From positions 1 through 7,066 of the IMG/VR virus record IMGVR_UViG_2531839200_000011: DNA of 7,066 nt; one strand, given 5' to 3'. Shown here piece by piece: positions 1-7,066 of the stretch. Every line of letters begins with the position of its first letter. Position 1 is the first letter of the stretch. The notes below the pieces were generated by a model. That model saw only the letters and a list, made by a program, of their open reading frames with translations. It did no database searches and had not been told where the DNA came from. The DNA comes from a virus (taxonomy: Duplodnaviria > Heunggongvirae > Uroviricota > Caudoviricetes). The translations under genes were made by a program, and so were the position numbers.

Positions 1-210
1 ACGTTCAGCGCTGGTGAGCCCACCATCACCGCCCCCGGTATCCCGCTCATGCTGGCGAACCCAGACACGCAGAGTCTCCGGCGTACAGCCAATCTTTGGG
101 GCAATGGAACAAATTGCCGCCCACTGTGAGTCATATTCATCCTGACTTTCCAGAACCATACGAATCGCCCGCTGACGGACTTCGGGGGAAAAACGAGTAT
201 TTTTAGTCAT
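1..210 (-). CDS. IS3-family transposase OrfA (HTH subunit), N-terminal 70 codons; 3' part lies outside the window
   Basis: ATG at complement 208-210, preceded on the minus strand by GAGG-containing AGAGGTAAACAGG. The translation is a characteristic IS3-family OrfA N-terminus. The frame is open to the window edge. Confidence 0.85.
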
Positions 211-264
211 CCTGTTTACCTCTTTCTCAGGGAGTTTAGTCTCCAGGATTTCCGGGGCGGTTCA
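1..264 (-). mobile_element. Partial IS3-family insertion sequence (IS629/IS1203-like), left-end terminal inverted repeat at about 211-264; the element continues beyond the window start
   Basis: The minus strand of 1-210 translates to [70 protein letters not shown], which matches from memory the N-terminus of IS629-type OrfA. The reverse complement of 211-264 starts TGAACCGCCCCGG, a typical IS3-family TG terminus. Base composition and coding change abruptly after about 264. Confidence 0.8.
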
Positions 265-497
265 CTCAGGCTGAAATAGGTCGTTATATGGGGGTCGCTC
301 AACAGACGGTTTGGCAATGGTTTAGCTTTGGCGTTCCCCCAAAGCAGGTAATTCCGTTATGCCAACTAATGAAGTGGGAAGTTACCCCGCATGAAATCCG
401 CCCAGATATTTATCCTAACCCAACCGACGGTTTACCTGTTGGATGTAAGGTTAACACATCAAATGCGCCGGAGTTGATTCATGAAAATCAAGCATGA
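265..497 (+). pseudogene. 5'-truncated cro/ydaS-type HTH regulator gene, interrupted by the IS insertion
   Basis: The frame is open from the IS junction to the TGA at 495-497 and reads ...QAEIGRYMGVAQQTVWQWFSFGVPPKQVIPLCQLMKWEVTPHEIRPDIYPNP.... This has the recognition-helix signature (GVxQQxVxQW) and the C-terminal 'RPD' motif of YdaS/Cro-like proteins. The N-terminal helices and promoter are missing. The ATG at 288 is probably an internal Met, not the native start. Confidence 0.6.
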
Positions 498-906
498 ACA
501 CATCCGCATGGCGATGAATGCCTGGGCGCATCCGGACGGCGAAAAAGTACCGGCTGCGAAAATTACCAAAGCGTATTTCGAGCTGGGAATGACGTTCCCG
601 GAACTGTATGACGACAGCCATCCGGAAGCCATGGCTCGCAATACTCAGAAAATTTTCCGCTGGGTGGAGAAAGACACTCCTGATGCGGTTAAAAAAATTC
701 AGGCGTTGTTACCAGCGATCGAAAAAGCGATGCCGCCTCCGCTGGTGGCCCGAATGCGCAGCCACAGTTCCGCTTATTTTCGGGAGTTGGTAGAGACGAA
801 GGAACGGCTGGTGAAAGATATTGATGATTTCGTTGCATCAGCGATCGTTCTGTTCGATCAGATGAATCGTGGTGGCCCGGCAGGAAACACTCTGGCTGTG
901 CATTAA
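481..906 (+). CDS. ydaT: YdaT-family protein (lambdoid prophage early gene; putative CII-like/toxin-like protein)
   Basis: 141-aa ORF beginning MKIKHEHI and ending ...VH, the characteristic start of Rac-type YdaT as I recall it. GGAG lies 8 nt upstream. The start overlaps the 3' end of the cro-like remnant, consistent with an operon. Confidence 0.7.
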   Translation: MKIKHEHIRMAMNAWAHPDGEKVPAAKITKAYFELGMTFPELYDDSHPEAMARNTQKIFRWVEKDTPDAVKKIQALLPAIEKAMPPPLVARMRSHSSAYFRELVETKERLVKDIDDFVASAIVLFDQMNRGGPAGNTLAVH

Positions 907-919
907 TTGGGTAATAAAT

Positions 920-1429
920 ATGAGTAATGACAAAAAATTGACACTGAGCGTTTACGAAAACAGTCCGCACATCTGGCGTGGCGGTTTATCTGATGTGGAG
1001 CTGGCAGAGTGGTTGATACATAAAGCTAATGCGCTGCTCTGGCGTTTGTCAGCCAGAGAACAGCGCAAGGAAACCAGAATAAAGCTGGCTGATGCAGAAG
1101 CGTGTGCCGGGCTTATTGAGGATTATACAAATCTTGGTATTTCTTCAGCAGAGAGTGATCCCATTCAGCCTCTGAGCAGGGAGTCAATCCAGCACGCTGG
1201 TTGTATGGCACATCTTGTAACTGCTCGTCAACATGAGGTGGGTATTGGATCACTTCCGGCGGGATATTCGCTGATTCCAGAGCTGGTTGAAGCAAGAAAA
1301 TCAGTTCAGAAAAAGAGAGATGACGCACTTCAATTATTGAGAGAGCACTATGGCGCGATACCAGAATGCGAACAGCGTCGATACCCTGAAGGTTATGAAT
1401 GGATGCAGTCTCTTTTTGAAGTTCGCTAA
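920..1429 (+). CDS. Hypothetical prophage early protein (169 aa)
   Basis: ATG at 920 lies 13 nt after the ydaT stop and the frame is open to TAA at 1427-1429. Composition is protein-like (MSNDKKLTLSVYENSPHIWRGG...). No family recognised. The track ORF starting at 869 overlaps ydaT and is probably an artefactual 5' extension. Confidence 0.5.
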   Translation: MSNDKKLTLSVYENSPHIWRGGLSDVELAEWLIHKANALLWRLSAREQRKETRIKLADAEACAGLIEDYTNLGISSAESDPIQPLSRESIQHAGCMAHLVTARQHEVGIGSLPAGYSLIPELVEARKSVQKKRDDALQLLREHYGAIPECEQRRYPEGYEWMQSLFEVR

Positions 1430-1646
1430 TCAATATGTCGAGACGAAGGTATGTTTCGGCGCGCAGCCAGGCTCTGTAATCCGGGAGCATTTCGGGGCTG
1501 TTACACCAGCGGTTTGTTGCTGCAACATTTAATACATGAGCCTGATAAAGGCTTTTCAAAAAATACATGTCGAACCTCCTCTGGTTCTGTCGATTGGGAA
1601 CCACAGATTATATCCGGAGGAAGGTTCGGCACCAGATGAGGTAGCC

Positions 1647-2738
1647 ATGCGTGATTACGCAAAAGTTTCTCCGCGATTCTGGCTGGGAGAAACGGGGAGA
1701 GAACTTAGAAAGGCGGGTGCAGAAGCGCAAGTTGTTGCTTTTTACCTGATGACATCCCCTCACGCAAATATGCTGGGTTTGTATTACCTGCCAGTTTTAT
1801 ACCTTGCTCATGAAACCGGGCTTGGTCTGGAAGGGGCTTCAAAGGGGCTTAAAAGGGCTGTTGAAGCTGGTTTTTGTAGCTATGACCATGATGCAGAGAT
1901 GGTCTGGGTCCATGAAATGGCAGCCTGGCAGGTTGGGGAAACGTTGAAGCCTGGCGATAACCGTTGTGCAGGTGTCAGGAATGAGTATGCATCATTACCT
2001 GAAAACGCTTTTCTGTCAGTGTTTTACGACAGATATAAAACGGATTTCCATCTGGATGTGAGGCGGAATAATAGCCGAAATTCGGTAAGGGGCTTCGAAG
2101 GGGCTTTTAAGGGGCTTCGAAGCCAAGAACAGGAACAGGAGCAGGAGAAAGAACAGGAACAGGACAAAAACACTATGGTTCATGGCAAAAAAAACACCAC
2201 GAACCAGGCAGGGGATGTTCAGACCGTCAATCCTGGTCAGCCAGCAGGCACGACACCGGAAGCCGATTCGGGCGCTGTGCAGCAGGTGATGACCGCAGGG
2301 TCGGAGCAATCACACCAACTGCAGCAGCCTGAAGCCGATTCCGCCATTCAGCGGGAAGCCGATCGGGTAGTCCCGGAAAGCACCGGGCAGTCTGTGGGAC
2401 GAGTGGATTATCCGGATGTGTTCGAACAGGTCTGGCGGGAATACCCGTTGCGTGCTGGGGCAAACCCGAAGAAATCCGCTTTCAGTGCCTGGAAGGCCAG
2501 ATTGCGCGAGGGGGTGCCACCAGAGACCATGCTGGATGGTGTGAGGCGTTACGCGAGATACCTGGCGGCGACCGGGAAAGCGGGAACGGAATTTGTTCAG
2601 CGAGCGACGACGTTTTTTGGGCCGGACCGGAATTTTGAAAACCCCTGGTTGCTCCCGGTAAGCGGCACGAACAACCAGCGTTGTGTGAATCATATTTCTG
2701 AACCGGATACCGAAATTCCGCCGGGATTCAGGGGGTGA
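1647..2738 (+). CDS. Phage replication initiator / replisome organiser with DnaT-like (primosomal protein 1) C-terminal domain
   Basis: The ATG at 1647 has GAGG 6 nt upstream; an alternative in-frame ATG at 1536 has no SD. The C-terminus ...VNHISEPDTEIPPGFRG matches the C-terminal signature of E. coli DnaT from memory. The N-terminal part (MRDYAKVSPRFWLGETGREL...) resembles YdaU/DUF1376-type phage replication proteins. The gene sits immediately upstream of a DnaC paralog, mirroring the chromosomal dnaT-dnaC pair. Confidence 0.8.
   Translation: MRDYAKVSPRFWLGETGRELRKAGAEAQVVAFYLMTSPHANMLGLYYLPVLYLAHETGLGLEGASKGLKRAVEAGFCSYDHDAEMVWVHEMAAWQVGETLKPGDNRCAGVRNEYASLPENAFLSVFYDRYKTDFHLDVRRNNSRNSVRGFEGAFKGLRSQEQEQEQEKEQEQDKNTMVHGKKNTTNQAGDVQTVNPGQPAGTTPEADSGAVQQVMTAGSEQSHQLQQPEADSAIQREADRVVPESTGQSVGRVDYPDVFEQVWREYPLRAGANPKKSAFSAWKARLREGVPPETMLDGVRRYARYLAATGKAGTEFVQRATTFFGPDRNFENPWLLPVSGTNNQRCVNHISEPDTEIPPGFRG
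1831..1860 (+). repeat. Three tandem 11-bp repeats AAGGGGCTTnn (third copy degenerate) inside the replication gene
   Basis: Read directly: aaggggcttc(a) at 1831, aaggggctta(a) at 1842, aagggctg at 1853, with 11-bp periodicity. Confidence 0.5.
2087..2124 (+). repeat. Three perfect-core tandem 11-bp repeats AAGGGGCTTnn plus palindrome GGCTTCGAAGCC; candidate iterons of an internal origin
   Basis: Read directly: aaggggcttcg (2087-2097), aaggggctttt (2098-2108), aaggggcttcg (2109-2119). ggcttcgaagcc (2113-2124) is a perfect 12-bp palindrome. The core is the same as in the 1831-1860 cluster. Confidence 0.5.
2127..2168 (+). repeat. In-frame hexanucleotide repeat (GAACAG)n-like, 7 units, encoding an EQEQEQEKEQEQDK linker, followed by an A-rich tract
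   Basis: Read directly: gaacag gaacag gagcag gagaaa gaacag gaacag gacaaa. It is in frame with the 1647 start. An A-rich stretch (gcaaaaaaaacacc) follows at about 2185-2198. Confidence 0.9.
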
Positions 2739-2744
2739 TGTGGC

Positions 2745-3491
2745 ATGAAAAACATTGCGGCAGCCGGGGTTCTTGAACGTATTCGCAGACTTGCACCACA
2801 GGCGTCGGTTCCACCGTACCGGACGGTGGAGGAGTGGCGGGAATGGCAACTTGCTGAAGGACGAAAACGCAGCGAGGAGATTAACCGCCAGAATCACCAG
2901 TTGCGGGTGGAAAAAATCCTGAATCGTTCGGGCATCCAGCCTCTGCACAGCAAATGCTCGTTTGCGAATTATCAGGTGCAGAACGACGGGCAAAAATACG
3001 CGCTGAGCCAGGCCAAATCCATAGCTGACGAACTGATGACCGGGTGCACGAATTTTGTGTTCAGCGGTAAAACCGGCACCGGGAAAAATCACCTTGCAGC
3101 GGCGATGGGTAACCGGCTGATGGCGAAGGGGCGCAGCGTGATTATCGTCACCGTGTCTGATGTCATGAGCGTGTTGCATGACAGCTACGACAACGGCAAA
3201 TCCGGGGAAAAATTTTTACAGGAGCTTTGCAGTGTTGATTTGCTGGTCCTGGATGAAATAGGCGTTCAGCGGGAGACGAAAAACGAGCAGGTGGTATTAC
3301 ACCAGATAATTGATCGCCGGACAGCATCACTGTGCAGTGTCGGGATGTTAACAAACCTGAATCATGCCGCAATGAGTACACTTCTTGGTGAGAGGATTAT
3401 GGACCGCATGACCATGAACGGTGGTCGATGGGTGACGTTTAACTGGGATAGCTGGCGTCCAAATGTCAGCAATATGAGGGTTGTGAAGTAA
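2745..3491 (+). CDS. dnaC: DnaC-family replicative helicase loader (prophage DnaC paralog, YdaV-like)
   Basis: The 248-aa ORF starts 7 nt after the upstream stop, with a GGGGG tract upstream. Walker A FSGKTGTGKNHLAAA has the unusual GKN also found in E. coli DnaC. Walker B is DLLVLDEIG. The C-terminal stretch GMLTNLNHAAMSTLLGERIMDRM...WVTFNWDSWR is closely DnaC-like from memory. Confidence 0.9.
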   Translation: MKNIAAAGVLERIRRLAPQASVPPYRTVEEWREWQLAEGRKRSEEINRQNHQLRVEKILNRSGIQPLHSKCSFANYQVQNDGQKYALSQAKSIADELMTGCTNFVFSGKTGTGKNHLAAAMGNRLMAKGRSVIIVTVSDVMSVLHDSYDNGKSGEKFLQELCSVDLLVLDEIGVQRETKNEQVVLHQIIDRRTASLCSVGMLTNLNHAAMSTLLGERIMDRMTMNGGRWVTFNWDSWRPNVSNMRVVK

Positions 3492-3512
3492 TTTTGTCCG
3501 GAGGAAATTTTA

Positions 3513-4283
3513 ATGGAAACCGTATCTGACGCACTGAAAGCACTGAAAAAAGCCTCTTCACATGTGGTGGCAGCTCGCCTTGGAATCAGTCGTGAAGAGG
3601 CTGTCAACGAGCTGTGGGAACTCAAAATAAATGGCGTCGTTGATAAAACTGGTCACACCTGGTTTCTGGCTGGCGAAGGTGAATCCCGGGTAACCGAAGA
3701 GCGGCCAGTAAAATCTGAAGCACAGGATATGCTGACCGGGGAGGTCGAACAAAAAGTTACCGCAGACATGATGATTGAGTTTATCGGTCAGGATGGGGCT
3801 AAAACGTGTGAGGAACTGGCGGGTAAGTTCGGTGTCAGTACTCGCAAGGTTGCTTCCACGCTGGCGGTGGTAACCGCAACGGGGCGGCTGGCACGCGTTA
3901 ATCAGAACGGTAAATTTCGTTACTGCATGCCGGGCGATAATTTACCAGCAGAGCCGAAAGCCGCGCTGGTAACGGAAAGTGATGGTAAGGCCTTTCCTCA
4001 GCCAGCAGGTGCTGCGTTACCAGTCCGGGAAGCCGCAACACAGGAAGAAATTAAAACAGAAACTGTGGCGGACATTGTGCAGCCGTTGCCATCGTTTACC
4101 GAAACGCAAGCAGATGAGCTGATTTTTCCGTCCCTTCGCAGGGCAAACCTGGCGCTGCGCAGGGCGAAAAGTGATGTTCAGAAGTGGGAGCGAGTCTGCG
4201 CCGCGCTGCGGGAGCTGAACAAGCACCGGGATATTGTTCGACAGATTACTGATTCTTCCCGCCGTGTTGTATCGGAAAAGTGA
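3513..4283 (+). CDS. Hypothetical prophage protein (256 aa) with two predicted winged-helix-like modules and a basic/coiled C-terminal segment
   Basis: GGAGG 8 nt upstream of the ATG and a long open frame. Two internally similar segments, ...VAARLGISREEAVNELWELKINGVV... and ...ELAGKFGVSTRKVASTLAVVTATGRLARV..., are followed by an acidic linker and RRANLALRRAKSDVQKWERV. Confidence 0.7.
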   Translation: METVSDALKALKKASSHVVAARLGISREEAVNELWELKINGVVDKTGHTWFLAGEGESRVTEERPVKSEAQDMLTGEVEQKVTADMMIEFIGQDGAKTCEELAGKFGVSTRKVASTLAVVTATGRLARVNQNGKFRYCMPGDNLPAEPKAALVTESDGKAFPQPAGAALPVREAATQEEIKTETVADIVQPLPSFTETQADELIFPSLRRANLALRRAKSDVQKWERVCAALRELNKHRDIVRQITDSSRRVVSEK

Positions 4284-4298
4284 TTGCCGGAGGCGCTT

Positions 4299-4712
4299 AT
4301 GGCAAAAGTATTTACACAGGAAGAGCGGGAAAAAATTAAAGGGCAGGTTGTTGAGCTAGTACGCCGGAGTGGGCGCGAGACGTTACGGCAACTGGAAGCC
4401 AAGACAGGTGCGACAAGATATCTGATGAGCGTTCTTGCCAGAGAGCTGGTTGCCAGTGGCGATGTATACAACTCTGGTTACGGGTTATTCCCATCTGAAC
4501 AGGCTCGTAAGGACTGGCAAAACGCCCGCAAAAAACTATCGAGGGCAAAACTGAAGAAACCGGTTGTGGTTGATCCTGACCTTATCTGGTCATTACCAGA
4601 CGGAGAAATACGCCGCTATGACAGGCAATTGAACATAATTTGTAGTGAGTGCCGTAACAGTGAAGTGATGCAGCGAGTTTTGATATTTTACACAGGAGTA
4701 ATGATGGAATAG
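4299..4712 (+). CDS. Hypothetical prophage protein (137 aa) with one winged-helix-like module related to those in the upstream gene
   Basis: ATG at 4299 with GGAGG 6 nt upstream, 15 nt after the previous stop. The segment VVELVRRSGRETLRQLEAKTGATRYLMSVLARELVASGDV follows the same pattern as the upstream modules. The track start at 4284 would overlap the upstream stop. Confidence 0.65.
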   Translation: MAKVFTQEEREKIKGQVVELVRRSGRETLRQLEAKTGATRYLMSVLARELVASGDVYNSGYGLFPSEQARKDWQNARKKLSRAKLKKPVVVDPDLIWSLPDGEIRRYDRQLNIICSECRNSEVMQRVLIFYTGVMME

Positions 4713-6060
4713 TGAAAATAACATGAAACCTTTGGATTCTGGTGTTTCAGTGGATGGGAAAAGAGCAGATACATAGAAAATGAATAGCAATAATTCACAG
4801 TCTGGATGTTGTTTGTATGCTTATAAAATGATCCTAGTATGCATTGCCGGAGTTGAATCAGCTCCAATGAAGAAACTGAGAGGAGTATTTAGAAGATAGC
4901 TAAATGGATGTAATTATTAGTATCTAAAAAATAGTATTTTTGAAATGGGTCTAAGAACACAACAATGTACAAATGAGAAGTTATCTTTTAATATGTTCAA
5001 AGACCCATTAGGATTGATATCAGTTATGTTAGCTAGATTGATAAAGTGATTACATATTTTCTGTTATATGCTGAAATGAATAATGCTATTCCAGAGTGCA
5101 GCAGAGAAAGTCTCCTGATGATTGAGCTCTGGAAATTGTACAATAGAAAAATTACTGTATTTTTCTGTCAAAATATTTCTCAAAACAGATTCCGCTTTGA
5201 TGGCTTCAGGATATAAAGATGCGGAGTAATCAAGGCTAAGATTTCCGTTAAGCAAGCATATACTTTTAGTGTGCTTTGATTCTGATATATCATCTTTAAT
5301 TATCTTGATGATTCTTTCATTCTGCCATAGAAGTGATGGTGCAGATATATAATAATAGTTAAAGCATGAATTATTTTTTAAGCAATCAAGCACAAAAATA
5401 GCACCTAGCGAGTGCCCCCATATACCGATTCTGGAACTGTTCGGAGCAATAGTACTAACCCATGGCATGATCTGAGTTAGTAATAATTCTCGGAAAGACT
5501 GGCTTCCTCCACCAGTAAAGTAGATCCATGCTGGTTTAGAGTTATCAACAATAGCATTTTCACCATCAGGAGTATAATCGTAAGCACGGCGATGAATGCT
5601 AAGGTTATTCCAAGATTCATAACCAAGTGTAACTAACACTGGTGGATTGGGTAGTGCATCAATAACAGGCAGAATATCAGAAATGTAATTGTTGGCACTA
5701 TTCCCATCAAGTATATAAAGAGTTGCATTATTTTTTTTAATGTTTTTTGGAGTAAAAATACATATTTTATATTTGGTGTCATGGTTAATTGAGTTAAATA
5801 TGCGTGTTTGACAATGAATGTCCATATGTTTAGTCATGCGTTCTCCCCATGAGCATTAAAGGATGCTTAAGATATGCTATGTCACTGATAAAAAATTTGT
5901 TGTGTGTGTTTAGTTATTTTATCTACCTCCATTATGATTTAAGACTGATATATGTTATCAGCAAAGGTACATCGTTATTATTTTACCTGTCAATACATTT
6001 GATATTGATTATCGTTTACATCGCTTGCTTAGGAAATTGAAGGCAGGTAACTATCATGTC
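4713..6060. other. AT-rich island (moron-like cargo insertion) between the phage replication module and the hok locus
   Basis: Composition shifts sharply to AT-rich sequence across this interval. It holds a single convincing gene, on the opposite strand to all flanking phage genes, flanked by non-coding AT-rich DNA. Confidence 0.7.
5064..5837 (-). CDS. Alpha/beta-hydrolase, esterase family (PF00756-like 'putative esterase'; Fes/IroE/esterase-D-like fold), encoded in an AT-rich island
   Basis: 257-aa ORF on the minus strand; on that strand the start is preceded by GGGGAGAACGC, i.e. a GGAG about 5 nt upstream. Nucleophile elbow G-H-S-L-G (IGIWGHSLGA), an upstream YILDGN motif and a C-terminal His (ELNHQETF) fit a Ser-Asp-His esterase. 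No obvious N-terminal signal peptide. G+C looks roughly one-third by eye versus above 50% in flanking phage genes. Confidence 0.75.
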   Translation of the reverse strand: MTKHMDIHCQTRIFNSINHDTKYKICIFTPKNIKKNNATLYILDGNSANNYISDILPVIDALPNPPVLVTLGYESWNNLSIHRRAYDYTPDGENAIVDNSKPAWIYFTGGGSQSFRELLLTQIMPWVSTIAPNSSRIGIWGHSLGAIFVLDCLKNNSCFNYYYISAPSLLWQNERIIKIIKDDISESKHTKSICLLNGNLSLDYSASLYPEAIKAESVLRNILTEKYSNFSIVQFPELNHQETFSAALWNSIIHFSI

Positions 6061-6319
6061 AATGAACTAACCCACAGTCTAACGTACTTCTTTCCCCAAT
6101 CACCAACAACCAAATTCCTGTTATCACCACTGGGATTTTGGCGCAACTTCATGGTGCAGAGGTAAATAGCATCAAGCAAAATCTCTTTTTCCGTTGTTGT
6201 CCTTATGGGACGTCTGTCTTTCTGACCGATTTCATATTGGCGAGGTAATGGGAAGTTAAGTAGAATAGCTGCGGGTGCTTGAGGCTATCTGCCTCGGGCA
6301 TGAACACCAACGGCAGATA

Positions 6320-6400
6320 GAGAAAAGCCCCAGTTAACATTACGCGTCCTGCAAGACGCCTAACATTAATCTGAGGCTCAATCTATGAACGGCAAATCTA
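6320..6400 (-). ncRNA. sok: Putative Sok-like antisense RNA region (approximate), antisense to the hok leader / upstream ORF start
   Basis: Inferred from hok/sok architecture. On the minus strand near 6390-6430 there is TTGCCT, a 17-bp spacer, then TAACCT as a weak promoter-like pair. A stem-loop (atctgcc...ggcagat, 6286-6319) lies in the leader. The boundaries are not determined. Confidence 0.3.
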
Positions 6401-6441
6401 GGTTAGCCTCTTACGTGCCGAAAGGCAAGGAGAAGCAGGCT

Positions 6442-6597
6442 ATGAAGCAGCAAAAGGCGATGTTAATCGCCCTGATCGTCATCTGTTTAACCGTCATAGT
6501 GACGGCACTGGTAACGAGGAAAGACCTCTGCGAGGTACGAGTCCGAACCGGCCAGACGGAGGTCGCTGTCTTCACAGCTTACGAACCTGAGGAGTAA
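6442..6597 (+). CDS. hok: Hok/Gef-family type I toxin (51 aa membrane peptide), near-identical to RelF/HokD as recalled
   Basis: The translation MKQQKAMLIALIVICLTVIVTALVTRKDLCEVRVRTGQTEVAVFTAYEPEE is a canonical Hok-family sequence. An in-frame upstream ATG at 6385 gives the 70-aa track ORF, which may be the leader or a Mok-like reading frame. Confidence 0.9.
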   Translation: MKQQKAMLIALIVICLTVIVTALVTRKDLCEVRVRTGQTEVAVFTAYEPEE

Positions 6598-6664
6598 GAG
6601 ACCTGGCGGGGGAGAAATCCCTCGCCACCTCTGATGAATCAGGCATCCTCAACGCACCCGCACT

Positions 6665-6692
6665 TAACCCGCTTCGGCGGGTTTTGTTTTTT
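6665..6692 (+). terminator. Rho-independent terminator of the hok transcript
   Basis: aacccgc-ttcg-gcgggtt hairpin followed by the T-run ttttgtttttt, about 70 nt after the hok stop. Confidence 0.8.
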
Positions 6693-6764
6693 CCTGGCAT
6701 TCTGGTTTACAATTCGCACGCCAGCCTGAACAACTGGCACCTGCTGCGCCAGCAGAGAAAACAG

Positions 6765-7043
6765 ATGGCGCACGATACCAAATTATACAATTCGGATAAC
6801 TCTGCCGCCCCTGCCAGCAGGCACGGACGGCGTTCTCACGCATTCAAATCTGACTGGTACCAGCACCACCCATGCACCGAAGAACAGGCCGAATGGCTCA
6901 TTCAGTGTTACCGCAGGCGCGGATACGAGGTTAAAAAAGCCCTCAGCCTCGACTACCGTCACTGGATAATCTCCGTCAGGCTCCCTTACTCCGAACGCCC
7001 ACCGCGTCCGTCCCGCACATTCCAGCAACGCATCTGGAGGTAA
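6765..7043 (+). CDS. Hypothetical small basic protein (92 aa)
   Basis: ATG at 6765 downstream of the hok terminator; the track start at 6684 is a TTG inside the terminator and is unlikely. Translation: MAHDTKLYNSDNSAAPASRHGRRSHAFKSDWYQHHPCTEEQAEWLIQCYRRRGYEVKK.... Its position downstream of hok is analogous to rem downstream of hokD in the K-12 Qin prophage, but I cannot verify sequence identity. Confidence 0.5.
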   Translation: MAHDTKLYNSDNSAAPASRHGRRSHAFKSDWYQHHPCTEEQAEWLIQCYRRRGYEVKKALSLDYRHWIISVRLPYSERPPRPSRTFQQRIWR

Positions 7044-7044
7044 C

Positions 7045-7066
7045 GTGCGGGTATTACTTCGACCTG
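7045..7066 (+). CDS. Possible 5' end of the next gene (GTG start), truncated by the window end
   Basis: GGAGG at 7036-7040 is followed 4 nt later by GTG at 7045 with an open frame to the window edge. Only 7 codons are visible. Confidence 0.2.

Follow-up and report, generated by a model that had tools for sequence, protein, structure and literature searches.

We analysed a 7,066-nt stretch of prophage DNA, referred to here as the window, whose left edge lies inside an insertion sequence. Our comparisons make it highly probable (about 85%) that a 1310-bp IS629 element transposed into codon 14/15 of the cro-like gene of the lambdoid prophage Sp4/CP-933M, duplicating the trinucleotide CTC, in a sublineage of Escherichia coli O157:H7, and that it constitutes one further inactivating lesion of this prophage. 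From position 263 to its end at 7066, the window is 99.69% identical to positions 1168510-1175313 of the Sakai genome, within the annotated 'prophage Sp4', where the gene order is ECs_1069 (repressor), ECs_1070 (cro-like), ECs_1071 (ydaT), ECs_5703, ECs_1073 (replication protein) and ECs_1074 (DnaC-type loader). In two related loci, L015 and L016, the integrase gene adjoins the genes for Bax1-I (yccA) and DsrC (tusE), which fits the Sp4/CP-933M site. The possibility that the locus is CP-933P was ruled out by the N terminus of the repressor, the length of the intergenic region and the Sakai annotation, which assign it to the paralogous Sp4/CP-933M. The left edge of the window comprises the following features.

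1-264, minus strand: left end of IS629/IS1203 (IS3 family), recognised by identity to the complete 1310-bp copy in locus L014 and by Pfam HTH_Tnp_1
265-267, no strand: right-hand copy of the 3-bp target-site duplication CTC, from the comparison with L016
265-497, plus strand: 3' part of a YdaS/Cro-family gene (nt 41-273, codons 14/15-90 and stop), homologue of ECs_1070, Pfam YdaS_toxin
288-497, plus strand: residual 69-aa open reading frame (ORF) from the internal Met22, from gene calls and an AlphaFold model

IS629 and the interrupted cro-like gene

When reverse-complemented, window positions 1-264 are identical at 264/264 nt to the first 264 nt of the complete IS629/IS1203 copy (1310 bp, positions 7119-8428) in L014, which is O157:H7 strain 9234. 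The terminal inverted repeats of that copy match each other, and it is accompanied by a 3-bp duplication, TGT. It lies in the same prophage and represents a second, independent IS629 insertion, located at window-equivalent positions 5880-5882. On the minus strand, the IS part of the window opens with TGAACCGCCCCGGAAATCCTGGAGACTAAACTCCCTGAG and its terminus reads TGAACCGCCCC, equivalent to GGGGCGGTTCA at window 254-264, so that the canonical TG of the IS629 end falls at base 264. The left inverted repeat (IRL) occupies approximately positions 240-264; IRL and the right inverted repeat (IRR) match in the complete L014 and L016 copies, with the first 13 nt being identical. The start codon of orfA (ATG) is found at 210-208 and is followed by the first 70 codons before the left edge of the window is reached, and the minus-strand ORF from 210 matches Pfam HTH_Tnp_1 with an E value of 1.4e-7. 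The IS end is 99.6% identical to the Sakai Sp4 copy annotated as IS629, and copies like that of L014 are labelled 'IS3-like element IS1203 family transposase, programmed frameshift' in RefSeq and IS629 in Sakai. The length typical of the family (about 1.2-1.5 kb) and its organisation of orfA (HTH) and orfB (DDE/rve) were recovered in L016, where the IS copy spans 1310 bp and its 404-aa product matches HTH_Tnp_1, HTH_21 and rve; the programmed frameshift, of the -1 type in this family, is annotated by RefSeq on IS copies identical to the IS629 found here.

To the right of the IS, window positions 265-497 represent the final 233 nt of a 273-nt (90-aa) gene of the YdaS/Cro family of helix-turn-helix (HTH) regulators (Pfam PF15943, COG4197). 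The reading frame is open from position 240 up to the stop codon at 495-497, and the translated stretch 264-494 scores 38.9 bits against Pfam YdaS_toxin, above the cut-off of 30, with the match beginning at profile position 11 of 65. The full-length YdaS homologue scores 38.8 bits against PF15943 (cut-off of 30) over residues 15-65. Uninterrupted homologues, 273 nt and 90 aa long, are present in O157:H7 strains PV15-279, F3113 and Sakai (ECs_1070); in all three, the start of the intact gene is found 40 nt leftward of the position matching window 265, and from the IS terminus onward the window fragment is 100% identical to the intact gene of PV15-279 and F3113. A GAGGAGG Shine-Dalgarno sequence precedes the ATG of the 90-aa frame in the intact loci. 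The initial annotation, made from the letters of the window, had proposed an IS3-family element inside a cro-like gene, with the transposase gene directed away from the phage genes. The first proposal is borne out by the 264/264 identity to IS629 together with the YdaS fragment and the second by the minus-strand orfA with its HTH_Tnp_1 match, while the IS terminus that it had placed at about 264 turned out to be exact, as homology to the intact genes ends precisely there.

The complete event is visible in L016 (GCA_013141925.1, SWKA01000005.1), a 5.29-Mb O157:H7 contig found by exact look-up of P0005, a 73-aa protein called by the PGAP annotation pipeline on the gene fragment. Positions 9726-16791 of this contig correspond to the window, with no mismatch over window bases 1-6758 and 19 differences, all located in 6759-7044. 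The order in L016 is a repressor gene (8127-8528, minus strand), the intergenic region, nt 1-43 of ydaS, IS629, and the rest of ydaS. The 5' stub of ydaS ends with AAATACACTC, and the gene resumes after the IS with CTCAGGCTG. The IS629 copy is located at 8680-9989 (1310 bp), carries its transposase gene on the minus strand, directed towards the repressor, and differs from the L014 copy by one SNP. CTC is duplicated at 8677-8679 and 9990-9992, flanking both IS ends, and in silico removal of the IS and one CTC from L016 restores an intact ydaS. Looking leftward in L016, as the initial annotation had suggested, revealed the other IS end, the 3-bp duplication, the 5' cro stub and the repressor/operator region, and the uninterrupted homologous prophages with which it had proposed a comparison exist in PV15-279, F3113 and Sakai. 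Its statement that the IS removed the 5' end of cro does not hold, since in L016 this end is displaced 1313 bp leftward. As the window itself stops inside the IS, the evidence for a simple insertion comes from L016, a contig with 19 differences from the window. In addition, the draft contigs L007, L008 and L012, each representing several samples, have their first base 4-5 nt beyond the IS end, as would be expected of short-read assemblies that break at repeats.

The split gene in L016 thus consists of a 43-nt 5' stub beside the divergent repressor and operator and a 233-nt 3' remnant that has no start codon before Met22. In silico reconstruction predicts that the 14 native ydaS codons are fused to IS sequence in a 92-aa hybrid frame; exact look-up of this predicted ORF, which runs from the ydaS stub into IRR, gave no match, the query having been the F13 allele and L016 carrying Y13. 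As for the remnant, the product of the ORF starting at Met22 is probably non-functional. The single-sequence AlphaFold model of YdaS, of moderate confidence (mean pLDDT of 61.5), contains helices at residues 5-12, 15-22, 26-35 and 39-48, and a start at Met22 would therefore lose the predicted HTH helices 1 and 2. P0005, which PGAP calls a 'helix-turn-helix domain-containing protein', starts from a non-canonical ATA at window 276 (276-497) and is more likely an artefact of annotation than a real product. When solved structures were searched with the full-length YdaS sequence, the matches were marginal only, among them Xylella Cro 3bd1 (E value of 0.15). The putative Cro-like role of the Sp4 protein is suggested by its Pfam membership, its gene position and the Sakai classification 'antirepressor +'.

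In the intact loci L001, L002 and L021, the minus-strand repressor gene is followed by a 108-bp intergenic region and then by ydaS on the plus strand. The native intergenic region of L001 contains a perfect inverted repeat with 15-bp arms at 2893-2931, ACAATAAAAAACTGT N9 ACAGTTTTTTATTGT, and it also carries direct repeats 25-26 bp apart. The inverted and direct repeats are likely to be the Sp4 operators, which in the lineage of the window would have been displaced.

At the opposite end of the window, the 286-bp stretch 6759-7044 holds all 19 differences not only from L016 but also from L008 and L012. It lies inside a 92-aa ORF upstream of a DUF968 gene, and the best full-length RefSeq match to window 6700-7066 reaches 95.4%. 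Its sequence suggests a patch acquired by gene conversion from a different lambdoid prophage.

Distribution of the insertion and other lesions in the gene

The junction was absent from 5,426 complete RefSeq E. coli genomes searched with 1000-nt and 241-nt queries, none of which was covered to at least 80% by any match, and an exact junction scan of metagenome contigs returned 0 matches. Apparent matches in O111, extending 25 nt beyond the IS end, were rejected after alignment as chance similarity adjoining tccP2. The phage side of the window is widespread: megablast against the same 5,426 genomes matched window 261/263-1000 at 99.9-100% in many enterohemorrhagic E. coli genomes (O157:H7, O26 and O121), where the region is annotated as a 'transcriptional regulator' followed by a 'toxin YdaT family protein'. 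The gene is present in 507 of these complete genomes; 506 of them show no interruption at the insertion site, and 435 match the intact CAG/TAC allele exactly. With the junction in 0/5,426 genomes and 506/507 gene carriers uninterrupted, the insertion is rare and lineage-specific. Collectively, the insertion is real, simple and limited to a minor O157:H7 sublineage.

The same gene carries other lesions. In L004, L006, L009-L011, L015 and L017-L020, codon 11 is changed from CAG to TAG (Q11 amber) together with two linked SNPs; in L004, where the Met22 ATG is at 10001, the amber codon lies 33 nt upstream, at about 9968. None of the 507 complete RefSeq genomes with the gene has this allele, and it is the Q11 amber codon that accounts for the 69-aa and 73-aa gene calls at most loci without the IS. 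In strain LZHX12 (L023 5005-5736, NZ_CP155555.1), only the first 38 nt of ydaS remain. The break lies 5 bp from the IS629 site and is followed by an internal piece of an IS3-family transposase other than that of IS629, and the locus lacks the 3' part of ydaS as well as ydaT, the ECs1072-family gene and the O-like and dnaC-like genes.

Sp4 was defective already in strains without this IS629 insertion (PMC2669165): its repressor has no peptidase domain, its Xis and recombination functions are defective, ISEc8 interrupts its nu1 gene, and regional replication from Sp5 is its sole route of induction; the same report lists the prophage with a DnaC-type loader and 'antirepressor +'. The IS629 insertion is therefore one further lesion in Sp4 and not the cause of its crypticity, and the proposal of the initial annotation that the IS would leave the prophage cryptic or domesticated was overstated. 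Differences between strains in the copy number and location of IS629 are well documented (PMC7430833, PMC2669165), and the event described here resembles other O157:H7 IS629 polymorphisms, such as stx2::IS629 in FRIK1275, in its element, host lineage, prophage gene target and 3-bp duplication. In Sp4, ISEc8 hit nu1, whereas here the target is the ECs_1070-type cro-like gene.

Downstream genes and likely consequences

The genes and sites immediately downstream of the insertion are the following.

474-491, no strand: operator motif of YdaT (CII-like), TTGATTCATGAAAATCAA, an exact match to TTGATT-N6-AATCAA
481-906, plus strand: ydaT, CII-like regulator of 141 aa (PDB 3c4r and 8bt1; Pfam YdaT_toxin)
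1113-1568, minus strand: ECs1072-family phage-associated gene (NCBIfam NF033230, 105.7 bits versus a cut-off of 70; RefSeq annotation)
1647-2738, plus strand: O-like replication initiator, homologue of ECs_1073, 'phage replication protein' in Sakai
2745-3491, plus strand: DnaC-type helicase loader, homologue of ECs_1074 (NCBIfam PRK12377, 509 bits; Pfam IstB_IS21 and Bac_DnaA)

The motif TTGATT-N6-AATCAA has a single match in the window, with 0.06 expected by chance, and this match overlaps the stop codon of ydaS and the start of ydaT. In CP-933P, TTGATT-N6-AATCAA was described as the high-affinity operator of YdaT and lies at the end of ydaS (PMC9986795). The YdaT protein encoded in the window matches PDB entries 3c4r (E value of 3.9e-83) and 8bt1 (E value of 1.4e-82), with approximately 88-90% identity in the alignments. 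The ECs1072-family gene lies in antisense orientation between ydaT and the O-like gene, so that rightward early transcription must pass through it, and the region 481-3491, which had at first been read as one operon, is not a single operon. The product of the O-like gene has no Pfam match, and the gene contains iteron-like AAGGGGCTT repeats at 1826-1867 and 2082-2134, about 11 bp apart. These repeats are a candidate origin, by analogy with the lambda ori located within O. A repeat coding for (EQ)n at 2125-2164 adjoins them. Farther downstream, a low-GC island (33-37%) at 4500-6000 contains an alpha/beta-hydrolase gene (5064-5837, minus strand), and a hok/mok/sok type I toxin-antitoxin module occupies 6273-6597, with an Rfam sok match of 105.6 bits at 6273-6447 and a 70-aa Mok/Hok ORF at 6385-6597.

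Direct experiments have addressed only the paralogous immunity region of CP-933P/Sp12, in which PaaR2, YdaS and YdaT behave as counterparts of CI, Cro and CII, respectively, the promoters PR and PRM lie within a 97-bp intergenic region, and a YdaT-activated PRE is located at the ydaS/ydaT boundary (PMC8630535). Stop codons in CP-933P ydaS abolish the ydaST-on subpopulation of a bistable switch; operator binding and repression of PRM and PR have been shown for the CP-933P YdaS only, and CP-933P YdaT showed no toxicity (PMC8630535). The authors of the CP-933P work mention a homologous system on CP-933M, which is the prophage of the window. As in CP-933P/Sp12 (paaA2-parE2), a repressor-antitoxin-toxin operon is divergent from ydaS-ydaT, followed by O-like and DnaC-type genes; Sp4 YdaT is close to the crystallised protein, and TTGATT-N6-AATCAA is found at the ydaS/ydaT boundary. 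Unlike these shared traits, Sp4 YdaS has no detectable BLASTP similarity to its CP-933P counterpart, although both pass the Pfam YdaS threshold. The repressors are alike in their C-terminal halves only, the putative Sp4 operators differ from the CP-933P GTTTAGTAA repeats, the intergenic region is 108 bp long in Sp4 (RefSeq annotation) versus 97 bp in CP-933P, and in Sp4 an additional minus-strand gene precedes the O-like gene. Judged by sequence and gene order, the Sp4 and Sp12 regions are heteroimmune versions of one architecture.

The most direct consequence of the insertion, left out of the initial annotation, would be the loss of a functional Cro-like protein itself. Without this protein, and by analogy with the CP-933P ydaS stop mutant, the repressor/Cro bistable switch would be expected to stay in the repressor-on state, which would keep the paaA/parE-type toxin-antitoxin operon under repressor control. 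Approximately 1.3 kb of IS sequence lies in L016 between the operator region and the ydaT, O-like and dnaC-like genes. Rightward transcription of ydaT and of the replication genes would presumably be reduced, because PR would be repressed and the PR transcript would have to cross the IS in antisense. In the opposite direction, any firing of the putative YdaT-activated PRE-type promoter would send leftward transcripts into the IS, in the transposase sense, and not straight into the repressor gene. The initial annotation had stated that the downstream genes lose their native promoter; the structure of L016 shows that the IS does separate them from the operator region, whereas a loss of their transcription is an inference. 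Consensus scans for promoters and terminators, run on the window, on L016 and on the native intergenic region, revealed nothing convincing, with no promoter reading out of the IS; since these scans also missed the native PR, they have no evidential weight. In lambda cro-null prophages, loss of the anti-repressor should lock the repressed state and block completion of the lytic switch. Sp4 differs from this situation in that its repressor has no RecA-sensitive peptidase domain, the prophage is already defective, and the lesion also separates PR physically from the downstream genes. The polarity of IS629 is not absolute: another O157 strain, carrying stx2::IS629, still transcribed the genes beyond the element and produced functional phage (PMC7430833).

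Alternative explanations and significance

Other explanations of the interrupted gene were weighed against a simple insertion into an already defective prophage. It is unlikely that we are looking at selected domestication, in which loss of the Cro-like protein was advantageous, because the switch was locked or toxic ydaS/ydaT or early expression was avoided, and selected knockouts recurred. Three independent lesions within the first 14 codons (IS629, the Q11 amber and the LZHX12 truncation) would be in line with such selection, as would the reportedly deleterious expression of Rac ydaS/ydaT upon RacR depletion (PMC5700373, PMC5700377). However, uninterrupted genes in 506/507 RefSeq carriers, 435 of them exactly CAG/TAC and 0 with Q11*, argue against it, the linked SNPs common to the Q11* loci suggest a single origin, CP-933P YdaT showed no toxicity (PMC8630535), and an occasional lesion is in keeping with the neutral decay of a defective prophage. 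The occurrence of three independent lesions in 14 codons is suggestive, but set beside more than 500 intact copies it is better accounted for by neutral decay of a cryptic prophage than by selection. More doubtful still is an elaboration in which the Sp4-type cro-like gene is a recurrent inactivation target, the host gains from a switch frozen in the repressor-on state, and the IS629 transposase falls under the YdaT-activated PRE-type promoter; if true, such control would couple transposition to the switch state of the prophage. It is highly improbable that the junction arose by IS-mediated rearrangement, such as a deletion or inversion between IS629 copies, or as an assembly chimera, in which case something other than the repressor and operator would flank the far side of the IS. 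The window does end inside the IS and differs from L016 in 6759-7044, and O157 genomes hold about 17-21 recombination-capable IS629 copies (PMC7430833), but L016 is identical over 1-6758 and has both junctions and a perfect 3-bp duplication, and independent draft assemblies break at the same base.

We give just as little credence to Met22 as the true gene start, which would place the IS in a leader and leave a 69-aa protein intact and merely uncoupled from its promoter. Products of 69 aa and 73 aa are indeed called on 67 and 18 contigs, respectively, yet among the short-call loci examined, leaving aside L016 and the three contigs broken at the IS, all but two have the Q11 amber: L003 is an indel-ridden assembly, and the 5' region of L005 is free of lesions. 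The strong GAGGAGG Shine-Dalgarno sequence before the 90-aa ATG, the RefSeq annotation of 90 aa in the intact loci and the removal of the predicted HTH helices 1 and 2 likewise speak against Met22. IS elements are able to activate neighbouring genes, which counts for another alternative, namely that an outward promoter of the IS drives constitutive expression of ydaT and the replication genes, so that the insertion activates rather than silences. We regard it as very improbable, as the phage genes adjoin the IRL end. In the IS3 family, as known from IS2 and IS911, IRL forms the inward part of the transposase promoter, and the outward -35 element lies in IRR. In addition, no rightward sigma-70-like match was found in 150-560 at a relaxed threshold, in a scan that is insensitive. 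The transcription of downstream genes in stx2::IS629 (PMC7430833) counts in favour of activation.

A strain-specific IS629 knockout of the Sp4 cro-like gene is a known kind of event and involves no new mechanism. What differs from other IS629 polymorphisms is the specific target: the junction occurs in 0/5,426 complete RefSeq genomes, and among the papers searched, a literature search on ECs1069, ECs1070 and ECs1071 yielded none describing an insertion in the Sp4 cro-like gene. As a marker, the insertion cleanly identifies an O157:H7 sublineage and has little relevance beyond strain typing. As a natural cro-null allele of the Sp4 immunity region, it is comparable with the engineered ydaS stop mutants of CP-933P, and such a comparison would bear on a possible lock-on of the repressor/toxin-antitoxin operon and on the mobilisation of Sp4 by Sp5-driven regional replication.

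Follow-up and report, generated by a model that had tools for sequence, protein, structure and literature searches.

What are short, regularly spaced repeats doing inside a phage gene for a replication protein, and is it as code or as DNA that they matter? The question arises from a 7,066-nt stretch of DNA (the window) from an E. coli O157 lambdoid prophage with an 'Eru4'-type module, in which the 9-bp box AAGGGGCTT recurs once per helical turn within the gene of a replication initiator. The best reading of the sequence, in our view, is that these are putative initiator-binding boxes of an origin that is lambda-like in its logic, yet lies outside the lambda O family. The genes and gene parts concerned are as follows.

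1647-2738, plus strand: replication initiator (replisome-organizer) gene, 363 aa, with an N-terminal winged-helix domain (modelled), an EQ linker and a DnaT-like C-terminal module
1647-2081, plus strand: part coding for the N-terminal domain (aa 1-145), a modelled winged helix with helices at residues 25-36, 49-57 and 60-73 and a beta-hairpin at 77-88
2167-2738, plus strand: exchangeable C-terminal module, about 92% identical to phages with a different N-domain
2745-3491, plus strand: gene for a DnaC-like AAA+ helicase loader, the initiator's presumed partner (Pfam IstB_IS21 and Bac_DnaA; NCBIfam PRK12377, E 1.6e-153)

The identity of the first gene as that of a phage replication initiator or organizer is supported by its context and its family. 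It follows cro/cII-like genes and precedes the DnaC-like loader gene, and its product matches PHROG 1701 ('DnaD-like helicase loader', E 1.3e-148) and phrog_3729 ('replication initiation protein'), with a weak link to phrog_6251 ('replisome organizer DnaA-like', E 1.8e-4). Its true start is probably 1647 rather than 1536, because RefSeq annotates 1647 and residue 38 of the longer ORF (1536-2738) is where the PHROG alignment starts. The boxes, the palindrome, the GAACAG array and the A8 run discussed here all lie inside that ORF. No Pfam family was matched at E <= 0.01, and neither Phage_rep_O nor Phage_rep_org_N (PF09681) at E <= 1; a PDB sequence search gave no match for the N-domain, which models as a winged helix, as in plasmid Rep and DnaD/DnaB-type origin binders. 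Likeness to DnaT is confined to the last ~24 residues (17.7 bits against an NCBIfam cut-off of 201), and a match to PDB 6aep (E 0.44) is essentially limited to the tail ...SEPDxxIPPGFRG. An identification as DnaT (primosomal protein I) was therefore rejected, the tail match standing alone with no full-length homology.

Within this gene, the boxes and their in-phase extensions are:

1831-1850, plus strand: cluster 1, two exact AAGGGGCTT boxes (at 1831 and 1842), encoding E62-L68 (EGASKGL) at the start of helix 3
1853-1871, plus strand: degenerate in-phase extension of cluster 1, with AAGGGCTGT at 1853 and a GAAGC half-box at 1863-1867 (codon E73)
2087-2117, plus strand: cluster 2, three exact AAGGGGCTT boxes (at 2087, 2098 and 2109), 11 bp apart
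2120-2124, plus strand: in-phase half-box AAGCC, consisting of the last base of an Arg codon, Ser AGC and the first base of a Gln codon

These five exact copies of AAGGGGCTT, all on the plus strand, are all that the window contains, against 0.06 expected, and none of 200 dinucleotide-preserving shuffles reached five. Neighbouring copies within each cluster are always 11 bp (one helical turn) apart, and 256 bp separate the two clusters; Tandem Repeats Finder returned period-11 arrays at 1831-1857 (2.5 copies, consensus AAGGGGCTTAA) and 2087-2122 (3.3 copies, consensus AAGGGGCTTCG). The tandem clusters at one-turn spacing described in a first-pass annotation are thus borne out. Its further statement, that the boxes simply encode a repeated KGLK/KGLR motif, does not hold: successive copies are read in all three frames, in cluster 2 as RGF, EGAF and KGLR. 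That an 11-nt period puts successive boxes in different frames points to a repeat at the level of the DNA. The box region is free of IHF sites, GATC clusters and DnaA boxes, the last being absent from all of 1400-2800; promoter and terminator scans gave nothing exceeding shuffle expectation, and an Rfam search matched only sok, distant from the boxes, with no family overlapping them.

The constraint on both DNA and protein that the same annotation had proposed could be examined in 83 non-identical homologues (50-80% aa identity, host GC 0.36-0.69). The codons of cluster 1 are nearly invariant in these: GAA for E62 (70/70), GGG for G63 (73/75), GCT for A64 (61/76), AAG for K66 (72/72), GGG for G67 (65/77) and CTT for L68 (71/81), with GAA also in 65 of 69 at E73, the half-box codon of the extension. 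At other conserved glycines of the family, GGG is used in only 10-35% of cases, and codons 60-73 hold seven of the ten best-conserved third positions (hypergeometric P = 1.6e-6). Such freezing of synonymous sites in cluster 1 implies selection acting on DNA. In cluster 2, AAG-SSS-CTT stays in position and phase, at -23 and -12 from the linker, as does the AAGCC at -1, in which A-AGC-C is 100% invariant in 75 homologues, the serine always being AGC. The boxes of this cluster are nevertheless often reverse-complemented (AAGCCCCTT), with position and phase unchanged: in 46 of the 83 all are inverted (28 '--' and 18 '---'), eight are all-direct with at least two boxes, and nine are mixed. The peptide is rewritten along with the orientation (EGASKGL, EAPSKPL or QAPSKPH), and mapping on an NJ tree indicated at least six and three independent flips. 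Cluster-2 boxes are kept while the peptide changes, and these flips separate the DNA constraint from the coding constraint. The comparison thus supports the view that the 11-bp-phased boxes are selected as DNA, on top of what the coding demands.

The boxes are also concentrated at the clusters, whose windows (~9 kb in all) hold 313 matches, compared with 102 in the 357 kb outside the genes. In the complete 45-kb genome of an Acinetobacter phage all five exact boxes are at the rep gene, as are all three in the first 50 kb (of 60.9 kb) of Shigella phage 75/02 Stx. Cluster 1 is absent from three homologues (L080, L088 and L089).

As a separate observation, phased repeats of the ACCTT type occur in L080 and L089, which lack cluster 1 and whose helix 3 is altered.

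Other elements around cluster 2 might contribute to an origin:

2000-2048, no strand assigned: the gene's AT-richest patch (67.5% over 40 bp), a candidate unwinding region ~40 bp upstream of cluster 2
2113-2124, no strand assigned: 12-bp palindrome GGCTTCGAAGCC at the junction of the last cluster-2 box and the half-box
2121-2168, plus strand: SQEQEQEQEKEQEQDK linker, containing the GAACAG hexamer array (2127-2164), its coding strand 83% purine
2176-2206, no strand assigned: imperfect inverted repeat with an A8 loop (the A-tract; A8 run at 2186-2193), inside the C-terminal module

The palindrome, the GAACAG repeat and the A-tract had all been put forward as origin components, and all three exist, though none is supported in the form proposed. 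The palindrome is a by-product of a box abutting a half-box, nothing more, its junction differing among homologues (CTTGCAAGCC, CCATCGAAGCC). The GAACAG array (period 6, 6.3 copies by Tandem Repeats Finder) is, on its codon usage and length variation, only the coding of a slippage-prone EQ linker: linker length ranges from 6 to 34 aa in the family, with 6-nt steps between close relatives, and E/Q codons are used in the linker as they are elsewhere in the genes (GAA 226, GAG 222), so that the array was left out of the conserved DNA signal. The A-tract lies in the exchangeable C-module and is not conserved across the N-domain family. The gene's two 40-bp windows of highest AT content (67.5% and 65%) flank cluster 2 and the linker, the second (2157-2204) comprising the A8 inverted repeat and its 5' flank. 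In 25 of 75 family genes the 40-nt window of highest AT content falls between -120 and -70 from the linker, and AT content there is raised whether the host is GC-rich or GC-poor, but the rise near cluster 2 is only 6-12 points over background. No strong conserved AT-rich unwinding element was seen in the family, and a conserved element of this kind is only weakly suggested.

We therefore think it reasonably probable, taking boxes, gene and homologues together, that the AAGGGGCTT boxes are bound, as double-stranded DNA, by the winged-helix domain at the N-terminus of the gene's own product, and that together they make up a phage replication origin inside the initiator gene. After induction, the initiator would be produced from the early rightward operon, and several copies would bind to boxes on one face of the helix, given the 11-bp spacing. 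The two clusters, 256 bp from each other, might then be bridged or wrapped into a single nucleoprotein complex, and a nearby easily melted stretch would open, candidates being the AT-rich patch at 2000-2048 and the purine-rich linker and A-tract (2121-2204). The DnaT-like C-terminal module would recruit the DnaC-like loader (2745-3491) with host DnaB. With cluster 1 in the codons that begin helix 3 and cluster 2 in the disordered linker, the same bases would serve both as code and as putative binding site.

Might the boxes be protein sites whose main role is regulatory rather than the firing of an origin, through autorepression of the initiator operon, a transcriptional roadblock or 'handcuffing' in copy control? 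Plasmid Rep proteins often have related repeats as their operators, and in an Acinetobacter subgroup the promoter/RBS region of the gene carries a third phased cluster (-38/-27/-16). The lack of a strong conserved unwinding element would also fit. However, the window has no box cluster upstream of the initiator gene, and both conserved clusters are intragenic, at the junction of N-domain and linker, the position used by ori-lambda and SPP1 oriL. We consider a mainly regulatory role unlikely; origin function and regulation can in any case coexist, and the third Acinetobacter cluster (-38 to -16) points to an additional autoregulatory role there.

The boxes might instead be read by some other conserved host or phage factor, or might be conserved junctions that promote recombination between N- and C-modules. 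Module exchange does occur directly after the linker: megablast matches begin at query position 632 (window 2167), and phage Tritos combines the same C-module with a different N-domain. Tritos also gives a sub-threshold full-length match to Phage_rep_org_N. Moreover, the same 9-bp box in the same 11-bp phase is found in organizer-like genes whose products have no detectable sequence similarity to the window N-domain and differ in the helix-3 region; profile-profile comparison of that N-domain with other box-bearing organizer ORFs revealed no homology beyond the box-encoded peptide (hhalign probability 16%). Against this, Tritos-type N-domains have different boxes (GTCACG) in the same layout of two clusters plus an acidic linker, and second-order selection would seem unlikely to freeze synonymous sites over such distances. 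Nor is a common second protein evident, as both partners (DnaC-like loaders or primase-helicases) and hosts (gamma- and beta-proteobacteria, and those of AT-rich viral contigs) vary widely among box-bearing genes. DnaA boxes, IHF sites and GATC clusters are also absent. On balance, another reader or a recombinational role appears quite unlikely. The occurrence of an identical box over very divergent N-domains, unlike the rapid co-divergence of iterons and initiators in lambdoid phages, means that another factor may yet read the box, and co-variation of helix 3 with box sequence within the family is only anecdotal.

The same observations raise a wider and more tentative possibility, which we think somewhat doubtful: that AAGGGGCTT once per helical turn is a common cis-element of a broad, sequence-divergent set of phage replisome organizers, from gamma- and beta-proteobacterial prophages to AT-rich viral contigs, written in many members into codons of the initiator's own putative recognition helix. 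The nearest relative of the AT-rich contigs with boxes is a cyanophage (58% identity over the N-domain), and a weaker one is a Bacteroidota phage (30% identity over ~85 aa, E 6e-4).

Could the clusters act as RNA or single-stranded DNA, a long-range stem arising in mRNA or unwound DNA between cluster 1 and an inverted cluster 2? In most homologues the two are reverse complements, and a 321-nt fold of the Acinetobacter phage predicts that they pair (z = -4.9). The direct orientation of both clusters, however, precludes pairing in the window and in the enterobacterial subgroup, where the boxes are no less conserved; mixed orientations exist among homologues, the variant boxes of Ralstonia phage NK-7 are unmatched by compensatory changes, and no Rfam family overlaps the region. 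A long-range RNA stem is thus ruled out for the window and possible in other members, and as a general explanation pairing is very improbable. That coding or mutation alone accounts for the repeats, through a duplicated peptide motif or slippage, and that they do nothing as DNA, is contradicted by the comparative data and scarcely credible. The pattern that the first-pass annotation had associated with purely coding repeats (peptide kept, DNA repeats lost) is reversed for cluster 2 within the family; it does fit one outlier in a separate box-bearing family, Pseudanabaena phage Pan5, which has a similar peptide and no boxes.

An origin within the initiator gene would be of some practical consequence. 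Of 5426 complete E. coli genomes, 477 contain the module, and many of these belong to O157:H7 or other strains that make Shiga toxin; it is present too in Stx1 phages of the Eru4 type, and public data hold at least 1545 related proteins. With exact coordinates and a motif that is simple and can be recoded, origin function becomes directly testable, which could lead to mini-replicons or replication-blocking tools for these prophages. The locus also offers a natural example of overlapping codes, in which bases are at once codons, partly of a DNA-binding helix, and putative binding sites. If the box really is a broadly shared cis-element, this overlap would freeze both site and code, which would explain an origin specificity that has stayed undiversified in comparison with lambdoid O/ori pairs, and would predict cross-activation of origins between unrelated phages, or their hijacking by satellites.

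How does this arrangement compare with known systems? The modelled winged-helix fold of the N-domain recalls the Rep proteins of iteron plasmids. Plasmid iterons are typically 17-22 bp, intergenic and often accompanied by DnaA boxes, whereas the boxes here are 9 bp, intragenic and without a DnaA box. The Eru4 module of Shigella phage 75/02 Stx has the same gene family and order directly downstream of the cI/cro/cII region, an N-domain 72% identical in aa, the same boxes, a shared C-module, and DnaC-like and DUF1627 neighbours. The published work types this module, without origin or repeats, its first protein being 'of unknown function' and the loader a 'putative helicase' (PMC8951638). A search with the box sequence and iteron, phage or origin terms found no paper, and the origin of the module is not described in the literature searched.

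In Bacillus phage SPP1, oriL lies inside gene 38, and G38P binds direct repeats in its own gene, with an AT-rich unwinding element adjoining, before loader and helicase are recruited (PMC6316719). Repeats within the organizer gene are common to both systems, here under DNA-level selection, but the repeats differ, the window protein does not match Phage_rep_org_N even at E <= 1, and scanning of one complete and one nearly complete phage genome revealed no second distant origin equivalent to oriR.

The parallel with lambda, suggested from the outset, stands in part. Ori-lambda sits in the middle of gene O (PMC7466680). The window protein has no sequence relationship to lambda O (no Phage_rep_O, no Pfam match at all); lambda has four to six 19-bp dyad iterons against 9-bp boxes with an 11-bp period, only the mid-gene location being common to both sets of repeats; the boxes fall into two clusters, 256 bp apart, the first lying in the coding sequence of the DNA-binding domain; the partner is a DnaC/IstB-like AAA+ ATPase rather than P; and the box is nearly invariant in the family instead of co-diverging with the initiator. 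An AT-rich unwinding tract adjoins the iterons in lambda, and candidates for easily melted DNA lie next to the boxes here. What is shared with lambda O/ori-lambda, and with the 933W and P27 Stx phages, is an array of putative sites within the gene for the initiator, where the N-domain meets a flexible linker, in the same position in the early rightward operon, with N-domain and repeats forming one module and the putatively loader-recruiting C-domain another.

The 9-bp box AAGGGGCTT occurs in two clusters (cluster 1 at 1831–1850, cluster 2 at 2087–2117) within the gene at 1647–2738, whose product consists of an N-terminal domain, an EQ linker and a C-terminal module. The tandem 11-bp repeat clusters that the first-pass annotation had seen inside this gene are amply borne out: there are five exact boxes in the window (at 1831, 1842, 2087, 2098 and 2109, all on the + strand and each 11 bp from a neighbouring copy) against 0.06 expected, and none of 200 shuffles reached five. 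Tandem Repeats Finder gave period-11 arrays at 1831–1857 and 2087–2122, and a period-6 GAACAG array at 2127–2164. With a period of 11, which 3 does not divide, each box is in another frame than the box before it (RGF / EGAF / KGLR in cluster 2). The repeated peptide motif that had been noted does follow the DNA repeat, but, being spread over three frames, it is therefore a consequence of that repeat and not its cause.

Homologues of the N-domain (the window family), collected by tblastn and pattern scans, were found in Shigella phage 75/02 Stx (72% identity), in Klebsiella, Acinetobacter and Ralstonia phages and in coliphages, at 79 loci from one-genome-per-species bacterial assemblies (gamma- and betaproteobacteria, locus GC 0.36–0.69) and on 80 viral contigs. 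Among 83 non-identical sequences aligned by codon, those of cluster 1 are nearly invariant (E62, GAA in 70/70; G63, GGG in 73/75; A64, GCT in 61/76; K66, AAG in 72/72; G67, GGG in 65/77; L68, CTT in 71/81). Conserved Gly residues elsewhere in these genes are encoded by GGG in only 10–35% of sequences, and mostly by GGC, and conserved Leu, Ala and Glu codons outside cluster 1 are near saturation. Ten third positions (Met and Trp excluded) had a commonest base at a frequency of 0.80 or more, and seven of them fell in codons 60–73 (hypergeometric P 1.6e-6, Mann–Whitney P 8e-6). The protein cannot be the source of this constraint, and the DNA is thus constrained besides its coding, as had been proposed.

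Cluster 2 separates DNA from protein constraint even more clearly. With the first Ser codon of the S-Q-E-Q-E-Q linker as anchor, members of the window family have AAG-SSS-CTT at -23 and -12 and, without exception, A-AGC-C at -1 from the linker, the Ser being AGC in 75/75 sequences. Most members have CCC as the central triplet, and an enterobacterial subgroup that includes the window has GGG; the box is thus either AAGGGGCTT or its reverse complement AAGCCCCTT. All boxes are inverted in 46/83 sequences (28 with two, 18 with three), all are direct, with two or more boxes, in 8/83, and 9/83 are mixed. A neighbour-joining tree from which the box-encoded columns had been left out shows six or more orientation changes of the -23 box and three or more of the -12 box, each entailing three concerted substitutions and the rewriting of two residues, with box, position and phase retained. 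The peptides encoded at the boxes vary accordingly (EGASKGL, EAPSKPL, QAPSKPH, EGASKPL and others), so that in the window family cluster 2 keeps its boxes as DNA while the peptide changes.

The window belongs to a lambdoid prophage of E. coli O157:H7 and related strains, of which it is the early-right region. Its bases 1536–2200 (665 in all) match many complete genomes at 100% identity and are present in 477/5426 E. coli genomes. The features of the window are as follows.

Features of the window
288–497: YdaS-like gene
481–906: YdaT-like gene
Between the YdaT-like gene and the gene under study: further ORF
1647–2738 (+): gene under study, 363 aa
2000–2048: AT-rich patch, 67.5% AT
2113–2124: 12-bp palindrome GGCTTCGAAGCC
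2157–2204: AT-rich patch, 65% AT
2176–2206: imperfect inverted repeat TGGTTCATGG ... CCACGAACCA, start of C-module, with A8 loop
2186–2193: A8 run, loop of the imperfect inverted repeat, in C-module
2745–3491: DnaC/IstB-like AAA+ gene
After the AAA+ gene: DUF1627 gene
4299–4712: DUF977 gene
About 4713–6050: AT-rich island after the DUF977 gene, carrying a hydrolase-like gene
5064–5837 (-): alpha/beta-hydrolase-like ORF, in the AT-rich island
6273–6597: hok/sok toxin–antitoxin module (Rfam and Pfam)

The AT-rich island looks like a moron inserted behind the DUF977 gene; the module after it comprises sok (Rfam match 6273–6447, 105.6 bits) and a Hok-family ORF (6385–6597, Pfam E 1.5e-22). In strain PV15-279, ISEc8 splits the DUF977 gene. 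Two long ORFs overlap on opposite strands, one at 920–1429 (+), with a full-length PHROG 8304 match (E 4e-120), and one at about 1113–1568 (-), which RefSeq annotates in place of the + ORF, as 'ECs1072 family phage-associated protein'.

RefSeq starts the gene under study at 1647, and the PHROG 1701 alignment begins at residue 38 of a longer ORF; 1647–2738 was therefore used. Its product matches no Pfam family, even at E <= 1, but PHROGs place it among replication proteins: phrog_1701 ('DnaD-like helicase loader') matches at E 1.3e-148, and phrog_3729 ('replication initiation protein') matches the C-terminal half. The C-terminus, ...SEPDTEIPPGFRG, weakly resembles the DnaT tail. From position 2167 the C-terminal half shares about 92% DNA identity with phages whose N-terminal halves are unrelated; the gene is thus built of two exchangeable modules, joined directly behind the EQ linker. 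In an alignment with PDB 6aep, the tail ...VNHISEPDTEIPPGFRG (2700–2738) resembles the C-terminal end of primosomal protein DnaT, which hints at mimicry of a DnaT interaction.

The boxes are concentrated at this gene. Allowing at most one mismatch, the cluster windows (about 9 kb in total) gave 313 matches and the 357 kb outside the genes gave 102, and the double-box pattern AAGSSSCTTNNAAGSSSCTT matched, over all loci, essentially only at gene +185 and about +440 to +476. At the rep gene lie 5/5 exact boxes of a complete 45-kb Acinetobacter phage and, for Shigella phage 75/02 Stx (60.9 kb, of which the first 50 kb were scanned), 3/3. In phage Tritos (L170), the replication gene (2026–3096) has the same C-module and another N-domain, which resembles Phage_rep_org_N over its full length, though below threshold. 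Its box is GTCACG, unlike AAGGGGCTT, yet the two-cluster design is the same: one cluster lies inside the N-domain coding region (gene nt 127–170), and a second (nt 388–438; five copies, period 10–11 bp) directly precedes an acidic low-complexity linker (DKDTDKDT), the boxes being read in three frames. So boxes travel with the N-domain, as lambdoid iterons do with the N-terminal part of O. Two divergent homologues, from Undibacterium (L080) and Betaproteobacteria (L089) MAGs, have an altered helix-3 start (ANLAAGL), no cluster-1 boxes, and ACCTT-type repeats of 11-bp period replacing cluster 2, a possible case of protein–box co-variation.

The box also extends beyond the window family. An IMG/VR scan for AAGGGGCTTNNAAGGGGCTT found at least 120 loci; among the matches listed, 80 were at homologues of the window N-domain and 40 elsewhere. 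Of 16 examined among these 40, 13 lie in other replisome-organizer-like ORFs, beginning MAKRFTDTEKW... or MAYRFTNTEKW..., on contigs of 31–43% GC; none was seen at L176, L197 or L251.

IMG/VR contigs with box-bearing organizer-like ORFs
L174, L182, L255, L269
L186, L189, L216, L229, L260
L177, L248

These contigs carry double and triple AAGGGGCTT boxes in 11-bp phase and in either orientation, one cluster being N-terminal and the second directly preceding a linker of low complexity (KDMDMD..., GIGNGIG...). In a PHROG scan of four of the proteins, three matched replication families, two of these C-terminally only, and the L174 protein had no match. Profile–profile comparison found no similarity to the window family beyond the box-encoded peptide, and this keeps alive the alternative that a factor other than the initiator N-domain reads the box. 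A bridging sequence in Tenacibaculum phage JQ (L294, 2489–3232) suggests very remote common ancestry: it has 'TNMLGIY ... FETGL' in common with the window family and a weak tblastn match (30% identity, E 6e-4) to one of the new groups. JQ has an EVEIEVEIE linker and no boxes. Pseudanabaena phage Pan5 (L293, 2501–3307), with 58% N-domain identity to one box-bearing group, lacks boxes but has a similar peptide at that place. Loss of boxes with retention of the peptide, which had been put forward as the sign of purely coding repeats, thus does occur in Pan5's family, whereas cluster 2 of the window family shows the converse.

The boxes may also be regulatory binding sites, a role that may coexist with origin function. 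In five loci of Acinetobacter type (L007, L020, L028, L032, L033) a third phased cluster at -38/-27/-16 from the start codon overlies the translation/promoter region, which suggests autoregulation in that subgroup; the window lacks this cluster. In L074 a second pair of clusters (-913/-902 and -669/-658/-647) precedes the initiator gene; the two lie about 245–255 bp from each other, like clusters 1 and 2, and may represent another copy of the module or a remnant of one. A stem between the clusters, in RNA or single-stranded DNA, is possible where cluster 2 is inverted (an Acinetobacter phage gave a fold z of -4.9), but it is impossible in the window, where folding shows local hairpins only, and it leaves conservation in direct-orientation lineages and mixed arrays unexplained.

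Other elements of the origin as first drawn fared less well. The GAACAG array was not counted as a conserved DNA signal and is the coding of the EQ linker: E and Q codon use is that of the rest of the genes, linker length varies (6–34 residues in the window family, in 6-nt steps among near-identical prophages), and the coding strand is 83% purine because of GAR/CAR codons. The palindrome is present as the last box abutting a half-box, and takes other forms in homologues. The A-tract belongs to the C-module, its inverted repeat having variants in Tritos, 75/02 Stx and strain 8178 and being flagged in a scan as terminator-like on the minus strand; past +40 from the start of the linker, the N-domain family has no AT excess. 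Within the gene, cluster 2 and the linker are flanked by the two 40-bp windows of highest AT content, the upstream one showing moderate conservation in the window family. A putative melting region here is plausible.

Among Stx phages, the replication type called Eru4, with Shigella phage 75/02 as its type phage, is the counterpart of this module; its first protein is described as 'of unknown function' and its loader as a putative helicase (PMC8951638), and accounts of Eru4 describe no origin or repeats (PMC8951638, PMC8044961). Full-text searches combining the box sequence with iteron, phage or origin terms found no literature. It is almost certain that the repeats are real and form a conserved DNA element overlapping the code. 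Very probably the boxes are double-stranded binding sites, and there is a good chance that the initiator's own winged-helix domain binds them; they are probably the phage origin or its core. That all of this holds together, as conserved double-stranded sites bound by their own initiator and forming the putative phage origin, we consider somewhat better than an even bet.

Origins inside initiator genes have precedents in ori-lambda (PMC7466680) and in SPP1 oriL in gene 38 (PMC6316719), and the lambda-like arrangement first proposed stands in so far as the present system would likewise work as an origin within a gene, with boxes that travel with the N-domain. It is not, however, a member of the lambda O family, and it differs from lambda- and SPP1-type origins in box size, phasing, two-cluster layout and free box orientation, in the overlap of boxes with codons of the putative recognition helix, and in an unusually invariant box: lambdoid iterons diverge with O, whereas the 9-bp box has been kept across highly divergent initiators.

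Follow-up and report, generated by a model that had tools for sequence, protein, structure and literature searches.

A Rac-like prophage replication module whose initiator ends in a DnaT-type peptide that may couple it to DnaC-type helicase loading

The stretch of DNA analysed here (the window, 7,066 nt) carries a replication module that belongs to a Rac-like lambdoid E. coli prophage, in which the gene for a putative origin-binding initiator is followed by one for a DnaC-type loader, an arrangement of an ordinary type (Table 1). With 99.7% identity to prophages of E. coli O157/O26, O157:H7 included, the region is a module of a kind already known; 419 complete E. coli genomes contain it at a coverage of at least 80%. 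Genes like ydaS and ydaT precede the initiator, and DUF1627 and DUF977 genes lie beyond the loader. The loader is an optional part of such modules: at locus L010 an initiator with 96% identity as far as its stop codon is followed, after 40 bp, by the counterpart of the DUF977 gene at window positions 4296-4690, with no loader in between.

Table 1. Features of the replication module (window positions).
Feature	Position	Strand	Basis or remark
Replication initiator ('replisome organizer'), 363 aa	1647..2738	+	ORF, annotated start, homologs
Initiator N-terminal domain, ~residues 7-91, predicted helices and beta-hairpin	1665..1919	+	AlphaFold2 pLDDT 60-81
Iteron cluster 1: two exact AAGGGGCTT copies 11 bp apart and a degenerate third (AAAGGGCTG)	1831..1861	.	
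Predicted disordered linker, residues 92-250, acidic, Q/E-rich	1920..2396	+	pLDDT <50 over residues 92-251
Iteron cluster 2: three exact AAGGGGCTT copies, 11-bp phase	2087..2117	.	
(GAACAG)n repeat, then A-rich stretch, adjoining the iterons	2127..2200	.	encodes QEQEQE acidic linker
Pre-tail helical domain, residues 251-339, YPDVFEQVWREYP...FFGPDRNFENPW	2397..2663	+	pLDDT 80-96
DnaT-type C-terminal peptide, residues 340-363 (...RCVNHISEPDTEIPPGFRG), and stop codon	2664..2738	+	NCBIfam, phmmer, BLASTP
Optional cassette: DnaC-like gene and DUF1627 gene (3513-4283)	2739..4295	+	missing from otherwise homologous modules
DnaC-family AAA+ helicase loader, YdaV-type, NCBIfam PRK12377, 248 aa	2745..3491	+	profile and pairwise comparison
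Loader N-terminal region, residues 1-60	2745..2924	+	aligns from residue 2 with 6QEL DnaC, conserved positions
Walker A GKTGTGKNHLA (GKN as in DnaC; DnaC GKPGTGKNHLA)	3066..3098	+	
Walker B DLLVLDEIG (DnaC DLLVIDEIG)	3237..3263	+	

The first-pass annotation had delimited the two genes exactly and described them as mirroring the host dnaT-dnaC operon. The order, a phage initiator and then a DnaC-family loader, and the tight junction are indeed those of the host pair, and the junction DNA is alike in both (...ATTCCxCCxGGATTCAGxGGGTxA..ATGAAAAAC), with tail codons, stop codon and start of the loader no more than 10 nt from one another. The direction of the mirroring, however, is probably the opposite of that implied, since full DnaT C-terminal domains are present in many phage initiators and dnaC is regarded as a phage gene domesticated by the host (PMC5109545).

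The initiator (RefSeq WP_001205823.1) is encoded in an ORF spanning 1536-2738, the start being set at 1647 by annotation and homology, and its 1808 homologs bear the names 'DNA-binding protein' or 'phage replisome organizer'. A Pfam search (E up to 0.01) matched no family to it: neither Phage_rep_O (PF04492) nor Phg_2220_C (PF09524), the latter being the C-domain type assigned to lambda O in PMC5509034, nor DUF1376 (PF07120), which YdaU of the Rac prophage does match. BLAST gave no match between the initiator and lambda O. The N-terminal domain, presumed to be the origin-binding part, looks winged-helix-like in its moderately confident AlphaFold model, and the top Foldseek matches in the PDB were MarR-type winged-helix proteins at non-significant values (E 0.25-1). 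The linker that follows varies in length among homologs, which run from 290 to 374 aa in total. Beyond it, the pre-tail domain is modelled with helices at residues 257-265, 275-287 and 292-309; the same type of domain is carried, with other tails, by Stx2_499 O and BcepIL02 gp20. The pLDDT of the terminal peptide, hereafter the tail, is low to moderate, consistent with a flexible peptide.

As in genes of the lambda O type, the iterons lie within the initiator gene: all five exact copies of the 9-mer AAGGGGCTT in the window are found there, in two clusters. Homologs have a comparable layout with differing iteron sequences, and the same two-cluster, 11-bp-phased arrangement is seen with four copies of AAGGGGCTT at L025 and four of AAAGGGTT at L052. 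These phased iterons likely form the origin of the module, and the neighboring repeat and A-rich stretch are a candidate unwinding region, on the model of the lambda ori, which lies within O.

The initiator ends in ...NNQRCVNHISEPDTEIPPGFRG, comparable with the end of K-12 DnaT, and conforms to the tail pattern ...PDxxIPxGFRG; the conserved motif may be written P-D/E-x-x-I-P-x-G-F-R-G-COOH. The resemblance to the DnaT C-terminal signature noticed on first reading is therefore real over the last ~25 residues, for which a pairwise BLASTP comparison with DnaT gives 60% identity over 25 aa (E 9e-8). It is also confined to them: the NCBIfam DnaT model (NF002770) matches residues 340-363 only, corresponding to model positions 156-179 of 179 (E 0.0019), with a whole-protein score of 17.8 bits against a cut-off of 201, and a phmmer search of the PDB aligned the DnaT chains 6aep, 2ru8 and 9zbt with this same segment alone (22-24 residues). 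The label 'DnaT-like' thus holds for the tail but not for the DnaT domain upstream of it, which Pfam, BLAST, profile-profile comparison and fold search all failed to detect; similarity at the level of domains, on which the earlier comparison had been made to depend, was not found. PF17948, the three-helix ssDNA-binding domain of DnaT (residues 84-153), gave no Pfam match in the initiator at E up to 0.01; Foldseek with the AlphaFold model of the C-terminal domain (pLDDT 80-96) returned no DnaT chain from the PDB and nothing at E below 1; and neither phmmer nor BLASTP found similarity in the initiator to DnaT residues 1-88, the N-terminal oligomerisation domain and PriB-binding linker. The initiator does have an acidic linker of its own, which is not homologous to that of DnaT.

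The sole remnant of a domain-level likeness is a marginal hhalign match to DnaT when the tail is left out (16% probability, 28 columns). We accordingly rejected as unproven the proposal that the initiator is a DnaT domain homolog, having applied Pfam, BLAST, hhalign with and without the tail, and AlphaFold with Foldseek to the full protein and to its C-terminal fragment; the pre-tail helical domain is not demonstrably a DnaT domain. The tail, 20 residues, is the only part of DnaT that is kept by unrelated phage initiators.

The loader (RefSeq WP_000788751.1, named 'ATP-binding protein') matches E. coli DnaC (6QEL_G) full-length over residues 2-242 (E 1.7e-73), and is 47.7% identical to K-12 DnaC and 79.8% to YdaV of Rac. 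It scores above the cut-offs of PRK12377 (509.4 against 389 bits, residues 1-248 of 248) and PF01695 (IstB_IS21; 69.5 against 24.1 bits) and below that of the DnaC equivalog NF005931 (298.7 against 357 bits); on these scores it is a phage-type paralog, not the host dnaC. The term 'close DnaC paralog' that had been applied to it is right as to family and full-length similarity and overstated as to closeness, given 48% identity and a failed equivalog cut-off. Alignment with YdaV and DnaC bears out that Walker A with its GKN, Walker B and the motifs of the C-terminal region are all retained. Invariant in all three proteins are GMLTN, GERxMDRM and WVxFNWxSxR, which we take to be the sensor I, arginine-finger and sensor II regions, and the N-terminal ~60 residues of the loader align with the N-terminal region of DnaC, presumably the DnaB-binding region of the 6QEL/6QEM work.

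All motifs required for binding DnaB and ATP thus appear to be present, and surplus DnaC is classically an inhibitor of DnaB. With the gene sitting in an optional cassette, it might be supposed that the paralog is chiefly a competitor or poison of host DnaB, a hijacker or a toxic cryptic-prophage gene and not a productive loader. We regard this as highly improbable: the paralog is conserved directly behind the initiator in many functional temperate phages (POCJ13, Gifsy-2, Klebsiella and Aeromonas phages), and that place is the standard position for a loader.

The tail is found well beyond this module. The DNA pattern P-x3-I-P-x-G-F-R-G-stop occurred in at least 120 viral contigs, and among the matches listed 119 of 120 were genuine C-termini of replication proteins of 200-400 aa, so the match goes beyond chance. 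Several N-terminal domains (DUF1376, Phage_rep_O and HTH_36 among them) and pre-tail domains of five or more unrelated kinds precede it: PF17948 DnaT domains at L060, L071 and L007, PF09524 at L070, YdaU-type and window-type domains, and, at L012, a homolog of the lambda O C-domain (BLAST 2e-26 to O residues 188-270, divergent beyond). Judged by these contexts the tail is a portable, independent terminal module. It is also kept in DnaT orthologs, including that of Buchnera. In the sampled sets it occurs almost only in Enterobacterales and their phages, which would match the distribution of DnaC. Real tails numbered 42 among 80 titled genome loci, all from Enterobacterales genera save one MAG titled 'Proteobacteria', whose adjacent DnaC is 91% identical to that of E. 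coli, and 47 of 47 tail-bearing phage records came from Escherichia, Salmonella, Klebsiella or Shigella. A variant tail, ...EKPPGFN, is seen in an Aeromonas phage whose loader is DnaC-like. A wide occurrence beyond Enterobacterales was considered and rejected, as the genome-scan matches to other phyla are due to chance at the DNA level: in every case except one no ORF of at least 120 aa ends at the match, and the one that does, a Micromonospora ORF, is without the extended motif.

What follows the tail is not constant. A DnaC-like gene, 53-100% identical to YdaV or to the window loader, accompanies 71 of the 119 IPxGFRG loci among the matches listed, and the other 48 have neither a DnaC-like nor a P-like gene in the retrieved locus (several kb); a P-like gene was found in none of the 119. 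A rule that the tail always stands before a phage DnaC-like gene was rejected on account of those 48. In the other direction, the tail lies upstream of the window-type loader in 75 of 77 loci, and at lambda-P loci O ends in ...NTDWIYGVDL in 79 of 79. DnaT-domain proteins with W-rich tails (P0282, P0304, P0314 and P0264) each have a Phage_lambda_P gene behind them, and Stx2_499, BcepIL02 and mEpX1 combine a window- or YdaU-type pre-tail domain with a DYG...W tail and then a zinc-ribbon DnaC-like loader. For two proteins of other tail classes, P0280 and P0376, no recognisable loader was found downstream, and for P0306 and P0271 the gene context reaches the contig edge. The tail thus tracks the loader: IPxGFRG goes with DnaC, a DnaC-like protein or no phage loader, NTDW with lambda P, and DYG...W with zinc-ribbon DnaC-like proteins. 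Many of the E. coli prophages sampled are near-identical, and owing to this redundancy the raw counts overstate independence; independent support comes from about four domain backgrounds in which a swap of tail coincides with a swap of loader.

Because the coding sequence of the tail directly adjoins the loader start codon in the host as well as in the phage, such co-inheritance could reflect linkage in mosaic recombination and not function, the last ~75 nt of the initiator gene moving with the loader while the role of the tail is minor or unrelated. The short junction just described, the overlap of the lambda O and P genes and the recombination boundaries that lie immediately upstream of the tail are all compatible with this. 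We nevertheless think it very unlikely, for modules that lack a loader and whose pre-tail domains are unrelated (L060, L070, L071 and SPN1S) still have an intact tail, as does DnaT of the reduced Buchnera genomes; both observations point to purifying selection that does not depend on linkage with a phage loader.

The explanation we favor, with a probability of roughly 0.55, is that of a Rac-like module with an iteron-bound initiator whose tail docks a complex of DnaB with a DnaC-type loader. The winged-helix-like N-terminal domain would bind the phased AAGGGGCTT iterons in its own gene, which with the adjoining repeat and the A-rich stretch would constitute the origin. The terminal peptide, the same as that of host DnaT, would serve as a short docking motif to recruit DnaB bound to a DnaC-type loader, either the paralog of the module or, in relatives without one, host DnaC, and this loader would open the DnaB ring and set DnaB on the unwound origin by means of its conserved AAA+ motifs. 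The distribution of the tail suggests that it is a portable coupling between initiator and DnaC-type helicase loading; that it physically binds DnaC or DnaB•DnaC is what we above all infer. How DnaT recruits DnaB/DnaC has been described as unknown (PMC13377028, PMC5778457, PMC11087952), and no interaction of DnaT with DnaC is documented (PMC5778457, PMC11087952). The DnaT copies in the cryo-EM preprimosome were built from the crystal structure of residues 84-153 (PMC13377028), so the tail has no assigned contact in those models. Counting against tail docking, the authors of that 2026 work prefer to assign the recruitment of DnaB/DnaC to the N-terminal domain of DnaT (PMC13377028). It is tempting to go further and to propose, at somewhat less than even odds, that PDxxIPxGFRG-COOH is the long-sought element with which DnaT, and phage initiators in imitation of it, recruit DnaB•DnaC, that an exchangeable 'tail code' sets the loader, and that dnaT-dnaC is a domesticated phage module which has kept its tail. 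Literature searches on YdaU, on YdaV/DnaC-type prophage loaders and on the C-terminal tail of DnaT turned up no work devoted to the motif.

The loader-less initiators among the matches listed fit the use of host DnaC, and equally that of any other host partner; in those phages some host factor must be the target. The tail might thus dock another host restart or hub protein (PriA, PriB, PriC, SSB-interaction pockets or DnaG), the initiator hijacking a PriA-type primosome. With its acidic residues followed by I-P-x-G-F, it is loosely like the SSB C-terminal peptide ...DDDIPF, which binds PriA and other partners. DnaT itself works inside a PriA/PriB complex (PMC13377028). In the cryo-EM structures, however, DnaT contacts PriA/PriB through its three-helix bundle and acidic linker; PriA, SSB and DnaG are universal, whereas the tail is almost confined to Enterobacterales; and the type of tail shifts with the type of loader. 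Docking of a hub protein is for these reasons decidedly unlikely.

Nor does it seem likely that the tail is an aid to nucleic-acid binding or oligomerisation that helps the initiator or DnaT to hold or coat ssDNA for the loading of DnaB, although this is the alternative to which we give most weight. In vitro, ssDNA binding by DnaT drops about two-fold once residues 154-179 are deleted: compared with longer forms, the tail-less 84-153 fragment binds dT30 with lower affinity and lower cooperativity (PMC4132743). A role of the tail on DNA is therefore conceivable, and the tail has a conserved Arg and an aromatic residue. The in vitro effect is small, however, the tail is acidic overall (E/D-P-D...) and stands behind domains without known ssDNA binding, and a generic ssDNA aid would not be expected to be absent from all lambda-P-type and zinc-ribbon-loader modules, or to be almost confined to Enterobacterales.

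If docking on a DnaB•DnaC-type complex is correct, it would explain how loader-less initiators, such as that of phage SPN1S, engage the host, and would provide a rule from which one could predict the loader that a prophage replication module depends on. Taken alone the gene pair is routine, and it is the comparative tail-loader pattern that matters more: the handover from the PriA-PriB-DnaT preprimosome to DnaB•DnaC has been called unknown in structural papers (PMC13377028, PMC11087952), and a tail that co-varies with loader type bears on this long-standing question of recruitment, as well as on the possible interference of cryptic prophage modules with host replication restart.

Among known systems, the Rac pair YdaU-YdaV (K-12 b1359-b1360) shares with the window the gene order, a 6-nt gap, the type of loader, an initiator C-terminal end (...RQVNTVSLPDSAIPPGFRG), ydaS/ydaT upstream and a DUF977-type gene downstream. 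The two initiators are nonetheless non-homologous except for their last 19 residues: in YdaU the N-terminal domain is DUF1376 and the pre-tail domain is of another kind, whereas the window initiator has no Pfam family, and the similarity of YdaU to DnaT extends further (40% over 80 aa, compared with 25 aa). E. coli dnaT-dnaC is likewise a tail-bearing protein followed by a DnaC-family loader, with PDxxIPPGFRG identical, similar junction DNA and a loader alike over its full length, although that of the window falls below the DnaC equivalog cut-off; unlike DnaT, the window initiator lacks the DnaT N-terminal domain and a detectable PF17948, and has a presumed origin-binding N-terminus and internal iterons instead. 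The phiP27-type loaders that accompany O-like initiators (mEpX1, Stx phages and BcepIL02) also give the order of initiator and then AAA+ loader, and Stx2_499 O and BcepIL02 gp20 share the pre-tail domain of the window initiator (...FVKQASTFFGPDRHFEESW), but these loaders have a zinc-ribbon N-terminus and ~30-39% identity within the AAA+ part only, and their initiators end in DYG...W and not in the DnaT tail.

Lambda O-P resembles the window in having iterons within the initiator gene, a helicase-loading protein encoded next and a position downstream of cro/cII-type genes, and probably also in that loader specificity resides in the C-terminal part of the initiator; the lambda O C-terminus binds P. 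It differs in that P is not an AAA+ DnaC homolog, in the O tail (...NTDWIYGVDL as opposed to IPPGFRG) and in the lack of sequence similarity between the two initiators. A published precedent for joining a phage-type initiator N-terminus to DnaT C-terminal sequence beside a helicase loader is DopC-DopE, a domesticated lambda O-like protein with a 'DnaT_C' domain and its P-like loader (Brezellec et al. 2017, PMC5509034). As described there, DopC has the DnaT C-terminal domain (HHpred to 2ru8) and is paired with the P-like loader (PMC5509034), and phage proteins of the same architecture (P0314 and P0264) have W-rich tails and not IPxGFRG. The window initiator is the converse of DopC, with the tail present and the DnaT domain absent.

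Although the first-pass annotation placed a DnaT-like/DnaC-like gene pair at 1647–3491, an exact fit to the two coding sequences, the likeness of the initiator to DnaT proves to be confined to a terminal peptide: its last 22–25 residues (the tail, of IPxGFRG type, NHISEPDTEIPPGFRG) are of DnaT type, but the protein is not DnaT-like at the level of domains. The start at 1647 lies behind a GAGG Shine-Dalgarno sequence and is consistent with homologs that start MRDY..., and the 363-aa product matches no Pfam family. Its tail matches positions 156–179 of the NCBIfam DnaT model (E 0.0019), the PDB DnaT chains 6aep, 2ru8 and 9zbt match the last 22–25 residues only, and BLASTP against DnaT gives 60% identity over 25 aa. 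When a profile of the family's C-terminal 135 residues was compared with one of the DnaT C-terminal domain, the probability was 97% with the tail and 16%, over 28 columns, without it. AlphaFold2, supplied with a 47-sequence alignment, predicts a moderately confident N-terminal domain with a winged-helix look (residues ~10–90), disorder (92–251), a confident small helical domain (251–340, pLDDT 80–96) and a low-confidence tail; Foldseek searches of the PDB with both initiator models returned no significant match and no DnaT chain.

The loader aligns end to end with the E. coli DnaC of the DnaB-DnaC cryo-EM entries (6QEL_G residues 2–242, E 1.7e-73). Its Walker A motif is GKTGTGKNHLA, with GKN as in DnaC, its Walker B is DLLVLDEIG, and in a three-way alignment GMLTN, GERxMDRM and WVxFNWxSxR are invariant and the N-terminal 60 residues align too. 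Its earlier description as a close DnaC paralog retaining the GKN Walker A, Walker B and C-terminal region is thus borne out for the motifs, which are intact, but 'close' is too strong at 48% identity (47.7% to K-12 DnaC; 79.8% to Rac YdaV). It passes the NCBIfam cut-off for subfamily PRK12377 (509 vs 389 bits) and fails that for the DnaC equivalog (298.7 vs 357 bits).

Sequence comparison shows the tail to be a genuine motif and a portable one. The commonest endings among 120 initiator homologs follow S-x-P-x-x-x-I-P-x-G-F-R/K-G, and a degenerate DNA pattern for P-x3-I-P-x-G-F-R-G-stop matched at least 120 viral contigs, marking the true end of a 200–400 aa ORF in 119 of the matches listed. 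Clustered without the tail, the tail proteins listed form at least five N-terminal groups and at least four groups by the pre-tail domain, the domain just before the tail. By Pfam, the domain before the tail is the DnaT domain PF17948 at loci L060, L071 and L007 and PF09524 (Phg_2220_C) at L070, and the N-terminal domains are DUF1376, Phage_rep_O, HTH_36/DnaD_N or none recognised; the tail also stands behind domains of the window type (the initiator's own), the YdaU type and the type found at locus L012. The last is clearly homologous to the C-terminal domain of lambda O (BLAST 2e-26, O residues 188–270); past residue 270, lambda O runs on ...NTDWIYGVDL and the L012 protein ...RCVNHISEPDTEIPPGFRG. 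Rac YdaU, though no homolog of the window initiator, ends ...RQVNTVSLPDSAIPPGFRG, and the motif is kept in DnaT orthologs as far as Buchnera (...PDQTIPNGFRGK), with P86, G88, F89 and G91 invariant in the DnaT C-terminal alignment. Some depositors label such phage proteins 'primosomal protein I', so automatic annotation had already caught the resemblance to DnaT.

In about four independent domain backgrounds, tail and loader change together. Among the 119 true IPxGFRG loci in the matches listed, a DnaC-like gene (53–100% identical to YdaV or the window loader) is present at 71 and starts within a few bases of the initiator stop codon at 68 of these. At the other 48 the fetched locus contains neither a DnaC-like nor a P-like gene, and lambda-P homologs are absent from all 119. 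At 75 of the 77 viral loci with a window-type loader, the loader lies downstream of an ORF ending SEPDTEIPPGFRG, in two different initiator types, and wherever lambda P was found (79 loci) O ends ...NTDWIYGV(D/E)L. When 1.84 billion cluster representatives were searched with a profile of the DnaT C-terminal domain, only 162 clusters came up, many of them with other endings instead of the DnaT tail; in four with W-rich endings, P0282 (...DWNNTDWIEGV...), P0304, P0314 and P0264 (...VPHWNSPEAWEDFL), encoded at loci L207, L211, L213 and L424, a Phage_lambda_P gene is immediately next. A third tail class, of DYG...W type, adjoins a different DnaC-like loader with a zinc-ribbon N-terminus (L421, L422 and L420). 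Its examples are mEpX1 O, which combines a YdaU-type pre-tail domain with the ending ...KDYGQTEMPSWAQE, and Stx2_499 O and BcepIL02 gp20, in which a window-type domain precedes the endings ...SEQDYGSTNFNW and ...EDYDDFFNHRRGFDR, respectively. A further, acidic class, ...PLDxEER...LDxxDW, comprises P0280 and many more; downstream of P0280, whose locus was the one examined, no loader could be recognised.

Linkage in mosaic recombination could account for this correlation, as the codons of the tail lie directly against the start codon of the loader in host and phage alike. From the tail through the stop codon to the loader start, the prophage (2700–2760) and host dnaT-dnaC (locus L002, 1950–2050, minus) have similar DNA, with the consensus ATTCCxCCxGGATTCAGxGGGTxA..ATGAAAAAC, which suggests that tail and loader start were inherited as a single block. 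However, loader-less modules whose domains are unrelated keep the tail, as does Buchnera DnaT, which argues for selection, without naming the partner. At locus L010, an initiator 96% identical to the window's as far as the stop codon is followed 40 bp later by a DUF977 gene, so that the intervening ~1.56 kb of the window is a presence/absence cassette; without it, host DnaC presumably serves the initiators of this family. In Gifsy-2 the tail is followed by a DnaC-like gene and in SPN1S it is present without a loader, and both layouts are found in plaque-forming or inducible phages.

Our best reading is that the tail would couple the initiator to a DnaB•DnaC-type complex. In a lambda-like initiation pathway, the initiator would sit on the origin and its DnaT-type terminal peptide would link it to that complex, in which the loader may be the phage's own or the host's. 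There is room for such docking in the literature: the means by which DnaT recruits DnaB/DnaC are described there as unknown, residues 84–153 were the basis for the DnaT copies in the cryo-EM models, and the N-terminal domain is no more than a suggested recruiter, from the analogy with DnaA (PMC13377028). A DnaT-DnaC contact is, according to reviews, undocumented and 'tempting to speculate' about (PMC5778457, PMC11087952). Counting against docking is the modest contribution of the tail to ssDNA binding in vitro (PMC4132743).

In the records and genomes searched, the tail is largely a feature of one bacterial order. A tblastn search of 50,697 phage records found it in 47, which are limited to Escherichia, Salmonella, Klebsiella and Shigella. 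When one genome per species was scanned, 42 of the 80 loci listed with titles have real tails, in the context of dnaT then dnaC or of prophage initiators, and all but one are in genera of Enterobacterales; the exception is a MAG titled only 'Proteobacteria', whose adjoining DnaC is 91% identical to that of E. coli. Domesticated dnaC is reported to be distributed in the same way (PMC5109545). Matches in other phyla were rejected as chance DNA matches: in all but one, no ORF of at least 120 aa ends there, and the remaining one, in a Micromonospora ORF, does not have the extended motif. The only clear non-Enterobacterales case among the loci examined is Aeromonas phage pAEv1818 (L418, 1551–3223), whose DnaT-domain initiator, annotated 'primosomal protein I', has the variant tail ...GEYGEKPPGFN and stands ahead of a DnaC-like loader that shares 53% identity with the window's.

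The iterons, repeat and A-rich stretch inside the initiator gene are likely to constitute a replication origin. The word AAGGGGCTT occurs there in five exact copies, in two clusters with an 11-bp phase. Homologs have the same layout with other words: L052 has four copies of AAAGGGTT, L060 pairs of GCGTCCGCA, and L012 GGTCAAAATG at 23-bp spacing; L025 has four of AAGGGGCTT. Lambda likewise carries iterons inside its O gene, a parallel that supports the initiator assignment. The iterons force a repeated peptide in the initiator, EGASKGL and EGAFKGL.

The window belongs to a Rac-like lambdoid prophage, of which it represents the early-right (replication) region. In E. coli, prophage regions match it at 99.2–99.7% identity in O157:H7, O26:H11 and further strains, and at least 80% of it is present in 419 complete genomes. 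Many otherwise identical copies carry IS insertions (IS1203/IS629, ISEc8, IS481-family), so that matches to the window are broken into 2–4 pieces. Gene order was read from the annotation of O157:H7 strain F3113, with Pfam and NCBIfam. In Rac, derepression of ydaS/ydaT is toxic (PMC5700373). Two long opposed ORFs overlap ahead of the initiator; RefSeq annotates only that on the minus strand ('ECs1072 family phage-associated protein'), and it breaks an otherwise rightward operon. The low-GC island looks like a moron insertion, and a hok/sok type I toxin-antitoxin locus lies beyond it.

Features of the window, in gene order
Feature	Position	Strand	Remarks
Repressor-type HTH gene			First, ahead of ydaS-like and ydaT-like genes (F3113)
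YdaS-like gene	288–497		Upstream of replication genes, as in Rac
YdaT-like gene	481–906		Upstream of replication genes, as in Rac
Opposed ORF, 186 aa	869–1429	+	Overlaps ECs1072-family gene
ECs1072-family gene, 163 aa	1113–1604	-	Between ydaT-like gene and initiator, opposite strand (F3113)
Initiator	1647–2738	+	'Hypothetical protein' (F3113)
Iteron cluster	1831–1861		Copies at 1831, 1842
Iteron cluster	2087–2117		Copies at 2087, 2098, 2109
(GAACAG)n and A-rich stretch	2127–2200		After iterons
Cassette, ~1.56 kb	2739–4295		DnaC-like and DUF1627 genes
Loader, 248 aa	2745–3491	+	'ATP-binding protein' (F3113)
DUF1627 gene			After loader
DUF977 gene	4296–4690		After DUF1627; position of window equivalent
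Low-GC island	4750–6250		GC 0.32–0.37 vs ~0.5 both flanks
Alpha/beta-hydrolase gene, 257 aa	5064–5837	-	Low-GC, inside island; after DUF977
hok/sok locus	6273–6597
sok	6273–6447		Rfam, 105.6 bits
Hok-family ORF	6385–6597		hokD annotated ~6442–6597, after hydrolase gene
DUF968, rusA, Q			In that order, after hokD

The module is thus of a known kind, Rac ydaU-ydaV-like, widespread and automatically annotated, and the gene pair itself is of modest interest; that of the DnaB•DnaC recruitment hypothesis is real but unproven. In the searchable literature no account was found of a terminal peptide shared with DnaT without the DnaT domain, nor of the portability of the tail or its co-variation with loader type, and these three points are what this analysis adds. 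For a phage-type initiator N-terminus fused to DnaT C-terminal sequence there is a published precedent in DopC, and the DopC/DopE architecture (Brezellec et al., PMC5509034) is like that of P0314 and P0264.

Follow-up and report, generated by a model that had tools for sequence, protein, structure and literature searches.

What is the lone leftward gene in an AT-rich stretch of a lambdoid prophage, and what could it do for the phage or its host? In the window (the whole 7,066-nt stretch that we analyzed, positions 1 to 7,066 of virus record IMGVR_UViG_2531839200_000011), a sequence-only reading had singled out such a gene, within a block at 4713-6060, as a probable esterase/lipase-type hydrolase on a moron, with siderophore or acyl-ester hydrolysis and phage defence or counter-defence among its suggested roles. 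The gene has the Sakai locus name ECs1077, its existing annotation is "hypothetical" or "alpha/beta hydrolase", and in PHROGs its protein matches only phrog_8493, of unknown function. The features of the locus are as follows.

4284..4712, plus strand: DUF977 / Ren-like exclusion protein gene, backbone, left neighbour (PF06163, E=4e-27; phrog_142)
4691..6217, no strand: variable block (cassette plus right-hand junction) between the DUF977/Ren-like gene and hok/sok
4713..5063, no strand: spacer on the 3' side of the cassette, for the most part not under constraint
4944..5009, minus strand: long, imperfect hairpin with a U-rich tract behind it, some 55 nt past the ECs1077 stop, probably a terminator
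5064..5837, minus strand: ECs1077 (ORF; WP_000160654.1), predicted coding sequence of a leaderless IroE-family serine esterase, 257 aa
5843..5848, minus strand: Shine-Dalgarno sequence GGGGAG, 6-11 nt 5' of the ATG, the same in all three alleles
5931..5958, minus strand: predicted sigma-70 promoter, ATAACA-16 nt-CATAAT, from a consensus scan (9/12 matches)
5946..5960, no strand: Fur-box-like site 2, TGATATATGTTATCA, 11/14 to TGATAATnATTATCA, overlapping the predicted -35
6000..6019, no strand: Fur-box-like site 1, 12/14 to the 7-1-7 motif and 15/19 to GATAATGATAATCATTATC
6091..6217, no strand: junction segment, variable between allele groups
6198-6212, plus strand: predicted terminator-like hairpin within the junction
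6273..6597, plus strand: hok/sok type I toxin-antitoxin module, backbone, right neighbour

The AT-rich block is real: it forms a cargo cassette that is complete in itself, carried by a lambdoid prophage of the E. coli O157 type (Sp4/CP-933M type). Homology to island-free relatives (phage HannyBb and the BL21 prophage) ends at 4690 or before and restarts at 6218, so that the survey of related prophages at this junction yielded defined boundaries (4690 / 6218), and the limits first proposed, 4713-6060, have to be replaced by 4691-6217. The BL21 prophage was rejected as an "empty site" because it is actually a deletion into DUF977, with homology ending at 4595; HannyBb was therefore taken for the left boundary. 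The contrast in composition (34% G+C versus 51-53% in the flanks) held up when G+C was compared: 0.34 over 4713-6190, versus 0.511 in the left flank and 0.535 in the right, a shift far larger than the variation between flanking genes. The hydrolase gene itself has a G+C of 0.345 and a GC3 of 0.283. The accompanying statement that all backbone genes exceed 50% G+C was too broad, as a ydaS-like gene (0.467) and DUF977 (0.478) fall below that value. Likewise, ECs1077 is the single leftward gene of the block, as had been stated, but not of the window, in which an 'ECs1072 family' gene (1113-1604) also lies on the minus strand. The adjoining hok toxin was recovered as a hok/mok ORF at 6385-6597, matching HOK_GEF (PF01848), together with the sok RNA family (Rfam RF01794, 105.6 bits) at 6273-6447.

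Within these limits, the portion common to all hydrolase alleles extends to 6090. The junction segment beyond it has no counterpart at allele C loci and holds a PGAP-annotated gene fragment (a pseudogene fragment at two loci, L001 and L006). In the 3' spacer, identity between alleles is 76-78%, like that of synonymous sites (pS ~0.26). A search of the cassette ends for terminal repeats, direct or inverted, came back empty, and the short ORFs in the cassette spacers showed no family match. Foreign composition, opposite orientation, an RBS of its own, a predicted promoter, a terminator-like hairpin and presence/absence polymorphism at a fixed slot are the features of a phage moron, in agreement with the first interpretation. 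The cassette would have been acquired horizontally, and it occupies what appears to be a variable, nin-like slot flanked by the Ren-like DUF977 gene and hok/sok.

The RBS assigned to ECs1077 by the sequence-only reading can be read directly from the DNA, and an in-frame stop 7 codons upstream of the start makes a longer N-terminus impossible. Both promoter hexamers are kept in alleles A, B and C, although the prediction is weak evidence because promoter-like sites in this region do not exceed the shuffled expectation. The hairpin downstream of the gene, which is probably its terminator, corresponds to inverted repeat I3 (16-nt arms, 88% complementary, kept in the diverged allele) and has a fold energy of -27.5 kcal/mol (z = -2.87). 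Transcription of ECs1077 probably runs leftward from a promoter of its own and does not depend on the early operon, which is repressed.

Which esterase does the gene encode? A phmmer search of the PDB returned IroE (2gzr) as the top relative (E=5e-26, residues 8-253), followed by BES, PfeE and fungal siderophore esterases, and BLASTP against plasmid-borne IroE gave 29% identity over 254 aa (E=3e-26). The motifs noticed earlier are all present, with LDGN at 43-46, GHSLG at 141-145 and His240. Roles for Asp90 and Arg130 of IroE were reportedly described by Larsen et al. in 2006. Residues D90/R130/S189/H287 of IroE, which include its catalytic dyad Ser189-His287 (PMC10515146), align exactly with D44/R84/S143/H240 of ECs1077, and these columns are invariant or nearly so among 126 family members. 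Identity to characterised esterases is only 20-29%, however, and about 33% to the nearest, uncharacterised relatives. In a neighbour-joining tree the protein sits on a long branch and groups with leader-bearing IroE-type proteins, a placement that is indicative only because bootstrap support is weak and some distances are saturated. Low identity and a long branch imply that the substrate may have changed.

The profile test proposed for the alpha/beta-hydrolase assignment did not reach significance: PF00756 scored 17 bits (E=0.005), below the gathering threshold of 22 bits, and no match to the protein was found in an NCBIfam profile search. These negatives are uninformative because authentic IroE is itself weak or invisible there, scoring only 31.5 bits on PF00756 with no NCBIfam model (Pantoea relatives score 40-48 bits); the PF00756 model represents the IroE branch poorly. 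Structure prediction and fold search instead bore the assignment out. The AlphaFold (AF2) model of ECs1077 (pLDDT 91.5, pTM 0.91) has a single-domain alpha/beta-hydrolase fold, and Foldseek ranks 1-30 in the PDB are all siderophore esterases (PfeE, IroE, BES, EstA, EstB and IroE-like proteins) with query-normalised TM values of 0.73-0.81, the next matches falling to ~0.56. A viral structure library held no comparable protein, with a best TM of 0.56. The "lipase-type" part of the initial description was dropped, as no lipase occurs among the close sequence or fold matches. By sequence and by predicted structure, ECs1077 is a distant, unstudied relative of IroE, which is more specific than a generic esterase.

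One difference from most of this family concerns export. A hydrophobic leader is present in 98/123 relatives, whereas the N-terminus of ECs1077, which begins MTKHMDIH in all alleles, contains no hydrophobic segment (maximum 15-residue hydropathy -0.38, KD15). Since the leader is missing, the protein should remain cytoplasmic, and any siderophore cleavage would probably occur inside the cell. An active cytoplasmic hydrolase, as had been proposed, is thus supported at the sequence and model level by the match of its catalytic residues to IroE, by purifying selection and by the absent leader.

Comparison with known systems sets ECs1077 beside several siderophore esterases without equating it with any of them. 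IroE (iroBCDEN locus; PDB 2GZR/2GZS) shares the single-domain alpha/beta-hydrolase fold, the aligned Ser-His dyad with the Asp and Arg, and the RAYDYTP and LDGN motifs, but has ~45 extra N-terminal residues with a leader or anchor. Authentic iroE sits between iroD and iroN, whereas ECs1077 has no iro neighbours, 34% G+C and less than 30% identity. IroE is periplasmic and cuts iron-free enterobactin and salmochelin to linear trimers (PMC7403778), so a cytoplasmic copy would not be performing its described job. PfeE of Pseudomonas aeruginosa ranks first among the fold matches (TM 0.80, E=9e-20; sequence match E=1.5e-11); it and Cee of Campylobacter share the single-domain architecture at 20-23% identity, and both are periplasmic ferric-enterobactin esterases linked to enterobactin receptors and regulators (PMC8001512). 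The Bacillus bacillibactin esterase BES / BesA (PDB 2QM0; sequence E=9e-13, fold TM ~0.80, ~20% identity) is a trilactone esterase that, like ECs1077, is leaderless and has a single domain. Its location is the cytoplasm, and being leaderless and cytoplasmic it is the closest analogue by compartment; it is, however, encoded in a Fur-regulated siderophore uptake context, and the weak grouping of ECs1077 is with IroE-type proteins of gammaproteobacteria that bear a leader, not with the leaderless relatives. Fes and IroD, which are cytoplasmic enterochelin esterases, share with ECs1077 the superfamily (PF00756), the presumed compartment and the proposed activity, intracellular trilactone hydrolysis. 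They are nevertheless proteins of ~400 aa with an N-terminal Enterochelin_N lid (PF11806), which matches IroD at E=5e-32 in a control and is not matched by the 257-aa ECs1077 protein; Fes is also a weaker fold match (TM 0.66-0.69), and both use a Ser-His-Glu triad (PMC10515146).

We then considered whether the gene is maintained. Three alleles (A, B and C), 7-10% apart, each have an intact ORF and intact catalytic residues, and among them dN/dS is 0.16-0.25, with dS reaching 0.32. On these substitution rates ECs1077 is under purifying selection and, as all three alleles are leaderless and keep every catalytic residue, it is the leaderless form that selection has acted on. The region upstream of the gene is 88-99% identical between alleles, above the 3' spacer. 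Of 5426 complete E. coli genomes, 471 carry ECs1077 and about 4283 carry its flanks, which fits the expectation that it is not a backbone gene of all relatives; in 467/471 carriers a single place matches at least 80% of the gene length. Among the matches listed, carriers are mostly O157:H7 and other Shiga-toxin serogroups. The same slot is occupied at every locus examined (Sakai, O26, PNUSAE145743 and pig-strain records, plus 18/18 IMG/VR loci). In O26:H11 strains IS1203 interrupts the gene, which is therefore dispensable there, and one allele carries a 1-nt deletion. No sequenced phage genome was found with ECs1077, the four protein matches being bacterial contigs or fragments with authentic iroE, and 185,579 species-representative genomes held no close relative.

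Genomic context gives a divided picture. At the loci examined, no iro, uptake, receptor, transporter or biosynthesis genes adjoin ECs1077. The nearest relative from outside E. coli (P0020) adjoins entE/entB/entA-like genes, two TonB-dependent receptors and a FecCD importer, and another relative (P0031) adjoins a TonB-dependent receptor; 3 of the 5 nearest relatives examined are orphans without siderophore context.

Upstream of ECs1077, Fur-box-like site 1 is the top motif match in the 7-kb window and site 2 the second-best, so that the two top matches both fall in the ECs1077 promoter region (P(>=12/14) ~0.007 in composition-matched random sequence). The score of site 1 is attained by ~0.5-0.7% of composition-matched random regions; the site has two to three substitutions in allele C (14/19). 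In site 2 the palindrome CTGATAACATATATCAG is invariant across the three alleles, unlike the sequence on either side of it. These are consensus matches within AT-rich DNA, the first of them incompletely conserved, and their position is suggestive of iron control, so that ECs1077 may be regulated by Fur. As a separate observation, which we do not count as evidence on ECs1077, the CP-933M 'unknown protein' Z1341 is co-induced with exbB and chuU on epithelial contact; Z1344 of EDL933 is the RusA endonuclease.

What, then, is the most plausible function? With moderate confidence, and from sequence and model comparisons, we favour a leaderless IroE-branch esterase that is carried on a prophage moron and cleaves enterobactin-type siderophores in the cytoplasm. 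Of the roles suggested at the outset, siderophore-ester hydrolysis is the one favoured by these results, as no protein other than IroE, PfeE, BES and fungal siderophore esterases comes close in structure. The protein would be a member of the IroE siderophore-esterase branch, catalytically intact as judged by its residues, that has lost the N-terminal leader or anchor; its Ser143-His240 dyad, aided by Asp44 and Arg84, would most likely hydrolyse the catecholate trilactone ester bonds of enterobactin-type siderophores, or of linear or modified forms. A lysogen might in this way gain a second intracellular siderophore-processing activity, Fes-like or IroD-like. O157:H7 already has Fes, which counts against a clear benefit. 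It is possible, if rather unlikely, that ECs1077 descends from a siderophore esterase and now cleaves another cytoplasmic ester or depsipeptide (another xenobiotic, a siderophore-conjugated toxin or antibiotic, or a host metabolite), with iron acquisition not its role. The long branch with at most about 33% identity to any relative, the orphan context that most of the nearest relatives examined share, and the switch of compartment relative to IroE all point that way, but all close structural relatives whose function is known are siderophore esterases, the family shares D44 and R84, the residues for substrate and catalysis, without variation, and the upstream Fur-like sites suit an iron-related role.

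We consider it improbable that the gene is a silent passenger, that is, a truncated relic of a periplasmic IroE-type enzyme that lost its leader on capture, was silenced (e.g. by H-NS) and is without effect. H-NS typically binds AT-rich DNA in E. coli, the leader of most relatives is missing, the gene has been disrupted by IS1203 and by the 1-nt deletion, and no publication or phenotype was found in the literature; yet the low dN/dS with catalytic residues kept in three leaderless alleles, the single match of near-full length in almost all carriers, and the conservation of the upstream region relative to the near-neutral 3' spacer are not what such a relic would leave. A single-gene phage defence, superinfection-exclusion or counter-defence effector, the other role proposed at the outset, could act by altering the expression or availability of siderophore receptors (phages and colicins use FepA, Cir, Fiu and FhuA as receptors) or by destroying a signalling or defence molecule. 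We regard this as very improbable: ECs1077 is indeed variable cargo, and its prophage slot borders hok/sok and a Ren-like exclusion gene, a setting in which accessory and exclusion genes often occur, but no PADLOC (PADLOC-DB) model matched at E<=1, there are no partner genes, neither the viral structure library nor the sequenced free phages supplied a counterpart, and the sequence gives no pointer to nucleic-acid or nucleotide substrates.

The favoured siderophore-esterase reading has implications beyond this locus. A literature search for ECs1077, WP_000160654, NP_309104, phrog_8493 or a prophage-borne IroE-like siderophore esterase found nothing, in line with the earlier remark that the gene was not recognised as a described prophage function. 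For its growth in the gut, enterohaemorrhagic E. coli depends centrally on acquiring iron, and to our knowledge O157:H7 is usually said to lack the iro (salmochelin) system. E. coli has been stated to have no IroE homologue (PMC7403778), and hundreds of sequenced strains have, on a prophage, a leaderless relative of IroE that is intact and under selection. If active on enterobactin-type molecules, the enzyme would represent a phage-delivered change to host iron metabolism and an example of a metabolic moron; if inactive on them, it would represent a siderophore-esterase scaffold recruited to a new substrate. A further-reaching proposal, which we hold to be unlikely, is that ECs1077 is lysogenic-conversion cargo of a temperate phage: a siderophore esterase, iron-regulated and cytoplasmic, that rewires host catecholate siderophore metabolism. 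Its effects could include quicker iron release, the use of foreign catecholates, linear DHBS products that guard against oxidative stress, as reported for IroE/Fes in Salmonella, or lowered siderophore-receptor expression that blocks rival phages and colicins. If true, O157:H7, O26 and the other carriers would have in ECs1077 a fitness or virulence factor that has so far gone unrecognised, and it would be the first phage-encoded enzyme of siderophore processing for which a role is demonstrated. That a prophage may bring its host an esterase which widens nutrient use has a precedent in the NanS-p type carbohydrate esterases of Stx/EHEC prophages. NanS-p is a sialate O-acetyl esterase unrelated to ECs1077 in fold and substrate, and it differs from it in prophage position and in having normal G+C; one such esterase (SASA family) lies among the late-region genes of the prophage that carries ECs1077.

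The hydrolase gene, ECs1077, lies in an AT-rich cassette of the prophage early region:

5064-5837, minus strand: hydrolase coding sequence, 257 aa (ORF call)

In 300-nt windows across the whole window, G+C is 0.29-0.36 at ~4650-6150 and roughly 0.47-0.57 elsewhere, which bears out the AT-rich trough holding a leftward gene that the sequence-only reading had described. The block 4713-6190 has a G+C of 0.34, versus 0.511 for all DNA on the left-hand side and 0.535 for that on the right, and the gene itself has values of 0.345 (G+C) and 0.283 (GC3). GGGGAG stands 6-11 nt before its ATG, and an in-frame stop seven codons upstream makes a longer N-terminus impossible. To the left runs a rightward early operon of YdaS- and YdaT-like genes, a 400-aa replication protein, an IstB/DnaC-like ATPase, DUF1627, and a Ren-like DUF977 gene; the right-hand neighbour is a hok/sok module matching Pfam HOK_GEF and, with 105.6 bits, Rfam sok, so the neighbours had been recognized correctly. 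Two details of the earlier description had to be amended: the G+C of some backbone genes lies a little under 50%, rather than above it in all, and the hydrolase gene is not the lone reverse-strand gene, as PGAP annotates a leftward "ECs1072 family phage-associated protein" at 1113-1604. Lying within the rightward operon, this 163-aa ORF partly coincides with the plus-strand ORF 869-1429, and Pfam gives no match for it. The replication protein (1536-2738, plus strand) contains an EQ-rich low-complexity run (SQEQEQEQEKEQEQDK), and its gene varies in length among strains (window, 1203 nt; O26:H11 strain 11368, 1116 nt; PNUSAE145743 and Sakai records, 1092 nt). The Hfq-binding sRNA isrK has an Rfam match between hok and the ORF 6684-7043 (6606-6687, plus strand), whose 27 bits (E=0.009) fall short of the gathering score, 50.

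The window represents an Sp4/CP-933M-type prophage of O157:H7; many O157:H7 genomes match it at 99.7% identity, and coverage reaches 80% or more in 419 genomes. In Sakai the gene is named ECs1077, "hypothetical protein", and in RefSeq the product is an "alpha/beta hydrolase" (WP_000160654.1). Island-free relatives provided the boundaries that a survey of related prophages was proposed to define: backbone homology of phage HannyBb extends up to 4690 and begins again at 6218, and in BL21 just ~100 bp separate a truncated DUF977 from hok. The order DUF977, cassette, hok/sok is common to all 18 of the IMG/VR prophage loci; terminal repeats were looked for at the cassette ends and none were found. 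We detected the gene in 471 of 5426 complete E. coli genomes (in 467 of these at a single site and across 80% or more of the gene) and one or both flanks in ~4283, indicating that it is optional cargo and not a conserved backbone gene of related phages. No record of the phage genome collection carries it, no close relative was found among 185,579 species-representative genomes, and in a collection of 15 billion proteins all matches above 50% identity are E. coli sequences, full-length or fragmentary, the next relatives being ~31-33% identical. The right end of the variable block, just 5' of the conserved hok/sok, holds a terminator-like hairpin (6198-6212, plus strand; TGTCCTTATGGGACG) with a T-rich run after it, and PGAP annotates a short gene fragment at ~6100-6183.

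The suggested esterase profile gave a sub-threshold score for the hydrolase (Pfam Esterase, 17 bits, under the 22-bit cutoff), NCBIfam and PADLOC returned no match, and PHROGs matched phrog_8493, of unknown function. These weak results mean little, since authentic IroE, used as a control, has no NCBIfam model and scores just 31.5 bits in Pfam. A sequence search of solved structures, by contrast, settled the family:

IroE (2gzr), query residues 8-253: E=5e-26
BES: E=9e-13
PfeE: E=1.5e-11
Fungal siderophore esterases and an "IroE-like" Shewanella protein: weaker E-values

Aligned with an authentic plasmid-borne IroE from an iroBCDEN locus, the hydrolase is 29% identical over 254 residues, and D44, R84, S143, and H240 correspond exactly to IroE D90, R130, S189, and H287, of which S189 and H287 form the catalytic dyad (PMC10515146). 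The expected agreement of the catalytic Ser and His with family residues was thus confirmed, and all four columns are invariant or nearly so in a 126-sequence family alignment. The confident AlphaFold2 model built from this alignment (pLDDT 91.5, pTM 0.91) is an alpha/beta-hydrolase, as anticipated, whose best 30 fold matches among solved structures are siderophore esterases only (PfeE, IroE, BES, EstA, EstB, and IroE-like; query-normalised TM 0.73-0.81). Beyond rank 30 the scores fall sharply to esterase D and feruloyl esterases (TM ~0.56), and a viral structure library held nothing better than generic alpha/beta-hydrolases (TM at most 0.56).

IroE and its nearest relatives (Pantoea, Methylophaga, and metagenomic proteins) possess ~45 extra N-terminal residues, a hydrophobic leader plus a "RPDMxPLGxNIADxGS" segment, that the prophage hydrolase lacks. 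A hydrophobic N-terminal segment is present in 98 of 123 relatives, whereas the hydrolase has no such leader (maximum 15-residue hydropathy -0.38). In a rough, weakly supported NJ tree it falls on a long branch among leader-bearing IroE-type proteins rather than with the leaderless minority, suggesting loss of the leader. Characterised IroE works in the periplasm, where it opens iron-free enterobactin and salmochelin into linear form; Fes and IroD work in the cytoplasm (PMC7403778), and PfeE and Cee are periplasmic (PMC8001512). The leaderless enzyme should therefore occupy a different compartment from IroE; its predicted location resembles that of Fes, IroD, and BesA, but it does not have the lid domain of Fes and IroD, and no receptor, transporter, or biosynthesis gene adjoins it. 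For five of the closest non-E. coli relatives the gene context was examined: P0020 (L026 1-7377) neighbours entE/entB/entA-like genes, two TonB-dependent receptors, and a FecCD importer, P0031 (L030 4545-6518) adjoins a TonB-dependent receptor, and the remaining three are orphans, namely two proteins of Pantoea type and one found in a metagenome run.

The hydrolase gene falls into three allele groups: A (the window), B (nucleotide identity 92.6%), and C (90.6%), the last exemplified by a Rac-like prophage with different replication genes in a pig commensal strain. All keep the 774-nt ORF and D44, R84, D87, H142-S143, and H240. Pairwise dN/dS is 0.17 (A-B), 0.16 (A-C), and 0.25 (B-C), with dS up to 0.32, and since every allele is leaderless, selection has acted on the leaderless protein. 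Between alleles, identity in the 3' spacer (4713-5063) falls to 76-78%, close to that of synonymous sites, and is 88-99% in the 253 nt 5' of the ATG, a level that fits a constrained regulatory region. Compared with the window, allele B (L017/L018) is 98-99% identical upstream and in the first 130 nt of the gene, 86-89% in mid-gene, and 78% in the 3' spacer, a mosaic indicative of recombination inside the cassette. In O26:H11 strain 11368 and its relatives the gene is interrupted by IS1203, which leaves two annotated pseudogene fragments (L006 5026-7111), and annotation summaries of RM8426, 2012C-4606, and 12689 show the same pattern. An otherwise window-type allele in IMG/VR (L023 4001-4770) has a 1-nt deletion (773 nt), either a frameshift or a sequencing error.

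Predicted expression signals around the gene are:

5958-5931: sigma-70-like promoter, ATAACA-16-CATAAT, conserved in all alleles
4944-5009: long hairpin, then a U-rich run, ~55 nt past the stop codon; z = -2.87, kept between alleles
6000-6019: Fur-like site, 15/19 versus the 19-mer and 12/14 versus the 7-1-7 motif
5946-5960: Fur-like site, 11/14, overlapping the predicted -35, perfectly conserved in all alleles

Promoter-like sites are no more numerous in the AT-rich region than in shuffled sequence, and the hairpin is probably the hydrolase terminator. The two Fur-like sites, both within 260 nt upstream of the gene, are the best Fur-consensus matches of the 7-kb window, a 12/14 match being expected in ~0.7% of composition-matched random regions; they would fit iron regulation but do not prove it. 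A microarray paper reports Z1341, "unknown protein of CP-933M", as co-induced with exbB and chuU; it may or may not equal ECs1077.

The foreign composition, own GGGGAG, patchy occurrence, and fixed slot support the original proposal of a moron. The best-supported reading, which we hold with moderate confidence, is that this moron encodes a catalytically intact cytoplasmic esterase of IroE descent acting on enterobactin-type catecholate siderophores, which would be expressed in the lysogen, probably from its own promoter and possibly under Fur control. That the same scaffold has acquired a new substrate is a less likely alternative. A silent relic seems improbable, as the alleles show purifying selection, and a defence or exclusion effector more improbable still, no positive evidence having emerged and PADLOC being without a match.

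ECs1077 belongs to a well-known enzyme family, its product already has a generic name in databases, and it represents no new mechanism. New here are the absence of a leader, the orphan position in a prophage, and a range confined to E. coli prophages. E. coli was stated to have no IroE homologue (PMC7403778), and we found no publication recognising ECs1077 as an IroE relative or studying it. The gene is a concrete candidate, and one simple to test, for a phage-delivered change to the iron metabolism of O157:H7 and related pathogens. The late region of the same prophage encodes a SASA-family (NanS-p-type) carbohydrate esterase (L001 19412-21262), so that the prophage has two unrelated esterase cargo genes.

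What the first reader, a model, noticed from the sequence alone, without database searches (positions are those of the whole stretch)
6235..6692. Complete hok/sok-type type I toxin locus with a 5'-3' long-range pairing element, adjacent to the AT-rich island
The Hok peptide is intact. The candidate 5' leader segment tggcgagg (6238-6245) is complementary to cctcgcca (6620-6627) in the 3' UTR just before the terminator. That pairing is the arrangement expected for the fold-back inhibition and translational-activator elements that keep full-length hok mRNA inert until 3' processing. A leader stem-loop (6286-6319) and an in-frame upstream ORF start (6385) are present. The toxin looks functional and regulated, and it sits directly beside the cargo island.
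Basis: partly seen in the sequence, partly recalled or inferred. Interest (0 to 1): 0.4.

Follow-up and report, generated by a model that had tools for sequence, protein, structure and literature searches.

The report
Known prophage hok/sok toxin–antitoxin locus

Summary
The locus is real and complete. It has an intact 51-aa Hok (6442-6597, Pfam HOK_GEF E=1.5e-22), an in-frame mok ORF (6385-6597), an antisense Sok gene (about 6393 to 6321, minus strand) and a terminator (6666-6683). It is 100% identical to E. coli O157:H7 prophage DNA that RefSeq annotates as hokD. [quoted passage not shown]

Its 5' half overlaps the -35 hexamer of the hok promoter, upstream of the inferred transcript start at about 6273. 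Its 3' half is one arm of a conserved local GNRA hairpin (6604-6627). The pairing is absent from all 45 other intact homologous loci.

The true tac/fbi helix is 6273-6284 with 6647-6659. It appears in the minimum-energy fold of 46/46 intact loci and is supported by compensatory changes. Removing the 3' end in silico reproduces the published R1 refolding (tac/ucb, SDmok/dcb).

Verdict: already known, low interest. Interpretation partly supported, with corrected coordinates.

The parts
6237..6266 (+). hok promoter: -35 TTGGCG (6237-6242), 18-nt spacer, -10 TAGAAT (6261-6266).
   Evidence: Promoter scan. The -10 hexamer is nearly invariant across 53 loci, while sequence upstream of it is not alignable (A2). 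It has not been mapped experimentally here.
6273..6284 (+). tac (translational activator element), the 5' end of hok mRNA: GGGUGCUUGAGG. It pairs with fbi in full-length mRNA, with ucb in 3'-truncated mRNA, and with 6291-6301 in the nascent transcript (metastable hairpin).
   Evidence: The Rfam RF01794 match starts at 6273. The sequence is homologous to the R1 +1 GGCGCUU, where G4/C5/T6 are described as tac-stem nucleotides (PMC9841398).
6285..6320 (+). Leader (tac-stem) hairpin: UAUCUGCC...GGCAGAUA.
   Evidence: Present in the full-length and truncated MFE folds. Part of the Rfam sok-model consensus structure.
6325..6331 (+). ucb (anti-SD): AAGCCCC. Pairs with SDmok in the closed form and with tac in the open form.
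   Evidence: MFE folds of the full-length versus truncated RNA. Role as described for R1 (PMC9841398).
6373..6376 (+). mok Shine-Dalgarno sequence GAGG, 8 nt upstream of the mok ATG.
   Evidence: Sequence. Sequestered by 6326-6331 in the full-length fold and paired with dcb in the truncated fold.
6385..6597 (+). mok ORF (70 aa), in frame with hok and ending at the same stop codon.
   Evidence: ORF list. Same arrangement as the annotated mokW of 933W.
6321..6393 (-). Sok antisense RNA (about 71-74 nt): a 5' single-stranded tail of about 14 nt covering the mok start codon, then a long hairpin, then UUUUCU.
   Evidence: Position transferred from the annotated sokW of 933W through alignment A1. 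The minus-strand fold gives -33 kcal/mol. Expression was not tested here.
6400..6428 (-). Sok promoter: -35 TTGCCT (6428 to 6423), 17-nt spacer, -10 TAACCT (6405 to 6400).
   Evidence: The 6399-6536 stretch is identical to 933W (A1), whose sokW promoter was shown functional by mutation (PMC8621323). The hexamers are weak (4/6 and 3/6 matches) and the consensus scan missed them.
6405..6410 (+). dcb (downstream complementary box): AGCCUC. Pairs with the SDmok region in the truncated mRNA to form the Sok target hairpin.
   Evidence: Truncated-mRNA MFE folds. PMC9841398 places dcb within the Sok promoter in R1.
6442..6597 (+). hok toxin CDS (51 aa: MKQQKAMLIALIVICLTVIVTALVTRKDLCEVRVRTGQTEVAVFTAYEPEE), preceded by SD AAGGAG (6427-6432).
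   Evidence: Pfam PF01848, E=1.5e-22, profile positions 1-42 of 42. RefSeq annotates it as hokD, WP_000813263.1. It matches HokD-type copies at 50/51 residues and HokW at 46/51.
6604..6627 (+). Conserved 3'-UTR hairpin UGGCGGGGGA-GAAA-UCCCUCGCCA. It is inferred to be the protective terminal stem-loop of the processed mRNA.
   Evidence: Folds. Conserved as GGCGGGG-NNNN-CCCCGCC in A2. The role is inferred from R1, where mutations in the last stem-loop of the truncated mRNA cause loss of function (PMC9841398).
6647..6659 (+). fbi (fold-back inhibitory element): CCUCAACGCACCC. Pairs with tac, with one bulged C at 6653.
   Evidence: RNAduplex gives -21.5 kcal/mol. The helix appears in the MFE fold of 46/46 intact loci. 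Compensatory changes U-A to C-G and G-C to A-U.
6666..6692 (+). Intrinsic terminator of hok mRNA: AACCCGC-UUCG-GCGGGUU followed by UUGUUUUUU.
   Evidence: Terminator scan and folds.

Best explanation
The interval holds a complete hok/mok/sok type I toxin-antitoxin module carried by a lambdoid prophage of E. coli O157:H7. The proposed mechanism follows; every step is inferred from sequence, folding and homology, and none is shown experimentally for this copy.

1. A weak constitutive promoter (-10 TAGAAT, 6261-6266) starts a roughly 418-nt hok mRNA at about 6273.
2. During transcription, the 5' tac sequence is held in a metastable hairpin with 6291-6301.
3. In the finished transcript, tac (6273-6284) pairs with fbi (6647-6659) just upstream of the terminator. 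The RNA is locked in a closed form in which ucb (6325-6331) sequesters the mok Shine-Dalgarno sequence (6373-6376).
4. Slow 3'-exonucleolytic trimming removes the terminator and fbi, stopping at the stable GNRA hairpin region (6604-6627).
5. tac then switches to ucb. SDmok pairs with dcb (6405-6410) to form the target hairpin. The mRNA becomes both translatable (mok, with hok coupled to it) and accessible to Sok.
6. Sok is an unstable antisense RNA of about 72 nt (6393 to 6321). Its 5' tail covers the mok start. Binding leads to RNase III cleavage of the duplex.
7. When Sok supply stops (loss or induction of the prophage, or transcription shut-off), the pool of processed hok mRNA is translated and the membrane toxin Hok kills or lyses the cell.
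For: Identity of the DNA:
- 100% identical to O157:H7 chromosomes, where the CDS is annotated hokD.
- 93% identical to hokW/mokW/sokW of 933W.
- Matches are present in 4732 of 5426 complete E. coli genomes.

Family assignment:
- Pfam HOK_GEF E=1.5e-22.
- Rfam RF01794 105.6 bits against a gathering score of 59.

tac/fbi helix:
- The full-length fold has the helix, with an overall z-score of -7.9.
- It is present in the MFE fold of 46/46 intact loci from Escherichia, Kluyvera, Citrobacter, Photorhabdus, Pantoea, Erwinia and IncF plasmids.
- There are 22 distinct tac/fbi classes. At position 4 the pairs are U-A (11), C-G (8) and U-G (2). At position 12 they are G-C (14), A-U (7) and G-U (1).
- Cognate duplexes are more stable than non-cognate ones: -21.97 against -19.84 kcal/mol, with 0 of 5000 permutations reaching the cognate mean.
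- On A2, 85% of cells are paired against 32-56% when slid, and the covariation score exceeds all 500 shuffles.

Other structural steps:
- In-silico 3' truncation produces the tac/ucb and SDmok/dcb stems.
- The nascent fold gives the metastable tac hairpin.
- Both match the R1 model summarised in PMC9841398.

Sok:
- The Sok fold is a tail, a hairpin and a U tract.
- Its promoter is identical to that of sokW.
- HokW was shown to be toxic and sokW to be its antitoxin. The sokW promoter was validated by mutation, and the effect depends on RNase III and Hfq (PMC8621323).
Against: - Nothing was measured for this copy: no transcript ends, no processing, no toxicity.
- The Sok -10 hexamer (TAACCT) matches the consensus at only 3/6 positions, and the promoter scan missed it.
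- Chromosomal hok/sok loci tested in the past did not mediate post-segregational killing and were suggested to be inactive (reviewed in bioRxiv 10.1101/2025.08.07.668861).
- The transcription start at about 6273 is inferred from promoter geometry and homology, not mapped.
- The biological role in a prophage (maintenance, help with lysis, or defence) is unresolved.
Confidence: 0.9

Rival explanations
1. One reading: the fold-back (tac/fbi) element is tggcgagg 6238-6245 paired with cctcgcca 6620-6627.
For: It is a perfect 8-nt complement. The isolated duplex is -15.2 kcal/mol.
Against: - The 5' octamer overlaps the -35 hexamer and is upstream of the inferred start.
- It is unpaired in the MFE fold of 6235-6692, while 6620-6627 pairs locally.
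- The pairing is absent in 45/45 other intact loci, including E. albertii L009, which keeps TTGGCGAGG upstream but has CTCCCGCC in the hairpin.
- Alignment-wide pairing is 36.9%, equal to shuffles.
- The chance expectation is 0.04-0.14 per locus.
- 933W, a functional homologue, has a 15-nt insertion at this place.
Confidence: 0.02
2. The locus is structurally intact but functionally silent: a decaying or neutral passenger that never releases Hok under natural conditions, as proposed for several chromosomal hok loci.
For: - Chromosomal hokA/B/C loci failed to give post-segregational killing (summarised in bioRxiv 10.1101/2025.08.07.668861).
- Several paralogues in the same collection are visibly decayed or truncated: L011, L012, L023, L048, L049, L052.
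- The genome carries 6-7 copies, so redundancy could relax selection.
Against: - Every regulatory element is intact and in register.
- tac and fbi are invariant or covary among close copies.
- The 93%-identical hokW-sokW is active and affects phage release (PMC8621323).
Confidence: 0.2
3. Same module, different role. Rather than stabilising the prophage, it acts at induction to speed lysis and phage release (as reported for hokW-sokW), or as an abortive-infection defence against other phages.
For: - hokW-sokW deletion halves Sp5 release and delays growth arrest after mitomycin C (PMC8621323).
- The locus lies between the replication genes and the nin/Q region, on the same strand as the early-right genes.
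Against: There are no data for this prophage. Many O157 prophages are defective, so a release function may be moot. The bioRxiv survey found no enrichment of hok next to defence systems.
Confidence: 0.4

Closest known systems
hokW-mokW-sokW of Stx2 phage 933W / Sakai prophage Sp5 (AF125520; PMC8621323)
   Same: 93% nucleotide identity over 6254-6669. Same order of promoter, tac, ucb, SDmok, mok, Sok promoter, hok, 3' hairpin and fbi. The Sok promoter and the whole 6399-6536 stretch are identical. Hok matches at 46/51 residues. Both sit in lambdoid prophages of O157:H7.
   Different: - Different genomic position within the phage. In 933W the locus is near the right end, next to a different set of genes; here it lies between the replication genes and the DUF968/RusA/Q region.
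- 6 of 14 nt differ in the target of the Sok 5' tail (6380-6393).
- The -35 region differs (15-nt indel).
- 933W homology ends just after fbi, so it lacks this terminator hairpin at the same place.
hok/sok (parB) of plasmid R1 and IncF relatives
   Same: Same element set and the same three alternative pairings (tac/fbi, tac/ucb, ucb/SDmok versus SDmok/dcb, plus the metastable 5' hairpin), as described in PMC9841398. Compensatory changes link the two: U4-A here corresponds to C-G in the IncF copies L005 and L008.
   Different: Hok proteins are only about 44% identical (the figure given for HokW versus R1 Hok in PMC8621323). In the IncF relative fetched here (L005), mok is annotated in a different frame (DUF5431), whereas here mok is in frame with hok. 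The R1 system is plasmid-borne, not prophage-borne.
hokD (relF) of E. coli K-12 Qin prophage type (rows L012 and L048; hits H22-H24)
   Same: Hok matches at 50/51 residues. The 3' UTR, fbi and terminator are the same. RefSeq gives this window's gene the same name, hokD.
   Different: K-12-type copies match only from 6428 onward. They lack the promoter, tac, ucb, the mok start and Sok. The window copy is the complete form.
hokC/mokC (gef) chromosomal locus
   Same: About 75% nucleotide identity. mok is in frame. Same tac sequence, and fbi has G-U wobble variants.
   Different: It is a chromosomal core-genome locus next to dnaJ, not in a prophage. Hok matches at 40/51 residues.

Membership tests
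[quoted passage not shown] | Small hydrophobic Hok/Gef-family toxin ORF | tested here: met
   Pfam PF01848, E=1.5e-22, covering profile positions 1-42 of 42. 51 aa with no frameshift or premature stop.
[quoted passage not shown] | Overlapping mok reading frame with its own SD upstream of hok | tested here: met
   ATG at 6385 is preceded by GAGG at 6373-6376. The 70-codon ORF ends at the hok stop. Same as the annotated mokW. Translational coupling itself is not testable with these tools.
[quoted passage not shown] | cis-encoded antisense Sok RNA gene opposite the mok translation-initiation region (promoter, 5' tail, terminator hairpin) | tested here: met
   On the minus strand: -35 TTGCCT, 17 nt, -10 TAACCT. 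The predicted RNA (6393 to 6321) folds as a 14-nt tail, a long hairpin and UUUU. It is collinear with the annotated sokW, and its promoter is identical to sokW's. Expression was not tested.
[quoted passage not shown] | Long-range tac/fbi pairing between the mRNA 5' end and the 3' UTR | tested here: met
6273-6284 pairs with 6647-6659 in the MFE fold. Found in 46/46 intact loci.
[quoted passage not shown] | Alternative pairings that switch on 3' processing (ucb/SDmok closed; tac/ucb plus SDmok/dcb open) and a metastable 5' hairpin | tested here: met
   Predicted MFE folds of the full-length, 3'-truncated and nascent RNAs reproduce each state. These are predictions only.
[quoted passage not shown] | Leader RNA matches the curated covariance model (Rfam RF01794) above its gathering score | tested here: met
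   105.6 bits against a gathering score of 59, E=6.6e-24, model positions 1-157 of 157, + strand 6273-6447.
[quoted passage not shown] | Slow 3' exonucleolytic processing of a stable mRNA; unstable Sok; RNase III cleavage of the duplex; killing when Sok decays | not testable with these tools
   Requires Northern blots or RNA-seq, a rifampicin chase and toxicity assays. Shown for R1 (PMC9841398 and the references in it) and partly for hokW-sokW (PMC8621323).

The most novel reading that the evidence does not exclude
The most variable stretch of the locus is the 14-19 nt that encode both the Sok 5' recognition tail and its target around the mok start codon (6380-6398).
- 64% of its columns vary among E. 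coli prophage copies, and the same fraction among Photorhabdus copies.
- Co-resident copies in one genome differ at 4-8 of about 14 positions.
- This copy's version (AACGGCAAATC after the ATG) differs from every other locus sampled.

This could reflect selection for mutually orthogonal Sok/hok pairs, so that the 6-7 prophage-borne copies in an O157 genome cannot cross-protect each other and each prophage keeps its own addiction or lysis switch. The alternative is neutral drift: the segment is unpaired, poorly constrained, and complements itself automatically because both RNAs are read from the same DNA.
Probability: 0.3. Interest if true: 0.3.

Novelty: already known. Interest (0 to 1): 0.1.

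Why it matters
It matters little beyond correct annotation. The module is a textbook system, and this exact sequence is already in hundreds of O157:H7 genomes, annotated as hokD. Three points are practically useful.
- The coordinates of the regulatory RNA elements are now correct. RefSeq annotates only the Hok CDS, not mok, Sok, tac or fbi.
- An 8-mer complement picked by eye can be a promoter hexamer pairing by chance with one arm of a local hairpin.
- The Rfam 'sok' model reports the sense-strand leader, so its strand must not be read as the Sok gene.

A possible open point is whether the hypervariable Sok-tail segment insulates the many co-resident prophage copies from each other.

Tried and rejected
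Rejected by folding, by comparison with 45 loci, by alignment counts and by the chance estimate.
- Consensus promoter scan for Sok on the minus strand. It found nothing because the hexamers match only 4/6 and 3/6. The promoter was placed instead by homology to the annotated sokW.
- Terminator scan for Sok. The Sok hairpin was not reported; why the scan missed it was not determined. It was shown by folding instead.
- Rfam hit to isrK at 6606-6687. At 27.1 bits it is below the gathering score of 50. It matches a hairpin followed by a terminator, which may be a generic arrangement. It was not pursued. The ceN48 and CRISPR-DR57 hits (E about 0.4-0.5) were dismissed as chance.
- Plasmid hits L006 and L007. 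These are only leader fragments without hok, so they were left out of the comparative set.
- Seven loci were excluded from the tac/fbi statistics but kept in the A2 counts: L011, L012, L023, L032, L048, L049 and L052. They have replaced or decayed leaders or 3' ends.
- A single register for tac positions 7-12 on A2 under-counts pairing. Photorhabdus and IncF copies lack the bulged C and are shifted by one column. The per-locus RNAduplex tabulation is the cleaner count.
- The large protein-database, structure-prediction and metagenome tools were not used. The identification did not need them.

Full report
**What is in the sequence.** The interval 6235-6692 contains an ORF of 70 codons (6385-6597) whose last 51 codons (6442-6597) give MKQQKAMLIALIVICLTVIVTALVTRKDLCEVRVRTGQTEVAVFTAYEPEE. 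This matches Pfam HOK_GEF over the whole profile (E=1.5e-22). Rfam's RF01794 ('sok') matches the + strand at 6273-6447 with 105.6 bits, against a gathering score of 59. A sigma-70-like promoter (TTGGCG 6237-6242, 18 nt, TAGAAT 6261-6266) and an intrinsic terminator (hairpin 6666-6683 plus a T run) bracket the unit on the + strand. GC content falls to 0.29-0.36 over about 4700-6150, immediately upstream.

**Where it comes from.** The 501 bases 6200-6700 are 100% identical to E. coli O157:H7 chromosomes. Similar DNA occurs in 4732 of 5426 complete E. coli genomes, with a median of 2 and up to 10 places per genome. In strain PV15-279 the CDS is annotated 'type I toxin-antitoxin system toxin HokD'. 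It lies in a lambdoid prophage between replication-region genes (a DnaC/IstB-like ATPase, DUF1627, DUF977) and DUF968, RusA and antiterminator Q. Positions 6254-6669 are 93% identical to phage 933W, where mokW, hokW and the antisense sokW were annotated by the depositors. hokW-sokW of the equivalent Sakai prophage Sp5 has been tested experimentally: HokW is toxic, and sokW expressed from its own promoter neutralises it. That effect partly needs RNase III and Hfq. Deleting the locus delays growth arrest and halves phage release after mitomycin C (PMC8621323).

- tggcgagg (6238-6245) is indeed the reverse complement of cctcgcca (6620-6627).
- The 5' octamer overlaps the -35 hexamer of the only promoter-like site. 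It lies 28-35 nt upstream of the inferred start.
- Across 53 homologous loci, conservation begins at the -10 hexamer, and nothing upstream of it is alignable (A2). 933W has 15 extra bases exactly there (A1).
Meanwhile 6620-6627 forms the 3' arm of a local hairpin, UGGCGGGGGA-GAAA-UCCCUCGCCA (6604-6627).
- None of the 45 other intact loci has a complement to its equivalent upstream octamer in the 3' UTR.
- On A2 the proposed pairs form in 36.9% of cells, no better than shuffled (36.4%) or slid (25-53%) controls.
- By dinucleotide shuffling, an 8-mer complement appears in 3.9% of trials for 6235-6272 against the 3' UTR, and in 13.7% for a 130-nt 5' zone.

I conclude that this match is a coincidence between a G-rich -35 flank and one arm of a G/C-rich hairpin.

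**The real 5'-3' element.**
- RNAfold of 6273-6690 (-175.6 kcal/mol, z=-7.9) closes the molecule with GGGUGCUUGAGG (6273-6284) paired to CCUCAACGCACCC (6647-6659), with C6653 bulged.
- I collected 51 loci from GTDB species-representative genomes, plus 933W and plasmid copies, and aligned 53 of them (A2).
- In every one of the 46 loci with an intact leader and 3' UTR, the first 12-13 nt find their best duplex 45-56 nt after the hok stop codon. The MFE fold of the whole RNA contains that closing helix in 46/46.
- There are 22 distinct tac/fbi sequence combinations. Position 4 is U-A in 11, C-G in 8 and U-G in 2. Position 12 is G-C in 14, A-U in 7 and G-U in 1.
- Cognate pairs are more stable than non-cognate ones (-21.97 against -19.84 kcal/mol). 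None of 5000 permutations reached the cognate mean.
- The fixed-column count on A2 gives 85% paired cells, against 32-56% when the partner is slid. It includes the seven decayed loci, and it puts the bulge-less copies out of register for half the helix. It finds 22 cells with changes on both sides, and its covariation score exceeds all 500 shuffles.

**The switch.** The R1 model, as summarised in PMC9841398, has four parts. tac/fbi locks the full-length RNA. ucb then sequesters the mok SD. 3' trimming allows tac/ucb and SDmok/dcb stems to form, which opens the mRNA to ribosomes and to Sok. A metastable hairpin of tac with the sequence just downstream prevents premature translation. The window reproduces each state in silico:
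- In the full-length fold, AGCC.C (6326-6331) pairs with GAGGCU (6373-6378).
- After removal of everything beyond 6640-6650, GGG.GCUU (6273-6280) pairs with AAGCCCC (6325-6331). GAGGCU (6373-6378) pairs with AGCCUC (6405-6410), leaving the mok AUG region near the top of a new hairpin.
- Nascent transcripts up to about 6322 and at 6380 fold tac onto 6291-6301.
- The hairpin region holding 6604-6627 remains as the 3'-terminal structure of the truncated RNA. In R1, mutations that weaken the last stem-loop of the processed mRNA abolish toxicity (PMC9841398).

**Sok.** Transferring the sokW annotation through A1 places Sok at about 6393 to 6323 on the minus strand. The minus strand reads TTGCCT (6428 to 6423), 17 nt, TAACCT (6405 to 6400), with a start about 7 nt further on. 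The predicted RNA has a 14-nt single-stranded 5' tail (GCCGUUCAUAGAUU, covering the mok AUG), then a long hairpin (-33 kcal/mol) followed by UUUUCU. Positions 6399-6536 are identical to 933W, so the promoter is the same as the one validated for sokW (PMC8621323). The Rfam 'sok' hit is on the + strand and spans the hok leader from +1 to the hok AUG. It therefore identifies the locus, not the antisense gene.

**Comparison and membership.** All sequence-level defining features of the hok/sok family were tested and met: the Hok ORF, mok, the Sok gene, tac/fbi, the alternative pairings and the covariance-model score. The kinetic features (slow 3' processing, Sok instability, RNase III cleavage, killing) cannot be tested here. 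Relative to K-12-type hokD, which matches only from 6428 on (H22-24; rows L012 and L048 in A2), this is the complete form. Hok matches HokD-type copies at 50/51 residues and HokW at 46/51.

**Verdict.** This is a known system in a known place. The headline pairing is mis-assigned, and the corrected tac/fbi coordinates are 6273-6284 with 6647-6659. Novelty: already known. Interest: low. The only mildly open observation is the hypervariability of the Sok-tail target segment among co-resident copies. This may be neutral.

Noticed in passing
window 6380-6398 (both strands): The segment encoding the Sok 5' tail and its target (mok codons 1-4 and a few bases upstream), plus the Sok start region, is the most variable part of the leader. 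64% of columns vary among E. coli prophage copies and among Photorhabdus copies, against 0-42% in the other leader segments. Co-resident copies differ at 4-8 of about 14 nt, and the window differs from 933W at 6 of 14 while the flanks are nearly identical. This could reflect specificity insulation or neutral drift.
   Followed up: partly
window 6273-6447 (+): Rfam RF01794, named 'sok antitoxin', matches the sense strand from the hok mRNA 5' end to the hok AUG (157-nt model). It models the hok leader, not the roughly 70-nt antisense RNA, so the strand of a hit is opposite to the Sok gene.
   Followed up: yes
window 6580-6585 (+): UACGAA at the Tyr47 codon of hok is invariant in all 53 loci aligned. 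This is the kind of site reported to be A-to-I edited by TadA (Tyr to Cys) in hokB, and similarly in hokC/D/E (bioRxiv 10.1101/2025.08.07.668861). Editing would create a second Cys that could pair with Cys30.
   Followed up: partly
window 6218 and 6254: Homology with other prophage copies starts at one of two breakpoints (query positions 19 or 55). The second falls between the -35 and -10 hexamers of the hok promoter, so different alleles carry different -35 regions. 933W has 15 extra nt there.
   Followed up: partly
window 6428-6692; loci L012, L048: K-12-type hokD copies (downstream of relBE) match only from the hok SD onward. They retain fbi and the terminator but have no tac, mok start or Sok, so their fbi has no partner.
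   Followed up: partly
window 6606-6687 (+): There is a weak Rfam match to the Salmonella Hfq-binding sRNA IsrK (27.1 bits, gathering score 50, E=0.009). It covers the 3'-UTR hairpin, fbi and the terminator. It may be only a generic hairpin-plus-terminator resemblance.
   Followed up: no
window 6660-6700 vs L001 (933W): Similarity to 933W ends at about 6664, just after fbi. 933W has unrelated sequence where the window has its terminator hairpin, so the 3' end of hokW mRNA must be formed differently.
   Followed up: no
window 4284-4712 (+); L002 2650-5513: The DUF977 gene is intact in the window. In strain PV15-279 it is split by an ISEc8 (IS66-family) insertion. The window therefore comes from a strain or prophage copy without that insertion.
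   Followed up: no
window 5064-5837 (-): The AT-rich island (GC about 0.3) carries a 257-aa ORF that RefSeq annotates as an alpha/beta hydrolase. Its only Pfam hit is a sub-threshold Esterase match (17 bits against a cut-off of 22).
   Followed up: no
window 288-906 (+): Adjacent ORFs match the YdaS (PF15943) and YdaT (PF06254) 'toxin' families at the left end of the window, upstream of the replication genes. This is the Rac-prophage-type cro/cII-position pair.
   Followed up: no
window 6198-6212 (+): A weak terminator-like hairpin (TGTCCTTATGGGACG followed by a T-rich tail) sits just upstream of the hok promoter. It could insulate hok from read-through out of the island.
   Followed up: no
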